From a virus (Duplodnaviria > Caudoviricetes): a stretch of 64,000 nt of DNA. The notes beneath the pieces were generated by a model that had not been told where the DNA came from, ran no database searches, and saw only the letters and a list, made by a program, of their open reading frames with translations. Location: the IMG/VR virus record IMGVR_UViG_3300033463_000051, positions 37,083 to 101,082 of that record. The stretch is one strand, 5' to 3'. Of the stretch, positions 1 through 64,000 are shown piece after piece; positions within the stretch are counted from its first letter, which is position 1; each line of letters opens with the position of its first letter. The translations under genes and the position numbers were made by a program.

Positions 1-1336
1 TTACAGAAAGTTCTATGTTGATTTAGTGGAGAATCCCCCTGACGAGGTCTATGAGACGGAAGAATCGGTATTCACTGTGGTACCTACCACAACGCTTAAT
101 TCGACTCACGGGTATGGCACCGGATACTATCTGCCCGGAGCTACCTTTGATTGGGACACCAGTACCGTGGAACATACTTCCAGATATCGTCTCTACGTTG
201 ACGGCAAACGTCAGGCTGACCTGATTCCTTACGAGACAACTTATGATGAAACTCAAAAAGTTTGGCTGTCGGAGAAAGCGTTGATAGACGACCCAAATAA
301 TGCTAAGGCTTCCGATGCGTGGCTTGTTACACATATTACAAGCCCGTCATCCGCTACGGTTATTTATCCTCCGGATGGAGCCGGTCTTGTAAGTAAGACG
401 ATTCAGATAAACCGGGTCAGCGATGAGTATGGAGAAATGTTCAACGTAGATACAAGTAAGGCATATACTACATGGCTGAAATCGAGGGCTAATAGTACAC
501 ATTACCCGGGAAGGTATTATTATCAAGATTATAGTTTACCTCCGACATTTGCGTTTGACATGAACGAGAGATATATGCTCGTTGTAGGAGATAACAAGCC
601 AATATTTTTCCGTCCGTTCCAGATAACGTATTTAGAGCCGTATTTCAATTCACCCACTGAGGTCACATATGTTTGGATCGCAAGTGATTCAAGATGCGGG
701 GATGGCGATTGGATCGTGACGAGGCAGTATTCCTATGAAGATTCGAGGTACTACATTTATTTCTATCCCCCAATGATTGGGCCGCAATCAACCGCAACCA
801 GAAACGCTATGGATGCGATGTATTTAAACAAACCGGTAAGGTTGTATAAGATTAATAAATTCTATTTAAACTGCCGCCTTATTAATGCGGAACGACTTGA
901 ATACTATAATGGAATTGTAGGGTACAGGGGTACGCTTGAGTCCGACAGCAATATGTGGTGGCAGGATGAGAACACTCAGACATTTAACATTAACAATGCG
1001 TCATCGTCTACTATCACGCCCATTACAGTATCCGTGGACAGCGACCTGGACGACTATATCTATCCACAAATTACTATCACCACGGGCGACAGTACATCGG
1101 ACGTTTCTTTATGGAATACATCCGATGACAGTTCTCGGTTAACTACTTTTAATAATATAAGCGCGGGTACTACGATAGTAATCAAGGGCGGCGTTAACTA
1201 CCTCTCCCCTGCTTCGGCGTATAATTCGTTTTATAATAAAAACTTCCCGCGTCTTATTAACGGAAATAATATCATTAATGTGGAGGGGCTTGTTAATTCT
1301 GTAAGTGTAACCTTTAACAACAGGAGGAATTTGTAA
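1..1336 (+). CDS. Distal tail (Dit-like)/baseplate hub protein, 5'-truncated
   Basis: Frame is open from the window start. C-terminus (YIYPQITI...FPRLINGNNII) resembles siphophage Dit-type C-termini. Lies directly upstream of a Tal-like gene. Confidence 0.55.
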   Translation, partial: YRKFYVDLVENPPDEVYETEESVFTVVPTTTLNSTHGYGTGYYLPGATFDWDTSTVEHTSRYRLYVDGKRQADLIPYETTYDETQKVWLSEKALIDDPNNAKASDAWLVTHITSPSSATVIYPPDGAGLVSKTIQINRVSDEYGEMFNVDTSKAYTTWLKSRANSTHYPGRYYYQDYSLPPTFAFDMNERYMLVVGDNKPIFFRPFQITYLEPYFNSPTEVTYVWIASDSRCGDGDWIVTRQYSYEDSRYYIYFYPPMIGPQSTATRNAMDAMYLNKPVRLYKINKFYLNCRLINAERLEYYNGIVGYRGTLESDSNMWWQDENTQTFNINNASSSTITPITVSVDSDLDDYIYPQITITTGDSTSDVSLWNTSDDSSRLTTFNNISAGTTIVIKGGVNYLSPASAYNSFYNKNFPRLINGNNIINVEGLVNSVSVTFNNRRNL

Positions 1337-3879
1337 TGATAGTTCAATACAACTCCCTCAACAGAATGGAAAAGCCACAGTTAATACTCTGCAATCCCGG
1401 GAGCGTTTACAGTGCTAACAGACTGCTGGACGGCGTTGTTGGCATACTTGCCGACCATGAGGCCGAGGAACTTGTATTCAACTTTAACGCCACGTCAGAA
1501 CTAAACTTCAGGCTCAATAAAGTACAGCGTAGCGACCCGGCAGAAAATGCTTATACTGCAAACTTATTCAGGGCTGCACAGAACAGGCGTCTGATATTTG
1601 TGGCAGAAAGTGGTGCGGGTGCGGATTACGAGGTTGGACAGGCTGCAGAAGATGCAATCGGATATTTTATGATCACCAATGTCGAAGACGGATTCGAGAA
1701 CGGTGTTCAATATAAAGACATTAAAGCGCAGTCAATCGATATCGAATTACAACAAAAAATGATTCCGTATATCGAGGACGGTACATATGAATTCACTACC
1801 CTTCTGGAAACAATCGTTCAGTCTCTTCCCCTGTGGAGCATTGGTAGTATAGACCCTAATGTTGCATCAAAATATAGAACGTTTTCCGATGTTGATACAT
1901 CGCTCAACTGCCTGACATTTCTAATGGATAACATGCAGGACGCTTACGAATGCATCATCGTATTTGATATCGTGTTCCGGACAATAAATGTCTACGACCA
2001 AAACAACTATGTTGTGCAGACAAATGTACACATTACGAAAGAGGACTTTATTAATTCACTAAACATTACCGAAGACGCAGAGGATATTTATACCGCCATT
2101 AGCGTACTTGGTGATGACAATATAGTCATATCGCCAATCAACCCTCTCGGGACAAACACAATATATAATTTTGACTACTATCTGGATTGGATGAGTCCCG
2201 ATTTAAAAACGGCAATGATTACTTGGAAGACTGCGGTAGCAAATGCGGAAGATAATTATAAGGCGTTGAATCTTGCATATTATCAGGCACTTGATGTGGC
2301 GTCTGGGTATATAGCCGATATTAATCAACTTACTACACTGGTTAATATGTACGAAAGATGCAAGAATAATATGGGCATTGATAAGGACTCCGCTAACTCA
2401 GAAGCTGCTATCCGGGCTGTTGATGCAGCCGCAGAAAGTGCCGGAGTTGAGGGGTGGGATATAGATACCACCCAAGAAATTGCCAATATTATAAGCGCTA
2501 TTGACACTAAAATCAGTACATATAACGGGCAAATCGATACTATAGAAGGTGAGTTGGAGGAAGAAAACGCGACTATCGAGTCATATCGGGAAGATATCAA
2601 CGAAATAATATCTGATCTATCCCTCACCGAGTACTTAACGGATGCTCAATATGGCGAATTGTCAAATTACATATTTCAGGGAGATTACAAAGATGAGTAT
2701 GTAATCATCACTGACAGTATGAGTTATCAAGAACAATTCGAGCAGATGCAGACTTTATACGATAGGGCTATGTTGCAACTTGAACGTGTGTCCAAGCCTA
2801 CGCAGGAATTCAATATCGATGTTGAGAACTTCATATTTAGTAAGGACTTTGAGACGTGGAGCGACCAGTTGGAAACAGGATGCCTCATCAATGTGGAATT
2901 AGATGAAGATGATGTCGCGGCACTATTTCTCTCTAACATAACAATTAACTTTGATGACCATAAGTTAACAATGACGTTTGGGAATCGTTTTAATAAATTT
3001 GATTCTAAGTCGTTGTTTGACGATATGCTGGGCAACATCAATCGCTCAGCCAACACAATAGATTATATAAAAGAAATACTCTATCCGGTGAAGAATGGTC
3101 AAATCAACCGTATGCAGGAAACATTATCCAATTCCAGGCGGTTGACGGCGTCTAATGCATTAGCCTCAACAAATCAGGAAGTGGTCATAGACGAGTCCGG
3201 ATATCTTGGCAGGAAGGCAGACGCTATTAATGGCGGATATGACCCCCAGCAAGTAAAGATTACAAACAATTCTATAGTTTTTACGAATAATGATTGGGTG
3301 GATACACAAACCGCGATTGGTGAAATCAATATGCCTGACGGAGCGGTAGCGTATGGCGTTAACGCGGCTGCCATATTCGGAGATATAATAGTGGGAACCC
3401 AACTGCATATAACTGATGGCAACGGAAACGATGTACTGCGAGTTATGGAAGATAGTTTTACGACCCAGATATCCGATCTTGAAAATGGAAGGATATCAGC
3501 TCTCGAAAATAGCGCTAACGGACTATCCGTAACCGTAGGAGAGCTCAGTCGTGACCTAACAGACATCTCAGATAATCTGGATAATTTGTCGGCTACATCA
3601 GTTACGACCGGGATGGGATACTCTTTTACAGACGAAGGGTTGCTTATCAACAGTGTTGGCGAGGGCAAGATCTCCAATAGGCTGGACAATACGGGAATGT
3701 ATGTTACAGACTCTGACGATAACGCAGTTCTTACAGCTAATAACAATGGTGTTGTCGCCGTGAACTTAACAGCCAACAATTATCTTACTATTGGTTTATA
3801 TAGTCGTTTTCAGGATTATTCTACGGCTAGTGACACAATGAGAACGGGGTGCTTCTTTGTTGTTCCCGATACAGATTAA
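1336..3879 (+). CDS. Tail spike/Tal-like baseplate protein with coiled coil
   Basis: 847 aa. N-terminus is like phage minor structural/tail endopeptidase proteins; central coiled coil; follows the Dit-like gene. Confidence 0.6.
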   Translation: MIVQYNSLNRMEKPQLILCNPGSVYSANRLLDGVVGILADHEAEELVFNFNATSELNFRLNKVQRSDPAENAYTANLFRAAQNRRLIFVAESGAGADYEVGQAAEDAIGYFMITNVEDGFENGVQYKDIKAQSIDIELQQKMIPYIEDGTYEFTTLLETIVQSLPLWSIGSIDPNVASKYRTFSDVDTSLNCLTFLMDNMQDAYECIIVFDIVFRTINVYDQNNYVVQTNVHITKEDFINSLNITEDAEDIYTAISVLGDDNIVISPINPLGTNTIYNFDYYLDWMSPDLKTAMITWKTAVANAEDNYKALNLAYYQALDVASGYIADINQLTTLVNMYERCKNNMGIDKDSANSEAAIRAVDAAAESAGVEGWDIDTTQEIANIISAIDTKISTYNGQIDTIEGELEEENATIESYREDINEIISDLSLTEYLTDAQYGELSNYIFQGDYKDEYVIITDSMSYQEQFEQMQTLYDRAMLQLERVSKPTQEFNIDVENFIFSKDFETWSDQLETGCLINVELDEDDVAALFLSNITINFDDHKLTMTFGNRFNKFDSKSLFDDMLGNINRSANTIDYIKEILYPVKNGQINRMQETLSNSRRLTASNALASTNQEVVIDESGYLGRKADAINGGYDPQQVKITNNSIVFTNNDWVDTQTAIGEINMPDGAVAYGVNAAAIFGDIIVGTQLHITDGNGNDVLRVMEDSFTTQISDLENGRISALENSANGLSVTVGELSRDLTDISDNLDNLSATSVTTGMGYSFTDEGLLINSVGEGKISNRLDNTGMYVTDSDDNAVLTANNNGVVAVNLTANNYLTIGLYSRFQDYSTASDTMRTGCFFVVPDTD

Positions 3880-3904
3880 TAATGGAATCAAAGGGGGTGA
3901 GTAA

Positions 3905-6900
3905 ATGGCTTCTGGTAGTTTTACAGGAACCACTAACAATTCCAGTATACAGTCAAAAATATCTTGGTCTGAAAGCAATACCAATGTTTCCGCAAATACA
4001 TCCCAGGTGACAGTTACACTAACATATAGCCGTACGAATACGGGATATGAAACGTACGGAACATGGGCGGGGTATTTGGTAATCCAGGCGGATAATAGTA
4101 GCGGAACTACACTTGCCAGATATCCCGCCGAAGGAACTACTTCAAAACAGATAAGTATCACGTATAATTCCAATACGGTTGCGATATCACAGACATTTAC
4201 GATAACGCACAAATCAGACGGAAGCAGAAAACTATATATAACGGCCGAAGGTGGTATTTCAGGAACTTCTTTTACAAGTACATATATAAGTGGAACCGCA
4301 ACCCTCGATACGATACAAACAGCGTATAGGTTAACTCTGACGCACGACAGTTACTCCAGCATTACCGTGCAGAGGGGTGGTGTGGATATCACAAACGGCG
4401 TTATCTATAAGGGTGAAACGCTGACGGTAACCTTTTCTGCCAATAGCGGTTACGCTCTAGCAACACACACGGTTAATGGCACCACTAAAGCATCCGGTAG
4501 CACATTCACTGTGTCTGGCGATACAACCGTCGAAAGCACCGCCGTTAAAGAATATAAACTATCGATCTCAACGACAAACTGTAATGTTACGGTTACCAGA
4601 ACATCATCCCCTATCTCTGGTGCTTCTACCGTATTGGTCAACAACTCAACCCTATATAAGGGGGATGTTATCAGGGTGACATTTTCGCCGACGGACTCCT
4701 CCGAATATGCGCTATCAACGCATACTGTTAACGGAGTAACTAAAAGTTCCGGAAGTAGCGTTACAGTATCTGGAAACGTTGCGGTGGTCGGCTCTGCGGT
4801 ACGTACCTCTACCCTTTCCATAAATGCGTCCGGGTGTACTATAACAGTCAAGAGAACATCCTCTCCTGTAGGTTCGACCGGAACTATCAGCAACGGCGCT
4901 ACTATGTATTATGGAGATGTGTTTACTGTAACGTGTACAGCAAACAGTGGATATACGCCCAGTTCCCCAACTCCCACTGTTACCGGAGCGAGTCTTCCGG
5001 AGGGGGCTACGTCTCCATATACAGTAAATGCTTCGTCGGTAACAGTTACTGCATCTGCCACTCCGGGTGTGTCAACGGTAAGGGCGACAAATGCAAACAT
5101 AGGTTCGGTATCTACCATTACTGTCACAAGACAGAAGAATACTTACTATCATAGTCTGCATGTATACCTTGCGGGCGATGGTCTTCACGATCACAGTACG
5201 GGGTATATAACATCTTCTGGCGGATATCAATTAAATGAAACCTGCTTCCAAGCAACGACCATCTCGTGGACTGTACCTGACGCGTTCTACAAAAGAATGT
5301 CCACGATCACTTCTGCCATATGTACAATCACGTGTAAAACATATACCGGTAACGGCACTGGTGAGATAGGAACGTCTACGTGTACCATGACGGTAACTGC
5401 GACCGGTGCTCCGATAGTAAATGTAACCTTGGCGGATCAGAATTCTAGTATAGTTTCCAATCTAACCGGAGACGCAACTCGAATAATCAAGGGTGTGTCC
5501 AATGCGCAGGTAACGGTCAGCGCAAAGCCTGCTCACTATGTAAGTGCAGATGACGACTACTCTACCATTAAAAGAATATATATAAACGGTGTAAATCAGG
5601 CTCTTCCTACTCCCGAGAGCGGGGTGTATACCAAGAGCAAGACCTTTACAAAGTCCAACGAGTCGAGTTTTTACGCAACCGCCATGGATTCGCGAGGATA
5701 TTCTTCTGCCAAAACATATCCGAGTTCATATAAAGTTATCCCATATATAGCGCCTACATGCAGTATAACGCTTTCGTGGGACTCTATTGGAGAGTATGAT
5801 GCCAGCATTAAACTTGTACTCAAAGGCAGTATATATAGAGGTACGGGCTCGAACCGTTTTGATGGAAATACATCCGCGTCCGGATCTGATAATAGTTTCC
5901 GGTATTTGCAATATAGGTACAGGGAGTCAGGCTCCAGTACATGGACGATAAGTTATACGACCCCAAGCAGTATTTCTTATAATAATACGTCGAACTCATA
6001 TTCAGCCACAGTAATAATACCGGGACTAAGTTATGAGTCATCTTATTCTTTCCAGGTCAGGTATCAGGATCAGGTAATGCGTTATGACGATGGTAGCATA
6101 TTAACTGTTTCTAAAACTTTGTCCAGGGCGAAGCCAATATTTGATTGGGGGAAGAACGACTTTAACTTTAACGTGCCTGTGAATGCCGGAAACGGAATCA
6201 CAACAACGAATCTTACAGCAACCGGCACATTCAATCAACTCTCTGTTGTTGAGGGGCTGAAGTCCGTATCGTACCACGGATCGGGTGACTCAGGGTCATA
6301 TTGTTCTGACGTAAATACAACCTTGCTTCGTGTGACTCCGTACCTTGCTATTTGTCGCGTCGGTTTGCGTGTAATCAATTCAATTCCCCACAGGCAAAAC
6401 ACCATAGAGATTTGCAGATGGGCTGGGTGTACATCAAACTATGCGGGGTATCAGGATGTTTCACTGGAAGACGATAGCGGCACTTTACAGGTAAGATTTA
6501 ACAGGGATTCAAGCACAAGTTCACTTGTAATGACGATCTCTAACTATAGCGGTACGGCTATTGGTGGCGGTACTTATTCGTATGTACGAGCCATGATACC
6601 ACTTGTGACGACCATAAAAGATATAGCCGACATTACCAGTCCTGCTATTACACTTCAACCGGTAAGTACAGCAGCGAATTCGGATACAGTATATTTTGAG
6701 GTTGGAGCAACGGCTCCATCGGGTTCGACTCTTACGTATCAGTGGTGGTATAGTTCGAACGGCAGCACGTGGAATCCAGTTGGAACCGCAACCGGTAGAG
6801 ATACATATCGCCTACAGTTCGGCGCCTCGTCTGGGGCAAACGGACGGTTATATCGCTGCGAAATATCTGATGGCACTACGACCGTAACATCCAATGTTGC

Positions 6901-7213
6901 GGGATACTATTACGCGGATGGCGTAAAGATAATCACACAACCCGCATCACAGTCGGTAAGTTCCGGTACACCCGTATCATTCTCTGTGGTAGCCGCTGGA
7001 GATAACCAGTTGTCCGGAGGCGGACTGTCGTATCAGTGGCAGCGTAGCGACGACGGAACAACTTGGACTAACGCAAGTTCTACCGGATACAATACCGCTA
7101 CAATGTCCTTTACTGCCGCTTCTGCATATGACGGAAGAAAGTATCGGTGCATCGTGACCGCGGCTTCCGGTACGCAGGAAACATCAAGCGCCGCTACTCT
7201 TACCGTGACTTAA
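3905..7213 (+). CDS. Large Ser/Thr-rich tail fibre/minor structural protein with C-terminal Ig-like domains
   Basis: 1102 aa beta-rich protein. Contains the 'KPIFDWGKNDFNFNVPV' tail motif and two Ig-like repeats (ITxQP...YQW...YRC). Confidence 0.6.
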   Translation: MASGSFTGTTNNSSIQSKISWSESNTNVSANTSQVTVTLTYSRTNTGYETYGTWAGYLVIQADNSSGTTLARYPAEGTTSKQISITYNSNTVAISQTFTITHKSDGSRKLYITAEGGISGTSFTSTYISGTATLDTIQTAYRLTLTHDSYSSITVQRGGVDITNGVIYKGETLTVTFSANSGYALATHTVNGTTKASGSTFTVSGDTTVESTAVKEYKLSISTTNCNVTVTRTSSPISGASTVLVNNSTLYKGDVIRVTFSPTDSSEYALSTHTVNGVTKSSGSSVTVSGNVAVVGSAVRTSTLSINASGCTITVKRTSSPVGSTGTISNGATMYYGDVFTVTCTANSGYTPSSPTPTVTGASLPEGATSPYTVNASSVTVTASATPGVSTVRATNANIGSVSTITVTRQKNTYYHSLHVYLAGDGLHDHSTGYITSSGGYQLNETCFQATTISWTVPDAFYKRMSTITSAICTITCKTYTGNGTGEIGTSTCTMTVTATGAPIVNVTLADQNSSIVSNLTGDATRIIKGVSNAQVTVSAKPAHYVSADDDYSTIKRIYINGVNQALPTPESGVYTKSKTFTKSNESSFYATAMDSRGYSSAKTYPSSYKVIPYIAPTCSITLSWDSIGEYDASIKLVLKGSIYRGTGSNRFDGNTSASGSDNSFRYLQYRYRESGSSTWTISYTTPSSISYNNTSNSYSATVIIPGLSYESSYSFQVRYQDQVMRYDDGSILTVSKTLSRAKPIFDWGKNDFNFNVPVNAGNGITTTNLTATGTFNQLSVVEGLKSVSYHGSGDSGSYCSDVNTTLLRVTPYLAICRVGLRVINSIPHRQNTIEICRWAGCTSNYAGYQDVSLEDDSGTLQVRFNRDSSTSSLVMTISNYSGTAIGGGTYSYVRAMIPLVTTIKDIADITSPAITLQPVSTAANSDTVYFEVGATAPSGSTLTYQWWYSSNGSTWNPVGTATGRDTYRLQFGASSGANGRLYRCEISDGTTTVTSNVAGYYYADGVKIITQPASQSVSSGTPVSFSVVAAGDNQLSGGGLSYQWQRSDDGTTWTNASSTGYNTATMSFTAASAYDGRKYRCIVTAASGTQETSSAATLTVT

Positions 7214-7216
7214 TCC

Positions 7217-7262
7217 ATTTTATGTTTTTGATATATTTGATTTTATGTTTTTGACATATTTA
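7217..7262. repeat. 23-bp imperfect tandem duplication in intergenic spacer
   Basis: attttatgtttttgatatatttg followed by attttatgtttttgacatattta. Confidence 0.8.
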
Positions 7263-7332
7263 ATATAAATGCGTATTCCGCACATACGTTCAGTATGTGC
7301 TTTATTATTATTCAGAATTAGGAGGTGGTGAT

Positions 7333-7701
7333 ATGTCTGTAAAAGTAGAGAACAATATCGTACACATGACACGCGGAGACACACTTAAAGTCCGCGTTGA
7401 CCCGATACTTGTTTCTGACGAGGGCGTGGAGACTCCTTACGTCCCCGTGCCGGGTGATGTAATAAGATTCGCATTGAAGACGCCAAGAATGACGTATGGC
7501 GACAAACAATTCAAAGACCCCGAGCCTTTGATAATCAAGAACATTCCTATAGATACTCTTATTCTCAGGCTCGATCCTTTAGACACTAAGGGCTTCGATT
7601 TTGGGCAGTATGTATATGATATTCAACTGACAGACTCCAATGGAGAAGTAGATACTTTTATCACAGAGACCGCGTTCTATATTGAGCCGGAGGTCGATTA
7701 A
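7333..7701 (+). CDS. BppU-N-like baseplate/fibre adaptor protein
   Basis: MTRGDT...YVYDIQL...VDT pattern. SD ggaggtg precedes ATG 7333. Confidence 0.5.
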   Translation: MSVKVENNIVHMTRGDTLKVRVDPILVSDEGVETPYVPVPGDVIRFALKTPRMTYGDKQFKDPEPLIIKNIPIDTLILRLDPLDTKGFDFGQYVYDIQLTDSNGEVDTFITETAFYIEPEVD

Positions 7702-7704
7702 TCT

Positions 7705-8007
7705 ATGGAGAATGTACAAGACACCTTAAGGGGTCGCTTATCTCCCGTGGATACGATGACGGGACGGGTCTCCGGCGAAACAAGCACCGTCTCGGGCAGG
7801 CTGACCATCCCATCCGGTTCTGGCGCGGGTGGTCTCCCACCCGGCGGTCTTACGGGAGACTTATTAGCAAAGCGTTCCGACTCCGACTATGCAGTAGAAT
7901 GGATCACCCCCGCTACATCAGCGGAGGAAGATAATACGCGTCCGATTACGGCAGCAGCAGTCTATACCGAAATCGGCAATATAAACGCTTTGTTAGCAAT
8001 AATATAA
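7705..8007 (+). CDS. Small tail-associated protein
   Basis: GGLTGDLLAKRSDSDYAVEW motif, common in tail fibre proteins. Confidence 0.45.
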   Translation: MENVQDTLRGRLSPVDTMTGRVSGETSTVSGRLTIPSGSGAGGLPPGGLTGDLLAKRSDSDYAVEWITPATSAEEDNTRPITAAAVYTEIGNINALLAII

Positions 8008-8023
8008 AGGGGGGATTTAACCT

Positions 8024-9514
8024 ATGAGTACTGCAACTGAAATAGCAAGAATAGTAGACGCAAGAAATACTATTCGCGATCAACTCATTGCATTCGGTCT
8101 GGCAAGCAGCACAGACCAAATAGATGACCTTGCGACTATTGTAGAAGGCATCGATTATCAGGGTGCTATATCCGCAACGGTTCAGGAAGGCGACACATAT
8201 ACCATCCCCGCCGGATATCATAACGGTTCGGGAACGGTCTCTGGCGTACAGGGCGGCGGTAACTATACGCTGCAGTCCAAGACGCGCACACCAACGAAGC
8301 AACAGCAATCCGTAACTCCGGACAACGGATACTACGGTCTGTCAGATGTTACCATCGAGCCCATACCCGATGCATATCAGAATGTTTCCGGCGTTACACT
8401 GACAGCCGGAGAAGCTCTCTCCGGAAAGGTCTTCGTTGATTCTACGGGCTCAACCGTAGCCGGTACGATGACCAATGTCGGAGCAGTATCGAAAACACTG
8501 GACGCTACTACAAGTAACCAATCGTATACTGTACCGCAGGGATATCATAACGGATCCGGCACAGTCTCTATTACTCTGGAGACAAAGTCCGCCACGCCGA
8601 CGACCTCTTCGCAGGATATTACACCTACGACCGGAAAGGTGCTGTCCAAGGTTACGGTAGGGGCTATCCCGTCACAGTATAAGGATACGACTAATGTTGA
8701 CGCTACGTCCGGCGATGTGCTGTACGGGAAAACGATAGTTACGTCAAGCGGCGAAGTTACGGGTTCTATGACCAATAATGGTGCGGTCACCGAAACTCTT
8801 GATGCGACCACTGGTAATCAATCCTACACTGTTCCCGAAGGCTACCATGATGGAACCGGAACGGTCAGCATTACTCTTGAGACGAAGAGCGCTACTCCGA
8901 CCACATCGCAACAAACCATTACTCCAACAAGTGGCAAAGTTCTGTCTTCAGTAACGGTTGCGGCTATTCCCTCACAGTATAAGGATACAACTAACGCCGA
9001 TGCCGTAGCGTCCAACGTGCTTGCTGGTAAGATATTTGTAAATGGTACTGGTGAAGTTGAGGGTACAATGACCAACAATGGCGCAGTATCCAGGACGCTC
9101 GATGCGACCACTAATAACCAGTCTTACACTGTACCGGGCGGATATCATAACGGCAGCGGTACTGTGAGCATTGTGCTTGAGACAAAGTCTACAACGCCGA
9201 CCACATCTTCACAGACCATTACTCCAACAAACGGCAAGGTACTTTCTTCTGTCACTGTCGGCGCTATTCCGTCACAATATGGCGATACAACTGGCGACGA
9301 TGCGGTGGCTGCAAACCTGCTCGCTGGTGTTAAAGCGCACACGATAGTCAATGGCGTTGCGACTCAGATAACGGGTCAAATGGTAAATAATGGCGCTATC
9401 TCCGCAACTATTGACGGACTTACGACTACATCATACAGCGTTGCTGCTGGATATACTTCGGGGGGTACAGTTTCTCTTACGGATGATATAGAAAATGCGC
9501 TTGCCGCTATATAA
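8024..9514 (+). CDS. Repeat-rich tail fibre/structural protein
   Basis: About four ~100-aa repeats (YTVPxGYHNGxGTVSIxLETKSxTPTT...GxMTNNGAV). Confidence 0.6.
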   Translation: MSTATEIARIVDARNTIRDQLIAFGLASSTDQIDDLATIVEGIDYQGAISATVQEGDTYTIPAGYHNGSGTVSGVQGGGNYTLQSKTRTPTKQQQSVTPDNGYYGLSDVTIEPIPDAYQNVSGVTLTAGEALSGKVFVDSTGSTVAGTMTNVGAVSKTLDATTSNQSYTVPQGYHNGSGTVSITLETKSATPTTSSQDITPTTGKVLSKVTVGAIPSQYKDTTNVDATSGDVLYGKTIVTSSGEVTGSMTNNGAVTETLDATTGNQSYTVPEGYHDGTGTVSITLETKSATPTTSQQTITPTSGKVLSSVTVAAIPSQYKDTTNADAVASNVLAGKIFVNGTGEVEGTMTNNGAVSRTLDATTNNQSYTVPGGYHNGSGTVSIVLETKSTTPTTSSQTITPTNGKVLSSVTVGAIPSQYGDTTGDDAVAANLLAGVKAHTIVNGVATQITGQMVNNGAISATIDGLTTTSYSVAAGYTSGGTVSLTDDIENALAAI

Positions 9515-9529
9515 CTAGGAGGTGATCTT

Positions 9530-11113
9530 ATGAGCATCGCCTCGGAAATTACAAGGATTAGTGGGAATGTTTCCGATTCGCTGTCTGCGGTCGCCGCGAA
9601 AGGCGTGACTGTTCCCTCCGGGTCGAATAGTGACGACTTAGCTGGACTTATTGCGCTTATAAATTCAGGCGGGTTGGATATTCCTATATTTACTCAAACC
9701 TGGGATGATAACTGGGAGACAGTGGTCTCTTTGACGTGCAACAAAACATACTCTCAATGTGTCAGCATTAACAATGCAGGATACTATAGTGGTGTTCTGC
9801 TGATTACCGACCAGTCTCATACAGAAGAGAACTATTTCGGAATGGGTGTACGGGAATATGCGGATATGCTGGTATATACAGGAGTTACAAATAACATCCC
9901 GGGGTTTGAGGTTCAATACAACAGCAATAATACTATGGTATACTCCGATAATCCAAGAGGTATTGATTCGCTGAACGCTACTTCTAACGGGACATATAAC
10001 GCTCCGACCGGAAAACTCTATAAAACGGTCACTGTTAATGTGTCCGGTGGAAGTGGCGTTGTGGTAACAGAAGAGCCGGATTCCGGTGGAGGCGTTATCA
10101 AAAACATCACCGCCGTGGATCTTTCAAACGATACCGTAGATGCGGCACACCTATTATATGGATATACGGCACACGACAGTACGGGTACGGCCATAACGGG
10201 TTCATATACACCATCATCGCCTTCGACGCAAACAAAAACGGCTACTCCGACAGAAAGCGAACAACTCATAGAACCCGATAGCGGATATCTGCTCTCGTCG
10301 GTAACTGTTGAAGCTATAAGCAGTACATATATAGGGTCGGATATACCAACAAGAACTTCGTCGGATATGTCAGTTGTAGGTCGCACCGTGGTAGCCCCGG
10401 CTGGGTTCTACGCATCTCCGTCATCTGCACAGGTAGCACAGGGAACCGCCGGAACCCCTACCGCAACAAAAGGAACGGTAAGTAACCATAGCATATCCGT
10501 AACGCCCTCAGTTACAAATACTGCTGGATATATATCCGGTAGCACAATTAATGGTACTGCGGTTACCGTAGATGCCTCTGAACTTGTTAGCGGAACATAT
10601 AACGTAACTTCATCCGGCACTAAAGATGTTACCAATTATGCGTCCGCATCTGTGCCTGCTGGAACAGCAACAGCGCCATCCACAATAACCGGGACGAGCG
10701 CGACAGTATCCACAGGTACAAACACTCTCACTTTGACCAAGACTGTATCAGTCACTCCGTCTGTGACTACCGCAGGATATGTGAGCAGCGGAACGGCAGG
10801 AAACAGTTCTGTCAGCCTTACTGCGTCTGTAACCACACAGGCCGCGCAAACAATACACCCATCAACGAGCGACCAGACAATTGCGAGTGGGCGTTATCTC
10901 ACCGGTGCCCAAACCATAAAGGCGGTTACTACCTCAAATCTTTCCGCAAGTAATATTTTATCGGGGGTCACAATCAAAGTGGGCGATTCGTCCGACGATG
11001 ATTGCGTTGCGAGCGTAACTGGTAATGTAACGTTTCAGACATACTACACGGGGTCAAGTGCGCCCTCCTCTTCTCTTGGGGTGAATGGCGACATTTACCT
11101 ACAAACATCGTAA
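9530..11113 (+). CDS. Tail fibre-like Ser/Thr-rich protein
   Basis: N-terminus (MSIASEITRI) resembles that of the preceding gene. Ends with 'APSSSLGVNGDIYLQ'. Confidence 0.55.
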   Translation: MSIASEITRISGNVSDSLSAVAAKGVTVPSGSNSDDLAGLIALINSGGLDIPIFTQTWDDNWETVVSLTCNKTYSQCVSINNAGYYSGVLLITDQSHTEENYFGMGVREYADMLVYTGVTNNIPGFEVQYNSNNTMVYSDNPRGIDSLNATSNGTYNAPTGKLYKTVTVNVSGGSGVVVTEEPDSGGGVIKNITAVDLSNDTVDAAHLLYGYTAHDSTGTAITGSYTPSSPSTQTKTATPTESEQLIEPDSGYLLSSVTVEAISSTYIGSDIPTRTSSDMSVVGRTVVAPAGFYASPSSAQVAQGTAGTPTATKGTVSNHSISVTPSVTNTAGYISGSTINGTAVTVDASELVSGTYNVTSSGTKDVTNYASASVPAGTATAPSTITGTSATVSTGTNTLTLTKTVSVTPSVTTAGYVSSGTAGNSSVSLTASVTTQAAQTIHPSTSDQTIASGRYLTGAQTIKAVTTSNLSASNILSGVTIKVGDSSDDDCVASVTGNVTFQTYYTGSSAPSSSLGVNGDIYLQTS

Positions 11114-11125
11114 GGAGGCAGATGT

Positions 11126-12508
11126 ATGGCAACAATAACTCTTGTACCATCACAACTTAACAACGCTGCCTCCCAGTATGTCACAGTCGCAGACGAGTCA
11201 AATATGTATACAAACGCATCGTCTACTACATATGCGACACTAACAAACACCAATGCCTCAACATCTAATAGATATGTCTATCTCAAGGGATTCAACTTTG
11301 GTTCTGTGCCGACTGGTGCAACGGTATCTTCATTCACTGTCAAATTAAAGGGATACTACACCGGCGGTTCACAGCAGACGCTATACCTCTGTAACGGCAC
11401 GACCACGCAGTCAGGTGCAACGGCAACAGGGTTGACGACTTCAACGCAGACAAGGACGTTCAGTAACGGCTCGCTGACGTGGGCTCAGATCAGCGGCTGG
11501 GGCGACGCTTTCGGTATCCGTATCAACTGCCGAAGGGGCAACCGAAACACTACTGGATACTACTATATATACGGTGCGGAAATTGATGTAACCTATACCG
11601 AACCATCTGTTGTTCATGTTACAGGCGTAGATGTAAGTCCGGCAACAGCGACTATAGAAGCCGGAAGCACAACTACTCTGACCGCGACAGTCTCGCCGTC
11701 AAACGCAACGGACAAGAGTGTTTCATGGTCAACAAGTAATTCATCAATAGCAACAGTGTCCAATGGTGTTGTGACGGGCGTCGCAGCAGGAACAGCGCGA
11801 ATTACGGCAACGACTACAGATGGAAGTTATACCGATTACTGCGACGTAACAGTCACTCCTGCCGTGACCTATGAGTACACTTTGGCGACCTCTATGCAAG
11901 TCGGCAAGGAATATCTTATTGCTGATGGAAATAGCGGGACGGTACATTTGCTAACGGGAACATCTGCCGGATCTAGAACGCTTCAGGGCGTGACGGCAAC
12001 AGTATCTAACAACAAGATAACGATAACCGGTTCCGTCAAGAATCAAGCGCTTTTCTCATGCGTTAGATATACGAGCGGAAATGATAACACGATAACGGTT
12101 CAACAAGGAAGTAGTTATCTGTATTGTGATAATTCAAACGGACTGAGAATGAACGCCCCGTCTACACTGGATAGATTCTGGCACTATCGGGATAATAAGT
12201 TCTGGCAATTTAAAAGCACATCGTCAGATGGATATTCCGATACATCGTCGGAGTATAAATACTATCTGCAAGTCAGTAACGGAAACTTTACTGACAACCA
12301 TGTTACAACTACAAGCATCGAAGCCTCTACCCTTCCGGCGATTTATATCTACACCGAATCGTCAGGTGCGACAGATTCCCTGTATTTTAAGAATAACGGA
12401 TCATGGGTACAGGCAACGAAGGCTTATAAGAAAATAAACGGTTCATGGGTAGAACAATCAGATTTAACATCTGTGTTTGACAGCAACACAAACTATATAA
12501 AGGGGTGA
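11126..12508 (+). CDS. Structural protein with bacterial Ig-like (Big_2) domain
   Basis: VTGVDVSP...LTATVSPSNATDKSVSWSTSNSSIATVSNGVVTGVAAGTARITATT is a typical Big_2 signature. Confidence 0.75.
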   Translation: MATITLVPSQLNNAASQYVTVADESNMYTNASSTTYATLTNTNASTSNRYVYLKGFNFGSVPTGATVSSFTVKLKGYYTGGSQQTLYLCNGTTTQSGATATGLTTSTQTRTFSNGSLTWAQISGWGDAFGIRINCRRGNRNTTGYYYIYGAEIDVTYTEPSVVHVTGVDVSPATATIEAGSTTTLTATVSPSNATDKSVSWSTSNSSIATVSNGVVTGVAAGTARITATTTDGSYTDYCDVTVTPAVTYEYTLATSMQVGKEYLIADGNSGTVHLLTGTSAGSRTLQGVTATVSNNKITITGSVKNQALFSCVRYTSGNDNTITVQQGSSYLYCDNSNGLRMNAPSTLDRFWHYRDNKFWQFKSTSSDGYSDTSSEYKYYLQVSNGNFTDNHVTTTSIEASTLPAIYIYTESSGATDSLYFKNNGSWVQATKAYKKINGSWVEQSDLTSVFDSNTNYIKG

Positions 12509-12512
12509 CGAA

Positions 12513-14651
12513 ATGGCAACATCTACAGTAAAACTTAACGGGACAACGCTGATGACGGTCAACGATACGACGGCTGTTGCCGCAGACGTTGCCCAGAACA
12601 AATATTTTTACGGAGCCGATGGGGTTAAAACTGCGGGTACTGCAACTGGCGGCGGAGGTGGAAGTAGTAGCGGAGACGATGTTCGTTTTTATGATTACGA
12701 CGGCACTTTGCTCTACAGTTATAGCGCTGCGGAATTTGCGAACCTTTCCGCAATGCCGGCCAATCCATCGCACACGGGGTTAACGGCACAGGGATGGAAC
12801 TGGACGTTGGCGGACGCAAAGGCATATGTTTTGAAATATGGGATGCTGGATATTGGTCAAATGTATATCACATCTAGCGGGGATACCGAAATAGATGTAA
12901 GCATAGACTCAGAAACTCTATCTTCGAAAATCACTCTTGTGCTAATGGGGGAGGTCTCAGTTGATTGGGGGGACAATACTACTCCGGATACAGAAAGTGG
13001 AACGAATGCGACTGTTACTTATGAGCACGATTATCAAGCGGCGGGGAATTATACGATTAAAATTAAGGCAAATAGTGGCGCATATAGACCCTCTACGGCA
13101 AATGGTTATTCAAAATTTTTCTGGGGTGGGTTTACCGGAACAAGTAACCTTAATAGTAACAATATGAATTATATGTATTATCTTTGCGTTAACGAGGTTC
13201 GTTTCGGATCTGGGGTAAGTCAAATTCCAGTATATACTTTTTATAATTGTGTTAATCTAAAAAGGATCACCATCCCAAACGGAGTGTCAGTAGATTTCAG
13301 TAATACCTTTGCGTATTGCGAAAATCTTTTAGCGGTTATTATACCCGCAGGCACATCAATTCCAAGCGGCATGTTAAATGCATTTATAAATGCATATTCA
13401 ATTAAAATCATATCATTTCCGAAATATCCGTCGGGTACTGGGATTGCGAGCGGTAATTACCCTTTTAGTAGTTGCCGATCCTTGCGCTCTTTGACGCTGC
13501 CGGAGTTTCTAACAGGCCTTGGGACAAGTTTTGCAGATGGCTGTCGCCATCTAGACCACATTGTAATACCTGATAGTGTTACAAGTATTTCAAATTATCT
13601 ATTGCAGAATTGTCATAATTTAAAAAAAGTATATCTATCAGCATATGTAACAAGTATCGGATATCAGGCGTTTCAATATTGCTATTCTCTGCAAACTATA
13701 ACACTCCCCAATACACTGACGAGTATCGGATATAGTATGTTCTCATATTGTTACAATTTACCAACTATAAACATTCCAAGTAGTATTACCGCAATACCAT
13801 ACTGTATGTTCCAATATTGTGGCAGCCTATCATCAATAAGTATACCGAATACAGTAACAACTATTGGATACCAGGCGTTTTCTGAATGCTCCGCCCTAAA
13901 ACAGATACAAGTTCCAGAAAATGTATCATATACCAGCAGTAGTTCATATGCAAATCATTATTATGGCTGCAGTACACTAGAAAGCATTAGTTTGCCAAGT
14001 AACATGACGGTTATACCGAAAAACTTTTTGTATAGCTGTAATAGCATTAAAGAGGTAGAAATTCCGTCGAGTGTAACAACTATTGAGAGTAATGCTTTTT
14101 ATAATATGTATAACATTAAATCCATAACATTACCGTCCACCATAGCATCGTTGGGCGGTTCTTGCTTCTACAATAACTGGTCACTTGTCAGTGTTACGAT
14201 ACCAAGCACAGCTCCAATAACCTCAATTCCTACGTCAGCATTTACGCAATGCTATTCATTGAAATCATTTCAAGTTCCTAATAATGTGACCGAAATTGGC
14301 AATTCAGCCTTTTCTAATTGTCCTAGCATGGAAACAATATCTTTACCCGAAGGACTCCTTAGTATTGGATCTTCCGCTTTTAGTTCTTGTTATGCATTAT
14401 CATCAATTACAATACCGAGTACAGTTACGTCTATAGGAAATAGCGCATTCTCTAATGCCAAACAAATAATGGAGTATCATTTATTGCCGACCGCTCCACC
14501 TACGCTTGGAGGGTCTTCCGTATTTACTGGAATTTCCGCAAACGCCGTTATATACGTCCCATACTCATCAGACCACAGCATACTTGCTGCATACAAATCT
14601 GCAAATAACTGGAGTGCGCAAGCTAGTAAAATACAGGAGGAGCCGCAATGA
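12513..14651 (+). CDS. BspA-type leucine-rich-repeat (LRR_5) protein, putative adhesin
   Basis: Many 23-aa repeats of the form LxSITIPxxVTSIGxxAFxxC. Confidence 0.85.
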   Translation: MATSTVKLNGTTLMTVNDTTAVAADVAQNKYFYGADGVKTAGTATGGGGGSSSGDDVRFYDYDGTLLYSYSAAEFANLSAMPANPSHTGLTAQGWNWTLADAKAYVLKYGMLDIGQMYITSSGDTEIDVSIDSETLSSKITLVLMGEVSVDWGDNTTPDTESGTNATVTYEHDYQAAGNYTIKIKANSGAYRPSTANGYSKFFWGGFTGTSNLNSNNMNYMYYLCVNEVRFGSGVSQIPVYTFYNCVNLKRITIPNGVSVDFSNTFAYCENLLAVIIPAGTSIPSGMLNAFINAYSIKIISFPKYPSGTGIASGNYPFSSCRSLRSLTLPEFLTGLGTSFADGCRHLDHIVIPDSVTSISNYLLQNCHNLKKVYLSAYVTSIGYQAFQYCYSLQTITLPNTLTSIGYSMFSYCYNLPTINIPSSITAIPYCMFQYCGSLSSISIPNTVTTIGYQAFSECSALKQIQVPENVSYTSSSSYANHYYGCSTLESISLPSNMTVIPKNFLYSCNSIKEVEIPSSVTTIESNAFYNMYNIKSITLPSTIASLGGSCFYNNWSLVSVTIPSTAPITSIPTSAFTQCYSLKSFQVPNNVTEIGNSAFSNCPSMETISLPEGLLSIGSSAFSSCYALSSITIPSTVTSIGNSAFSNAKQIMEYHLLPTAPPTLGGSSVFTGISANAVIYVPYSSDHSILAAYKSANNWSAQASKIQEEPQ

Positions 14652-14896
14652 TAAGAACAGAGTTTTACATTACACGCGAGGATGGCGTTGAATTGGTGCG
14701 CGCTTATAGTGATGCCGGTTACAAAATTCGGCAGGTAGAAACTGGAGCAATTTATGACGATGCGGTGTATCCTTCTATAATTGTCCAGACTTTCGTTGAA
14801 ACGGATGAGCCGATAGAAGACGAGGAGATAACCGACGCCGAAGCGCTAAACATATTGTTAGGGAGGGTTGCAGATGTACCGATCGGAAACGAATAG
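14648..14896 (+). CDS. Small tail-associated hypothetical protein
   Basis: Overlaps both neighbours; SD aggagg. Confidence 0.5.
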   Translation: MIRTEFYITREDGVELVRAYSDAGYKIRQVETGAIYDDAVYPSIIVQTFVETDEPIEDEEITDAEALNILLGRVADVPIGNE

Positions 14897-15266
14897 ACTC
14901 AGAGCGGCCATTCTTGAAGCAAGCAAAAGCCTCTCTGATGAAGTAGCAAGCCACGTTCCGTACCTCTTCCCCGTATGGGGTTCCGATACCGAGTACTCAG
15001 CAGGAGATCGTGTGCGTCATGGCACAACATTGTATAAGTGCGTACAGTCACACACGAGTCAGAGCAACTGGACGCCGGACAATACTCCTGCGCTGTGGGC
15101 AAGGGCTTACGACCCGGCGGTAGAGTGGCCTGAATGGGTGCAACCGATGGGAGCGCAGGATGCGTACATGATTGGCGATAAGGTAAGTTACGATGGCAGA
15201 CACTGGACAAGCACAGTGGATTATAATACATGGACTCCCGGCATTTATGGCTGGGATGAAGTATAG
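14868..15266 (+). CDS. Carbohydrate-binding (CBM5/12-like) protein
   Basis: Two W...YxxGDxVxxxGxxW/Y modules. Confidence 0.7.
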   Translation: MQMYRSETNRLRAAILEASKSLSDEVASHVPYLFPVWGSDTEYSAGDRVRHGTTLYKCVQSHTSQSNWTPDNTPALWARAYDPAVEWPEWVQPMGAQDAYMIGDKVSYDGRHWTSTVDYNTWTPGIYGWDEV

Positions 15267-15294
15267 ATATTTTTAAAGAAGGAGGATGATGCGC

Positions 15295-15885
15295 ATGAAA
15301 CCTTTAACGAGAATTGAGCAGTTTCTGGCAAAGATAGCCGGGAACAAGGATGCAAAGGATATCGCTCCGAAAACAAGGATTGAGCATTTTCTGAATGACA
15401 TAGCAGAAGCGGACGTTGGCAAAGAACTTCCGGACGCGAGTTCTCTCGATGACGGAATGCTTCTCGGCGTAGCAAGTGGCGAGTGGTCGGCGGTATATCC
15501 CGAACTTCCGGACGCAACAGACCTTTCCGACGGCAAGGTTCTGACGGTTGCGGACGGTTCGTGGGTAGCGGCGGATCCGAAAGAGAAATTTATCGTACAT
15601 ATTGAAGGCAATAACGATAATTATTCAATCGATAAGGAATTCGAGGACATCGTAGACCAGTTTGAAAACGGCAAAGATATTATTTTCATGCATCAGTTTA
15701 CAGTAAATAGCGGACTGTCCATTGTTGTTGATGACGACGAAATAGTTGGATTTGACGTTCCGTTTATAGAGGTCAATCCGCAGGTGCCCGACCTGGTTTA
15801 TGGACTGTTTACTATCAATCCTAATTCGATTGCACTGGTTACTACACACTACACGCTTACTGCGGAGAACGTACCTTCGTCGTGA
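15295..15885 (+). CDS. Hypothetical protein, paralog of 17319-17843
   Basis: Shares the N-terminus MKPLTRIEQFLAKIAGNKDAKDIAPKTR[IL]EHFL. Confidence 0.7.
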   Translation: MKPLTRIEQFLAKIAGNKDAKDIAPKTRIEHFLNDIAEADVGKELPDASSLDDGMLLGVASGEWSAVYPELPDATDLSDGKVLTVADGSWVAADPKEKFIVHIEGNNDNYSIDKEFEDIVDQFENGKDIIFMHQFTVNSGLSIVVDDDEIVGFDVPFIEVNPQVPDLVYGLFTINPNSIALVTTHYTLTAENVPSS

Positions 15886-15971
15886 TGTCAGCATAAAACG
15901 TTAATACGGATTAAAAGAGGCAGTTGGTTTAATGATGACCGACTGCCTCGTGGACTATAAGGAGGAATGTT

Positions 15972-16193
15972 GTGAAAAACACTGCATTTTGGAAAGCAGC
16001 ACTCATCCGTGCGCTCCGCACATTTGCCCAGACGGCGATTGCGACCATCGGCACGACCGCTCTGATGGAGCAGGTCAATTGGATTGCCGTGGCAAGCGCA
16101 TCGGTTCTTGCTGGAATTTTAAGCATACTGAACAGTATTGCAACGGGACTGCCGGAGGTGACCGATAGTGGCGACAGCGAAGAAGATAATTGA
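15972..16193 (+). CDS. Holin (r1t-like)
   Basis: 73 aa with 'WKAALIRALRTFAQTA...GLPEV' and hydrophobic helices; overlaps the endolysin start. Confidence 0.8.
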   Translation: MKNTAFWKAALIRALRTFAQTAIATIGTTALMEQVNWIAVASASVLAGILSILNSIATGLPEVTDSGDSEEDN

Positions 16194-16926
16194 GGTTGCG
16201 GCAAAGGAGCTCGGCACGAAAGAATCGCCCGCTAATAGCAATAACGTAAAGTACAATACCGAATATTACGGGAGAAACGTTTATGGAGACGCGACCTACC
16301 CGTGGTGTATGGTATTTGTCTGGTGGGTGTTCAAACACGCTGATGCGTCCAGCCTGTTCTACGACGGCAAGAAGACGGCAAGTTGCCCGACATTCTCATA
16401 TTGGGCAATGAATAAAAATAAGTGGGTCACGTCCGGTTTCAAACCGGGCGATGTTATTATCTTCCGGTTCTCTTCGGGCGGATATGACCACACGGGAATT
16501 CTGGAGAGGGTTAATAGCGACGGATCATATACGACTATCGAAGGCAATACGTCGCTTACCAGCAATGATAACGGAGGATGCGTCATGCGCCGGACGCGTT
16601 ACAAATCACAAATCATTGGCGCTTACAGGCCGCCTTATGATGCCGAATCTTCAACTGGCACTATAGGCAATGTCGTAAATAATAATACGGAGGGATTTGA
16701 TGTGGCTACACTTAAAACATTATCCCAGGGTTCTTCATACAAAGCACAAGTAAAGGCAATGCAACTTCTGCTCGCAGGTAACGGATACAGCCTCGGCAGT
16801 TACGGTGCCGACGGTATATTCGGGTCACTTACCGTATCAGCTTTGAAAAAATATCAGAAGGCCAAGGGTATAACCGTCGATGGCATCTGCGGCCCCCAGA
16901 CGTGGGGCAAACTTCTTGGCGTTTAA
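16168..16926 (+). CDS. Endolysin: CHAP domain plus peptidoglycan-binding domain
   Basis: CHAP motifs YPWCMVFV, HTGI, TIEGN. C-terminal PG_binding_1 motifs (DGIFGSLT...DGICGPQTW). Confidence 0.85.
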   Translation: MATAKKIIEVAAKELGTKESPANSNNVKYNTEYYGRNVYGDATYPWCMVFVWWVFKHADASSLFYDGKKTASCPTFSYWAMNKNKWVTSGFKPGDVIIFRFSSGGYDHTGILERVNSDGSYTTIEGNTSLTSNDNGGCVMRRTRYKSQIIGAYRPPYDAESSTGTIGNVVNNNTEGFDVATLKTLSQGSSYKAQVKAMQLLLAGNGYSLGSYGADGIFGSLTVSALKKYQKAKGITVDGICGPQTWGKLLGV

Positions 16927-16986
16927 AGCCATCTGGTCACTCCCTCGGAAAAAGGGGTTTTATAAACTTCGAGGAGGCGTTTAGAA

Positions 16987-17307
16987 ATGAGTGGTGGCGA
17001 GATTGCCATGATGATTTGTTCAATAATTGCTGCTTTGGGTGGCATCTCAGTCGCAATTATTGAGACACGTAATACTAAAGAGAGAAAACGGACTGAGGCT
17101 CGTGCATTAAGGAGAGCCGAAGAGAGCAGACTCAGCATGGAACTTATGAGCGCGACGTGCACTCTGGCATGTGTTACGGCTACGGCTTTGCGTGACGGTC
17201 ATACAAACGGCACACTTGAGCCCGCGCTTGAAGAAGCGCATAGGGCTCAAAATGAGTACCATGCTTGGGTCATGAATGAAGCCGCTAGATCAGCGGTGAA
17301 AGTTTGA
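16987..17307 (+). CDS. Single-TM membrane protein, possible second lysis protein
   Basis: N-terminal hydrophobic helix; follows the endolysin. Confidence 0.45.
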   Translation: MSGGEIAMMICSIIAALGGISVAIIETRNTKERKRTEARALRRAEESRLSMELMSATCTLACVTATALRDGHTNGTLEPALEEAHRAQNEYHAWVMNEAARSAVKV

Positions 17308-17318
17308 GAGGTGACATA

Positions 17319-17843
17319 ATGAAACCTTTAACTAGAATCGAGCAGTTTCTGGCGAAGATAGCCGGAAATAAGGATGCAAAAGATATAGCGCCCAAGACAA
17401 GGCTTGAGCATTTTCTGGATGATATAGCGGAGGCTCAGGTCGGCAAGGAACTGCCCGACATCGAGGCAGGAGACGAGGGCAGACTCGTTGGTGTAACGGA
17501 TGGTGAATACGGTCTTGTAGACGCTCCGAGTGGCGATATGTTTGTCGTTACATTTGAGGACGGCTCAGACCCCGGGACGTTTACGGTCGACAAGACATAC
17601 GCTGAAATCGTCGAGCAGATGGACGACGCGCCCGGGAACATCCTGTTTAAATACGGCCCGAGTCCGGCGATAGGAGTCTCACAGAGTGATGACTCTGTAA
17701 CCGCCATTTTCTTCATCATCGATGCAGGGGCGGCAGAACTGTATGCTTTGCAGATTACCGTGGGTAGCGATGACGGAATAACATCGTATATAGATGGATA
17801 TACTCTTACGCCGATTGACAACGGTGGCGGCGGCACGGAGTAA
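17319..17843 (+). CDS. Hypothetical protein, paralog of 15295-15885
   Basis: Near-identical first ~45 aa; SD gaggtg precedes ATG 17319. Confidence 0.7.
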   Translation: MKPLTRIEQFLAKIAGNKDAKDIAPKTRLEHFLDDIAEAQVGKELPDIEAGDEGRLVGVTDGEYGLVDAPSGDMFVVTFEDGSDPGTFTVDKTYAEIVEQMDDAPGNILFKYGPSPAIGVSQSDDSVTAIFFIIDAGAAELYALQITVGSDDGITSYIDGYTLTPIDNGGGGTE

Positions 17844-17891
17844 CCACAAAATACGTTTTCAACAAACAGATGGGTTATAATTAATAATGGT

Positions 17892-17957
17892 AAAAAAAAG
17901 ACCAGTAGTCTAGCTATCATCACAGTGATATAGCCGGTTCTACTGGTCTTTTTTTTT
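17892..17957. terminator. Bidirectional intrinsic terminator
   Basis: A-run + gaccagtag ... ctactggtc + T-run, between converging late genes and int. Confidence 0.8.
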
Positions 17958-17985
17958 GTTGTATGCATATCGTATAGTACTCTTG

Positions 17986-18229
17986 AAAATGGGTAAATCG
18001 TGGGTAAAATTTCGATTTGATCTCTCGTAACACTAACGTTACCAATGGGTTTGGGGATTTGCGCCTAACAACCTTTGTTATTATACATAAATCCTACATA
18101 ACTTCTTATAAGTTCTTATATCTTTTTAAAGGCTAGTTTTTTCAACGGTTTTGGGACTTGGGCTTTCACGTAACTTCTTATAACTTCTTATATCGTCACT
18201 GTCAAAATGGGTAAAATTTTGGGTAAAAA
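17986..18229. other. Putative attP region with arm/Xis-type direct repeats
   Basis: tgggtaaa pairs at 17990/18001 and 18208/18220; taa(c/g)ttctta pairs at 18099/18109 and 18171/18181. Directly downstream of the integrase. Confidence 0.65.
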
Positions 18230-19477
18230 TTATAGAATTACTATCTTACCTTCAAGTGCGGATGACCTACTCTCCCAGCGGTCGGATGTGACCTCATTGT
18301 AAATCTCCATGGTAGTGCTTATTTTCGAGTGCCCCATAATCTCCTGTATGTATTTAAGGTCTGTCTCTGTCTCACACAATCGTGTACAGAACGTATGACG
18401 AAGGCAGTGGACAGAGAAGTGCGGGAGCATCGGGTTATCCAATTGTTTTTGCGAATTATATTCTTTGATTATCTTCTTTATCATCCTATCGACATACGAC
18501 GCTTCAAATGGCTTTTTACTATCCAGCACAAACACGAATCCACTATAACGGTCTACCGTTATATTATTTGTACCCCGTATCTCGCACCGTTGTTTCTCGC
18601 GAATGAGCGCCTCGCGTACATCCCGTAGCATTGGGATCGTTCGCCGCCCCGCGGCGCTCTTTGGAGTTGTGATATATCGGCGTCTAGTACCATCCGGGAA
18701 CGTATCGGTCTGCAAGTTTGCCTTGATGTATATCCTATTATTTTCAAAATCACAATTGTCCCATGTAAGTCCGGCCGCCTCTCCGGCACGGCATCCCGTA
18801 CCAAGAAGAAATATAAAATAGTCCGCAAATTTGGAGTACTTTCTGCTGTTCTGACAGAACTTAATAAATGCTTTTTGCTCTGGTATGGTAAGGGCTTTTC
18901 GTCTTTGCTCCCTGTCATCAGCGTAGTCCTGTACAACAGCCATTGCGCCCTTGCATGGGTTTATCCTTATGATGTTGTCCTGTACGGCCGACTCGAACAC
19001 TGGATATATACTTGCGCTTATTGTTTTGATAGTAGTTGGTTTTAGTCCCCGGTTCGTTAACAAATCAATATATAGGCGTTTTACATCTGTGTGCTTGATG
19101 TTTTTGATTTTTTGTAGCCCGAACTCCTTTCTGATATATCTGTCGTACATACTTCTGTATCGACTAAGTGTGGACGGCTTTAGGCTGGCCTTAGTCTGGA
19201 TATATGTATCAAAATAGTTATTCATGGTTATTTGCAGTGCGGCGTTAATATCTATTCCTTCATCCAGATTCTTTTTTATGACGGATTCCATTTCTCGTAA
19301 CGACTCTTTGCATTTTTTACTACTGGGTACTTTGTCTGTTGGCGTTAACTTCCAACTATAGACACTATGGGTCTTGCCGTCGCATCCTTTGTACCTGTAT
19401 TCATACTTGCCATCGCTGCGTTGCCGTTCTCCGTTTGCCAGAACACGTCCTTTGCTGTCGCGTCTCTTTTCAGACAT
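18230..19477 (-). CDS. int: Tyrosine integrase, Tn916-Int-like
   Basis: N-terminal arm-binding domain SEKRRDSKGRVL; catalytic GCRAGE, HCLRHTF, MGH, Y. Confidence 0.92.
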   Translation of the reverse strand: MSEKRRDSKGRVLANGERQRSDGKYEYRYKGCDGKTHSVYSWKLTPTDKVPSSKKCKESLREMESVIKKNLDEGIDINAALQITMNNYFDTYIQTKASLKPSTLSRYRSMYDRYIRKEFGLQKIKNIKHTDVKRLYIDLLTNRGLKPTTIKTISASIYPVFESAVQDNIIRINPCKGAMAVVQDYADDREQRRKALTIPEQKAFIKFCQNSRKYSKFADYFIFLLGTGCRAGEAAGLTWDNCDFENNRIYIKANLQTDTFPDGTRRRYITTPKSAAGRRTIPMLRDVREALIREKQRCEIRGTNNITVDRYSGFVFVLDSKKPFEASYVDRMIKKIIKEYNSQKQLDNPMLPHFSVHCLRHTFCTRLCETETDLKYIQEIMGHSKISTTMEIYNEVTSDRWESRSSALEGKIVIL

Positions 19478-19555
19478 AACATTCTCCTTCTGATCCGAGT
19501 ACGCTACGATATGCATACATATATAATAACATACCACCTTTCAAATGCAAGTCCG

Positions 19556-19750
19556 TCAAATGGCATGAGTCCTGTTTATAAACTCTTCAAATTTGACACG
19601 TTTTATTTGCGGGCGGCTGCCGTTCCATAATATGTAATCAGCGTTATTATCATCTTCTATGATTCGTCTGAGTTTGTTTTCTCCTATTCTGAAATAGGCA
19701 GCGGCCTCGTCGACAGATAATGTGTATTTTTCCCAAATGGGTATCTCCAT
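19556..19750 (-). CDS. xis: Excisionase, Tn916-Xis-like
   Basis: IPIWEKYTLSVDEAAAYFRIGENKLR motif. Confidence 0.88.
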   Translation of the reverse strand: MEIPIWEKYTLSVDEAAAYFRIGENKLRRIIEDDNNADYILWNGSRPQIKRVKFEEFINRTHAI

Positions 19751-19823
19751 AAACTCACCTCGCTGGATTTATGTGTGTCTGTCCCTAATAATATATATTA
19801 TTCGGAACGAATAGTTGGAATTC

Positions 19824-19848
19824 GGAGCCCCGCATAAAGCGGGGCTCC
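19824..19848. terminator. GC-rich hairpin, putative terminator
   Basis: ggagccccgc-ataaa-gcggggctcc. Confidence 0.6.
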
Positions 19849-19870
19849 TCTTTTGCGGAAAGCAAAATGT

Positions 19871-20371
19871 TTAATCAAACATACTTAATTGTCCGTCTAT
19901 CTCACTATCGTTGACAATTACGTTTTTGCCTGTACTGCCAAAACCTCCCGCCCCGCGCTCGGTTTCGCCAAGATGTTTGGCCTCAACGAAATCAAATGGC
20001 AAATACGGTATAACAATGAGTTGAGCGATTCTTTCGTGGTGCTCTATCTTTTGCGGCATGTCCGTATCGTTGTGGAGGGCTACCATTATTTCGCCTCTGT
20101 AATCACTGTCGATCACACCTACGCAATTGGCGGGTCTCAGCCCTTGTCTAGAGGCTAACCCGCTTCGGGCAAAGATGCCGCCGAAGCACCCTTCGGGTAT
20201 CGCTATAGCGATACCGGTTTGAACCATGTAGGTTGTATGGGGCTGAATATATATGTAATCTTCTTCGAGGCAGGCGTATAAGTCGTGTCCGGCAGCATCT
20301 GCGGATGCCTTTTGAGGTATTATCCCATCACGATATGGGATTCTAGCAACTTCAATCCTCGTTCTGTACAT
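19871..20371 (-). CDS. dut: Trimeric dUTPase
   Basis: Motifs AGHDL, RSG, GVIDSDYRGE, RIAQL, RGAGGFGSTG. Likely start MYRTRIE at 20371. Confidence 0.95.
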   Translation of the reverse strand: MYRTRIEVARIPYRDGIIPQKASADAAGHDLYACLEEDYIYIQPHTTYMVQTGIAIAIPEGCFGGIFARSGLASRQGLRPANCVGVIDSDYRGEIMVALHNDTDMPQKIEHHERIAQLIVIPYLPFDFVEAKHLGETERGAGGFGSTGKNVIVNDSEIDGQLSMFD

Positions 20372-20639
20372 TATCTTTCTCCTTTTTCTTATCTCTGTAT
20401 TCATCAAGACAATCTCCCAAATACTCCATCTCATCTTGGGTGACCGACTCCATGAACACCATGCCGCCGTTTCTTGCATATCCTATTTGTCTTAGGAAAG
20501 CATCGAGTTGTTCTCCTATTGTGGCAAGTTCGTCTATACCCAAATCCGGATATGCTTCGAGTGTTGACTTTGCCTCGAACGTATGGCCAAATTCGTTGGT
20601 GAATGTAAATCCGATTGTAATCATACTATTTGCTTCCAT
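20352..20639 (-). CDS. Hypothetical protein
   Basis: ORF with SD, in operon context. Confidence 0.55.
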   Translation of the reverse strand: MEANSMITIGFTFTNEFGHTFEAKSTLEAYPDLGIDELATIGEQLDAFLRQIGYARNGGMVFMESVTQDEMEYLGDCLDEYRDKKKEKDNVQNED

Positions 20640-20851
20640 TTATTCTCTCCCATTTTAGGTCTTCTGCGGAGCGTCCCGAAAGACGCTCCGCTTTTTTTTC
20701 TTAACTCTCCGGGAACGTACTGAGTTTTTGCCCATATTTGAAGATATGTCCTTGCCTATATTACATGACACAACTTCAATAAAAGTCGCCTTATGGGTGT
20801 ATTTTGCTCAGCAGTACAGGGAAATATGTCGCGATTCTACTCTAGTTCTCC

Positions 20852-21334
20852 TTAACAAATCTTTTCTGCGTACTGATTAGGAGATGCCAGGTATACGCCG
20901 AGCAGGTCGTCGTAATGCTCTTCAGATCCCGGGATGAATCTTCCGAATTTGACAATGATATTTTTGAAACGTGTTTTAATCTCAGAAAGTGTGCCGATTA
21001 TTTCACTTTTGTTGTATCCCGTGTATATGACCACAGGGTCGGAGCACATATACTCATCGCGAAGTTTGGACAGAAACGCTATGAGCTCTTCTTTTTGGTC
21101 AAAGGGTTCGAGTCCTCCGAAGACGATGGCTCGGGTAATCGGATTCTGTATATATTTACGTATTAGGCTGTCGTCCGTGACCGTTAGATGGAGCGCCTTT
21201 TGGAGTCCCCTATTCTGACAGCACATAGTCCCGAAATCTTTCTCACATTTAAAATCACAGAAGGCTGTCGTTATGAACATTGAAGGAAGTTTATAATTTA
21301 CGAAATCCTCAACTACTACACCCTTAATTCTCAT
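20852..21334 (-). CDS. nrdG: Anaerobic RNR activase (radical SAM)
   Basis: CDFKC...C and GGLEPF motifs; adjacent to nrdD. Confidence 0.85.
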   Translation of the reverse strand: MRIKGVVVEDFVNYKLPSMFITTAFCDFKCEKDFGTMCCQNRGLQKALHLTVTDDSLIRKYIQNPITRAIVFGGLEPFDQKEELIAFLSKLRDEYMCSDPVVIYTGYNKSEIIGTLSEIKTRFKNIIVKFGRFIPGSEEHYDDLLGVYLASPNQYAEKIC

Positions 21335-23298
21335 TTCATTACCCCGTCGTTAGCAAGAACATTCATCCACTTACGTTTGTCGAATTCGGTTTTGCGTATC
21401 TTCTGATAACTGCTTGTTGGAGTGTAGAAACCCACCACTCTGGCGTATGTATCGGCTATCGGCTCGCCACACACAGGACAGTGTTGTTCGCTTATGAAGG
21501 CGTGCTTGTTTTTGCAGACGCTGATTTTTGTCGTAAAGGCAAAGTATATAACACCCTGTGACGCAACGTAATTCAGCATATCCCAGGCCGTCTCTTCATT
21601 CGGAAATCTGTTCTCTATATTAATGTGAGCGATACAGCCACCGCCGCACTTCTTGTCAAATAGAGAGCCCAGGCGGCACTTCTCCTGTATGGTGCATTTT
21701 TCCATAAGGGGTATCCACTGGTTTGAGTAGATAAAGTATCTGTTCTGTTCAAAAAGGAGATTGTCGGCTTGACATATGACGCCCGCACAGTTTTCAGCAG
21801 GAATCATCTCTATATTGAACGAGAAGTCACATTCAAAATTGTCTTTGACTTCGTTCATGGCATCGAGGATCTCGGTCGTAAACTCAATGGCTTCGTCAGA
21901 ATAACTCTTACATCCGAGTTCATCGGTGTTTATATATCCGAACAAGTCCATGACTTCGTACATCCCGATTCCGCCGATCGTACAGAACTGTTTGCTCAGC
22001 TCTACGGCTCCATCCTGATAGTTTGGTAACAGCCCCTTCTCAATATTCCGCTGTATGATATGTCTCATCGAAGAGAGGGCTTTGCAGTTAAGCAGGACTC
22101 TTTCCTTCAAAATTTTTATGTATCTAGTCCTGTTGAATTTGCTTTCGTATGCGATTCGCACAAGGTTTATCGTGCTGACTCTACATGAACCTACCGAAAG
22201 GGCCGTGCCGCCTATCGAGTTGATAAAGGCATCCAGTTTCTGCGTGTCGCTCAGGAGGCGGCAGCAGTTGGAGAGAACACCCACGTTATCACTTACGAAG
22301 AAATTACTATCGCTCCATTTCATATTGTGGGTCGAACACCATCTGGCGAATGGTTCATCTACAAACTTGCCGTCTTGATATAAGAGCGAATAGGTCAGTA
22401 CCGGATACGTGAACATATTGGTCTCTCTAATTTCGCTCACGACTTCCATGAATACTTTCTGACACTCTATGAGGTCTTCTATGTGGTCGATGGCAAATGT
22501 CCCATCCGGGAACTCCATACCGCCAAACAGAGACTCCATGTATGGGTGATCAAAGATGCTTATATTTGTGAAGGCGCTTTGGTCAATTCGGAGAAACGGT
22601 TGATTGAGGCGGTATATAAACTTCTGGAATTGCTGTCTCAGATAGTACTCCGGAGATTTCATATAGTATCCACTTTCCACATCTTTCTTCCAGAAGTACC
22701 ATGCCCAGATGATCGCATTGGGCATTCCAACCGCCCCGCTCTGTCTATTAGAAAGGAAGCTTACGAACTCGATAACGTCATCAAAGTACGTAGTAAGGTG
22801 CTTTGGGGCTTCGTTGTTATATCTTTTAAATTCCACTACCTCTCCGTTAGGCATGGTTTTCTTTTCGTTCAAGAAGAAGAGTCCCTCAGTGGCAAGCCTG
22901 GTAAAATCATTAGCCCAACAGTATGGAAAGTAACTGGCGGTCGTACTGTCGTTCAGATAGAAGCCTCTGCTAAACTCCTGCTCAAACCATTGTTTTGCCG
23001 TTCTTAGCCCCCATTGCTTTTTGATCTCCATAAAGATCTTGTTGAGTCCAAACAGTTTGTCTTCGGACTTACCCTTTTCGGTCATAAAACTGCGGATGTC
23101 TTTATGGCTGGCGTTTGCGTTGGGGTCTATGCTTGTATCCGCAAGCGTGGTTTTATCTACAAAGTTATCTATGAATTCAGAAAAGTCGAGTTGACTTGGG
23201 TGGACGCCGTTTATGTACTCAAAATCTTCACCGTACTTCTCCTTCATATCCTCCAGACAGCGCTCAAAGTCTTTCTTGAGTTTAAGTTCAATGTTCAA
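21331..23298 (-). CDS. nrdD: Class III anaerobic ribonucleotide reductase, no ATP cone
   Basis: SNCCRL, IPAEN, C-terminal Zn site (CKNKH...CPVCG) and RVVGF glycyl loop. Confidence 0.92.
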   Translation of the reverse strand: MNIELKLKKDFERCLEDMKEKYGEDFEYINGVHPSQLDFSEFIDNFVDKTTLADTSIDPNANASHKDIRSFMTEKGKSEDKLFGLNKIFMEIKKQWGLRTAKQWFEQEFSRGFYLNDSTTASYFPYCWANDFTRLATEGLFFLNEKKTMPNGEVVEFKRYNNEAPKHLTTYFDDVIEFVSFLSNRQSGAVGMPNAIIWAWYFWKKDVESGYYMKSPEYYLRQQFQKFIYRLNQPFLRIDQSAFTNISIFDHPYMESLFGGMEFPDGTFAIDHIEDLIECQKVFMEVVSEIRETNMFTYPVLTYSLLYQDGKFVDEPFARWCSTHNMKWSDSNFFVSDNVGVLSNCCRLLSDTQKLDAFINSIGGTALSVGSCRVSTINLVRIAYESKFNRTRYIKILKERVLLNCKALSSMRHIIQRNIEKGLLPNYQDGAVELSKQFCTIGGIGMYEVMDLFGYINTDELGCKSYSDEAIEFTTEILDAMNEVKDNFECDFSFNIEMIPAENCAGVICQADNLLFEQNRYFIYSNQWIPLMEKCTIQEKCRLGSLFDKKCGGGCIAHINIENRFPNEETAWDMLNYVASQGVIYFAFTTKISVCKNKHAFISEQHCPVCGEPIADTYARVVGFYTPTSSYQKIRKTEFDKRKWMNVLANDGVMK

Positions 23299-23307
23299 CG
23301 GCGCACC

Positions 23308-23514
23308 TCACTGTTCGTTGACCCACCGTACGGCAGCGACATAGTCCATTATCTCGTCTCCGACTTTCAGACGCGGCACCTCTCTAAACCCCATAGCGAT
23401 AATCTCATCTATTGAAGTTACCTCGGTATACTCTATGGATTTCTCCTCAAGTTTCTTTTTGAGAACATTACATCTTGGACATCCTGTGGAATATAGCGTA
23501 ATAATATTAATCAC
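23308..23514 (-). CDS. Glutaredoxin/NrdH-like protein
   Basis: LYSTGCPRC and VP motifs. Confidence 0.8.
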   Translation of the reverse strand: MINIITLYSTGCPRCNVLKKKLEEKSIEYTEVTSIDEIIAMGFREVPRLKVGDEIMDYVAAVRWVNEQ

Positions 23515-23531
23515 ATCCTTTTTGTTTCTTC

Positions 23532-24077
23532 CTATAGCATATGTACCACGCTATAGATTTCTTTCCAGTTTCGTACGCGTATCATACCGAATGTTTGTGC
23601 GCTTATTTTTCTATTGTGTGGAGCGTCCATCAAAATCTTCTGGTATCTGCCGCCTATTAGATTATGCGGAGCGTCATCTATGAGGACATCTCCTTCGAGC
23701 ATCTGCTTATTATCTGCTATGATGACGTGCTCCCAGTCTATTACGGGGAAGAGCTCGAATAACCTTTCCGCTTTTCGCTTTATTGACCGGTAATCAGATG
23801 CGGTTACAACGTAGATGTTATATCCTTCGCACCACAGTTTGTTTATCACATCCTGTGAGTCGGGCAACGGTCTTATTTTTTCCCATATCTCGCCACATAA
23901 TAGCGGCCGATATACACTCCTAGCCGACAATGTCGGAAACGCGGTTTTTATATCCCAATCGCGTATGTCCTCTTTTCTGACTGTCAGCTTGTAGTCGCGG
24001 TTTAGTATAGACACCCATGCATCAAGCGTTGTAACTAGCGTGTCATCCATGTCTATAAGCAGCGTCATTCTGTTCAT
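23532..24077 (-). CDS. 5'(3')-deoxyribonucleotidase (HAD, NT5C-like)
   Basis: IDMDDTL, LIDDAPHN, PHN motifs. Confidence 0.85.
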   Translation of the reverse strand: MNRMTLLIDMDDTLVTTLDAWVSILNRDYKLTVRKEDIRDWDIKTAFPTLSARSVYRPLLCGEIWEKIRPLPDSQDVINKLWCEGYNIYVVTASDYRSIKRKAERLFELFPVIDWEHVIIADNKQMLEGDVLIDDAPHNLIGGRYQKILMDAPHNRKISAQTFGMIRVRNWKEIYSVVHML

Positions 24078-24793
24078 GATGCTGCCTCCGTGTAGTCGTC
24101 CGCATGCTGGCTTATCCACCCCCTGTGGTTATGTGTCAGTTCACAGAAAGCGGCCCGTTCGCATGAGCGAAAGTGCTCTATGTATTTAACGAATCCACTG
24201 GCGGTAGCATCGTCAAGGTCACATTGGAATTCGTGGCCAATAACAACGACTTTTGAGTCATCTCCTATGCGTGTCAGCACTTTCTTGAGTTGCTGTACGG
24301 AATAGTTTTGACTTTCATCAACGATCACAACGGCGTTGTTCAAATTAGTACCTCTCAGGAATGTATCGGTTATACAGGTGATGTATCCCGTGCCGTTCTT
24401 TTGATTTGCCATTGACTCCGTATTTATAGAAGTGTGGATATTTACATTACAGTTTGTCAGAGCCTGATAAAAAGCCTCAAAATATACGGATGACTTTTCC
24501 GTGATGGTACCAGGGAGCCAGCCCTGTTTTCTCTCGCCATAGGGCGACATTATATAAACGATGCTGTCGTATAGTCCGTACTGGACGAGAAGGTTGGCGA
24601 CTCCCGTGGCGACCGTGGTCTTCCCTGTTCCGGCTTTTGAGTTGCAGAAGATAATGTCGTAATCTTTGCTCCATATAGCATTTGCGAATTCTAATTGTTC
24701 TTCATCGAGGGTCATCCCGTAGAACATATCGGGATATATCTTTGAAGGGATTTCGGCAGACTGCTCAGATGCTGGTTTTTTCTTGGTAGCCAT
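24074..24793 (-). CDS. phoH: PhoH-like ATPase
   Basis: AGTGKT, FLRGTNL, IVDESQN, LTRIG, VIGH..QCD motifs. Confidence 0.9.
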   Translation of the reverse strand: MATKKKPASEQSAEIPSKIYPDMFYGMTLDEEQLEFANAIWSKDYDIIFCNSKAGTGKTTVATGVANLLVQYGLYDSIVYIMSPYGERKQGWLPGTITEKSSVYFEAFYQALTNCNVNIHTSINTESMANQKNGTGYITCITDTFLRGTNLNNAVVIVDESQNYSVQQLKKVLTRIGDDSKVVVIGHEFQCDLDDATASGFVKYIEHFRSCERAAFCELTHNHRGWISQHADDYTEAAS

Positions 24794-24804
24794 AGCCGCC
24801 CTCC

Positions 24805-25446
24805 TTATATCACCTCGTCAAGTTCGCAGTCTTTACCGACTATATAATCTACAAATCCCTTTTCTTTCGCTTCATCGGCAAACATATACCATTCAACACG
24901 ACGTTTGCCATCATATTCTTTACTGGTAAGTTTGCTTCTCGAGAGGACGTATTGCTTTATTCTGTCCTCAATCTTCTTCTGGAATTCCATTTGATCCTGG
25001 GCTTTAGCGCCGGAGTTGTACACGAAATTACTACCATCGTGCATAAGGAATTTAGCATTTTCAGTAGCATATCTCTTATGGCCGGCAAGTCCTATAAGGA
25101 ATCCCATGCTGTACTGATACCCGAGATTTACTGTGTACACGGGCGTCTTACTTTGAAGAATAACGTCGATAAGTTCGAATCCGACATCGACATCTCCGCC
25201 GTTGGATGTGATATATAAAAGGATGGGTTGCCGCTCTTCGCTTTTTATGCCGTCATCTTCGGTGTTGTACTGAAGAATGTGCTTAACGACATCCCCGATG
25301 CTATACAGGTCGATATCGGCATTGATGAATAATTTTCTTTGTTTAAGGTCTTTGAGATAGAAAAGTTCCTCTACGAGTCCAGACTCTGCAAGTGCTTTTT
25401 CTACATCGATCTCTATATCATAGTAATCTGTCTTTTTCGTTCTCAT
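24805..25446 (-). CDS. ClpP-like serine protease
   Basis: YITSNGGDV, YSMG (Ser), FLMHDG (His), EAKEKGFVD. Confidence 0.85.
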   Translation of the reverse strand: MRTKKTDYYDIEIDVEKALAESGLVEELFYLKDLKQRKLFINADIDLYSIGDVVKHILQYNTEDDGIKSEERQPILLYITSNGGDVDVGFELIDVILQSKTPVYTVNLGYQYSMGFLIGLAGHKRYATENAKFLMHDGSNFVYNSGAKAQDQMEFQKKIEDRIKQYVLSRSKLTSKEYDGKRRVEWYMFADEAKEKGFVDYIVGKDCELDEVI

Positions 25447-25972
25447 ACACGTACTCCTCAATCCAGTCTTTTATTAACGCACCAAGCGTGGGAAGGTCGT
25501 CAGAATTATAAATTGTATAATTGGCAGGATAATCATCCAGTGCTGTTTCCGATGCGTGTGCTTGCTGTTCGGATGTCAGCGGGGTATTGAACGCGGGGCG
25601 TATCACCCTAAAATGTGTAACGTCAAAACCCGCAGATATCAGGTTATCTATTTCGTTCGGGAATCTTGCGTCGGGGATGATGACATAGTCCCATGAATCA
25701 CCAAACAGTTTCAGAATAGCAATTATAAAGTTGACCCAGAAATTGGGTATCAGACTTCTGACCACATCTGTGCCAACATATTGCAGAAGGTGTCTGCCGT
25801 TTTCGTCCTTTTCCCCATCCCAGTTGAAATAAGCCTTACATATATATTTAAGAAGGTCTGCGTAATGTGTAATGATTACGCTGTCTCCGTGTTCCCTCAT
25901 ATTATCTGCCATCATTCTGGCTACCGTGTCCTTACCGTGTTGGGCGCGTCCAGAAATTACGAATACTTTCAA
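25418..25972 (-). CDS. Deoxynucleoside monophosphate kinase
   Basis: ISGRAQHGKDT, RHLLQYVGTD, DARFPNE, HASE motifs. Confidence 0.85.
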   Translation of the reverse strand: MKVFVISGRAQHGKDTVARMMADNMREHGDSVIITHYADLLKYICKAYFNWDGEKDENGRHLLQYVGTDVVRSLIPNFWVNFIIAILKLFGDSWDYVIIPDARFPNEIDNLISAGFDVTHFRVIRPAFNTPLTSEQQAHASETALDDYPANYTIYNSDDLPTLGALIKDWIEEYVYENEKDRLL

Positions 25973-26412
25973 CTATATATCCTTTCTGCGTTTACAGTGG
26001 ACGGGCTCAGATATTCCTGAAAACTGATTACCGCCTGTTGCAAACTAATGTCTTGTGTGGTGGTTCTCCATCCGAGTCTCCGACCGTAATATATCTCTCT
26101 GACTTTGCATCGTGCGGCCACTACGGGATCTTCTGAGCTGTCCACAAAATGGTCACATACGAACGCTACCGCCTCCTTGCCCGCTCTGGCAAAATCATCC
26201 ACCATTCTCTGAAGCGCAAGTCTTTGCCCCAAAGGAAATTCGGCTGTGTGGTATTTGATCTCAAAGATTATGTACTCGGAGTCTTTGTATTCTATAATGC
26301 CGTCTATGTCTGTCGGGTAGATTCCGTCTCCGAGCTCAAGCCCCTTGAAATCCACTAGTTGTTTCATGCCTCGTGGATTGTTAATCCGGCTCTCTGTCAT
26401 AGAACACCTCAT
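25969..26412 (-). CDS. Hypothetical protein, possible PD-(D/E)XK fold
   Basis: PTDIDG...FEIK pattern. Confidence 0.4.
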   Translation of the reverse strand: MRCSMTESRINNPRGMKQLVDFKGLELGDGIYPTDIDGIIEYKDSEYIIFEIKYHTAEFPLGQRLALQRMVDDFARAGKEAVAFVCDHFVDSSEDPVVAARCKVREIYYGRRLGWRTTTQDISLQQAVISFQEYLSPSTVNAERIYS

Positions 26413-26889
26413 CGTTCAGAAAGGTTTCAAATACGGGGTTTATCTTGCACGACTCTATAAACTTGTCCATACACCCACAGCACAGGTCTATGGATATGTA
26501 GTCGCCATCATATTTGCTGCCAAAGTTTACGTATCTTTTAAAGCCATACTCGCCGATATAGTCGCACATATCGAATTCTTTCCCGCACATATTGCAGATT
26601 TTCATTATTGTTGGTTTGCCTCCAAACTCATGTATTTTCCCACCATCCGACCGACTCTTCTCCCGTAACGCTATTTCTTAGTATCTGCACGGTGCAGTTC
26701 GGATGTATTTCCTCTTCGTCATAAATACTGATGCTGTTAACCGTTACTATTTGATATGGAAGTCCGTCGGACTTGTCTGCTGTTTTATAACGCACATCAT
26801 GACGGTACCCAGGGCATGTTTCGGCAATCGGGCACCCGCCGGATGTTTGTTCCGGCGCAAATGGGCATCCTCCGACGGCTCCGCATATT

Positions 26890-27333
26890 TTACTCATGTT
26901 CACCACCTCTAAATTGATCTAAAAATTCATCGAGAGCGCTATCTTCTGTGTCGTCGCTATTCACGCTTGTTGTGCTAAGATAAAGTTCGGTCAAATTTGG
27001 AATATACAACTCCATGTTGGGTTTCTGGTATACGGTGTGGCCAGATGGTTCTGAGATTGCAAACATGACCCCAACGCCTTCCGGTAATCTTTTCGTTAGG
27101 TATATCTGGCCGCGAGACGGAAAGTTGACCCTAATTGATTCCGGTGATACATATTCAATATTGCTAATACTGAACACCCTCGGCCAGTTATCGAAACTTA
27201 TTTCCATGCATAATATTTGCGCAAAATCGTTTCTCTCCAGTTCTGAGTTGAAGTAGATCGCTCCCATGAATTGGGATTCGGTTTCTGCTAACCTGAACAT
27301 TTCCGCCAACTTATCGATCGTAAAAAGTTCCAT
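26890..27333 (-). CDS. Hypothetical protein
   Basis: ORF with SD; C-terminal LDEFLDQF. Confidence 0.55.
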   Translation of the reverse strand: MELFTIDKLAEMFRLAETESQFMGAIYFNSELERNDFAQILCMEISFDNWPRVFSISNIEYVSPESIRVNFPSRGQIYLTKRLPEGVGVMFAISEPSGHTVYQKPNMELYIPNLTELYLSTTSVNSDDTEDSALDEFLDQFRGGEHE

Positions 27334-27341
27334 AGCGCCTC

Positions 27342-29306
27342 CTAGTAGATTTTTTCGTATCCCGTCATCGTATAGTACTTGCCGTTCTGCTCATAGCCTG
27401 TGCAACGGATAATGTCGTTTTTATGAATCGGGGTCTTGTCATAAAGTCTGTTGAATATGGTGAAGCGCGACTCCTTCCCGCTGCCAATGGACTTTGTTAT
27501 GATGCTGTATCCAAACTGCTTCCCGTCCTTTTTGCGCTTCTGCGGGTAAATGTCAAGAATATACAATTTACGCCTGTCCTCCTGCTTGCCGGAGACATAT
27601 CCGACATATCCCATCACGTCCACAAAATTCCTGACTTTTGTGATATCCGGAAGGTCTTCCATATGCACAGCCTTTATCGCATCTTCTGTTTCGTGGAGTA
27701 TTGATGTTACATCTAGCAGTGTGTAACTTTTTGCTACCCCTCCCGCCTTTGTAACACCGATAGCGTACTTTGTGATGATAGGTTCAAGCGGAGTACCGTC
27801 CACCTTATCCTTGCTGATTTTCTTGGCTTCGCCTTTCTTGAAGAAGTCGTAGAACATTTCCGTAATACGCAGCAGTTCTCTTTGATTGCCGAAGTCCGAG
27901 AAAAAGTCCAGTTTTATAAGGATGTCGAGTTGCCGTGTATTTACAGAGGTCTTTTGGTCTATATCAAATAGTACGTCTACAAACCTCTTGTATTCTCTTC
28001 CGTGTGCGAGTTTGTAGAGTTCTTCTGCGACACTTGCGTTCATATATTTAATAGATGTAACGCCTTTCGCTATAATATTGCGTTCCTTGTCGTAGAAATA
28101 CTCACCTCTGGAAAGCCCCCACTTGGGCATCGTGACCTTGATCCCAACGCTATGAGCATATTCGGTGCCATTCCTTATATCGTCTTCATTGGCCGCATTG
28201 TTCAGGAACGATGTGATGAACTCTATCGGATGATAGTACCTAAAGTACGCACAGAGATAACCGAGCAGGCAGTATGCTATTGAATGGTTATAGCCAAACT
28301 GGTAGTTGGCGCTGTCCTCTATGATTTGGAGAAACTCCCTGGCTTCTTTTTCGGCCTCTTCCCTTGGCTGCGGAGACTTTTTACAGTACCCCTCAAGTAT
28401 GGACGGCATGGCAGCATCCAGTCTGTCTTTTTGCTTTCTGCCTATTGCTCGCCGGATGTTATCCGCTTCACTCCCCGAAAGCCCGCATATCTGCTGAAGA
28501 AATTTGATGGTGTCCTCCTGGTAGATAAGATATCCGAGGTTGTCCTTCAGCAGTTCGTCTATTATTTCTGAAGGGTTCGTGTGCGGGATTCTTGCAAGCA
28601 GTTCATCTCTATAGGACGTTCCCGACGGGCGTATACATGCGGTTACGATAGACATGTCAAAGATGTTCTTGGGCTTGAACTTTCTTAAACTGTCATAAGC
28701 AAAATTTCCTTCAAACTGGAATATAGCCGCAGGACTTTTGACCATGTCCGCCCAGACATCCGGATCACTCCAGTTGATTTCGTGTGTTTTCGGATATGGC
28801 TGTCCGAGATAAACGCACGTATCACGGATTACTTGAACCGTTTTAAGAACGAGGAAGTCGTATTTGGCGAGGCCCGTGTAATCGTGGATGTTTTCCATGT
28901 CCAGCATTAGGCAGTTTTCGCCGTCTTTATCAAATGTGCCGAAATTATCCTGTAGTGTGATTGGGCTTATCACCATACCCGCAGGATGTACGGATTGAGA
29001 TATCTTTGTGTCGTACAGTCCGTCAAAGTAATAGAACAATTTCGGGTATTTTGTTTTAGTTTTTTCGGGTTCTTCATCAAACTCGGCTTTGATTCGTGCG
29101 ATATTCGGAAGACTCCACGGATTTTCTCCGCCTCCGGGATGAGTCTCTGACCACTTGATTGCCAAAGCCCTCCCAATATCATCTATCGCGCCTTTGGCTT
29201 GCATGGTTCCAAAAGAGGCGACCCTGGCGGTTTTATCTATACCAAATCTTTCAGTGATGTATTTAAATATTGCGGGGCGGTCTGATTCAATGCAATCTAC
29301 GTCGAT
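27342..29306 (-). CDS. dnaE: DNA polymerase III alpha-like, exon 2
   Basis: Frame resumes IDVDCIESDR at 29306. Contains SVHPAG, KYDFLVL, IFQF, YQE, YQFGYNHSIAY. Confidence 0.9.
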   Translation of the reverse strand: MDVDCIESDRPAIFKYITERFGIDKTARVASFGTMQAKGAIDDIGRALAIKWSETHPGGGENPWSLPNIARIKAEFDEEPEKTKTKYPKLFYYFDGLYDTKISQSVHPAGMVISPITLQDNFGTFDKDGENCLMLDMENIHDYTGLAKYDFLVLKTVQVIRDTCVYLGQPYPKTHEINWSDPDVWADMVKSPAAIFQFEGNFAYDSLRKFKPKNIFDMSIVTACIRPSGTSYRDELLARIPHTNPSEIIDELLKDNLGYLIYQEDTIKFLQQICGLSGSEADNIRRAIGRKQKDRLDAAMPSILEGYCKKSPQPREEAEKEAREFLQIIEDSANYQFGYNHSIAYCLLGYLCAYFRYYHPIEFITSFLNNAANEDDIRNGTEYAHSVGIKVTMPKWGLSRGEYFYDKERNIIAKGVTSIKYMNASVAEELYKLAHGREYKRFVDVLFDIDQKTSVNTRQLDILIKLDFFSDFGNQRELLRITEMFYDFFKKGEAKKISKDKVDGTPLEPIITKYAIGVTKAGGVAKSYTLLDVTSILHETEDAIKAVHMEDLPDITKVRNFVDVMGYVGYVSGKQEDRRKLYILDIYPQKRKKDGKQFGYSIITKSIGSGKESRFTIFNRLYDKTPIHKNDIIRCTGYEQNGKYYTMTGYEKIY

Positions 29307-30162
29307 CCTTTGTACCCTCGGTTTCCCGATATTTATTAGGGGAGTAGACTATATCTTCACCCATATTTACTATGGGGGCTGGCGCTTCACCCGAAGGGCT
29401 TTCACCTCCGGATTACTCCTTTCGGATAGTCGTTACAGTTTCCAATCTATTCCCTATACTCTTTCAATTCTGTATCCCCTACTCCTCCGTTTTTTATATA
29501 AAAATGAAGGAGAGGTGTCCAACATATTGTTGGCTATGTAGCGTTTTATTTCCGGAAACCCTATGAACTCCCCTAATACATTTCCCTCGGGGTCAATTAG
29601 CCTCCATGCATAGTAGTTTCTTGTTTGGGTTATACCGGATGTAATATACGACTTGCGAACATTTTCTTGCGTTGTAATCCACTCAAGGTTTTGGGCGTTA
29701 TTGTTGCGATTGTTGCCATCTATGTGGTTTACTACAGCGCCATCAAAATAACCCGGAACAAAGTTCTCTGCCACCAACCTGTGTATGGACTTTGTAAACT
29801 GACCGTCGTCATTACACAAGATGATATTTAAATACTTCGCGGGATTGCCCGGATTTTTTGGCGTAAGTTTGTGCAAGTGGGGTTCTGTTTCATAACCCCT
29901 TAAACGCTTTGAGTATATTTCTCCACTGTCTGTGATGTAGTAATCTGGGAAATTATCTATTTGTTTGTATCTTCCTTTAATATCAGAAAAGTCCATGTGT
30001 CACCTCCGATATTGCGGGAAATAGATTGGCTTACCACGGTATTCCCATACGCTGTGCGATTAGGGTTCACCGTTAGCAGCATTATTTTATTGCCACACCC
30101 TATAATTATAGGTTCACCAGCTTTTTATCAGTGTGTTGCCACACAGGGAGACCATATTATTA
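29307..30162 (-). mobile_element. Group I intron in dnaE carrying an HNH homing endonuclease gene
   Basis: Exon 1 ends GGAGAU, pairing with GUCUCC (P1, U-G at splice site). Intron ends in G. P7 GACUA/UAGUC with S element AAGAUAUAGUCU. Splicing restores G-D-I-D-V-D. Confidence 0.9.
29454..29996 (-). CDS. Intron-encoded HNH homing endonuclease (NUMOD4-HNH type)
   Basis: IHRLVAENF...VNHIDGNNRNNNAQNLEW. Confidence 0.9.
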   Translation of the reverse strand: MDFSDIKGRYKQIDNFPDYYITDSGEIYSKRLRGYETEPHLHKLTPKNPGNPAKYLNIILCNDDGQFTKSIHRLVAENFVPGYFDGAVVNHIDGNNRNNNAQNLEWITTQENVRKSYITSGITQTRNYYAWRLIDPEGNVLGEFIGFPEIKRYIANNMLDTSPSFLYKKRRSRGYRIERV

Positions 30163-31317
30163 ATCTCCAATCTCTTCCCTGTCCTCGTTGCAGAATCTGG
30201 AAAACACCGTATGCCACGTTTCGGGGTTGAGGTCTATTATGTCGGTGACATACGCCACGCGTGACCCGCCAACGGAACCTCTGGCGGTTCCTATGGCCAT
30301 CCCATGTTCTTTGCACCAACTTATAAGTTCGCTCATACTGAGCATGAAGCCATCCATCTGAAGTTTCTTGAAAACCCGCATTTCTTCGTTTATAGCACTT
30401 CTGAATTCCTCTTCTTGTTCATGCGGGATGACACCGGTCTCAAGTTTCTGTTTAAACTTGTTTTCTACGGTCTCAACAAACTTTTGGGAGTCGGCTTCTC
30501 TTGAGCCGTAAAGAATAGGATATTTAATCGAGGTATCCAATTCTATCTCTTCCGTCATATCAAACAGGCTATTGGTGTTTTCTATGGCCTCTAAGTATTC
30601 CGACTCGGGGATTGCGTTCTGTACTCTGAACATATGTTTGAGTTCGTCGTAAGTTTTATATGTAAGGTCGAACGAATCCTCATCGCCATATGTCTTGTGT
30701 TTTGAAGATAACAGTATCGCTCTGCACTCGGCTTTGTACTGAGATGAATTATGCGTGTCGGTGCCGGCTATAAGAGGTTTCCCTAACTTTTTGGATAGGT
30801 CAAGCAACCTCCTGTTGAATTCGATCTGCTCCGGATGTTGGTGTGCCTGGATCTCTAAGAAGTTGTATTTTCTGGCCAACTCCAAGTATCTTGGGTGGTC
30901 GTTTGGTAATTTATTTAATGGAGATGCCAGACACGCGCTTGTTGATATGATGTTGTCCGATATTCTTAAAAACTCGTCAAAACTTATACGGTTCGTGTAG
31001 TAAAAGTGGTCTTTATCGCACGACTTGCTTATAAGTTCGTTTAATTCTCTTAGTCCGTCCATGTTTCGTGCCATGAGGACTGTGTGATAGTTGTCGCGAA
31101 CCCTTTCCTCAAGAGACTCTGTAAGGTATATCTCCACGGAGTGAATGTACTTTAGTCCCGCTTTTTTACAAGCTGCCCACTTTTCTGTCCAGTTTAACGG
31201 CTTGCCGTGTTCCGAAAACGAAATGGCTCTCTGACTGTTTGCGGTAGCCAAGTCTATATACTCATTAAACTTGGTACAGGAGTCTAATAGGCTGTATTCC
31301 GTGTGACAGTGGTACAT
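30163..31317 (-). CDS. dnaE: DNA polymerase III alpha-like, exon 1 (PHP domain)
   Basis: HCHTEYSLLDS, SEHG, TDTH, ARGSVGGS, FSRF...GD. Confidence 0.9.
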
Positions 31318-31328
31318 TATATAGTTGT

Positions 31329-31685
31329 CTATGTCGTACCACCCCTGTTAAAACTATTGAGAAACTCGTCAAGTTCCGGCGACTCAGCGCATTCCTGCTC
31401 AATATCAGTACTTTCTTCTCTGGGAGGAGGAGCGGTCGTTACAGTTCTGTTCCCAGTAAGTATTCTAATAACGGAATCTGGCAGGGTTAGGGGTGTCGGT
31501 GTATAGTGTGTTACTGGCTGAGTGAATGTATACAGAGGAGTCCTATGTGCATTGACCGCCGTCCACTCTCTATCTGTATAAAGAGAAGACGATGCTGTCC
31601 GGGAGTGATACCACTCGCTAATCAACTCTTTTGCCTTCTGCTCGTCTCTATCTAAGACCAATCTTGTGCTTGTATAATTCTGCAA
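31329..31685 (-). CDS. Hypothetical protein
   Basis: ORF between primase and dnaE; C-terminal LDEFLNSF. Confidence 0.5.
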   Translation of the reverse strand: MQNYTSTRLVLDRDEQKAKELISEWYHSRTASSSLYTDREWTAVNAHRTPLYTFTQPVTHYTPTPLTLPDSVIRILTGNRTVTTAPPPREESTDIEQECAESPELDEFLNSFNRGGTT

Positions 31686-32631
31686 AAACTTCTAACCCCC
31701 TATCTACGGGTGAATCCTTTTCTCCGAGCAGATCATCTTTGTCGAAAATGTATTCCACATTGATGTACTGCTTTAATTTGTTGATATTGTGGTCTTTTTT
31801 GATATCTACATCCTTGTCTAGGGCAAAAACCGCCCTACACCCCAGTTTTGCCAGAATTTTCATCTGGTTGGGGGACAAATGAGAGGTCAAAATAGCCCCT
31901 GTGTTCCCTATACCCCACGTATCTGCCTTTAAAACACTTTTACAGCCCTCAAAAATGATGATTTCTCTCGATTTTTTTATGGACTCCATGTTTTCGGCGA
32001 CTCCGTATATGGTGGAAATCGTTCCCCAACCCTGTGTATAGGTATATTTTCGCAGTTTTTTCTCCTTCCAGTCGGGATCCAGCGTTCTTCCGCCTATATT
32101 TATGATTTTTCCCTCGATATCTCGAATCGGATACACCAGTCTGTTGGAAAAACTGTCGTAACATACCTGAAATTTGTCGAGTGAAGCCCTTGAAATGCCT
32201 TCTTTTTCCCAAACGGCGAGTTTTTCGGGTGATTTTTCATATCTTTCCATGTAATTGTCCGGTAAAACCTTTGCCGTTGACTCTTTTTGAGTGGTTTTTG
32301 GGGGTAAAAACCTCTTACAGACAACTGTAGCGGCCATTTTCTCCCTTTTCGGGGCGACATCTCCGTCAATGCCCGCATATTTCTTCAATTTCTCTATCGC
32401 TTCGGCAGGAGAACAGTGAAAATAGTACTTAGTGAACGTAAAAGCGTTCCCGCCAATGCCGGAAGAGTAGTCATAGAAGACCGGAGGGTCTTTCCTTACG
32501 GAAAATGAGGGGGTTTTTTCGTCTTTGAAGCAACTTAACCCCCACCATTCCTGCCCGCGTTGCTGTAGGTCAACAAATTGTGAAAGATAGTCTACAATAT
32601 CTATGGAACTTAACAGATCATTGAGTTCCAA
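31648..32631 (-). CDS. DnaG-type primase
   Basis: EKTPSF, GRTL...KY, TOPRIM FEG...LDKD. Confidence 0.85.
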   Translation of the reverse strand: MELNDLLSSIDIVDYLSQFVDLQQRGQEWWGLSCFKDEKTPSFSVRKDPPVFYDYSSGIGGNAFTFTKYYFHCSPAEAIEKLKKYAGIDGDVAPKREKMAATVVCKRFLPPKTTQKESTAKVLPDNYMERYEKSPEKLAVWEKEGISRASLDKFQVCYDSFSNRLVYPIRDIEGKIINIGGRTLDPDWKEKKLRKYTYTQGWGTISTIYGVAENMESIKKSREIIIFEGCKSVLKADTWGIGNTGAILTSHLSPNQMKILAKLGCRAVFALDKDVDIKKDHNINKLKQYINVEYIFDKDDLLGEKDSPVDRGLEVFAELYKHKIGLR

Positions 32632-32806
32632 TATGCCACCTCCGTCCGTTAAACGGACTTTTTATCATTTTCTTCGTATTGTTGAAGCCTTTCGAGCGCT
32701 TTTGCCAGTTCATAAAGGAATGTTCCTTTTGTAGGGTTTGCGTCGTTGGCTCTGATTCGTGTGTTTATAATTTCTAATAGTGTACTAGTGTCCATTTTTC
32801 GCCCCC

Positions 32807-34147
32807 TTAATACGGAGTCTGCGGAACATGCTGCTTTGCTTCTTTATAAAGTACTCTATTACCGTCAAAGAACAGATCTATGTATTCATTTGGCGTCATT
32901 TGCATACCGTTTCTGTTAAGAATCACTCGGAGTTTTTTATTTCCGCATTCCGCTCCGTCTATTTCCACCTCTTCGGGCGTTTTATCCTGTATTAGTGCGA
33001 TTGTACTGGCGTTTCTGCCGATTTTCGCAGAGTCAGCAACCTTTCCGGTTATCGTGGCTTGCGCAGCCCCTATTCCGCAGATCCCCATGTCTCCGCAAAT
33101 CTTATTTTTGACCGTATCCACAAACCTACCGAGTTCCTGATACGAATTGAATGCGTCACCGTCTCCGGAGCCTTTAAAGTAGTCTACTATCAGCACGTCA
33201 AGCCCCTGTGTGTGCTTGACTTTCTTTACGGCGGTGTAAATACTCTGCTGGTCGAAGAGCGGGATGTAAATGTGTGTAAATTTCCGCGTTTTCATCCACT
33301 CTCTGGCCTCTTCTATAAGTTGCTCTTCCCTGTCGCTGTATTTTCCCGATACAAGACGCTTGTATTCGACACCGGAGAGGTGAGCAAGCACTCTTGCGGT
33401 AAAAAGCCTCGTATTTAGCTCGCTGTCAAGGTAAAGAACCGCCAAATCCTGTCTGAGAAGATCGATCGCGCAGTTCAGAAGCATCATCGACTTGCCCTGC
33501 TTGGCTTCTGCGGCGAAAATGAACAGTTCGCCAGGTTCGATAGTTGCATATTCGTTCAATGTCGGAAATTTGAAGGGTATTCCGGCGAATCCGTTGCTTT
33601 GTCTTGACTTGATTTCCTCCCAACAGTCGTCTATGACGTCCTTGTACTGCGGGATTTCGTTTGCAGAGGAAAATTCCGTCATTACATCGTCTATCGCAGC
33701 ATAAATCTCCTGCTCGATGTTCTCTCTGGAGCGGTCATAACATAAAGCCTGACATTCCTTGAGTTTTTGGAACGTATCCCGTCTGAAAGCCGCGTCCATG
33801 ACGTTCTTGACGAGCACCATATATTCCTCAACGGTATTCCTGGCAAGCACGTCGCTCATATCCATGAGTTCGTACAGTTTGTCGATGGATAACTCCTCCG
33901 AATACCGTCTGGTCGCTTCTGACGAGGCTAATATCGATATAATGTTATAGGGGTCGACCGTAGTTATCCCCCTTCTGGCCATTTCACAAATCGCTGTATA
34001 AACGCAGCGGTTGTCCTTGTTTGTAAAGTGATTTGGGAGTAATGACTCAGAGTAAAATGAGAACTCTGGGTTGTGAATGAGTGAGGCAATAATGCCCGAT
34101 TCGCTTTCTATGCTGTTAATATCTTCGGCTCTAATAACTTTCACCAT
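32807..34147 (-). CDS. DnaB-like replicative helicase
   Basis: Walker A AEAKQGKS, YLDSE, IVDY, AAQ motifs. Confidence 0.85.
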   Translation of the reverse strand: MVKVIRAEDINSIESESGIIASLIHNPEFSFYSESLLPNHFTNKDNRCVYTAICEMARRGITTVDPYNIISILASSEATRRYSEELSIDKLYELMDMSDVLARNTVEEYMVLVKNVMDAAFRRDTFQKLKECQALCYDRSRENIEQEIYAAIDDVMTEFSSANEIPQYKDVIDDCWEEIKSRQSNGFAGIPFKFPTLNEYATIEPGELFIFAAEAKQGKSMMLLNCAIDLLRQDLAVLYLDSELNTRLFTARVLAHLSGVEYKRLVSGKYSDREEQLIEEAREWMKTRKFTHIYIPLFDQQSIYTAVKKVKHTQGLDVLIVDYFKGSGDGDAFNSYQELGRFVDTVKNKICGDMGICGIGAAQATITGKVADSAKIGRNASTIALIQDKTPEEVEIDGAECGNKKLRVILNRNGMQMTPNEYIDLFFDGNRVLYKEAKQHVPQTPY

Positions 34148-34920
34148 CCTAGTTGTTTATAACAACATTCGTCTGAGACCCCGCATATATAATGACAACC
34201 GAAGTAGTCCAGATTTGGCGGGAACTCATTGGTGTCTTCTATTTCGTGTATCGTATCTTCAGCCCACTTAACAGTCTCCTTAAAAGTCTCCTCGTTAAAT
34301 GGTTCGGATATGAACCTGTCAACTCTGAAGCAGTTGAAGCATAATCGTGATGGGAAAACCCCATATTCCTGACGAACGGCTTCCGCATACAGATATAACT
34401 GTCTTAATGCTTCGTCCAGTTCCTTGTCCTTTGCCGTCGGCTGTTTCCTTTTACTGCGCGGTTTTAAATCACGGGATTTATGGTCTACGATAACAAGTCC
34501 ATCTTCTGTCTTCCCGAGAAAATCTATATAGCCGATAAAAGGGATGCCGCCAATATTAAAGGCGAGTCCCTTTTCTGTTTCGAGCGGGGTTATTGGTATA
34601 GGTTCAAGATTCCGCAAGTAATCAGCAGCGTCGCTTATGTATTTCTGTACTGTACTTTCTTGCGGTCTCGGCCCTTGTACTTCAGAGGAAAAACTCAAGA
34701 GGAACTTTATATAAATGTCATCTTTCGACGCCTCTCCTTTGTAGTATTGCTCCAGAAGACGGTGGACGAAACTGCCGTATGAACTAAAAAAACGCGGAGT
34801 TTCTTCTACCTTGCAGATATATCTCAAGTACCACCTGTAGGGACAATCGTGGAAGCTGCTTATACGTGAATAACTCCACGTCATATCCTCGATTAGAGGG
34901 CGATAAATCATATCACCCAT
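34141..34920 (-). CDS. PD-(D/E)XK (RecB/Cas4-like) nuclease
   Basis: WSYSR...CP, GYID, VDHKS, QLYLY, C-terminal Cys cluster. Confidence 0.85.
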   Translation of the reverse strand: MGDMIYRPLIEDMTWSYSRISSFHDCPYRWYLRYICKVEETPRFFSSYGSFVHRLLEQYYKGEASKDDIYIKFLLSFSSEVQGPRPQESTVQKYISDAADYLRNLEPIPITPLETEKGLAFNIGGIPFIGYIDFLGKTEDGLVIVDHKSRDLKPRSKRKQPTAKDKELDEALRQLYLYAEAVRQEYGVFPSRLCFNCFRVDRFISEPFNEETFKETVKWAEDTIHEIEDTNEFPPNLDYFGCHYICGVSDECCYKQLGW

Positions 34921-34930
34921 ATGCTATCTC

Positions 34931-35353
34931 CTAGAACGGCAGTTCGGAGTCGTCTATCTCCCCGCTATCTGCCATCTCTACGGCTCTGCTTACTGCATCG
35001 TTACGCTGCCCGCCCTGGGCTCCGTCGCGCTTTGAGTCTCCAAAATACACGTTATCCGCTACAACTTCTGCGGAGCGACGCTTATTGCCATCTTTGTCCG
35101 TCCAATCACGGATCTGCAGTCTGCCTGACACGATAGCCATTTTGCCTTTCGCAAAATACTTTGACACAAACTCTGCCGTGCCTCTCCACGCTACGCAATC
35201 GATGTAGTCGGTCTGCTTTTCTCCGCCGTCTTTCCCTGAGTAATCACGGTCTACCGCAAGAGAAAAAGCAGTCACAGGAACGTCAGACGGTGTACGCCGC
35301 ATTTCGGGGTCGCGGGTAAGCCTTCCCATAATTGTTATATGGTTAAGTGACAT
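34931..35353 (-). CDS. ssb: Single-stranded DNA-binding protein
   Basis: LNHITIMGRLTRDPE... with acidic tail ending ELPF. Confidence 0.95.
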   Translation of the reverse strand: MSLNHITIMGRLTRDPEMRRTPSDVPVTAFSLAVDRDYSGKDGGEKQTDYIDCVAWRGTAEFVSKYFAKGKMAIVSGRLQIRDWTDKDGNKRRSAEVVADNVYFGDSKRDGAQGGQRNDAVSRAVEMADSGEIDDSELPF

Positions 35354-36049
35354 TTAGTTTTCCTCCATATACTTTTGTTTGAAATCATTAAAGAGTTTTG
35401 CTGCTAATTGCGGGTCTGTTATAGACGTATACTTTGCGCTCTTAACATACTTAGAGATGAACTGTTTAATCTCCTCTCCGCTGTCGGGGTTATCGGCAAG
35501 GAACTTCCTTAAAACCGTATCGAATTCTGTAATAATTCCTCCGGCTATTGCTTTGTCCTCAGCCTCCGCAGCGGCTTTCTGTTTGGAGCGATACGCATCG
35601 ACATCAAGGTCGGACTGTGCAATCTGGAAAAACTCGGTAAGAAAATACCTAGTGCAGTATGTAAGTCCAGAACCTACGGCCTGCGATGGGTCTTGCTGCA
35701 TACCGACCGCTATCCAGGGAACATCTATGTAGTCGCTCGGGTTGCTGTCATCGAGCCACCTGAATATCATCTCTGCAGAAAACAACATTTCTGAAGATTT
35801 TGAGTCATAAATATTACCCTGTTTGTCAGATCTGGTCGTAATAAAGTCGTGTTGCTGGATATTGACCGTTCCGGGAACGATCGAGGGAACAAGAGAAACC
35901 CCATACTTTTTCATTCCGGCTGTAACCTTCGCAAGGATTTCCGTAATGTCGGCATAGGAGTAGTTGTACCCTTTTTTATCCTTTTTGACCGAGTCAGACA
36001 TTGCTCTAATGCCCGCTAGTTTTTGAATAAGGTTTAGTTGTTCTGCCAT
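35354..36049 (-). CDS. ERF-family ssDNA annealing protein
   Basis: KKGYNYSYA and QAVGSGLTYCTRY motifs. Confidence 0.8.
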   Translation of the reverse strand: MAEQLNLIQKLAGIRAMSDSVKKDKKGYNYSYADITEILAKVTAGMKKYGVSLVPSIVPGTVNIQQHDFITTRSDKQGNIYDSKSSEMLFSAEMIFRWLDDSNPSDYIDVPWIAVGMQQDPSQAVGSGLTYCTRYFLTEFFQIAQSDLDVDAYRSKQKAAAEAEDKAIAGGIITEFDTVLRKFLADNPDSGEEIKQFISKYVKSAKYTSITDPQLAAKLFNDFKQKYMEEN

Positions 36050-36152
36050 ATGGCCTCCTATTCATCTGATCCATTAAACTAAATTGCTTTTGACGGCAAC
36101 TGCAAACACTGCCCTCCTTCCATTATTAATTTCCGTCTTACGGCCTATGCCG

Positions 36153-36227
36153 TGGCAGGGGTGGCTGGATTCGAACCAACGTATTGTGGAGTCAAAGTCC
36201 ACCGCCTTACCGCTTGGCTACACCCCC
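36153..36227 (-). tRNA. tRNA-Gln(UUG)
   Basis: Cloverleaf; anticodon loop CUUUGAC; GGUUCGAAUCC; encoded CCA. Confidence 0.92.
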
Positions 36228-36290
36228 ATAAACAATACTTTTAAATTGATATGTAATAAGAGAATCCCGCTTATGCGGGCTCTCTTACTT

Positions 36291-37226
36291 TTATAACAAG
36301 CTTTGTTTCCATCTCTGATAGTCTGTCATAAAACTCTTGGCTAATCTATGCCTGTTATATGCCTTGTTGCTGTACTCCTTATCACCCATACGCTCTTCCG
36401 CTATCCCGGAAAAATCCGGTGGTATTCCCGCAAGTTCCTGTTCGTGCATTCTATAAAAAACACCGGAAAGCCATATGCGATGATAACTAAGTTTCAGGTA
36501 GTTCGTATCAGAGGCTTTATTCTCTTTCATGCGTTTTGACAAAATAGCCTTCATGTTTTTAAGACTCGCGTCAGACTTTGTACCACGTAATAATTGATGG
36601 CCTCCCACGCGGGGCGCAGCCATCGGTACCGCATAGTTTGGGTGATACACTGTAAACGTTTGAAGTTTTACGCACTGAGTTAAAGCCGGAATGGCCTCTC
36701 TATATATTAGGTAGTCTCGATCCTGATAATGAATAACCATGTTAGCAAAATCTATATCGCTATCTAAAATCTTAAAAATATCTTCTTCGGCAATTCCACT
36801 ATATGCAAGCCATACAAATCCACGAATGATAATATCTACGGTATTGCTCTCGACAGGTAAGCATATCCCATCAAGCAGTCTTTGTAGATGGGCGGGATTT
36901 TTAACGGTTTGTTCTCGAATTTTAGAAATATCCCGGGTCGTATCAACATGATACATTGAATCGCATGCACCGGGAATACCATTTGCCATACACCATTTAA
37001 CATACTCTCTTAATATGGTGCTGCGCGTGCGCTGACCTTCGGCTCTTGCCCCTAAAATAGCGTTTAAAGCCGGAAGTATTACCTCTTCTTTTTGGGTGCA
37101 GAAATCGGCACCCCAGGATTCCTCAAAAGGTTCCAGTTTATTAAACGTTTTTAGACAGATTGTTCTGATGCTGTCTTTTGTGCTGTATTCTTTAATAAAC
37201 CGTCCCTTAATTTCAGGATTGTACAT
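36291..37226 (-). CDS. MrpR/YopR-like repressor (degenerate tyrosine-recombinase fold)
   Basis: MYNPEIKGRFI...FEESWGAD...LAYSGI...IWLSGVFY pattern, as recalled for the SPbeta MrpR family. No intact recombinase catalytic set. Confidence 0.5.
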   Translation of the reverse strand: MYNPEIKGRFIKEYSTKDSIRTICLKTFNKLEPFEESWGADFCTQKEEVILPALNAILGARAEGQRTRSTILREYVKWCMANGIPGACDSMYHVDTTRDISKIREQTVKNPAHLQRLLDGICLPVESNTVDIIIRGFVWLAYSGIAEEDIFKILDSDIDFANMVIHYQDRDYLIYREAIPALTQCVKLQTFTVYHPNYAVPMAAPRVGGHQLLRGTKSDASLKNMKAILSKRMKENKASDTNYLKLSYHRIWLSGVFYRMHEQELAGIPPDFSGIAEERMGDKEYSNKAYNRHRLAKSFMTDYQRWKQSLL

Positions 37227-37227
37227 A

Positions 37228-37680
37228 TTAACTCCCCTCGCAGTTCCTATTGTTTATCAGCGAAGCTTTTTCCCAGAGCGTGCGGAGGGTTCTTGGATCT
37301 ATAAACGCTATAGCTGACGTAGCTAAAATATTAGCCGTCGCTATTTCTGCCATATACTCGTGAGATAAGGTCGTAATATAACTACCGATGTACTCCTTCG
37401 ACATCCGCTCCGGATTCTCACAAAGTACCGTACTATCTACTTTTAATCCCGTTTCTGACGCGGGTAAAAATACGTGCGTTGGTTGTGATAATTTTTTGTT
37501 TTTACTTGTAAGGGGTAGCGCAATAATATTTGGACTATAAAAATTACCGGTATTATTTTGGAAAACCAATCCGGGTCTCCACCCCCGCTGTTCGCTTCCG
37601 GTACCGTCAAACTTCATATAATAAACCTCGCCTATTTTCGGTTCAATATGTCTTGAGGTCTCGGGCTGTTTGAAACTCAA
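37228..37680 (-). CDS. MazF/PemK-family endoribonuclease
   Basis: GEVY...GSEQRGWRPGLVFQNNTGN...IIALPLTS...PTHV. Confidence 0.85.
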   Translation of the reverse strand: MSFKQPETSRHIEPKIGEVYYMKFDGTGSEQRGWRPGLVFQNNTGNFYSPNIIALPLTSKNKKLSQPTHVFLPASETGLKVDSTVLCENPERMSKEYIGSYITTLSHEYMAEIATANILATSAIAFIDPRTLRTLWEKASLINNRNCEGS

Positions 37681-37711
37681 ATTTACACCTCCCTCTGTTT
37701 CAGTTTATTAT

Positions 37712-37740
37712 ATTATAACCTTTTATATGGGTTATGTCAA
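37712..37740 (-). promoter_or_regulatory. Consensus sigma-A promoter for the mazF-like/mrpR-like operon
   Basis: TTGACA-N17-TATAAT on the minus strand. Confidence 0.85.
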
Positions 37741-37741
37741 G

Positions 37742-38056
37742 TTAATAATATTGTTTGTCTACAAGCAGTTTATGTGTTATCTCATCCTTACCGTCCCCAC
37801 ATATAATATCCATCTTATATCCTATACCTACAATTTCGTCGCTTATATATACATCCTTTACCGATTCAAAGGACATCGATCCGAACTCAGATACCAGCCC
37901 CACCCTGTCTGGATTGAGACCAGTTACCATTTTTGTAAAAACCAGAGACGCGTTGAATTTACAGTCGTACCTTTGGTTTGATGTATCATATATATAACGA
38001 TATGTGTGCGCCGGGTTAAATATCTTCGCCAAACTATGTATAGATACTTTATTCAC
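37742..38056 (-). CDS. Hypothetical protein
   Basis: 104-aa ORF with SD. Confidence 0.5.
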   Translation of the reverse strand: MNKVSIHSLAKIFNPAHTYRYIYDTSNQRYDCKFNASLVFTKMVTGLNPDRVGLVSEFGSMSFESVKDVYISDEIVGIGYKMDIICGDGKDEITHKLLVDKQYY

Positions 38057-38103
38057 AATTACCGCCCCCTTGACTTTATTGGGAGACTATATTACTATAA
38101 TCA

Positions 38104-38263
38104 CGAGAAGGCAACTTCTCGCGCTGTAATATAATCTGTAGTTTTGTTAGGTTCGTAAGATTTGACAGATACTTCGAGTCTTTCTTCATTCTACATTGTT
38201 TGTTACAGCATTCATGCAAGCACCCCAGGCAGTCCAGTCCACTGCGGGGTGTTTGCTTTATTT
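38104..38263 (+). ncRNA. Candidate small RNA
   Basis: TTGACT-N17-TACTAT at 38070-38098; 5' hairpin cgagaag-gcaa-cttctcg; terminator 38216-38263; no ORF of 60 aa or more. Confidence 0.45.
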
Positions 38264-38279
38264 ACCAACAAAAAATATC

Positions 38280-38363
38280 TTGACAATCGGGAAAACATAT
38301 AGTATATAAGAAACAGCAGCTATCTTTGTTTCTCATAGTAGCACCTTTAGTAGTGCTTGTCAA
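38280..38363. promoter_or_regulatory. Face-to-face promoter pair upstream of the repressor
   Basis: Plus strand TTGACA-N17-TATATA (38280-38308); minus strand TTGACA-N17-TACTAT (38363-38335). Confidence 0.6.
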
Positions 38364-38384
38364 TAACTAATAAGGAGTGTTTCT

Positions 38385-39146
38385 ATGTTTTTTAGTAATA
38401 CACTTAGAAGTCTAAGAACGGAAAACTCTCTCACACAACAACAACTAGCAAAACGTATCGGTGTCGCGGTACAAACTATACGAAGTTGGGAATCGGGTAG
38501 TAAAAACCCGTCTATGCACGCATTAGTATCTTTGTCAAAAATATTCGGCGTTCCTATAGACTACATGGTTGGGACTAGCATTAACAACAAATGCGAAAAC
38601 CCCCTCAGCAACCAAGAGGAAAGCCTTTTGGAAAACTATCGAAACTTAGACGCCATAGGGCGTAAAGCTGTTGAAGCTGTTTGTAGAATTGAACGGCAAA
38701 GAATAAATGTATTTACCAACAACACCCCTAAAAGGTACCTTCCCAAGTATACCTCCCCATCCGCAGCTGGGTTCTCAGCGCCATTAGGCGGAGATGACTT
38801 CGAAATGATACCCGTAGATGATACGGTACCCAGAAATGCCGATTTTGCGATTCGAATCCAGGGCGATAGCATGGAGCCGTACATTATGGACAACGATACA
38901 GTATTCGTAGTTAAACAAAAAACCCTGAATCGCGGAGATGTCGGTGTGTTTAGCGTCAACGACGCGCTTTATTGTAAATTGTATTACACGGACATCAATA
39001 AGAATCTCATATTAGTATCAGCGAATCCCGATCGGCAGGATTCCAACGTTTATGTTAGTGCGGACTCAGATTACTCCGTAATCTGTTTTGGCAAAGTGAT
39101 ACTTAAAAAACCGATACCATTTCCCGAGGGCTTCAGGTATTGTTAA
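38385..39146 (+). CDS. CI/LexA-like repressor (XRE HTH + S24 peptidase)
   Basis: LTQQQLAKRIGV...WESG HTH; AAG cleavage site; GDSMEP; conserved Lys. Confidence 0.9.
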   Translation: MFFSNTLRSLRTENSLTQQQLAKRIGVAVQTIRSWESGSKNPSMHALVSLSKIFGVPIDYMVGTSINNKCENPLSNQEESLLENYRNLDAIGRKAVEAVCRIERQRINVFTNNTPKRYLPKYTSPSAAGFSAPLGGDDFEMIPVDDTVPRNADFAIRIQGDSMEPYIMDNDTVFVVKQKTLNRGDVGVFSVNDALYCKLYYTDINKNLILVSANPDRQDSNVYVSADSDYSVICFGKVILKKPIPFPEGFRYC

Positions 39147-39153
39147 ATACAAA

Positions 39154-39177
39154 TACGGGTGCGAAAACGCACCCGTA
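39154..39177. terminator. Hairpin between converging genes
   Basis: tacgggtgcg-aaaa-cgcacccgta. Confidence 0.7.
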
Positions 39178-39180
39178 CGA

Positions 39181-39549
39181 TTACCTGACGCAACAAATTG
39201 GATCCCATACGCCACAAAATGTTAGTTTTATACAAATCGTATTCTTTTTTTCGCCATAAGAAAACGAAGCGCTCTGCGACGCGTCGAGTAAAACATAGAT
39301 TGGATCATCTTCTGTGTCAAAAGTTACCTCTGCACAGGTTACCGCGATTGAAATGTCTGTTGTTCCGTCTTCGATTTCAATTTCATAATATTCGCAATTA
39401 TACTTTTTTATCAATGTGTCTATATATGTACAAATAGCCTCAAAGTCTCTGACCTTGTCTTTATTTTCTTCGAAGATTGAAGAAAACCTTTTTGACCCCT
39501 CTTCTATAACTTCTAAAACCGTGCTATAACACCCTCGCGTCTTTGCCAA
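39181..39549 (-). CDS. Hypothetical protein
   Basis: ORF with SD, downstream of 39563-39916. Confidence 0.55.
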   Translation of the reverse strand: MAKTRGCYSTVLEVIEEGSKRFSSIFEENKDKVRDFEAICTYIDTLIKKYNCEYYEIEIEDGTTDISIAVTCAEVTFDTEDDPIYVLLDASQSASFSYGEKKNTICIKLTFCGVWDPICCVR

Positions 39550-39562
39550 ACTATATGTCCTC

Positions 39563-39916
39563 CTATTCTATCGGCGTTGTAATCCCGTGATATGTGATAT
39601 CAATTACTATTGTCCCGTCCGTTTTCGGGTATATATCTGTATTGGATGCTGTTTTCATAATTGCGGCAAGTAGTCTCGGCTCGCTGAAAACCATTTCTTT
39701 GCCAATGATTGTAATGGTTCCCATACTTTTATAATGATCTCCAATCGACATGTTTACAGATGCTCCAGATCCTCTCAGCATCTTTTTCAGAACTTCATAC
39801 GAAGCATTTATACCCCTGACTTTAAATGGATTAATGATTGCCGCTCGCTTTTCGTCATCATCTATCATTTGCTTTAAAGACACCCAGTCTTCTTTTTTAA
39901 AGTCCTTCGAACCCAT
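39563..39916 (-). CDS. Hypothetical protein
   Basis: Preceded by TTGACA-N16-TATAAT (39978-39951) and an SD. Confidence 0.6.
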   Translation of the reverse strand: MGSKDFKKEDWVSLKQMIDDDEKRAAIINPFKVRGINASYEVLKKMLRGSGASVNMSIGDHYKSMGTITIIGKEMVFSEPRLLAAIMKTASNTDIYPKTDGTIVIDITYHGITTPIE

Positions 39917-40503
39917 TATACCCTCCGTTATTTTATTGTTAGTATACTCAATTATAAATGATACGGTTTTTTTGTCAACTTAAAAGAATACGAGCGCGGC
40001 TTCGCCGCGCTCTAAATAGTTATATAATCGTTTGTTAAGCAGATGCATCTGCTATATTTGATCTAACCTCATCGATTCCAGATAGAGCCTCGTCTAATTT
40101 ATCTACCGCCGACTCCATTTTTTCATATCTTTCACTACATTCTAAATTTTCCGGTAAATTATCTAAACAGTCTTGCTCCTCATCCAACGCGTTAGATATC
40201 AGCTCTTCGGCTTTGCGTAAATACTCCTGTGCTACAGATAGTTTTTCCCGGCGTTTATTATTCATTCCCAATACCTCCGCTTTTCACTTTTTCTCTTGCC
40301 ACTCTCATTCTTTTTTGGCACGTATTTACTTTCCAACTCCGACGGTGTTTTTGCTCTCCCTATTCTTTCTAAAGTACCGTCGGAGTTGATTTTATATAAA
40401 TAATACCAGTCCCTAATCTGTTTGCTTGTAATTATATATATAGGATCACTGCTTTCTGATATATACCTCACCCACACAATCTCGTTTTTAGGGTATTTTA
40501 TCT

Positions 40504-41685
40504 TCATCCTTTTAATAACCTCACTCCTGCGGAAACTATATACGCAGCCTCCATTACCTCGTCGCTGGTATTAAATCGCGAAAACGAAATCCTTACAGAA
40601 CTACGAGCCTCCTCGGGTGATAAGCCCATAGCTAATAAAACGTGACTCGGATTTTGTTCAAGAGCCGTACATGCAGACCCACCAGATATGCAGACACCCT
40701 TAGAGTCCAGATAAAGGAGTAGTGTTTCTGCATCTACTCCATCAAATCTGATATTTAGTATCTTCCCAGGCCTGACGACCGGAGGCCCGTTAACATGCAT
40801 TATATCTTCCATGTTGCACTCTTTCAAACAATCCCTGAGCGTGTTATGGAACAATTGTTTCATCGATGAAGTGTGTATTACGGTATCATGAAGCTCCTTT
40901 TTCATTATGCTGCAAGCCTCTCCAAAGCCCACGATGCCGGATACATTTTCCGTACCGCCTCTCATCCCAAATTCCTGCACTTTACCTCCGAGGATAAGTC
41001 CACCTTGAACTAGTCTCGGATTTTTAATATAAACCGCGCCGACTCCCTTTGGCCCGTGGATTTTATGGGACGAAAGCGACATAAAATCGCATCCTATTTT
41101 TTTAACATCCAGTTCACTGCATCCTGCCGCTTGTACGCAATCTGTATGGAAAAATATATCACCATCGTCCTTGCAAATCTGATAGATTTCATCCAATGGG
41201 TTTACGGCTCCGGTCTCATTATTTGTATGCATAACAGAGATCATCCCGTTTGGGTATAACTCTTTCCAATACTGAAGTTCCTCTTGTATGTTTTTTGCAG
41301 AAATCGTACCGTCATGTTCTGCGGTAACGTACGATGTCAAAAATCCGGGCAGATCTCCGAGTCTACTTGCGGAACGAATAACAGATTCGTGCTCTATATA
41401 TGTTGTTATTACGTGAACATTCCCGCGCTTACCGAGAATCTCCTTCGCTATCTCAAAAACCGTATTGTTTGACTCCGTTCCTCCGGAAGTAAAGATAATC
41501 TGATATGGTTCGGCATTGATAAAATCCGCTACCTTCTCTCTAGCCTCATCTATGGCTGCTCGTGCTTTTCTGCCTACCGAATATATTGCACCGGGATTAC
41601 CATACGATTCCGTCATAAACGGCATCATAGCATCTAAAACCCGTCTGTCCATTTGTGTGGTGGCTGCATTATCAAGGTAAATCAT
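40504..41685 (-). CDS. Cysteine desulfurase (NifS/IscS family)
   Basis: YLDNAATT, FTSGGTESNN, SSHKIHGPKG (PLP Lys), GGSACT (catalytic Cys). Confidence 0.93.
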   Translation of the reverse strand: MIYLDNAATTQMDRRVLDAMMPFMTESYGNPGAIYSVGRKARAAIDEAREKVADFINAEPYQIIFTSGGTESNNTVFEIAKEILGKRGNVHVITTYIEHESVIRSASRLGDLPGFLTSYVTAEHDGTISAKNIQEELQYWKELYPNGMISVMHTNNETGAVNPLDEIYQICKDDGDIFFHTDCVQAAGCSELDVKKIGCDFMSLSSHKIHGPKGVGAVYIKNPRLVQGGLILGGKVQEFGMRGGTENVSGIVGFGEACSIMKKELHDTVIHTSSMKQLFHNTLRDCLKECNMEDIMHVNGPPVVRPGKILNIRFDGVDAETLLLYLDSKGVCISGGSACTALEQNPSHVLLAMGLSPEEARSSVRISFSRFNTSDEVMEAAYIVSAGVRLLKG

Positions 41686-41814
41686 TTCGTCCTCCTTCCT
41701 GTTAAACATGAGTATTTACTTATATGGTAGCATTTCAACTACATATACTAAACCCCAAACCCGTTGATGTTGTTAGGGTTTTTACGTTCGGCAAATTTCA
41801 ACATATTGAACCCG

Positions 41815-42630
41815 TTAGTTTCTGTAAAACGTATTATAGTCTCCGTTTCCGTAGAATGAATTATAATCGTACCACTCAACGTCTTCCCCGTCTTTCATTG
41901 CCGCCCAGTCTGAAAGGATCTCGTAAGCCACATTATATAGCTCATCACTGACTGGATTGGAAGATGAATATCCGCTATACTGATATGGCTGTGTAACGCA
42001 ATCCGATATCGAACTTGGGTACCGTGAGTCATCTGCTCTATTGCAAACCGTACGTACACAGTTTTCCATGTCGTCCACATCGCACCCGCGGGCCTCTCCC
42101 CAAAGCATTTTGGCGCAAGCAATCACATCTTCTTCTGTAAAATAAGTCTGCGTTGCCTCCTCCGGTTCTTTAATGTCTGCGTCGTCAGCCACAGTAATCT
42201 CTTCTTCCGGTATGATTTCTTCTTCCACAGACTCTGGCTCGGGTTCATTATACTCTTCAATAATAACGGGGTAGTACGGTTCGGGCGCTTTATATTGTAC
42301 CGGCTCCTCATAATAATACACAGTTACTTCCGGTTCCTCAAAAACCTCGGGCTCAGTTTCTGTTGTCTGAGTGTTTAGTCTTCCGTATTCCTTATCAATC
42401 GTTCTGGCAAGTTTTGCGTCAAATGATATTAATGGAGCCGTTTCCGGCTCCTCTTCATATGTCCCTTCGAGTGCTATATCAATTATCTCTTCAACAGACT
42501 CAAGTTCGGGCCCATCGCTCTCTTCATTCTCATAAGGGAGTCTTATTGAGAATAAAAAAACCAGCAGGGCTGAAAGTAGAAAAAGAATTATCACAGACCC
42601 CACAAACAGCCTTCGCTCATAGTCAATCAC
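41815..42630 (-). CDS. Membrane-anchored SleB-like cell wall hydrolase
   Basis: N-terminal TM helix, acidic linker, AKMLWGEARG...VCNR...YP...TQPYQYS. Confidence 0.7.
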   Translation of the reverse strand: MIDYERRLFVGSVIILFLLSALLVFLFSIRLPYENEESDGPELESVEEIIDIALEGTYEEEPETAPLISFDAKLARTIDKEYGRLNTQTTETEPEVFEEPEVTVYYYEEPVQYKAPEPYYPVIIEEYNEPEPESVEEEIIPEEEITVADDADIKEPEEATQTYFTEEDVIACAKMLWGEARGCDVDDMENCVRTVCNRADDSRYPSSISDCVTQPYQYSGYSSSNPVSDELYNVAYEILSDWAAMKDGEDVEWYDYNSFYGNGDYNTFYRN

Positions 42631-42652
42631 ACAATCACTCCTTATAAAAATA

Positions 42653-42688
42653 AATTACGGGGACGGCTAACAAGCCGTCCCCGTAATT
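42653..42688. terminator. 16-bp perfect hairpin
   Basis: aattacggggacggct-aaca-agccgtccccgtaatt. Confidence 0.75.
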
Positions 42689-42700
42689 AAACTTATGTAT

Positions 42701-43345
42701 TTACCAAAGCCTTCTTCCTATATTTGTTGTATACATTGTATTCTTTTTTAAGTCCCAATACAATTTACCACCGTATATTACATTTGGTTTATTGCTTCTT
42801 GCCGGATAAAAAACCAATTTTAGATTAACACCGTTTTGATTTAGTATTTTTTCAAGTTCTCTTGCACATTTTATATTAAACTCGATATTTGTTCTTCCTA
42901 TTTGATACCCACTGTTTGCTGAATACCAATTTACCTTTCCGTGACTCGCGAGAATCCAGTGATAGACCCAGTCCTCACTTTCATCCAACTGCGGAAGATT
43001 GTGCTGTTTAGTAATGTAATTCGGATATCCTCCACTTGGGAATCCTCCTAGGTGACCAGCAGCAAAAGCGTACGGATCTATATCTTCAGGGCATACTTCC
43101 TTAAATGAAGATTCGAACTTTTTATATACGTCATCAAGGTTTGATGGTCTTATATATCTCGCCCTGAAATCTTCATCCTCCTTCTTCGTTCTGATTGTAT
43201 ACTTTAAAGCAAACTCTTCCCACTCGTTCATGGCTACTTGCTTATTAAAACCTCTAAAAGAATCCTTGATGTTCTCAGTTAGAATTCTAGCAGCAAGGAA
43301 AATCCCACCAAATAATGCCAGCAAGATTTCAAACGCAATTAGCAA
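42701..43345 (-). CDS. Membrane-anchored hypothetical protein with its own promoter (moron-like)
   Basis: N-terminal TM helix; AT-rich; TTGATT-N17-TATAAT upstream; terminator downstream. Confidence 0.55.
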   Translation of the reverse strand: MLIAFEILLALFGGIFLAARILTENIKDSFRGFNKQVAMNEWEEFALKYTIRTKKEDEDFRARYIRPSNLDDVYKKFESSFKEVCPEDIDPYAFAAGHLGGFPSGGYPNYITKQHNLPQLDESEDWVYHWILASHGKVNWYSANSGYQIGRTNIEFNIKCARELEKILNQNGVNLKLVFYPARSNKPNVIYGGKLYWDLKKNTMYTTNIGRRLW

Positions 43346-43396
43346 CCGGCTCCACCTCCTTTTGTTAACTAATTATACTTCAAAATGTATAAACAA

Positions 43397-46009
43397 TCAA
43401 CAAGCCAAATTCCCGTCCACATAAACATACATGTCATTAACAAACTTATCTCCGTACATACTGTACGCCATTTCGTTTGCCTTTTCCAATGCTTCCTCTT
43501 CGTCCTCGGCCTCGACCGTCAGTGTCATCGTATATTCCACGTTAAATTCCATGTTATCTCTCCCACACATAATTCCCGTCCGAATCCTCAACAATCACTG
43601 TTTCGGCATCAATGCTTTCCAGTACCCCAAAATCCGCGTCGAAATAATTTACCTGTGCTTTTATTATCGCATCTTCTACGCTATCCGCCTCAACCTTGGT
43701 CAAATACCTTCCATCTACCGCTATTGTCACATAGTATTCCGTACGTCACACCTCTTCTCTTTTATTATCCTGCCGCATACCATTTCTGCAACAAATTCGA
43801 AACCGTCTCGTCTGAGACACCCAGCTCTGAGTAGTCGTAGTCAAACTCAACATCAACCTCGACCTTTGTCGGAGAGATCAATGCCCCGATATCTTCCATG
43901 CCATCGAATCCTTTCGGAAACTCAAGGCTGATAGTAGCGTAATCGGCGTCAGGATACATATCGTTAAGAACAGAACGTGGAGCATTGTAGTATAACACGA
44001 CCCACTGCTCTCCGTCGGTGTCACGAAAACCCGTTTCTTCTTCAAAAACCGTGTTTTCCAAATCTTCTTTCGTCAGATAAAACATTACTAGTCAACTCCT
44101 AAAATGTAGTGTTCGTATAGGTAATCTCCGTGTTCGTCATAATCGATGCACTGGTAGATCATCATTCCGTCGCACTTGGCCATAACCGAAAATCCCCACC
44201 CTTCATCGTGACGCATTATCAGAAATGGGCAACCATCCTTTGCTCCCCTAGCGTAAATGCCCTTTGGCTTTTTTAATATCTCTTCGGTGTTATACATCTT
44301 GCTCCCATCCTTCTGGGACTTCCGAATAAAAGAGGTCTGCATATATAACCCCATTAGTATGCCAGCGAATCTCGCCTCCGTTTTTAATATAATCTTCGGC
44401 TAATTTTCTCGCCGCTCTACGTTTCCTCAAATCTGTTGCACTAGGGTCAAGAATTACGCTGCCCTCCGGTACTTCAACACCCACCGACCCGTAGTCGGTT
44501 CTTGTTACCGATACGTTGATCACCACTGTTATTCCTCCTCCGGACACTCATCATCAGAAACCTGATGAATCTCGGCTTCACAATACTCACAGATCCAGTT
44601 GCCGTTCTCATCGACATCAAGATACCCGCAGTCGTTGCACCTCTGCATTGCCTTTGTTATCATTTTTCAAACCTCCCTTATAAATATTTAAAACCCTTCT
44701 CGGTTTTATTTACATCTCTACAGTTGCCCACGCTTCCGCGACGCACTCCTCCGGCAGAAAATTGTCCTTGCGATATTTTTCCCAGAGAGCAAGTAATTCA
44801 TCGCGCCAGTTAGGCTGAGTGCAATCTACATCAAATGACACCTCGGTTGGCTGGTAATAAATAATCTGACACGAAAATATGTTTCCCTTCATCCACTTAG
44901 TCGGATTACCCATCTGACTTATGGCGGCCTCGGCTGTTATCATTTTCATTACACACGCTCCTTATTGAGGGCACACAATATATCTTTCCCGTCAACTCTC
45001 GTAAGCACAGAAACCCAATCGCCCTCGAAAAAATCTCTGCACTCATCTCTTATCTTTACTGCCTTCTTATAATATTTATCTTCTGCCAAACCCTCAGGAT
45101 GGCTGTTGATAACTTTCCTCGCCGTCCGGTAATCACTTGCCGCCTGGATAATAATCGCGTTTGCCAGGGCTTCGTAACCGTCCATATAAACCTCCTCAAC
45201 TCAGACATGTGTATTCTGAAAAGAAAGAATCCCACTCCTTAGAGTCGGATTCTGTAAATTGTCTATATTGACTTAATAGTCTTACTAAAATCTTATTCCC
45301 GAATGCATTTACTACGTATAATTCCACTGGCTGTGTATTTGCATCAAAGAAATCATATTGCATAATAATTTTTGTAATGTGTTTTGCTTTTTTAAAACCG
45401 GATTTCCATGAATAGCACTCCCATTCCCAAACCTCTCCGGTGTTGGGATTTTCAAGATAAAAACTCAGCGGTTTTAACATTGTGCTGCCCCGCCTATTCA
45501 ATGATACTGATATCTTCGAGTTCTCCCTCATTGTCGAATGTCATTATGTATGTCGCAGTTGACAATTCCACAGGGTCGTTCGTTACCGTAACGCCAAAAA
45601 CCCCTTCCTCGTAATGGTACTCGCCATTCTTAAACCGATGTGCGTTGACCACCGAAGCCAGATCCATTATGTATTCACCGTCTTTTTCCAGCGACACGTA
45701 CACTTCGTACTGACCTCCGGCTTCCTCGTTTGCCATCTCAACAACAAGGGAATACCCTCCAGGGCAATCCATTTTCATTCTCCGTTCTTCCATCTACATC
45801 TCCTCCTCTTCTCCATATCCGTTCTTCATCAGGTTTTCCATGTAGAGTGATAGCATCAGCGACATCTTGTCGTCTTCCACATAAAACGGATCTCTGCCAT
45901 ACCAACTCAGAAAGTTTGAAATCAGTTGACCAAACCTCCAATCCGGCACCAATTTCCACAGATTTCTGAAGTCGTCCATTAACATATCGATTCTTCCCAC
46001 GTCTCTCAT
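43397..46009 (-). other. Cluster of small hypothetical genes
   Basis: Tightly packed short minus-strand ORFs with SD sites; no recognisable motifs. Confidence 0.55.
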
Positions 46010-46084
46010 TAAAACCCACCTCCTTCAAAATGTTTTATTATCTCCAGAAAGTTGCGTTATGCTGTACTTTATGGAGAAAATCTG

Positions 46085-46407
46085 TACTGTCATCTACATG
46101 TGTGCGAACCCGCGTGAAGACCTGCAGGCGCGTGCGGCGCAGCTCGTGCTGTACCGTTAAGTTTGGTGCGGGAGTGTGAGGAACCCTTTGTAACCTGTGT
46201 TTTTGGTTGGAAAACCGTGTGATTTGTTGCCCTTTTCCGAGGAAAAGTATGTGATTGGTTCTTGGTTTGGTTATCAGAGGCATGCGGGCGATCCTGGGGA
46301 TCCCGAACTTGCCGCCAGCGAGCTCTGCTGGCTGCCTCTTTCCTCTCCCGTCTTGTTACTTCCGCTAACAGCGAAAGCGCTGAAAATCCAGCAATAACAT
46401 GACAGTA
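46085..46407 (-). ncRNA. Retron-like msr-msd ncRNA, copy 3
   Basis: 9-bp terminal IR (46085-46093/46399-46407); G at 46398; two msr hairpins; conserved 41-nt block at 46338-46378. Confidence 0.8.
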
Positions 46408-46434
46408 TCTTTGGTTGGATAACTTACTGAATGC

Positions 46435-46733
46435 CACCCAATCTGCAACCGGTTGTGCCGGTGTGCTTTAAAGAGAAAGTTGGATTTCCGTTCCTTCGGG
46501 CCTCCGGGACTTTTTATGTCCCGGAGGTACCGGAGCTCCGGAAATTTAACTTTCTCGCCACTGTTCTTGCTAGACGATCACGCTCAAGTGTGAAATTACT
46601 TCACTTTGAAGCGGGAGCGGAATAAGTGAGTAATTTCCACCTGAGCGTTGATGGTCGTGCAAGAACACAGCTAAAAGTGCGTTTCCCTCGCTGACAGCGG
46701 GGGATGTACCTGAGTACAGATCTGCATTGGGTG
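46435..46733 (-). ncRNA. Retron-like msr-msd ncRNA, copy 4 (divergent)
   Basis: 8-bp terminal IR (46435-46442/46726-46733); G at 46725; hairpin with CGCU-GUC-AGCG apex; two long msd hairpins. Confidence 0.72.
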
Positions 46734-46741
46734 ATTTGGAT

Positions 46742-46854
46742 TTCCCTGTTCCTGTATATAATGAAAGGAGAAAAATTATAAATGAACAATGAAAACAGAC
46801 ATTTTGAAAGGAGAAAAGAAGTAATTATAATGAGGAGGGAACAGGAACAGGGAA
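46742..46854 (-). ncRNA. Candidate stem-loop RNA with anti-SD-rich loop
   Basis: Perfect 14-bp IR enclosing 85 nt that contain UUUUCUCCUUUCA twice on the minus strand. Confidence 0.5.
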
Positions 46855-46855
46855 C

Positions 46856-46901
46856 TGGTCGGAGTGGCGGGAGTTGCACCCGCTGTTAACTACTCACTCC
46901 G
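46856..46901 (-). ncRNA. Mini tRNA-like element (acceptor stem + T-arm + CCA)
   Basis: CGGAGUG-AGUAGUUAACA-GCGGG-UGCAACU-CCCGC-CACUCCG-A-CCA. Confidence 0.65.
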
Positions 46902-46913
46902 ATAATTCCTATA

Positions 46914-47258
46914 TCAAAGGAGGCTGTAAAAACCCCTTGAATATCTTGAGTTAAACCAGTTGTACACGTCGGCTGCCGTGATGGGCTTAACATCATCACC
47001 GTCGTTACCGATACCGTAAAACTGATTATCAAAAACACCGTTGTTTGGATCATAGAGTTCATCTTCGATCAATTTATACAATATCTTAAGTGCCATATCT
47101 CTATCGGCCAGCGTTTTATAATTCGCCTCAACCTCGTAAAAATCCTCATCGCACTCAAGACACTGATAAACGTATCTCGGATTCTGACTTGTGTATAAAA
47201 CCGCACCGCAGTGCGGACATTTTGCCGGCTGTACAGCCACAGGCCTGTCTATTATCAT
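46914..47258 (-). CDS. Zn-ribbon hypothetical protein
   Basis: CPHC...CLEC. Confidence 0.55.
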   Translation of the reverse strand: MIIDRPVAVQPAKCPHCGAVLYTSQNPRYVYQCLECDEDFYEVEANYKTLADRDMALKILYKLIEDELYDPNNGVFDNQFYGIGNDGDDVKPITAADVYNWFNSRYSRGFYSLL

Positions 47259-47452
47259 GATTCTTCCTCCACATTGTAGTAATCGAAATCTGTGAGAACA
47301 AAAAACAGATTCTCGGGAGTGTTGGGCAAATTGTACCCTGTTTTGCTATTTCCGAGGAACAGGTCGCCGTCATCATTGACGCCGCATTTAAGTCCCGTCT
47401 GCGTGTTTTCTCTGAAGATTATCATAAAAATCCCTCCTGCAGTTACTTTGGA

Positions 47453-47818
47453 TCAACTAAGTGACCGTAGTTCGTTTGGATCAAATTTGCCAAATACAAT
47501 TTCCGCATATTCCGTTTGAAATTTTCCTCCAGCATAATATGTAACCCAAAGATCACCCGACTCTTCGCCCTCTCCGGAAAGTGTGAACAAAAATTCGGGA
47601 AACTCAGATGATAATTGGCACATATCCTTGTCGTGGTCATACCATTTTGCGTCAACACTCCAGTTGTCCGTTATCTGACTGCTAGGGTTACTACACCGGC
47701 CCGTGTCAAAGATTTCCATTTCGTCTATCCTGTCTTTAAGTTCTTGCCAGCGTAGTGGCATCTGGGAGTTTTTGTCCGAACTCGTTACGGATAATTCATA
47801 GTATGTATAGTATCCCAT
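47453..47818 (-). CDS. Hypothetical phage protein
   Basis: MGYYT...KWYDH...LSGEGEE ORF with SD. Confidence 0.6.
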   Translation of the reverse strand: MGYYTYYELSVTSSDKNSQMPLRWQELKDRIDEMEIFDTGRCSNPSSQITDNWSVDAKWYDHDKDMCQLSSEFPEFLFTLSGEGEESGDLWVTYYAGGKFQTEYAEIVFGKFDPNELRSLS

Positions 47819-47837
47819 GTTTCATTTTCCTCTCTTC

Positions 47838-48122
47838 TTAAGCGTGTGATACCCTGTCGTTTAACTCCGCTCTCTTGCCGTCGTTAAATCGATTGGTATT
47901 GCCTACCAAATAACCCGTGATCCGGCGAAGCCGTTCAAATGGAAGTGGGGTGCATTTGTACGTAACATTAACGTATTCCCCGTCCACTTCAAAAATTATG
48001 CTTTCGATCTTTCTGTTGCGTCTTTTTTCAAGCCGCTCGATCATGTCTATGTATGCCTGGATTTCCTCGTCAGACAACGTTCCGTTTCTGACTTCTATCA
48101 GTGCGTTGCTTAAAACCATCAC
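47838..48122 (-). CDS. Stand-alone NrdD C-terminal glycyl-radical-domain protein
   Basis: FERLRRITGYLVG...RFNDGKRAELNDRVSH. Confidence 0.75.
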   Translation of the reverse strand: MMVLSNALIEVRNGTLSDEEIQAYIDMIERLEKRRNRKIESIIFEVDGEYVNVTYKCTPLPFERLRRITGYLVGNTNRFNDGKRAELNDRVSHA

Positions 48123-48272
48123 TCATCCTCCTCTAACATACAGAAATCCGGACGTTCTGAACGGATATCCTTTATCCACGTCGCACTCATTCTGCAATAA
48201 TGGGACAGGTCTGCGTACGTTGAATGAAACCTGCACTCACAGCACATGTGAGGCATGTGCATACCCTTAATC

Positions 48273-51200
48273 TTAACCGACATGTATAATCCTCCAATCA
48301 TAATCGTTTCCGTATAATCCGTTGTTGCAGTATCCACCGTCGACTCCGAAACCCACTCCACGTGCGGCGTCTTCGTAAACCATGCATCCTTCGACCTCTT
48401 CTTTCGGAATCTTGCCGGCCATGCAAATCTCGTTTATCATCTGGCTCCACGCTGCCGCTTCACTCCGGAATGTTTCGGTTAGGATATTCCTGTCTATTGT
48501 GGTAATTAAAACCCATAAGTCCATTAGAAAACCTCCTCCACATAGTCTATGGTTGCGTTCAAAAAACCGTTCTCATCGCAAAAATCGTAGAACAGTTGCA
48601 GTAATTCCATTGCCATAGTGCCGAACATCTTGTCTACTTCAATATCGAACTGGGTCTCATCGTATACGGGGTCTTCCGCCCCGCCGCCGTTGTTGTAATG
48701 AAAACCCACGTTTACGGTAACATACGACCTATCATCACCGGAATTGCCAAGCAGTTCGTCATATGATTTGTAATCGTAGTCGTCCATCCATCCGGTTTCG
48801 TTCCACGTCTTAACATTCTCAAAATTCCTCACGAGTTCCTGCATATCAAGGTCGACCGTGGGCTCGTCATCCGTAAGTTTGAAACCGCCATCGTACGTTC
48901 CGTCTTCATTTTCCCAGATTTCCATTTCAAACCAGCAGTGGTCATCGTCTGTTCTGTAAGGGGTGATCCTGTTTTCGGGAAGCCCTACATCACGAGGTAT
49001 GAAAAACTCGCCCTCGTCCAGACATCTGGATATCCGCTTAAGATCATTGCTTGTAAATTCCCCGCTCACAATAACTTCGTTATGTTCCTTGTAGTTGCTC
49101 GCGTCTCTGTAGAGATAACTAATCTTTGTGTTCATGTCACGCTCCTTTGAAATCCGCGAGGAAGAAATCCCAATCCTCGATGTCTGAATCATCAAAAGAA
49201 ATAGGAGCCGCACTTACAAGATCAAACATCTCATCGACCCAAAACCACTCTCCACCATCGAGGTCGATCCTGTACGCCGGATTGTTGCTGCCAAAAACCG
49301 TCAGCTCAACAATGGTTGCGGCATTTCCGGCAAGTTCTTTCATATTACTGTTTGCACAGCAATATCTCTCATCTTCTTCATCTGCGCCATAATCGCCATA
49401 TGCTTGACGATTCTGCAAATCGGCTCTGATATAAACTATATCGCCAACGTTGTAATACCATCCGCGTGCCATTTATCCCCCTCCTTTATTTACCGTAAAT
49501 ATACGTAGATATCACACAAACAACTAAGCATTTGTTCACCACATACCGGACACCGTTCAATATCGCAGTCGGGATGATGATAATGGCCGTATAAAGCCCC
49601 GCAATCTCCGCAGCGTTCACCGGCGGAATACCAACCCTCATCTCCGACCTTAAACCGTTTGTGACGTTTGCCATCTTTGGTACGTATATATTTAAAATCG
49701 CAGCCCGCAGCCTTATTCATTTCCTTTCCGCAAGCCTCACACTTAGCCATCGTAAAAACCCTCATCTCCACTCCATAGTTTGACCACGAACGAATGTGTG
49801 TAATCCTCTGTATCTCTATCTGTATAGGCGAGTAAATCAAATTCCTCGCTGTTCCATTTGATCTTCCCGCTTTCTTCATATGTATATCTTGGTCTTACGA
49901 CTGCAATATCTTGCCACCAGCCACCGCGATTGTCGTGGATGCCGATGTACATTTCATAACCAAACTCAGGATCTGCATTAGTCTCCGCTACGAGTTTAAA
50001 ACCGTTTGGAAGAGGTATCTCACACTTATTGTTCATGACTTTCTCCTTAGAAATGGTAATCAAGAACCGCGCCGATGTAATACGTTTTACCCTCGGGAAC
50101 CGTACGAACCCATTCATCAAGCGTTATCGGCCCACCGAAATCATCATTGTCCATATAAAACCCGAACTCATCATTAAGTATGTCGAAAACACTCCGTGCG
50201 TCCCACTGATATTTGGTCGTACAAAACTCACCCAGGGATACCTCCGTTATTTTCTGGAGTTTATCAACATATTCCTCGTACTGTTCTATAAAGTACTTGA
50301 ATTTATTTTCAACACGCACCGTTCTGTTGACGGGATCGGTTGTAATTCCCTCGCATTTACCAAGCCACTCGATATTTGAAACCTCATCTTTATCTGATAA
50401 GTCGGTCACATAGTCGGCTATCATTCCGACAAAATTCCCGCAGTATGAATCCGAACTGTAGTATCTATCGCTTCCGAAATAGTCGTCCTTGTCTACGGGA
50501 TTCTCAGAAAACTGAAAAATCTTACTGTGCATTAACTTCCCTCCTAAATCAAAATATACATTCCGTTCGGCGTATACATGCTCAACTTCAGTTCGTCAAG
50601 CAAAACCGGCTCATTTCCGTTATCATAGTGAAGATAGTTATTCAGGCATTTTTCCTCACTACAGTCTTCAACATACTGCTTGTATTGGTATCCAAAATCC
50701 TCTTCGTATAGGTAGGCTCCCTTGTCTAAAACCTCTCTTAGAGGTGCAATAAAGAACGTATACTCCACAAAACGGTAAGGGGTTTTCCCTCCGTCGCAGC
50801 AATCGTACCCGTAGGCGTAGTAGTGGATTTTCTTTTCTCCGCCATCGGTAAATATTTCAACGATTGTCCTCTCTAATACCTCGTCAAGGGTGAACATTCA
50901 TAAGCCTCCTTAATAAAATAGAGTTGCTTCATTTTGTACAAGCAACTCATTAAAACCCGTCCGACCGCAAGTCTGATATCGTCTTCGTTGTAATAACCTT
51001 CGTCTTCCCATGCGGACGTTGTTTCTACATCTTCTTTTATCAAGTCAAAAATCGTCAAACCGTCTTCTTCTGCCCTGAAATCGAGAATGTGTCCGACGTA
51101 ATCACTGGAAATCCCGTATCTCAAAAGCGTATCTACTTCTCTTCTAAACTGCTTTTCCGGCAAGTGAACCATGTCTATCGCACTCCATTCTGTTAATACC

Positions 51201-51597
51201 CGTTACCTTCTGTATAAAGCCCAACATATTTCACGAAAACCTCACCATTTTTAACCAATATAATATGTCCGTCGTCTTCTCCCCAGTCGTCCAGATAGAC
51301 GCAGGAACCTTCGTATGCAAATTCCATTGCCTTTTTGAAAATGTTGAACATAACCCTATACCATCCATATGAGGCATCAAAGTCTGCGATCATTGTTCCA
51401 TCATTTTCTATGTATGGGTTTTTACAGAGAACCCGAAAACAACTATATGGAGTTGTCATCTTCTCTTCTCCGATATCAAAGCGAGCCGATACTCCATTTT
51501 GCGACATTACATCGGAATAGATTGAGTTACAAAAGCCCGCTTCTTTTTCCTTGTCTTTAAAGATCAATTTCGCTACAACTGAATATGATGATCCCAT
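48273..51597 (-). other. Cluster of small hypothetical genes
   Basis: Contiguous short minus-strand ORFs, some Cys-rich (e.g. 49490-49750). Confidence 0.55.
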
Positions 51598-51622
51598 TAT
51601 TACACCTCTCTATTTTTGTTTT

Positions 51623-51910
51623 GGGTTTGTAATCTCCTATGTGGGCTGATGGCTTTAGTTGATTGCGAGGCGACGGGCATGTTCGCTCGGGATCGCTTGT
51701 TCCTACTGGTTGTTTGCCTGTAATACGCTGTAATACAGGTGGAGAACGTTGGGATTCCGTGGTGCTGGATCCTTAGCTGCTCCTTTCCCGAGACCTTTCC
51801 AGGTTTGGGAAGCGGCCGGCGTCTCTGGGCTTCCCTGCCTTTCCTCTACCATTTTGTTACTTCCGCTAACAGCGAAAGCACGGATTGCTCCGTTATACAT
51901 TACAAAACCC
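51623..51910 (-). ncRNA. Retron-like msr-msd ncRNA, copy 2 (immediately downstream of RT)
   Basis: Terminal IR gggtttgtaat (51623-51633)/attacaaaaccc (51899-51910); G at 51898; ACGGA-GCAA-UCCGU hairpin; conserved block at 51839-51879. Confidence 0.82.
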
Positions 51911-51921
51911 TATGGCTGAGA

Positions 51922-53064
51922 TTAACCTCTCAGCAGTTGTTTCATTGTTTGTGGGATGTTCACACTGAACTTATCCCCTATCTTCGTTACTATGTCGTCT
52001 ATTGCCGTGCCTTCGACCATGTGGTAATAATTACGAAGCCCCTCGAGATGCTGTACCTGTTCGAGAGGCCACGGATTGCCGTTTTTCGTATCCAGAGCAA
52101 ACGATGTGAGCATTGCCTGGAATTCCCTCTTCCTCTTTGAACCAATCGTTATCTTGTTGTCCTTATTCAGCATAACCCCAAGATTCCAATTCCTGCCTGC
52201 CGACGAACCATATCTTGTCTTTTCCGTCTTTATGGTGAATGGAGCGTCAAATCGCTTCAGTGCGTCTATAATAAACTGCTGAATCTTTCTAAAATCAAAC
52301 TCATATCTCGACGACACTATAAAGTCGTCTGCATATCTTGTATAAATATACCGCTGACGCTCGAGATCCCTGAACGCGTTTGCAAGACAATGGTCGATTG
52401 GAATCATCATTACGTTCGTTATAAGCGGAGAAATCGGAGTTCCCTGTGGCAGTCCGCCATTCAGAAAAGCCAGTTCTAATGCCTTGCTGAGTTCCTCTCT
52501 TCCGCTCCTATACCTCACCACTTCGGAGAACGGATATATCATTGAGAACATCTTCATCACAAACTCCGGCGTGGTGCTGCCGAAGAAGTTGGACAGGTCG
52601 AACTTGGCAAACCACTTGCTCTCATTTGCCTGGTGACGCTTGACCGCATCCAGTGTGGATCTTTTTCGAATATACGCAAATGCCGATGTATGATATAAAA
52701 CCTTGAACTTATTCTCAAAAATCGTTTTGAGCACGCGGAGTGCGTTCATTAGATCCTCATTCGGAGCGTCTATTTTTCTTAAACCGCCGCTCTTTTTGGG
52801 GATATAAAATTCCCTGTACAGGGCTTGACGCGGAACCTCCCGAAGCGGTTCTACCGAAGCGTTAAATCTTCGTAATGCCTCGATGAGTTCATATACATCT
52901 ATCCGTGAGCGAACCCTGTCACTCGGAGCATCTACCGTATACGTCCTTGTGTTTGTCATATTTGGATTATACGGCTCAAGACTAGCCGTCTCTGTTCCAA
53001 ACAGGAACTCTTCCAGGGACATCTGGTGATACATCGGCGGCTGTAAAACCGTTATATAAACCAT
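51922..53064 (-). CDS. Retron-type reverse transcriptase
   Basis: IPKKSGGLRKIDAP, AFAY, DAVKRH (region X-like), FDLSNFF, LPQGTPISP, YTRYADD, NLG (region Y-like). Start at 53064 behind SD aaggag; 380 aa; no fused domain. Confidence 0.88.
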   Translation of the reverse strand: MVYITVLQPPMYHQMSLEEFLFGTETASLEPYNPNMTNTRTYTVDAPSDRVRSRIDVYELIEALRRFNASVEPLREVPRQALYREFYIPKKSGGLRKIDAPNEDLMNALRVLKTIFENKFKVLYHTSAFAYIRKRSTLDAVKRHQANESKWFAKFDLSNFFGSTTPEFVMKMFSMIYPFSEVVRYRSGREELSKALELAFLNGGLPQGTPISPLITNVMMIPIDHCLANAFRDLERQRYIYTRYADDFIVSSRYEFDFRKIQQFIIDALKRFDAPFTIKTEKTRYGSSAGRNWNLGVMLNKDNKITIGSKRKREFQAMLTSFALDTKNGNPWPLEQVQHLEGLRNYYHMVEGTAIDDIVTKIGDKFSVNIPQTMKQLLRG

Positions 53065-53090
53065 GCCAAAAACCTCTCCTTTCAATAGTA

Positions 53091-53378
53091 TTTGTTTGCA
53101 ATGCATCTTAGAGTAATTACGATCCTTTTCCGGGTAAGATAAGAAGCCACCTCCTTATCGGAAGAAAAGTCAAGTATAAATTTGGCTTATTTGGGTTAGT
53201 TTTCGAGAAATCTTCCACCTTATTGCTGGACATCGCTACCCGACTGGGCAATTCTTCGAGTTCTTCAGGCGGAGCTGCGCGTTTCCTCCTTCTGGTCGTC
53301 TCTTCTTTCCTCTACCGTTTTGTTACTTCCGCTAACAGCGAAAGCCGTCCGAAGACAAATAGCCACTGCAAACTCAAA
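53091..53378 (-). ncRNA. Retron-like msr-msd ncRNA, copy 1 (canonical position upstream of RT)
   Basis: Terminal pairing GUUUGCAGUG/CAUUGCAAAC; G at 53363/53364; GUC-UUCG-GAC hairpin; conserved block at 53305-53345. Confidence 0.82.
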
Positions 53379-53420
53379 TTAAATCAATAGTAAAACTTGT
53401 TGTACCTAAATAATCAGCGA

Positions 53421-53672
53421 CTACGCTTTTGCGTACTTTTTCTCAACCATTACGTAGTTTCCGCGCTGATAGGTCTTTACGGGTATTCTTTCATTCTTGA
53501 TAATCTTGTCTACCGCCGCCTTGGCGAGTCTCGCTTCGTGCGTGTCGGTATACTCAAGAGACATGGTCTCTGCGTCGTGGTTTCCGGAAAACTCATGCAA
53601 CGCATCCCACTCCTGAGTGTATAGGTTGTACTTCCCTAAAATCGGGGTATTATACCCCACGCTTTTGAACAT
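53421..53672 (-). CDS. Small hypothetical protein upstream of the retron ncRNA
   Basis: 83-aa ORF with SD. Confidence 0.55.
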   Translation of the reverse strand: MFKSVGYNTPILGKYNLYTQEWDALHEFSGNHDAETMSLEYTDTHEARLAKAAVDKIIKNERIPVKTYQRGNYVMVEKKYAKA

Positions 53673-53820
53673 GATGCATCATCCTTTCAATCGTACTTTT
53701 TTGATCCATATATGTAATCGGGGAAAGCCCGTTGACCCTTTTCTCAGGAAGTTGCTGTCATATATTCGAAGACGAGCATCATAATCGTGCTCGTCAAAAT
53801 CTCGCCATTGCATTTACACC

Positions 53821-54498
53821 TCATCCCTCGAAACAATCAAGGATTCCGCTAAATCCGTCTATCTGAACAAACCGCCAATAACCTTCTCCCTTGACGAATT
53901 TTATGTAGTTGTTGACCACCATCGCACAGATCAAACGAATCGTGGTCGCCACTCCGAGAACGACCCCGCAAGCGGATACCGGAACCGCAGACTCCGCGTC
54001 TTCATTGGAAAACTGCATCGTGTTCAGCAAATCCTGCTTCGCGTTATAGTCATCCCATCTTGCCGCATAATGCTGTGCCCCTGTCAGCATCGTTCTGACA
54101 TCAAAAACCGCCACAACATCGAGGCAATCCTTGTGAAGTTCCACTATCTTCCTGCGAAGTTCGATATCGTCTACCGCAAGAAAGATATATCCGGACATCA
54201 GTTCGCCCTGCCAGCCCTTTGGCTTAAGCCTGAGAGAATCTGCTATGTCCGGATTGATGTCTACCAGGATGTCCCTGAGTGCTTCGACTTTCGTCTTGCC
54301 CAAATCCTGATTCCTGAACATCTGATTGACTATATTATGAGATTCGACCTTATCAAAATCCCACAGAGTCATCTTTGTGACTCCGCATCTTGCAAGGTTC
54401 TCCGCAATCGTTGAACCTACAGAACCACACCCGACGATATGTATGCGAGAAGTGTCTTTCTCGGGCTGAAAGAACTCGTAAGACTTACTTAGATCCAT
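53821..54498 (-). CDS. ThiF/E1-like adenylyltransferase
   Basis: IHIVGCGSVGS, DFDKVESHNIVNQ, KVEA, AVDD...R, SACG (candidate catalytic Cys). Confidence 0.9.
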   Translation of the reverse strand: MDLSKSYEFFQPEKDTSRIHIVGCGSVGSTIAENLARCGVTKMTLWDFDKVESHNIVNQMFRNQDLGKTKVEALRDILVDINPDIADSLRLKPKGWQGELMSGYIFLAVDDIELRRKIVELHKDCLDVVAVFDVRTMLTGAQHYAARWDDYNAKQDLLNTMQFSNEDAESAVPVSACGVVLGVATTIRLICAMVVNNYIKFVKGEGYWRFVQIDGFSGILDCFEG

Positions 54499-54513
54499 CT
54501 TTAAACCTCCCCA

Positions 54514-55050
54514 TTAAAATCCTACAAATCCGAAGTCTGTATCTTCGGTTTTGTCGCTATCAAAAACTGGCTGTTTTACAGGAATACCGTTGTACAGAAC
54601 AAATGCGTCCATGAAAAACTCGTTGAGTCCAAAATCTTCTGTCTCGGCGTTTTCTATCGCATATTCCGTGGGAACGGGCTCTTCGGGTTCGTGATATTCC
54701 ACGGGTTCTGAGGTTCCGTCCTCGTTGCCATCATCCCAAATCTCGTTCTCATCAGCCCATCCCAAGGCGTCCTCTTTGTAATAGTCAAAGTCATCATCGA
54801 CGCCATACCACTCGTCATATTCACTTATCCTGTAGTAACTATCCGAACTATCATCATAAAGAGAATTAAGCACATCGCGAAGATCCGTCCAGGTGTTTTC
54901 CCTTGCCCACTCTATCAAGTGATCTTCTATCCATTCGTCACGATAGTCGCTGTCGACAATATCATCACACACCCAACATCCGTATTCATTGCAGAAATCC
55001 TTTAATTTCCACCACTCATCAATTTCGTTGATAAAATATTCCCTTGTCAT
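54514..55050 (-). CDS. Highly acidic hypothetical protein
   Basis: Asp/Glu/Trp-rich 178 aa between the JAB and E1 genes. Confidence 0.6.
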   Translation of the reverse strand: MTREYFINEIDEWWKLKDFCNEYGCWVCDDIVDSDYRDEWIEDHLIEWARENTWTDLRDVLNSLYDDSSDSYYRISEYDEWYGVDDDFDYYKEDALGWADENEIWDDGNEDGTSEPVEYHEPEEPVPTEYAIENAETEDFGLNEFFMDAFVLYNGIPVKQPVFDSDKTEDTDFGFVGF

Positions 55051-55062
55051 GATTTTTCCTCC

Positions 55063-55989
55063 TTATCTCCAACTATTGTAGTACCCCGAAGAGTACCCGA
55101 AAGGCCCGTACGGATCGTCGTCATCCTCAAAATCGTCCGTGTAGTACGGTGAATGCCACGCATTCTTTGGCTTTTCGCTCTTATTCTTGTCCTTACGCTT
55201 ACCCTTACGCTTGGTTTCCTTCTCCTCTTTCTTCGGCGTTATGACCGGAAGCACCGAAGAACCCGCCGGAGCAGCGGCCGGCTTTGTGGATACCGTCGTT
55301 GTCGCAGCGGGTACTATGTTGGTTGTCTGTTTCGCATATGTATATGTCTTCGTACGAATCATTTCCTTGGCTGAATCGATAAATTCCTGCATACCCAGCC
55401 CGCCATCGATTATCTCTACCGTGCAATCTGCCGTTTCGAACAGCAGATTCTTCTGCAAGTCATAGATCTTTATCGTTTTCTCTCCACGCTTGTTCCAAAT
55501 CATGAAGATGTAGAACGTATCTCCGCTCATCTGGTCAAGAATCTTGCTATACATCGTGTTGTCCGTGCCGGAAGGTGTCGTTCCCATGTTCACATGCGAG
55601 TGCCCCTGCATTCTCAGATTGTGGAAAACCTCATCGGGCTGCTGAACCAGCCACATTGAGTACTCTTCCTCTATCGCATCGACTGTAGTGCCCGTGATTT
55701 CCTGCGGATATACCAAAATGTCCGAAATTATGTACTCATTTGCCTCTGGATCGTCGCCGCGTTTTGCAATTCCGTGCCAAGCGACCTCTTTGTCGAACTC
55801 CTGAATCAGAGTTTGCATCTTCAGCCATGCGATTTCCTCAAAAAGCACGGTTGCCTTGCATTTTTCATCGGAAAATGACTTCGTATACGTCACTTTTCCA
55901 TCGGACATCTTCGTTTCCGTAAGAGTTTTACGGAAATCCTCACACAAAGCGTCTATATATTCCTGTGTGAGCTTGATTGCCTTTGCCAT
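55063..55989 (-). CDS. JAB/MPN-domain metalloprotease
   Basis: EVAWHG...GHSHVNMGTTPSGTD, matching E...HxH-x7-S-x2-D. Confidence 0.85.
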   Translation of the reverse strand: MAKAIKLTQEYIDALCEDFRKTLTETKMSDGKVTYTKSFSDEKCKATVLFEEIAWLKMQTLIQEFDKEVAWHGIAKRGDDPEANEYIISDILVYPQEITGTTVDAIEEEYSMWLVQQPDEVFHNLRMQGHSHVNMGTTPSGTDNTMYSKILDQMSGDTFYIFMIWNKRGEKTIKIYDLQKNLLFETADCTVEIIDGGLGMQEFIDSAKEMIRTKTYTYAKQTTNIVPAATTTVSTKPAAAPAGSSVLPVITPKKEEKETKRKGKRKDKNKSEKPKNAWHSPYYTDDFEDDDDPYGPFGYSSGYYNSWR

Positions 55990-57462
55990 TTATAAATCCC
56001 CCTCTTTCATCATTCCATTTTCTTTCATATACGCTATTGCTTCTTTCGGAGTTGCCGTTGCTCCATCCGGAAGCTCGATGCATCTCTTCACTGTGTTACC
56101 GTCGATTCCGTACATCCTGCGCATAAACTCTTTCAGCACTGTCGAATCAGTAAAATTCAACGTCCTGCATGATGCGGCGCACTGTTCAATTGCCCCTACA
56201 TAATTATGTTGTCTTAAACATGATTCAACCGTGCTCGTATAATTACCTATGCACCCGAACCGATCTATATGAGGGTTAGACATACGGTCAAAGCAGTCAA
56301 CTCCATACGGATATCCCGTAAGAGGAACGATTCTGCCGGATATGTGTAACGTATATGCCGCACAAGTCTTTATCTTGAATTCCCTGTCGAGGAAAATCGT
56401 TCTCATTAAAGCCCGCATCTCTTTGACCGGTATAATGTTATTACATGCATTCCCGTTTGGCCTATAAATAAAACTTTCTAGGCTGTTTATGACGCTCTCG
56501 ACTTCATCCTCCTTGAAATACTCGAGATAATCCCGCACATAGAACGTCATTTCTCTTCCGTTTAACACATTTTCGAGTGTAAGTTTGGGATTTGCAACGA
56601 AATATGACATAAGTTCGGATTCTCCGGTGTCCATAGACAGTTTTGTCTCGATTCCGAGTATCCGGATATCACAATCTCGCTCTCTTGCGAGATAACTCCG
56701 AATTTCCTCAGTCAGAGAGTCTATGCGATATATGATATCTGCTTTTTCATTTTCCAACTTCTCCAGCTCAACGCGTTCGTAACTATTTTCGAACCCCTGC
56801 AGGAGAGTTTTTATCGCCGTCGCTCTTAAATCGCACAAACTTGCAAACTCTTCCATGCATTTCATGTAATTTTCTGAGGTTCCCTCCCGCAGAGACTCAA
56901 TAAGCCTCATTTCGAGTTCACTTGCCCCGTCTTTCGGGTCAAAATACCATGGGAGGAACGCAAAAATCCCGCACTGCAGATAATGCATCGTCTGAACCGA
57001 CATACTATCCACAAAAACGATCGTACTTTTGATCTTCGGGTTTACAAAGCATAACGTAATGAACTTTTTCCTAAAAAATGCCGTAACTTTCTCGACTCGA
57101 ACCCAATCTTTAAAAATTTCTGTAAATTTCTTCGTTATAAGATCGATTTGAGCCTCATTTCCGTTTGAGTCTCGACAATTCAGAGAGACAATCGTCAGAC
57201 GGTTTGGAATATCCACTGTACTGCCGACCATTGCTTGCAAAACGTCTTCGGCACTGCATCTGGCAACCGTTGAACTGTTATAACTTGAACTTGAGAAGCC
57301 CAAACTCAGCGCGTCCTCATCTTTTAGCCTCGGATAAACCAGTGCTCTCAGCGTACCAAGAAACGACCAGTCTCCGCTCCAGTCACAGCCGACTATTTTC
57401 CCAAACGCTGCGTTCGCAGTTACGGAAGTCAGCGGTGTCGCCCTGATTACATCTCTAAACAA
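55990..57462 (-). CDS. Coiled-coil protein with C-terminal prokaryotic E2-like domain
   Basis: C-terminal NPHIDRFGCIGNY...LN motif like the E2 HPH/HPN...C-x-G site; lies between Ubl and JAB. Confidence 0.6.
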   Translation of the reverse strand: MFRDVIRATPLTSVTANAAFGKIVGCDWSGDWSFLGTLRALVYPRLKDEDALSLGFSSSSYNSSTVARCSAEDVLQAMVGSTVDIPNRLTIVSLNCRDSNGNEAQIDLITKKFTEIFKDWVRVEKVTAFFRKKFITLCFVNPKIKSTIVFVDSMSVQTMHYLQCGIFAFLPWYFDPKDGASELEMRLIESLREGTSENYMKCMEEFASLCDLRATAIKTLLQGFENSYERVELEKLENEKADIIYRIDSLTEEIRSYLARERDCDIRILGIETKLSMDTGESELMSYFVANPKLTLENVLNGREMTFYVRDYLEYFKEDEVESVINSLESFIYRPNGNACNNIIPVKEMRALMRTIFLDREFKIKTCAAYTLHISGRIVPLTGYPYGVDCFDRMSNPHIDRFGCIGNYTSTVESCLRQHNYVGAIEQCAASCRTLNFTDSTVLKEFMRRMYGIDGNTVKRCIELPDGATATPKEAIAYMKENGMMKEGDL

Positions 57463-57492
57463 TCATAAACACCCCTTTTCAAATAAAAATCT

Positions 57493-57577
57493 TGGTGGGG
57501 GATGCCGGATTCGAACCGGCACGGGAAACCCCACGGGATTTTAAGTCACGTTTGTCTACCAATTCCATCAATCCCCC
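57493..57577 (-). tRNA. tRNA-Leu(UAA)
   Basis: Cloverleaf with long variable arm; anticodon loop CUUAAAA; encoded CCA; one anticodon-stem mismatch. Confidence 0.88.
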
Positions 57578-57582
57578 ATGAG

Positions 57583-57606
57583 GAAGCCCGCCATTCGGCG
57601 GGCTTC
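57583..57606. terminator. GC-rich hairpin downstream of the Ubl gene
   Basis: gaagcccgcc-attc-ggcgggcttc. Confidence 0.55.
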
Positions 57607-57612
57607 GTTTAA

Positions 57613-57858
57613 TTAGGCGTTTTTCGCCTCAACCACATTGGTGAGGAATACCGCAGATCCGTCCAGACCGAGTTCAGCAAAGGACTTGCCGAACTGATCG
57701 CGAGGAACAAGGCGACCATTTATCGCCCAACCGCCCTTGGATACGTCGAAACCGCTGTTGGTTCCGTAATCGGCGAGAACCTCGTTGACTGTCTTATCCG
57801 CACTGATTATTGTCTGCGGAGTCCTGTCGAGAGTTGTGGAAACTACGATTTTAATCAT
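57613..57858 (-). CDS. Ubiquitin-like (beta-grasp) protein
   Basis: 81 aa; strand-strand-helix-'INGRLV'-'KSFAELGL'-strand pattern with free tail AKNA; clustered with E2/JAB/E1. Confidence 0.7.
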   Translation of the reverse strand: MIKIVVSTTLDRTPQTIISADKTVNEVLADYGTNSGFDVSKGGWAINGRLVPRDQFGKSFAELGLDGSAVFLTNVVEAKNA

Positions 57859-57901
57859 GATTCATTCTCCTTTTCATTAAATATAATATGTATAATTTGT
57901 T

Positions 57902-57923
57902 GGGGCGCCCGAAAGGGCGCCCC
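57902..57923. terminator. GC-rich hairpin
   Basis: ggggcgccc-gaaa-gggcgcccc. Confidence 0.55.
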
Positions 57924-57930
57924 TTTCACA

Positions 57931-58332
57931 TCACGCTACCGTGATGTTTGCGAGGATAGCAGCCTTCTCGGCAGCAATCTCCGCCAGAACCGCGGGAACC
58001 CTCTCCTCAATCTTATTGAGGTTCAGGATGGCTACGCCAAGTTCCTCGGCAACAGCCTCACGGATGTCATCAACATCTCCTGCGTTGTTCAGAAGAGTGA
58101 TGGTGGCAAATTTGTTCTCATCGTGGGTTTCCCCACCAAACTCAGCAGAGAACCTGCCGATAGAACCCGGATTCCTGTTGGTCGTACCAATGCAGAAAAC
58201 CGCATCCTTGTCATCTTCGCCGCCCATGAGAACAAGAGCGTCCGGACGATACTTGCCGACTGTCTGGATGTCATCCAGCGTCAGTTCGGAAGTGATGACT
58301 ATCGCCTCACCTACGATCGTTACTTTTGCCAT
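57931..58332 (-). CDS. Hypothetical protein upstream of Ubl
   Basis: Strong SD; C-terminal amphipathic helix. Confidence 0.65.
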   Translation of the reverse strand: MAKVTIVGEAIVITSELTLDDIQTVGKYRPDALVLMGGEDDKDAVFCIGTTNRNPGSIGRFSAEFGGETHDENKFATITLLNNAGDVDDIREAVAEELGVAILNLNKIEERVPAVLAEIAAEKAAILANITVA

Positions 58333-58402
58333 GTACATGACTCCTTTCAATTCTTGGGTTTTTAACCCTTTTATATAACAAGACCCTCATTGGTCGTGCT
58401 AC

Positions 58403-58621
58403 CTATATTTTGTGGAAGGAATCCTCGCCCAAAACCAGCCCGAGTCTTCTTCCGTTATCGAAATTGCAGTGAACCGTGCCGATATCGTCTACGTTGACTA
58501 CCGTTCCCTGTGTTCCCGAAGGAATGGGACGTGGATCATATCCCATATAGTCAACAACTATCCTGCTGCCGATGGGATATCTCTCGCGGATTCGCTCAAC
58601 CTCCCTATGATCTATGAACAT
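58403..58621 (-). CDS. DUF4314-like protein
   Basis: YPIGSRI...PIPSGTQGTVVNVDDIGTVHCNFDNGRRLGL. Confidence 0.7.
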   Translation of the reverse strand: MFIDHREVERIRERYPIGSRIVVDYMGYDPRPIPSGTQGTVVNVDDIGTVHCNFDNGRRLGLVLGEDSFHKI

Positions 58622-60464
58622 ATTTGCTCCTTTCTCCTTTCGAGCAGAACCAGTTGTCATCTACCCAGCCACCCACGATTTCATAGCAGTAAACCATGCC
58701 CGGCTGATCATACTCCTTCTCGTGATGTCGGCAATCCTTGCACCGCACCAGCTCCCGTATCCATTTACCCTCTAGGGTGTTTTGTTCTCCTTCTTCCTGA
58801 AATCCCGCACACTTTATGCTATATTCAAGTACGGCTGAATAGTCGATGTGATGATCGCAATATACGCTATATGCATATAAGGATCCGTCATTCCTTTTTT
58901 CAACGTCTTCGACAAATTCCGTTCCGTAATCATATATATCGATGTTGTCTTTCTTATCCTCATTGATTTTTGCTAAAATGTATGTTCGTATTTGATCTTC
59001 TGTACCAAAAACACGTTCAAAAGAAATACTCTCTCCGTCCGAACTGCAACGGCCGAAAATCCATGTTTTATCTTCTGCGTTCATTATAAAACCCCCGTAT
59101 ATTTATTCACTATATACAACCCCTTGCTTATAAAAAACCGCCGGAAGCGAAGGGGATAACACTTCCGGCGGCCTCTTGCTTAGGCAATCCTTACCAGACC
59201 ACCAAAGCGTTCCTGTACCGCGATGCTTCCGAATTCGGAAAACCACGGTATATCATAGTTGTGAGTCCAGGTCATTGCATACCCGTCTCTCACGTCCTCG
59301 TTGTCCATTTCCCACTCCTCTTCGTAATCACTCACGAACAGGAAAGAGTCCATCTTCATGTCCTCGACATGACTGCGGACTACCATATAAACCAGTGCAT
59401 TGAACCTCTCTTCAAATTCCCGCACCAGTTCTTTCTGCTCGTCATTGAGCCAGTACAAAGCCCCGAGAGGCGGCTCACTCGTCATGACTGTTCCGTCATT
59501 CTTAAACTGCCGTATCGCATCGGGAATGATCCCGAGCGTCTTCATGCGTTTGATCGCTTCCTGCATCTTGCGTTCTCTTGATATATTCATTCAGAAACCT
59601 CCTCGTTGTAATATCTTGAACCCATGCATACTCTTGGGGAAAGATCTATCCACGATTCATATCTGTCAATAATTGAAAAATCGTGGGCACTGTCGCCGAC
59701 TCTTGACTTATCAATGTAATAACCGCAGTGTGCACAAATAACGTCGCCGTTTTCAAGGAGAATACCGCCACATACAAGGTCGTTAATATTGTCTAGAATG
59801 ACGACCTGCCTTGCATAACTTGACTTCGCTGCCATTAGACACCTCACTTATAAATCGGGTTATCCGCATCGTCAAAAACTATGCAGTCGTACGGATACTC
59901 CTCAAAGAATTCCTCGCCGTTTTCATCTTCGAGGAACATCGGTCTTCTTACCGGAAGCCCGTGCTTCCGTGATATGTATTCGAGCATGTGCTCCTTAATG
60001 TCTTCGCAAACCGCATCGAACTCAACGGGATTGTACATTCCGTCATCGATGTAATCGTCGCAGGCAACTGCGAGAAAACCAAAAACCGCATCGTTGAGCA
60101 TCTCTTCTCTGTCTTCTATGATTCCCTCAAGTTCCTCACGCTCGTAGTTTGCGTAATTCAGATAATCATCTTCCTCGTCTTTCGCATCTAAGAGGAGGCT
60201 TATTACCTCGTCCGTGAGAAACTTCTCATAGACTTCATTGACCGTGGTCGTACAGTCATATTCGCTGACTACATCTTCCTCAAAAAACTCAACATCATCG
60301 ACTGTCACAAGAATGCTTGCTTTTCCTCGCGATTCGGTCACATAGATTCTGATTCCGTAATCGTCTTCCCTCGCGATTTCGTGAATGGATGCTTTCCATC
60401 CTGCGACATTGGTCTGATAATATCTCCAGACCTCGTCTGCCGGTACTGTTATCACTGCCGCCAT
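58605..60464 (-). other. Hypothetical genes (58605-59084, 59180-59590, 59587-59847, 59844-60464)
   Basis: Contiguous minus-strand ORFs with SD sites. Confidence 0.55.
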
Positions 60465-60652
60465 AAAAACCTCCCCTTTTATTCGTAGGTGTATCCTTCA
60501 TCTATGAGAAACTCGAGAAAATCCCGAGAGAGCAACTGAAGCCCGTGATAGTTTGTGAGAGCCTGAAGAACCTCTTCGCCGGACAGGTCACATAAAACGT
60601 CCCATGCCTGCTCTTGATAATCCATCATGTAATTGTATGCGTATGCCATCTC

Positions 60653-61240
60653 TCAAGTCCTTTCCAGTTTTCCCGTGCTTCTCCTGTAATAGAGAACCCG
60701 CTCACCGAGCCTGTCTTCCGGAGAAACCTCACTGCCGTTGATACTCTTGACCATATCGGTCAATTCCGCAGGGGTTATCTTACCCTTGTCGGGAAGAACA
60801 AGAACCTCGTGTACAGAGGACGGAAGCACATAATAATCCGCATCGAAAATCTCCGCGATACGCTCTTTAATACCCGGCAGAAATAACGCTGCCGCACCGA
60901 AAACCCTGTCTTCTGTAGTAAGGCAACAAAACCCGCCATCGTCAACATACTCTGCGTTTCCCGTGAAAAGGTTCGTCGTCTCATCGCCGAACAAAAACCC
61001 TGCGATTGTGTTCAAAACAGGCTTGCACCAAAGCCTGAAATTCCTCTCTGCATCATCCATGATTTTCCCCACGGTAATATCCGAATTACCCATGTTCCAG
61101 GGAATTGGCGTTGCGGCATAAACAGCCAGGGCATACCCGCAGTCAACAGGCTTGTAGAAAACCGGATTGAAAACCCTGTCCTCGTATTCCATATCCACGA
61201 GCCTCATCCTTAACGATTTGCGAAACTCCTCGTAATTCAT
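60653..61240 (-). CDS. DUF5688-like protein
   Basis: LTT...GAAAL...YYVLPSSVHEVLV...MVKSIN...L...V.YY. Confidence 0.65.
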   Translation of the reverse strand: MNYEEFRKSLRMRLVDMEYEDRVFNPVFYKPVDCGYALAVYAATPIPWNMGNSDITVGKIMDDAERNFRLWCKPVLNTIAGFLFGDETTNLFTGNAEYVDDGGFCCLTTEDRVFGAAALFLPGIKERIAEIFDADYYVLPSSVHEVLVLPDKGKITPAELTDMVKSINGSEVSPEDRLGERVLYYRRSTGKLERT

Positions 61241-61620
61241 ATAAAATCCCCTTTCATTTTATAAAACCCACACAGGAAACCAGCGTGGTGTTTTTACTGA
61301 ACTTGACCTTGTTTGCGAATTTCCTCGCCATATACTCGGAATCAAAAGCCCGTGTAAGTTTGACTCCCGATGCGTTCACTATAAAGTTGACCCGATAAAA
61401 ACCCTGCGTATCATCTCCCGCATAAACCGTATTGGCATGAGTCATAAAACCCCTACCTTTCAAGCGATGAAAAAAAGGCATCCACCTGACGGCGAAAACC
61501 CTTTATGTGTCTGTATGCGATTCGGTATAAACCCTCGACAATCACGAGAGCCAAACAAAGCCCGCCCACTGCGAGCAGGATCAGAAACGCTCCGTGTAAC
61601 ATTTCAAAAATCCCTCCGAT

Positions 61621-62157
61621 TCAAAAACCCGACGCTATGCAAAAGTCATAACGCTCTATGATGTCATCTATAAAATCCGTGGCAGGATTGTAGATACAGT
61701 ACGATTCATATCTCGCACCGACTTGAAAACCCGGTGTATGTGCATAGGTTATGTAATACCCCTCATCCGTGATTCCCTCGCCGTTTTCCCCGACGCAAGT
61801 TCCTCTGATTATCTCAATGATGATTTTCCCGTTCCGATTGACTATCGTTTCAGCGGTCAGGTCTGCAAACTCATAAACCTCAACCTCGTCATCGGCGGAA
61901 AGCCCCGCGAATTCGAAAACCATGTCGATGTTCGCGGGGGATTCCGGCTTATCATAAACCCACTTATTGCAGGCACCACCATTTCCCGCAATAGTAGATT
62001 CCTCAAAAGCCTCGGGCTCGCAGATTTCCTCGACATACACAGCCTCATCGATTGACGAAGCAGCCTCGGAAACCTGAGAAACCGGAGCAGCATTCAGCGT
62101 AATGGCGAAAACCCCAGCGATTACGCCGGCTATTACCCCATTGATCAGAAACCCCAC
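61621..62157 (-). CDS. Exported/membrane-anchored hypothetical protein
   Basis: N-terminal hydrophobic segment. Confidence 0.5.
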   Translation of the reverse strand: MGFLINGVIAGVIAGVFAITLNAAPVSQVSEAASSIDEAVYVEEICEPEAFEESTIAGNGGACNKWVYDKPESPANIDMVFEFAGLSADDEVEVYEFADLTAETIVNRNGKIIIEIIRGTCVGENGEGITDEGYYITYAHTPGFQVGARYESYCIYNPATDFIDDIIERYDFCIASGF

Positions 62158-62624
62158 CTTTCAGAATTCCCACGCAATGGAGAACTTCCCATTGCAATAA
62201 ACCTCGACTTCCATTCCCTGCCGATACCAATCGACAGCCTCGTTGTGATTCTCGGTTACCTCGCCGGTAGCCCTGTTGAGATAAAAAACCTCACGATTTG
62301 CCATAAGAACCCCCCTTTTTTAAGCAAATACCCGTGAAATCGGGAACATAGCCTGATGTCCGGAACCCCACCGAACCGTTACCGATTCAGAGCCCGGTCG
62401 TGCGAACATCCACGATTCGTCGGAAAACCTCGCAATGAATTTGCCATTTTCCTTGTCGTTGAAACGCTTGACAGAAAGCCCGAAAGCCCTCGCATAGCAT
62501 TCCGTTGCCTGTTTAAAATCGCCATAACTCATAATCATGTCCCCTTTATTTGTATTTAAGAGCATAATGAAACGCACGAGATAACTCGTGCGTTTGATAC
62601 ACTCTTAAGTGGAAATCCGGCGGA

Positions 62625-63374
62625 TTACTTGTTCATCTTATAATCCAGACCGTAGGAAGCCCCCGTAACTATGCGGTGGCAGATATCCATGATATAACCC
62701 CTCATGTACTTGTGATTCGCACAAACTACCGTAAGGGCTGCCTTGCCCTTTTTGCTATAAACGCTCTTGAGGTAGTTAACATCGTGCGATACCGCCTTAT
62801 ACTCCTCACCGATCATCGCATTCACGATTAACTGAAGAGTCTTGAGAATGCTTGTGTTGCTCGTCGGAGTCTTGCCGAGATTGATATCCCTAGAGATATC
62901 GTTCATGTAATAGCAATCCCTGACCTTTTTCGGGTCAAGCCCGAGAAGCATGGCTTTCTGGGCAGTCATGAGCATGTTGAGTTTCTCAACCATGTAAACC
63001 CAGTTCTTATCCTTGCCGATAGAACCGCAATACTTATGAAGCCTGAGCAGGTCAATCTGCTTTGCCTTAGGCACTATACTGAATACCTCGAAAGCAGTAT
63101 CTCCCTCACCGCGGGTTTCACCTTTTACCGCGATAGTCTGGAAAGAATAAGTCGTGACGGCAGCGAGCATAGGGTCACCCGTTGCCTTGCAGTTCTCGAA
63201 GCATACCACGCTTGCCAGAGAAGTATACTCATTGATCGTTTTGGTCAAATCCTCGTATACCTTTTCCGCCTCAGAAAGTTTCTCATTCTGAAGCAGGTCA
63301 TTATACTTCTGTACACTTTCCTCAGCCTGAGCCTTGAGAACTGCCATTTTCTCGATTCTCTCATTGTTCGTCAT
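62625..63374 (-). CDS. Hypothetical protein
   Basis: 249-aa ORF with strong SD. Confidence 0.7.
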   Translation of the reverse strand: MTNNERIEKMAVLKAQAEESVQKYNDLLQNEKLSEAEKVYEDLTKTINEYTSLASVVCFENCKATGDPMLAAVTTYSFQTIAVKGETRGEGDTAFEVFSIVPKAKQIDLLRLHKYCGSIGKDKNWVYMVEKLNMLMTAQKAMLLGLDPKKVRDCYYMNDISRDINLGKTPTSNTSILKTLQLIVNAMIGEEYKAVSHDVNYLKSVYSKKGKAALTVVCANHKYMRGYIMDICHRIVTGASYGLDYKMNK

Positions 63375-63868
63375 TTGTAAAATCTCCTTTTCAAAATTTT
63401 GAGCAAAAGCCCATAAGCAAACACACCAGACAAGGATAAGAATTTTCGCAATATCCGGCTCCTAAGAGCACAAACACCTCGGTGGGAATCTTGCGAATCA
63501 TACAAATCCCTGTTCTGATGTGCTTGATATAGGCTTGTTCGTAAAACGAACTCAAAATCTCAAAAAGGCGATAATCGCCCGATACCCAGAATTTACGAAT
63601 CTGGGCGATACGACCTAATTTCACATCTAACTCGGTTTAACTCTAGGGGTTTTCACTATCCGAACCATAAGCCTAACTCTTATGCTCCTAGCGACGCCTT
63701 GACTGTTTACAAGGTTAACCATTTTCGGCAAATGATAGCCCCGCCGACATAACCTCGACGGTGGGATATGAATACGGATAAACCGCAATCATCAGAACAA
63801 ACCTCTAACCTACCAACAAATGCAAAAAACTGCATAATTGACTCAAACCGCCCAGTCTTCGGTTCACT

Positions 63869-63898
63869 AACCGAACCGAACCGAACCGAACCGAACCG
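63869..63898. repeat. (AACCG)6 tandem repeat
   Basis: Six perfect pentamer copies. Confidence 0.95.
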
Positions 63899-63935
63899 CT
63901 CGAACCGCCTATAATCGCAAAGGGGCAACTAACGC

Positions 63936-63966
63936 AAAAAAAAGTCCCCCCTAAAGGGGGGACTTT
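63936..63966 (-). terminator. Intrinsic terminator
   Basis: aaagtcccccc-taaa-ggggggacttt with a U-run on the minus strand. Confidence 0.75.
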
Positions 63967-64000
63967 GTAGTCCAAAAACTGCGTCTGCGACAAGGCGATT

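What the first reader, a model, noticed from the sequence alone, without database searches (positions are those of the whole stretch)
46856..46901. 46-nt mini-tRNA (acceptor stem + T-arm + CCA, no D or anticodon arm) heading the ncRNA cluster
Seen on the minus strand: a perfect 7-bp acceptor stem CGGAGUG/CACUCCG, an 11-nt linker, a 5-bp T-stem with 7-nt loop UGCAACU, discriminator A and CCA. It lies directly 5' of the anti-SD stem-loop and ncRNA copies 4 and 3. Established: RNase P and tRNA 3'-processing enzymes recognise the acceptor/T coaxial helix. Inference: a processing signal that releases the downstream RNAs from a polycistronic transcript, or a tRNA decoy. Standard tRNA scanners would probably miss it.
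Basis: partly seen in the sequence, partly recalled or inferred. Interest (0 to 1): 0.7.

Follow-up and report, generated by a model that had tools for sequence, protein, structure and literature searches.

The report
Truncated tRNA-Pro top half in phage
The 46-base "mini-tRNA" is real and is the upper half (acceptor stem, T arm, ACCA) of a proline tRNA gene, sitting where related rumen phages carry a whole tRNA-Pro. It is most likely a cut-down leftover that host tRNA-trimming enzymes could still recognise, not a proven processing device.

Summary
On the minus strand, 46901-46856 reads CGGAGUG / 11 nt / GCGGG-UGCAACU-CCCGC / CACUCCG-A-CCA, and this is the minimum-energy fold. ARAGORN and Rfam miss it. 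It is not chance: one hit of any perfect 7+5 bp+NCCA shape in 60 shuffles of the 101-kb genome. Its top half differs at 3 of 35 positions from an Oscillibacter tRNA-Pro.

The genome is an uncultured bovine-gut phage. Its relatives have the gene order tRNA-Leu(UAA), retron-type RT, tRNA-Pro(UGG), ncRNA, tRNA-Gln, and here the minihelix fills the tRNA-Pro slot. In relative G001 a whole tRNA-Pro precedes a matching ncRNA at nearly the same distance.

No second copy or variant minihelix was found in the viral collection, or among the rows returned by the capped metagenome and genome scans. Three studies hold identical sequence, so the stems have no conservation or covariation evidence of their own. 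No RNA data were available.

It keeps what bacterial RNase P needs: a 12-bp coaxial stack, a T loop, U at -1 and ACCA. Cleavage at 46902|46901 is therefore plausible. Its encoded CCA argues against an RNase Z cut that would free the downstream RNAs.

My odds: unselected remnant 0.5, retained t-element-like signal about 0.33, decoy or RT tag about 0.08, attP core about 0.05.

Unchecked notes from this scan describe similar tRNA top halves in other phages, one of them likewise read as a leftover.

The parts
46902..46907 (-). 5' leader AAUUAU, with U at -1 next to the predicted RNase P site (46902|46901)
   Evidence: The same ..WUAU|C leader precedes tRNA-Pro in relatives.
46895..46901 (-). Acceptor stem 5' strand CGGAGUG (C1 as in bacterial tRNA-Pro)
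46884..46894 (-). 11-nt linker AGUAGUUAACA replacing the D arm, anticodon arm and variable loop
   Evidence: No better match to a tRNA-Pro interior than shuffled linkers.
46867..46883 (-). T arm: GCGGG / UGCAACU / CCCGC. The loop is canonical except G at position 55.
   Evidence: One of only three T-arm-like hairpins in the 101-kb genome.
46860..46866 (-). Acceptor stem 3' strand CACUCCG
   Evidence: Identical to the 3' acceptor strand of the bacterial tRNA-Pro genes found.
46856..46859 (-). Discriminator A73 and encoded CCA
   Evidence: The phage's tRNA-Gln and tRNA-Leu also encode CCA.
46914..47258 (-). Upstream 114-aa ORF (weak zinc-ribbon matches, below Pfam cut-offs). Its stop codon lies 12 nt before the minihelix.
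   Evidence: The only database match is itself, in the length range searched.
46742..46854 (-). Perfect 14-bp inverted repeat enclosing an 85-nt CU-rich loop, starting 2 nt after the CCA (one G, 46855, between)
   Evidence: Unique in the genome.
46435..46733 (-). ncRNA unit 4 (CGCUGUCAGCG hairpin head). A matching unit follows tRNA-Pro in G001.

Best explanation
The element is the top half of a bacterial-type tRNA-Pro gene: a 7-bp acceptor stem with C1-G72 and A73, a 5-bp T stem, a 7-nt T loop and an encoded CCA. About 31 nt (D arm, anticodon arm, variable loop) have been replaced by an 11-nt linker. It occupies the tRNA-Pro slot of the tRNA/ncRNA cassette region downstream of the phage's retron-type RT. 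It cannot decode. I read it as a truncated tRNA gene left over from tRNA loss in this phage lineage. Shown: its tRNA-Pro origin, its position in the slot, and its lack of any detectable homologous minihelix. Inferred: if the region is transcribed, RNase P will still cut between U46902 and C46901. Acceptor/T-stem/T-loop hairpins are efficient RNase P substrates, and the U at -1 and the RCCA end are present. 3' exonucleases would then trim towards the CCA. The result would be a small stable 46-nt RNA and a break in the message 12 nt after the upstream stop codon. On this reading that cleavage is an inherited side effect, not a selected device. Confidence in the origin is about 0.9. Confidence that it is unselected is about 0.5.
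For: Identity as tRNA-Pro:
- The 3' 26 nt, with two T-loop positions left free, match more than 240 full-length tRNA-Pro genes in metagenomes and in bacterial genomes, many of them rumen or gut Oscillospiraceae and other Clostridia.
- 32 of 35 top-half positions equal an Oscillibacter tRNA-Pro.

Position in the slot:
- G001 and G002 have the order Leu(UAA), RT, Pro(UGG), ncRNA, Thr, Gln. G000 has Leu(UAA), RT, minihelix, ncRNA4, ncRNA3, Gln.
- In G001 the ncRNA head lies 166 nt after tRNA-Pro, against 156 nt after the minihelix here. The AUGCAGAU and CCGCUGUCAGCGAG blocks are shared.
- The leader ..WUAU|C is shared with the relatives' tRNA-Pro genes.

Remnant pattern:
- This phage keeps 2 tRNAs, against 6-7 in G001 and G002.
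- Other truncated, imperfect tRNA-like pieces occur in relatives: L007:4248-4292, L009:14294-14353, G001:6650-6716, G003:57685-57740 and L016:1268-1329. A few occur in unrelated tRNA-rich phage loci. None was found in 1.5 Mb of mostly bacterial or metagenome DNA.
- No other copy or variant of the minihelix was found.
- The T loop has G where tRNAs nearly always have U55.

RNase P competence: hairpins made of acceptor stem, T stem and T loop are cleaved efficiently by E. coli RNase P RNA (PMC11143913, read).
Against: - All 12 stem pairs are Watson-Crick and ACCA is intact. The two stem differences from the Oscillibacter tRNA-Pro both turn G-U pairs into Watson-Crick pairs.
- The linker resembles no tRNA-Pro interior better than shuffled linkers do (177 of 300 shuffles reach the observed score). 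Either the deletion is old and the helices were kept by selection, or the event brought in filler sequence.
- It sits exactly at a gene boundary and heads a non-coding RNA cluster.
- G55 is not proof of decay, because some full-length phage tRNAs have UGCAAAU T loops.
- The top half is nearer to bacterial tRNA-Pro (3/35 differences) than to the relatives' phage tRNA-Pro genes (9-12/35). Simple in-place decay of the ancestral phage gene is therefore not the whole story.
Confidence: 0.5

Rival explanations
1. It is a retained t-element-like punctuation signal. After the decoding part of tRNA-Pro was lost, the top half was kept because RNase P cleavage at 46902|46901, followed by 3' trimming to CCA, separates the upstream mRNA from the structured ncRNA cluster. 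This would set the stability of one or both.
For: - The helices are perfect, ACCA and the U at -1 are intact, and the T loop is canonical except at position 55.
- It lies 12 nt after a stop codon and 2 nt (one G, 46855, between) before a very structured 450-nt RNA stretch (z = -12).
- The arrangement of tRNA-Pro, CU-rich spacer and ncRNA is shared with G001.
- The linker has diverged while the stems have not.
- Both stem differences from the bacterial tRNA-Pro strengthen pairing.
- Minimal acceptor/T-arm hairpins are good RNase P substrates (PMC11143913).
- tRNA-like t-elements define mRNA ends in plant mitochondria (PMC1920247, title and abstract as listed).
- Unchecked notes from this scan report top-half mimics at gene boundaries in other phages. 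These are leads only.
Against: - It is a singleton with no homologous minihelix in any relative or collection searched.
- Most ncRNA copies in relatives, and copies 1 and 2 here, have no tRNA beside them.
- In G001 a terminator-like hairpin lies between tRNA-Pro and the ncRNA.
- Encoded CCA inhibits B. subtilis RNase Z (PMC7479834), so a clean 3' cut that frees the downstream RNA is not expected.
- There is no covariation evidence of its own, because three studies hold identical sequence.
Confidence: 0.33
2. It is a trans-acting minihelix. One version is a stable 46-nt host-type tRNA-Pro acceptor/T-arm mimic that occupies a host protein binding tRNA acceptor ends, such as a toxin or defence enzyme, the CCA-adding enzyme or RNase P. 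Another version is a 3' 'genomic tag' read by the nearby RT.
For: - The acceptor identity is host-like: C1-G72, A73, 32 of 35 positions.
- A retron-type RT and its ncRNAs lie in the same gene block.
- Toxins acting on tRNA acceptor ends exist (MenT, PMC10435456, seen in the listing).
Against: - Nothing in the locus points to a partner.
- From general knowledge, not tested here: bacterial ProRS depends on the anticodon, so charging is unlikely. There is no G3:U70 (Ala) and no G-1 (His).
- The RT scores as a retron type. From general knowledge, retron RTs prime from a 2'-OH within their own ncRNA, not from a CCA end.
- It is a singleton.
Confidence: 0.08
3. It is an attP core or a host-derived recombination scar. 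The phage would carry the 3' end of the host tRNA-Pro gene as its integration site.
For: - 26 of 28 nt are identical to the T arm, acceptor 3' strand and ACCA of Oscillospiraceae tRNA-Pro genes.
- The genome encodes two tyrosine recombinases.
- One relative is classed as a provirus.
Against: - An attP core does not need, and does not explain, the perfectly complementary 5' acceptor strand 11 nt upstream.
- Both recombinase genes are more than 28 kb away.
- The T-loop G is not found in any of about 240 bacterial tRNA-Pro hits.
- The site lies inside a co-oriented gene block, in the slot where relatives have a whole phage tRNA-Pro.
Confidence: 0.05
4. It is a chance hairpin or a transcription terminator of the 114-aa gene.
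For: It directly follows a stop codon.
Against: - About 0.02 such structures are expected per genome, even without requiring a T loop.
- It matches tRNA-Pro 3' halves.
- No U run follows the hairpin, and the terminator scan does not flag it.
Confidence: 0.01

Closest known systems
Truncated or decayed tRNA genes in phage tRNA arrays
   Same: It is homologous to tRNA-Pro and sits in the slot where relatives carry an intact tRNA-Pro(UGG). It has lost the parts needed for decoding and is not conserved as such. Other truncated tRNA-like pieces occur in the same phage group.
   Different: What remains is flawless (12/12 Watson-Crick pairs, ACCA), whereas the other pieces mostly have mismatches or lack CCA. 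It resembles bacterial tRNA-Pro more than the relatives' phage copies.
t-elements of plant mitochondria (tRNA-like elements at mRNA ends; PMC1920247)
   Same: It has an acceptor-like stem plus T arm without an anticodon arm, placed at a gene boundary. It would work in the same way, through RNase P recognition of the acceptor/T stack.
   Different: t-elements have mapped transcript ends. Here there are no RNA ends and no conservation. This one also carries an encoded CCA and lies in a phage.
Synthetic RNase P model substrates (acceptor stem + T stem-loop hairpins, McClain/Altman; reviewed in PMC11143913)
   Same: The architecture is the same: a 12-bp coaxial stack, a T loop and 3' RCCA.
   Different: This is a natural genomic sequence with an 11-nt bulged linker where the D and anticodon arms would emerge. 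Cleavage has not been tested.
tRNA-like modules that head or tail non-coding RNAs (mascRNA of MALAT1, PMC8457004; from general knowledge, the tRNA-like RNAs that precede the microRNA hairpins of murine gammaherpesvirus 68)
   Same: A tRNA-like fold is joined to structured non-coding RNA on one transcript, where tRNA enzymes make the cut.
   Different: Those are eukaryotic or eukaryote-virus systems cut by RNase P and RNase Z at CCA-less ends. Here CCA is encoded and the host is bacterial, where CCA inhibits RNase Z (PMC7479834).
attP cores that copy the 3' end of a host tRNA gene
   Same: The 3' 28 nt are nearly identical to host-type tRNA-Pro.
   Different: It also has the matching 5' acceptor strand, lies far from both recombinase genes, and carries a T-loop base not seen in the bacterial genes.

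Membership tests
Canonical tRNA (tRNA-Pro) | Cloverleaf with D arm and an anticodon arm carrying an NGG-reading anticodon | tested here: not met
   Only 11 nt lie between the acceptor and the T stem. ARAGORN and the Rfam tRNA model give no call.
Canonical tRNA (tRNA-Pro) | 7-bp acceptor stem with C1-G72, discriminator A73, 3' CCA | tested here: met
   Identical or near-identical to more than 240 bacterial tRNA-Pro genes.
Canonical tRNA (tRNA-Pro) | T arm: 5-bp stem, 7-nt loop U54-U55-C56-R57-A58 | tested here: inconclusive
   The stem is perfect. The loop UGCAACU has G at position 55. UGCAAAU loops do occur in full-length phage tRNAs.
Truncated tRNA gene / remnant in a phage tRNA array | An intact homologous tRNA at the same slot in relatives | tested here: met
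   tRNA-Pro(UGG) lies between the RT and tRNA-Gln in G001 and G002, and next to a matching ncRNA in G001.
Truncated tRNA gene / remnant in a phage tRNA array | The truncated form is not conserved | tested here: met
   No other copy in IMG/VR, or among the rows returned by the capped metagenome and genome scans. Copies from three studies are identical.
Truncated tRNA gene / remnant in a phage tRNA array | Decay (mismatches) in what remains | tested here: not met
   12/12 Watson-Crick pairs and an intact ACCA. G55 is the only departure.
t-element-like RNase P/Z processing signal | Acceptor-like stem stacked on a T arm, placed at a transcript or gene boundary | tested here: met
   It lies 12 nt after the stop codon of the 114-aa ORF.
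t-element-like RNase P/Z processing signal | RNA ends mapped at the predicted cleavage sites | not testable with these tools
   No RNA run was listed for this DNA. Contigs cannot show RNA ends.
t-element-like RNase P/Z processing signal | Conservation of the fold, with covariation, in relatives | tested here: not met
   Relatives have a whole tRNA-Pro or nothing at the slot, and no homologous minihelix was found.
attP core at a tRNA 3' end | Identity to the 3' end of a host tRNA gene | tested here: met
   26/28 nt match Oscillospiraceae tRNA-Pro.
attP core at a tRNA 3' end | Adjacent integrase, and a prophage junction at that tRNA | tested here: not met
   The recombinase genes are at G000 55369-55968 and 2679-3179, and the minihelix is at 83938-83983. 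In 401 Oscillospiraceae genomes the only match at this site was the tRNA-Pro 3' half; the other hits fell in the NrdD-like ORF. The junction part is inconclusive, because those genomes are a sample.
Minihelix-shaped inserts inside phage tRNA anticodon loops (unchecked scan notes) | Flanked by the two halves of a tRNA | tested here: not met
   Only three T-arm-like hairpins exist in the genome. ARAGORN with introns gives nothing at the default threshold. At a lowered threshold it gives a spurious tRNA-Gln with an 87-nt intron, whose 5' strand pairs at only 5 of 7 positions.

The most novel reading that the evidence does not exclude
A phage has kept only the RNase P-recognisable top half of a host-type tRNA-Pro as a bacterial-virus counterpart of mitochondrial t-elements. 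It would punctuate a transcript between a protein gene and a cluster of retron-type ncRNAs, so that host tRNA enzymes set the ends or stability of those RNAs. A less likely extension is that the CCA-ended minihelix is read by the neighbouring RT as a 3' tag.
Probability: 0.3. Interest if true: 0.55.

Novelty: new member of a known kind. Interest (0 to 1): 0.3.

Why it matters
If it is only a leftover, its value is practical. It shows that standard scanners overlook tRNA-derived stubs, that tRNA cassettes next to this phage group's RT turn over quickly, and that the stub points to a Clostridia (Oscillospiraceae-type) host. If the top half is kept on purpose, it would be a simple, testable case of a phage using host RNase P to cut its own transcripts next to retron-type RNAs. 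That layout is established for plant mitochondria and some animal viruses but not for phages.

Tried and rejected
- **RNA evidence:** no RNA holder was listed for this DNA. Contigs from four runs (three studies) were identical and show no ends or variants.
- **Neighbour-based synteny:** the 114-aa ORF has no relative in IMG/VR and matched only itself in the protein database, in the length range searched. DNA and protein comparison of 44-49 kb with 18 RT-anchored loci showed no synteny at the site.
- **Exact and junction searches:** there was no other copy of the 3' 26 nt in IMG/VR. The pattern for the TTAAC junction plus T arm plus CCA returned only full-length tRNAs and pieces lacking a paired 5' acceptor strand (possibly att sites).
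- **Search for more members of the tRNA-Pro/ncRNA module:** only G001 was found, and the other 34 hits lack the head hairpin.
- **Prophage search in 401 Oscillospiraceae genomes:** only tRNA-Pro 3' halves and an NrdD-like segment matched.
- **Linker as a simple deletion leftover:** there was no signal.
- **Homology with the L007:4248 minihelix:** I considered it because the linkers look alike (AG..CUUAAC, 7 of 10). It is post hoc, the two sites are not syntenic, and the motif is common, so I did not rely on it.
- **Coding readings of the spacer:** the 92-aa and 115-aa minus-strand ORFs and the 35-aa plus-strand ORF have no Pfam match.
- **Minus-strand promoter-like site:** the site at 46930-46902 (9/12) would start transcription inside the acceptor stem, and such matches are expected by chance.
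- **Rfam at E<=10:** only chance microRNA-like hits on the long hairpin.
- **ARAGORN at a lowered threshold:** the intron-containing tRNA-Gln is spurious.

Full report
**Observation.** The parts are CGGAGUG, an 11-nt linker AGUAGUUAACA, GCGGG, the loop UGCAACU, CCCGC, CACUCCG, A and CCA. Folded alone, it gives this shape as the minimum-energy and centroid structure: -18.6 kcal/mol, 53% of the ensemble, z = -3.0. The same shape appears in the fold of the whole 491-nt non-coding stretch. ARAGORN finds only tRNA-Gln (36153-36227) and tRNA-Leu (57493-57577) in the window. Rfam finds nothing here at gathering threshold or at E<=10. The structure is not chance. A scan for any perfect 7-bp stem, 2-32-nt linker, 5-bp stem, 7-nt loop and NCCA gave one real hit in the 101-kb genome and one hit in 60 shuffles. 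A T-arm/CCA pattern gave 0 matches in 100 shuffles.

**Source.** The window is part of a 101-kb IMG/VR virus record, estimated 85% complete. Its DNA occurs in bovine-gut metagenomes from three studies. Contigs from those runs match this region without a single listed difference, so they add no variation. No RNA run was listed.

**What it is.** The 3' 26 nt, with two T-loop positions left free, match more than 120 metagenome and more than 120 bacterial-genome loci. Many hits are Oscillospiraceae and other Clostridia from rumen and gut. Those whose 5' end could be placed are tRNA-Pro genes of about 77 nt, with T loops UUCAAGU, UUCAAAU or UUCAACU. None has UGCAACU, and none showed a 5' acceptor strand at the minihelix spacing. 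The minihelix has C1-G72 and A73, features of bacterial tRNA-Pro by established knowledge. It differs from an Oscillibacter tRNA-Pro at 3 of 35 top-half positions: two G-U pairs have become Watson-Crick pairs, and U55 has become G. It is therefore a tRNA-Pro that lacks the D arm, anticodon arm and variable loop.

**Position.** Eighteen related phage loci were found through the retron-type RT at 51922-53106. The immediate neighbours of the minihelix are not conserved: the 114-aa upstream ORF matches only itself. The order of RNA genes is conserved, however.
- G001 has tRNA-Leu(UAA), RT, tRNA-Leu(CAG), tRNA-Pro(UGG), tRNA-Thr, tRNA-Thr, tRNA-Gln.
- G002 has Leu(UAA), RT, Ser, Pro(UGG), Thr, Gln.
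- This phage has Leu(UAA), RT, minihelix, Gln.

In G001 the tRNA-Pro (27758-27833) is followed by a CU-rich spacer. After 166 nt comes an ncRNA head, CCGCUGUCAGCGAG, preceded by AUGCAGAU. Here the same blocks follow the minihelix after 156 nt. The leader just 5' of position 1 (..WUAU|C) is shared by the minihelix and the relatives' tRNA-Pro genes. The minihelix therefore occupies the tRNA-Pro slot of a shared tRNA-Pro/ncRNA module.

**Remnant or device.** Several points favour a remnant.
- I found no second copy or variant minihelix.
- Relatives hold a whole tRNA-Pro at the slot.
- This phage keeps 2 tRNAs, against 6-7 in G001 and G002.
- The same phage group contains other truncated tRNA-like pieces, mostly imperfect or without CCA: L007:4248-4292, L009:14294-14353, G001:6650-6716 (beside another decayed T arm), G003:57685-57740 and L016:1268-1329.
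- A few such pieces also occur in unrelated tRNA-rich phage loci. None occurred in 1.5 Mb of mostly bacterial or metagenome DNA.
- Most ncRNA copies in relatives, and copies 1 and 2 here, have no tRNA beside them.
- In G001 a terminator-like hairpin lies between tRNA-Pro and the ncRNA.

Other points favour a maintained element.
- All 12 pairs are Watson-Crick and ACCA is intact.
- The residue at -1 is U.
- The two stem differences from the bacterial gene both strengthen pairing.
- The 11-nt linker is no more like a tRNA-Pro interior than shuffled linkers are. That fits either an old deletion with selection on the stems or a deletion that brought in filler sequence.
- G55 is not decisive, because UGCAAAU loops occur in full-length phage tRNAs.

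The stems have no covariation evidence of their own. Compared with the relatives' tRNA-Pro genes, 2-4 pairs differ on both sides and none is broken. Those changes may all predate the deletion.

**Mechanism.** Hairpins made of acceptor stem, T stem and T loop are cleaved efficiently at the canonical site by E. coli RNase P RNA, with or without its protein (PMC11143913). If the element is transcribed as part of the minus-strand message, a cut between U46902 and C46901 is the expected outcome. That is an inference. On the 3' side CCA is encoded. CCA strongly inhibits B. subtilis RNase Z, although bacterial RNase Z can cut after CCA under some conditions (PMC7479834). The 3' end would therefore more likely be made by exonucleolytic trimming, so an RNase Z cut that releases the downstream ncRNAs is not well supported. 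From general knowledge, charging is unlikely: bacterial ProRS needs the anticodon, and there is no G3:U70 and no G-1.

**Other readings.**
- attP core: the 3' half matches host-type tRNA-Pro, and the genome has two tyrosine recombinases. However, both lie more than 28 kb away. An attP core does not explain the complementary 5' strand. The T-loop G is absent from the bacterial genes found. In 401 Oscillospiraceae genomes the only match at this site was the tRNA-Pro 3' half; the remaining hits fell in the NrdD-like ORF.
- Insert within a split tRNA: only three T-arm-like hairpins exist in the genome. ARAGORN with introns gives only a spurious low-threshold call.
- Terminator: no U run follows the hairpin, and the scan does not flag it.

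**Verdict.** I rate an unselected remnant at 0.5, a retained t-element-like signal at about 0.33, a decoy or RT tag at about 0.08, an attP core at about 0.05 and chance at about 0.01. Notes from this scan report similar top-half elements in other phages, one of them judged a leftover of a tRNA that relatives keep whole. I used these notes as leads, not as support.

Noticed in passing
window 46782-46889 (+) and 46804-46831 (+): The purine-rich complement of the 'anti-SD' loop carries two in-frame GAAAGGAG Shine-Dalgarno-like boxes. They lie before ATGs of a 35-aa plus-strand ORF that ends inside the minihelix linker. The same stretch holds an 11/12 sigma-70-like promoter (TTGAAA, 16 nt, TATAAT). 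The CU-rich 'anti-SD' repeats could therefore be plus-strand expression signals read backwards. The ORF has no Pfam match.
   Followed up: partly
window 46742-46854; L343:7834-7930 (G001 27834-27930): A CU-rich stretch (CUCCUUUCUC-like) followed by a strong hairpin lies just after tRNA-Pro in G001 and just after the minihelix here. The sequences are otherwise unalignable. In G001 the hairpin is followed by a U-rich tail, like a terminator.
   Followed up: partly
L016:1268-1329: A 62-nt tRNA-like gene with a perfect 7-bp acceptor stem (U1-A72, discriminator G, CCA), a D arm and a T arm, but only 10 nt where the anticodon arm and variable loop should be. It sits between tRNA-Thr and tRNA-Pro, and ARAGORN does not call it.
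   Followed up: no
L342:6560-6716 (G001): Two tRNA-like pieces lie in tandem. One is a T arm plus 3' acceptor strand without a clear 5' half. The other is a 67-nt element with a perfect acceptor stem, D arm and T arm but no anticodon arm and no CCA.
   Followed up: no
L007:4248-4292: A 45-nt minihelix (6-bp acceptor stem, 10-nt linker AGGGCUUAAC, canonical T arm, no CCA) lies between a terminator-like hairpin and the ribosome-binding site of the next gene. Its leader (AUAU|C) and linker resemble those of the window's minihelix.
   Followed up: partly
window 63641-63714 (-): Rfam RAGATH-16 RNA match above the gathering score (68.5 bits).
   Followed up: no
window 47838-48122 (-): A 94-aa ORF matches only the last ~37 positions of the anaerobic ribonucleotide reductase NrdD family (PF13597, E = 2e-7). 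By position this is probably the glycyl-radical end, as a stand-alone small protein. DNA of this part also matches Oscillospiraceae genomes at about 75% identity.
   Followed up: no
L002-L019 around the RT (e.g. L002:9755, 11234, 11539, 15437, 20929; L019:9746, 11600, 13276, 17953): The CGCUGUYAGCG-headed ncRNA occurs in several copies per genome in most RT-bearing relatives, on the RT strand, both flanking the RT and kilobases downstream. In G001 and G002 one copy sits between tRNA-Pro and tRNA-Thr.
   Followed up: partly
L088, L090, L095 (positions): Full-length phage tRNAs with the T loop UGCAAAU (G at position 55), so G55 is tolerated in some phage tRNAs.
   Followed up: no

Follow-up and report, generated by a model that had tools for sequence, protein, structure and literature searches.

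Host ubiquitin-like (Ubl) systems attack phages (10.1101/2023.09.04.556158; PMC10097602), and several prokaryotic systems of this kind have been described. Bil (BilABCD, 'ISG15-like'; operon type 6d of Iyer et al. 2006) is an anti-phage Ubl conjugation system of bacteria in which the Ubl, an E1, an E2-fold protein and a JAB/JAMM protease are each encoded by a gene of their own, and its Ubl homologues can carry overhangs after the conserved Gly (10.1101/2023.09.04.556158). In type II CBASS, the E2-E1 fusion Cap2 works on the C-terminus of the CD-NTase (PMC10097602), alongside the JAB protein Cap3. An earlier, sequence-only reading of this DNA states that Cap2 accepts termini besides Gly-Gly. 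In archaeal SAMP/UbaA/HvJAMM1 and in Thermus TtuB/TtuC, a JAMM protease and a minimal E1 of the MoeB/ThiF type accompany a small beta-grasp protein ending in Gly-Gly; no E2 is needed, and both sulfur transfer and conjugation are possible. Bub pathways involve Ser oxyesters, an E1 without catalytic Cys, fused BubAB/BubCD proteins and a Ser-His protease (PMC11601596). The sole other phage-borne Ubl-plus-JAB pairing found in the literature is that of TAPI (Ubl) and TAPK (JAB+NlpC) in Lambda/T1, a tail module without E1 or E2 (PMC1779556).

The cassette analysed here, for which no describing paper was found in the literature, is somewhat better explained than not as a phage-borne E1-to-E2-like Ubl conjugation system. 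Like Bil, it has separate Ubl, E2-like, JAB/JAMM and E1 genes, some of its Ubl homologues extend slightly past the conserved C-terminus, and the E2 of the bacterial E1-E2-Ubl complex 8tyz is a structural neighbour of its candidate E2-like protein (p490). It differs from Bil in being phage-borne. Its Ubl consists of one beta-grasp domain and terminates in Asn-Ala instead of Gly, its E1 has a single domain of 225 aa, and the E2-like domain forms the C-terminal third of p490, behind a conserved N-terminal domain and a coiled coil; neither Ubl nor p490 matched any defence-system HMM. With CBASS it shares an E1 that counts Cap2 among its solved relatives and a JAB that weakly matches CBASS-type JAB models, whereas its E1 and E2-like protein are unfused, its substrate would be a dedicated small Ubl, and a search of the whole genome found no CD-NTase (SMODS) gene. 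The SAMP and TtuB sets share its small modifier, minimal E1 and JAMM protease, and their dual capacity would fit the presence of a phage NifS, but they lack the obligatory UBC-like neighbour with invariant His and Cys. The Bub sets are likewise diverged and missed by standard family models; in contrast to them, this cassette has invariant Cys residues, separate genes and a JAMM-type protease. Unlike TAPI/TAPK, it lies in a non-structural arm and includes both E1 and E2-like genes.

The cassette and its phage

The window, that is, the whole stretch of 64,000 nucleotides analysed, is phage DNA, since it encodes tail proteins, a DNA polymerase, a DnaB helicase and NrdD and belongs to a 101-kb IMG/VR virus record. 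The source is a temperate phage with Oscillospirales/Ruminococcus-type hosts, gut Clostridia. The cassette is located in the replication-side, non-structural arm. Small acidic early-type genes surround it, and related phages are rich in tRNAs, including Gln(UUG), Lys(UUU) and Glu(UUC). The analysis shows which genes are present, how far they are conserved, their predicted folds and the invariance of their motifs. The five co-oriented genes reported by the earlier, sequence-only reading match minus-strand ORFs exactly, and their motifs were re-translated from the coordinates. The features are, in window positions:

57931..58332, minus strand: p139, 133 aa when counted from Met7, conserved next to the Ubl gene on its upstream side
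about 57900-57925: second hairpin, ahead of the Ubl promoter/RBS region, read directly from the sequence
57613..57858, minus strand: Ubl, 81 aa, ubiquitin-like (beta-grasp) by ORF, predicted fold and family alignment
57583..57606: GC-rich 10-bp hairpin immediately after the Ubl stop codon, read directly from the sequence
57493..57577, minus strand: tRNA-Leu(taa), between the Ubl gene and p490
55990-57462, minus strand: p490, ORF of 490 aa with a TTG start
55063..55989, minus strand: JAB/JAMM metalloprotease by motif conservation, 308 aa, domain about residues 1-215
54514..55050, minus strand: acidic protein by composition, 178 aa, 30% Asp+Glu
53821..54498, minus strand: minimal single-domain E1 of the ThiF family (Pfam, conservation), 225 aa
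51922..53106, minus strand: retron-type reverse transcriptase (RT; NCBIfam, PADLOC), downstream of the cassette
40504-41709: NifS/IscS-type cysteine desulfurase (TIGR03402 3.5e-106, Aminotran_5 1.2e-76)

The p490, JAB and E1 genes co-occur in all 55 related viral loci, and the order p139-Ubl-p490-JAB-E1-retron RT was found in about 70 phage or MAG loci, one of which (L057) has a p490 only 24% identical. This recurrence is far above chance. All cassettes were found in one syntenic phage lineage, so that the linkage represents fewer independent observations than the locus counts suggest. The four core genes (Ubl, p490, JAB and E1) stay linked despite insertions between them; two such inserts, the acidic gene and the tRNA, are present in some loci only. 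The acidic protein, previously counted within the cluster, does exist at its site but is not a core component: 20 of 55 viral loci have its gene inserted between those for JAB and E1, and where it is missing the JAB and E1 genes adjoin or overlap each other. The slot between Ubl and p490 is empty in 5 of the 15 relatives scanned, while 8 have tRNA-Leu(taa) there and 2 have tRNA-Met; this tRNA was absent from the earlier reading. A homologous 75-aa gene lies upstream of the p490 gene in every locus reaching that far, and in the present phage the two hairpins would delimit the Ubl gene as a separate expression unit.

At the flanks, p139 was found in 52 of the 55 loci and in the distant L057, and had no match in profile searches of family and defence-system models; it may act as partner or as substrate. 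The RT (NCBIfam retron St85 RT, 7.9e-51; PADLOC RT_II-A, 6.7e-47) adjoins the cassette in 53 of 55 loci, the exceptions being L021, which stops inside the E1 gene, and L052, where it lies about 6 kb further downstream, as it does in MAG locus L061. By position, the RT is a constant downstream neighbour of the cassette.

Modifier, E1, protease and p490

The 81-aa protein proposed earlier to be beta-grasp-like and to end in -AKNA has a ubiquitin-like predicted fold (ESM Atlas model; TM 0.65-0.72 to ubiquitin, UBX and DDI1-UBL domains) and ends ...VVEAKNA, the family consensus being ...VVKADNA. Its final two residues, N80 and A81, are nearly invariant (alignment A2). Among the best 120 of the 2143 clusters in the family, 97 end exactly in ...DNA and 23 bear a variable overhang of 1-8 aa past it; overhangs also occur in loci L035, L039, L052 and L057, and by analogy may resemble those of Ubl precursors. 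The Ubl had zero matches among the defence-system HMMs of PADLOC.

The ThiF/E1 assignment with its SACG motif was borne out by Pfam ThiF (3.8e-23, residues 16-216) and by the presence of PVSACG. The nucleotide loop GCGSVG, D110, R115 and C177 are invariant in 20 relatives (alignment A4, mean column identity 76%). UBA5, Uba1, MoeB, MccB and Cap2 are the best solved relatives, and the many matches to CBASS E1-E2 models (best 5.5e-18) cover only the Rossmann region, residues 16-86. In the JAB, which carries HSHVNMGTTPSGTD and has a low-complexity C-terminal tail, basic then acidic, the metal motif earlier described as intact is also invariant in relatives (E68, H130, H132, S140 and D143; alignment A5). 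The only matches in a PDB profile search were to Rpn11, in register on the motif but with an E of 0.24, PADLOC CBASS-type JAB models matched weakly (3e-4), and Pfam Prok-JAB scored 14 bits, under its cut-off.

The sites in these two enzymes and the parts of p490 are as follows:

54415-54432, minus strand: E1 loop GCGSVG; further E1 sites are D110, R115 and C177 (53968-53970)
55561..55602, minus strand: JAMM metal-binding motif H130-S-H132-x7-S140-x2-D143, with upstream Glu68 at 55786-55788
56797..57462, minus strand: p490 N-terminal alpha/beta domain, residues 1-222 (AF2 model, pLDDT 88.9)
56635..56793, minus strand: p490 residues 224-276, one long helix that probably serves as a coiled-coil linker (AF2 model; coiled-coil matches)
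55993..56625, minus strand: p490 C-terminal UBC/RWD-like domain, residues 280-490, candidate E2-like carrier (AF2, structure search)
56245..56277, minus strand: motif N396-P-H398-I-D-x3-C404-x-G406, the proposed active site (conservation; secondary-structure order)

Both features earlier noted in the 490-aa protein were recovered, the coiled coil as one long helix in the AF2 model and NPHI-x4-C-x-G as NPHIDRFGCIG at residues 396-406. Across 142 representatives (31-45% identity), H398 and C404 are conserved in 100%, and N396 and G406 in 99%; only three residues of p490 are invariant, H398 and C404 among them, and the motif His and Cys are retained even in the 24%-identical homologue of L057. 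E2 enzymes have HPN...Cys in the loop that joins the last strand to the helix after it, and the p490 motif appears to occupy the equivalent loop, a placement read from the order of secondary-structure elements in the model and not from superposing residues on the catalytic Cys of an E2. It was by a conserved His-plus-Cys pair that E2-like domains of bacteria were originally identified (PMC1779556).

Folded alone (AF2, alignment A3), the C-terminal domain reached a pLDDT of 93.2 and a pTM of 0.88. In a wide VIA-align search, UBC, RWD or UEV domains made up at least 45 of the top 50 neighbours, with Z-scores of 7.1-4.2, a range that the tool calls common; the bacterial E2 of 8tyz scored within it (Z 5.6, rmsd 3.3, 86 residues aligned). 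In a repeat look, the UBC/RWD/UEV classes ranked above unrelated rows. Non-catalytic RWD domains outscored true E2s, the best matches being SEA complex (7.1), Knl1 (6.6) and Listerin (6.5), and Spc24/25 was also found. Foldseek returned zero matches for p490 at E <= 0.001, and profile searches of the Pfam/NCBIfam/PADLOC type gave no sequence-family match, E2 families included. The doubt whether the protein has a UBC fold was eased by the predicted UBC/RWD-type domain with invariant H398 and C404, whereas its assignment as an E2 stood only in part, given Z-scores of only 4.2-7.1 and no family match.

The N-terminal domain, which according to the earlier reading may select targets, showed only weak structural matches, to MoaB/MogA/gephyrin-like proteins (Z 4.3-5.5). 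In the 142 representatives, D31 is invariant and R39, H160 and W172 are conserved at 97-99% (H160 and W172 at 99%). This strong conservation suggests that the domain may be more than a passive extension.

Sulfur relay and other alternatives

The main rival, though an unlikely one, is a sulfur-carrier pathway, in which the E1 would adenylate the small protein and a NifS persulfide would convert its C-terminus to a thiocarboxylate, the sulfur going into a nucleoside, tRNA, cofactor or small molecule. The JAB would only mature or recycle the carrier, as in CysO/Mec+ or QbsE/QbsD, and p490, instead of an E2, would be an enzyme that relays or uses sulfur. This explanation owes its rank to the NifS-type desulfurase, absent from the sequence-only reading, with homologues in all 19 related phage genomes checked; it also fits the best NCBIfam match of the E1, a short ThiS-adenylyltransferase ThiF, the E1 Cys, which we take to lie at about the position of ThiF C184 / MoeB C187, and the phage tRNAs Gln(UUG), Lys(UUU) and Glu(UUC), in which U34 is as a rule thiolated. 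However, the sulfur carriers known to us end in Gly-Gly, not in the Asn-Ala of this family, and Pfam ThiS had no match in the genome. Searches of the genome also found no rhodanese, NifU, MnmA, PAPS reductase/DndC, PP-loop thiolase or other TtuA/TilS-type PP-loop enzyme, which favours Ubl conjugation. The desulfurase gene itself lies outside the cassette, some 12 kb from it and next to the lysogeny module, and may do no more than supply Fe-S enzymes, for example the activase of the phage NrdD. Moreover, we know of no sulfur relay in which a UBC-like domain such as that of p490, with its His and Cys invariant, has a role.

Distinctly improbable is modification driven by the E1 alone, as in SAMP/UbaA/HvJAMM1 or Thermus TtuB/TtuC, with p490 as a non-catalytic RWD-type adaptor, scaffold or substrate whose Cys and His serve, for example, metal binding or structure. 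The top structural matches are indeed non-catalytic RWD domains following coiled coils, the layout of p490 itself, which also has no E2 sequence signal, and inactive E2-fold domains do occur in bacterial Ubl operons; those versions, however, have no conserved Cys (PMC1779556), whereas C404 of p490 is invariant and, with H398, is one of only three such residues, in the predicted E2-active-site loop.

Counter-defence by interference is a remote prospect. The JAB would strip host Ubl marks (Bil-type on tail proteins, or on Cap2-primed cGAS-like enzymes), or Ubl and E1 would act as decoys, productive conjugation to a specific target being beside the point. The phage-directed activity of host Ubl systems and the location among small acidic early-type genes agree with it, but a deconjugase by itself would suffice, yet four genes are kept together, with intact catalytic residues and a modifier C-terminus conserved across the family.

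MccB/PaaA-like chemistry, in which the E1 homologue would modify the Asn region of the Ubl C-terminus (succinimide or nucleotidylation) after JAB removal of the final residue(s), yielding a modified protein or peptide, is very improbable: MccB (2.4e-7) and PaaA (2e-6) are among the solved relatives of the E1 and the penultimate Asn is nearly invariant, but UBA5, Uba1 and MoeB outscore MccB, conservation of the terminal Ala equals that of the Asn, a folded beta-grasp protein of 75-81 aa takes the place of a short peptide as substrate, and the E1, with only 225 aa, lacks the N-terminal peptide-clamp domain of MccB.

Proposed conjugation route

Ubl conjugation is further favoured by the invariant E1 sites, the Ubl fold with its fixed end and the invariant JAMM motif, by the almost exclusively UBC/RWD/UEV neighbours of the p490 C-terminal domain with H398 and C404 invariant, and by the retention of four genes together in about 70 loci. 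Against it stand the Asn-Ala end of the modifier, instead of Gly or Gly-Gly, the lack of E2-family and Foldseek matches for p490 with VIA Z-scores in the common range, and the presence of NifS in every one of the 19 genomes checked, in keeping with a sulfur relay.

For such a conjugation system, we infer the individual reactions, the direction in which the modifier travels, and both that there is a target and what it may be. The modifier would be the small beta-grasp protein, with the Ala of the conserved ...D/K-N-A end as mature C-terminus, the JAMM protease trimming the 1-8 extra residues where they are encoded and probably also reversing conjugates. The E1 would adenylate the terminal carboxylate and hold the modifier as a thioester on Cys177, from which it would pass to Cys404 of the UBC-like domain of p490, assisted by His398 and Asn396. 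The N-terminal domain and coiled coil of p490 would position the target, a phage or host protein, whose amino group would receive the modifier. The proteins of the cassette belong largely to previously undescribed families, and thousands of uncultured relatives of this phage of gut Clostridia likewise carry the ubiquitin-style kit.

The phage and its cassette

The IMG/VR virus record is 101 kb long and 85% complete, and within the window are genes for tail proteins, a DNA polymerase, a helicase of the DnaB type and an anaerobic ribonucleotide reductase. A lysogeny-type module (window 36291-39146), which adjoins a tRNA-Gln gene, comprises the following genes:

36291-37226: protein with an MrpR N-terminal domain
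37228-37680: MazF/PemK-like toxin
38385-39146, plus strand: CI/LexA-like repressor (HTH_3 and Peptidase_S24)

Given the repressor and MazF genes, the classification of three related records as proviruses by IMG/VR, and the occurrence of homologues on MAG contigs labelled Ruminococcus, Oscillospiraceae, Acutalibacteraceae and other Clostridia, the host phage is read as a temperate phage infecting gut Clostridia. The cassette lies in the non-structural arm, on the minus strand. For the five protein-coding genes claimed by the sequence-only reading, ORFs were found at exactly the coordinates proposed, and the motifs were recovered by re-translation; the tRNA-Leu gene was absent from that account, as were the hairpins flanking the Ubl gene. 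The features of the region are:

57931-58332, minus strand: p139, 133 aa from its true start at Met7, directly upstream of the Ubl gene
57613-57858, minus strand: Ubl, 81 aa, ending ...VVEAKNA
57493-57577: tRNA-Leu(taa), between the Ubl and p490 genes
55990-57462, minus strand: p490, 490 aa, with NPHIDRFGCIG
55063-55989, minus strand: JAB, 308 aa, with HSHVNMGTTPSGTD
54514-55050, minus strand: acidic protein, 178 aa, 30% Asp+Glu
53821-54498, minus strand: E1, 225 aa, with PVSACG

Searching with p490 retrieved more than 500 clusters at about 45% identity. The p490, JAB and E1 genes occur together in all 55 IMG/VR loci compared, accompanied by a retron-type reverse transcriptase (RT) in 53, by an upstream 139-aa gene (p139) in 52 and by the acidic gene in 20, and the same gene order was found on 16 MAG contigs. 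In the uncultured faecal phage MT835544.1, p490 is only 24% identical, yet the order p141, Ubl, p491, JAB, E1, RT is kept. A tblastn search with p490 gave one match, to this faecal phage, megablast of the cassette region against GenBank phages gave none, and BFVD contained one uncharacterised distant relative (A0A8S5PR93). Since all cassette loci belong to one syntenic phage lineage, gene linkage weighs less than the raw locus counts.

Insertions between the genes are tolerated: the acidic gene between JAB and E1, and an RNase H1 gene between Ubl and p490 in seven viral loci (L019, L022, L026, L028, L030, L038 and L046, at about 5045-5765). The position of the tRNA-Leu gene is occupied by different tRNAs, or by none, in relatives. 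From the genes that stay and the places where insertions occur, the core therefore consists of Ubl, p490, JAB and E1, with p139 and the RT as constant neighbours. The tRNA-Leu was rejected as a component given its variable slot, as were the acidic protein, by its presence in only 20 loci, and an 83-aa ORF (window 53421-53672), which is not conserved among relatives. In one relative, L039, a Cys-rich ORF of 227 aa (5099-5782), in which CxC...CGC motifs recur and for which Pfam has no match, lies between the Ubl gene and the tRNAs, a further sign that the slot takes mobile inserts.

Components of the putative conjugation pathway

The 81-aa Ubl shares about 32% identity with the main family, and for this reason a word search with it returned only itself. 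A 75-aa ORF occupies the same position in every related locus and aligns with the window protein at 23-35% identity; once these relatives from syntenic loci were aligned, the family grew to 2143 clusters, with one member recorded in the genome of an isolate, Ruminococcus sp. AF12-5. In the alignment, the terminal Asn-Ala hardly varies. Among the best 120 of the 2143 clusters, 97 end exactly in ...VVKADNA and 23 carry 1-8 variable extra residues, the overhangs after DNA being A, AA, S, G, K, HQ or longer; the protein of the distant phage MT835544.1 ends in ...DNALAA. The terminus is conserved but is not Gly: C-terminal Gly or Gly-Gly is absent, the family ending in ...D-N-A and the window copy in ...K-N-A. 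A fixed end with occasional overhangs is the look of Ubl precursors. Overhangs after a conserved C-terminus are likewise present in BilA homologues (n=12; 10.1101/2023.09.04.556158). No match was obtained with Pfam ThiS (PF02597), and a PDB profile search with the Ubl alignment returned nothing significant. The ESM Atlas model of the exact window protein, of moderate confidence (pTM 0.59), has ubiquitin, UBX and DDI1-UBL domains as its nearest structures once its own phage relatives are set aside (TM 0.65-0.72 over 73-80 residues), and its top feature match is a cluster carrying Rad60-SLD/ubiquitin Pfam families. The small protein is accepted as a putative beta-grasp modifier with ...Asn-Ala as its functional end. 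GC-rich hairpins lie on both sides of its gene, after the Ubl stop codon (window 57583-57606) and after the p139 stop codon (about 57900-57925), and the gene has a strong ribosome-binding site (AAAGGAGA), which together suggest that the modifier may be expressed separately from the enzymes and at a higher level.

Pfam ThiF (PF00899) matches residues 16-216 of the 225-aa E1 (3.8e-23, 82 bits against a cut-off of 28.1), and the best solved relatives are UBA5, Uba1, MoeB, MccB and Cap2; CBASS E1-E2 models and the short ThiF model of NCBIfam also match, all via the Rossmann part. The nucleotide-binding GxGxxG motif (GCGSVG), the Mg-binding Asp (D110), R115 and the conserved Cys ahead of the GV(x)xG helix (C177) are invariant in an alignment of 20 E1 relatives (A4), and C177 is presumably the counterpart of MoeB C187 and ThiF C184. 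This E1 is minimal and single-domain, with neither a rhodanese domain nor a zinc-binding tail.

In the JAB protein, the residues of the JAMM motif E...HxH-x7-S-x2-D (E68, H130, H132, S140 and D143) do not vary among 20 relatives and stand in register with the catalytic residues of Rpn11, in a profile match that is itself weak (E 0.24). JAB family models also match weakly (Prok-JAB at 14 bits, where the cut-off is 25; PADLOC JAB, 3e-4). The C-terminal 90 or so residues (about 216-308; window 55063-55340, minus strand) form a low-complexity, basic-then-acidic tail, Thr/Ala/Pro-rich, then Lys-rich, then DDDDPYGPFGY-like, whose composition but not sequence is conserved in relatives, and which may serve for docking or nucleic-acid binding.

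The p490 protein had no match in Pfam, NCBIfam, PHROG or PADLOC. Pfam E2 family models (PF00179, Prok-E2_A-E) did not match 24 homologues of its C-domain even at E <= 10, a PDB profile search with the C-domain alignment gave nothing significant, and Foldseek against PDB (E <= 0.001) matched neither the full-length protein nor the C-domain. The family numbers 2213 representatives (E <= 0.001, 50% identity level) of constant architecture and with no annotated member; the best 150 matches of a representative search with the C-domain profile were full-length family members only, with no remote link to named E2 families among them. The AF2 model of full-length p490 (pLDDT 88.9) divides into an N-domain of alpha/beta type (1-222), one long helix (224-276) and the C-domain. 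Because a wide VIA search with the full-length protein was swamped by coiled-coil matches to the helix, the C-domain (280-490) was folded alone on 24 homologues, with a pLDDT of 93.2 and a pTM of 0.88. In an exhaustive VIA-align search, at least 45 of its top 50 matches were UBC, RWD or UEV domains (Z 7.1-4.2), including the RWD domains of the SEA complex (7.1), Knl1 (6.6), Listerin (6.5), RNF25 (5.7) and GCN2 (5.4), as well as FANCL (5.9), Ubc9 (5.6), 8tyz_C, which is the E2 from an E1-E2-Ubl complex of bacteria (5.6, with 86 residues aligned at rmsd 3.3), and about 20 more E2s and UEVs down to Z 4.2. A second VIA look placed these classes above unrelated folds, the latter at Z <= 3.4. Every C-domain Z is below 8, in a range that VIA warns is common, and the weight lies in the near-exclusive enrichment of one superfold. 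The C-domain is thus predicted to adopt a UBC-type fold (helix, four-strand meander, C-terminal helices), with two helices inserted between strands 2 and 3. The UBC fold, on which the sequence-only reading had made its proposal for the 490-aa protein depend, was accordingly recovered in the model, though at these modest scores.

Among 142 representatives, each taken from a different 50% identity cluster and sharing 31-45% identity with p490, only D31, H398 and C404 are 100% invariant, and N396 and G406 are 99% conserved. By secondary-structure order in the predicted model, H398 and C404 fall within the loop that joins the last meander strand to the following helix, where E2s carry HPN...Cys. 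The His-to-Cys spacing is 6 in p490 and 10 in classical E2s. Bacterial E2-like domains were first recognised by a conserved His and Cys pair (PMC1779556). Against a catalytic role, the C-domain could be a non-catalytic RWD-type domain: its best-scoring structural matches are of this kind, and the succession of a helix and an RWD-like domain resembles kinetochore RWD proteins. Provided that the cassette conjugates at all, we consider it fairly probable that p490 is a catalytic E2-like enzyme. Its N-domain equals the E2-like domain in conservation (D31 100%, H160 and W172 99%, R39 97%). An Atlas search with the N-domain returned nothing, and a second VIA look gave weak MoaB/MogA/gephyrin/CinA-like matches (Z 4.3-5.5). 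Its strong conservation, together with weak fold matches, suggests that it may act as a second active site or in binding.

Proposed conjugation or sulfur transfer, and known systems

The proposal of a complete phage Ubl conjugation cluster holds in part: the component genes are real and p490 has a predicted UBC-type domain, but conjugation is a putative activity, the acidic protein falls outside the core, and a rival pathway may apply. That rival is a ThiS/MoaD/TtuB-like thiocarboxylate pathway, whose sulfur source would be a desulfurase encoded in the same genome:

40504-41709, minus strand: NifS/IscS-type cysteine desulfurase, 401 aa (TIGR03402 3.5e-106, Aminotran_5 1.2e-76)

A NifS homologue was present in all 19 related phage genomes checked. 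However, the desulfurase adjoins the lysogeny module about 12 kb from the cassette, the modifier ends in Asn-Ala rather than Gly, and a search of the phage genome for rhodanese, NifU, PP-loop thiolase, MnmA and PAPS reductase found none of them. The cassette also includes a UBC-like protein, and to our knowledge such proteins are not used by known sulfur relays. Urm1, the SAMPs and TtuB act both in sulfur transfer and in conjugation, which makes the two readings compatible. Downstream of the NifS gene, a 122-aa ORF (window 39181-39549, minus strand) matched a YcaO-related thioamidation protein weakly (5.7e-4, far below the cut-off), probably by chance, although it adjoins the desulfurase.

Prokaryotic E1-E2-JAB-Ubl systems have so far been described as bacterial anti-phage weapons (Bil, type II CBASS) or suspected as such (Bub). 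Considered as a conjugation system, the cassette would be Bil-like (operon type 6d); in Bil, Ubl, E2-fold, JAB and E1 proteins are likewise encoded by separate genes. It is nevertheless not a member of Bil, since the Bil modifier has an invariant C-terminal Gly whereas this one ends in Asn-Ala, the cassette Ubl and p490 match no defence HMM, and Bil resides in bacterial defence islands, unlike this phage-borne set. Nor is it type II CBASS (Cap2/Cap3/CD-NTase), since its E1 and E2-like genes are separate instead of fused and no CD-NTase (SMODS) match was found in the 101-kb, 85% complete genome. Bub pathways work through Ser nucleophiles that form oxyesters, their E1 lacks the catalytic Cys and their protease is of the Ser-His type (PMC11601596); the cassette is set apart from them by its invariant Cys177 and Cys404 and its JAMM-type protease. 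Membership in the PRTRC system was rejected, the E1 scoring 23.4 bits with TIGR03736 (ThiF) against a cut-off of 144.75. The sole phage-borne Ubl and JAB pair found in the literature, the lambda/T1 tail-assembly pair, has no E1 or E2, unlike the cassette, and no description of a phage E1/E2-like/JAB/Ubl cassette was found in open-access papers and preprints.

The retron-type neighbour and significance of the cassette

The RT lies within about 6 kb downstream of the cassette, on the same strand, wherever the locus DNA extends that far, including in the phage with the 24%-identity homologue. It was not seen at first in three loci, the viral L021 and L052 and the MAG locus L061; in L052 and L061 it was located, on the same strand, a further 6 kb or so downstream, whereas L021 has no visible RT because its sequence ends inside the E1 gene. 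The relatives bearing the RNase H1 gene, which encodes a hybrid-binding domain and an RNase H domain (Pfam 2.7e-21 and 2.5e-10 in the L022 copy), have the retron-type RT just downstream, and retron msDNA is matured by an RNase H1-class enzyme. That the Ubl cassette and the adjacent retron-type RT with its ncRNAs form one functional unit of the temperate phage is a rather unlikely proposition. In one form, the unit would be a retron with protein tagging as its output arm; in the other, tagging would modify the RT/msDNA complex, or be gated by it, for superinfection exclusion or counter-defence. If true, the unit would join two systems not known to have been connected, and no description of a retron-Ubl link was found in open-access papers and preprints. 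The other constant neighbour, p139, is directly upstream of the Ubl gene even in the relative at 24% identity; KYRP and GGEDGKEP motifs and an NITVAQ end are conserved in it, no family matches it, and it could serve the cassette as partner or substrate.

The cassette represents a phage-owned and very widespread class of Ubl cassette, in which the modifier ends in Asn-Ala, the E1 is minimal and the E2-fold protein is new and multidomain, always beside a retron-type RT. Here a virus owns a complete-looking Ubl set, and the set is common, members of the p490 and Ubl families coming chiefly from metagenomes of gut and rumen and from MAGs of the Ruminococcus/Oscillospiraceae type. Should the cassette conjugate, it would offer a tractable Ubl pathway in a virus, with Asn-Ala in place of a Gly terminus, a minimal 225-aa E1 and an enzyme of E2 fold joined to a novel conserved domain, which may be its own substrate selector, raising the question of which host or phage proteins are tagged by gut phages. 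If instead it is a sulfur relay working with the phage NifS, it would constitute a phage-encoded thiolation pathway of a new kind. Either outcome would provide an annotation for thousands of 'hypothetical' phage genes.
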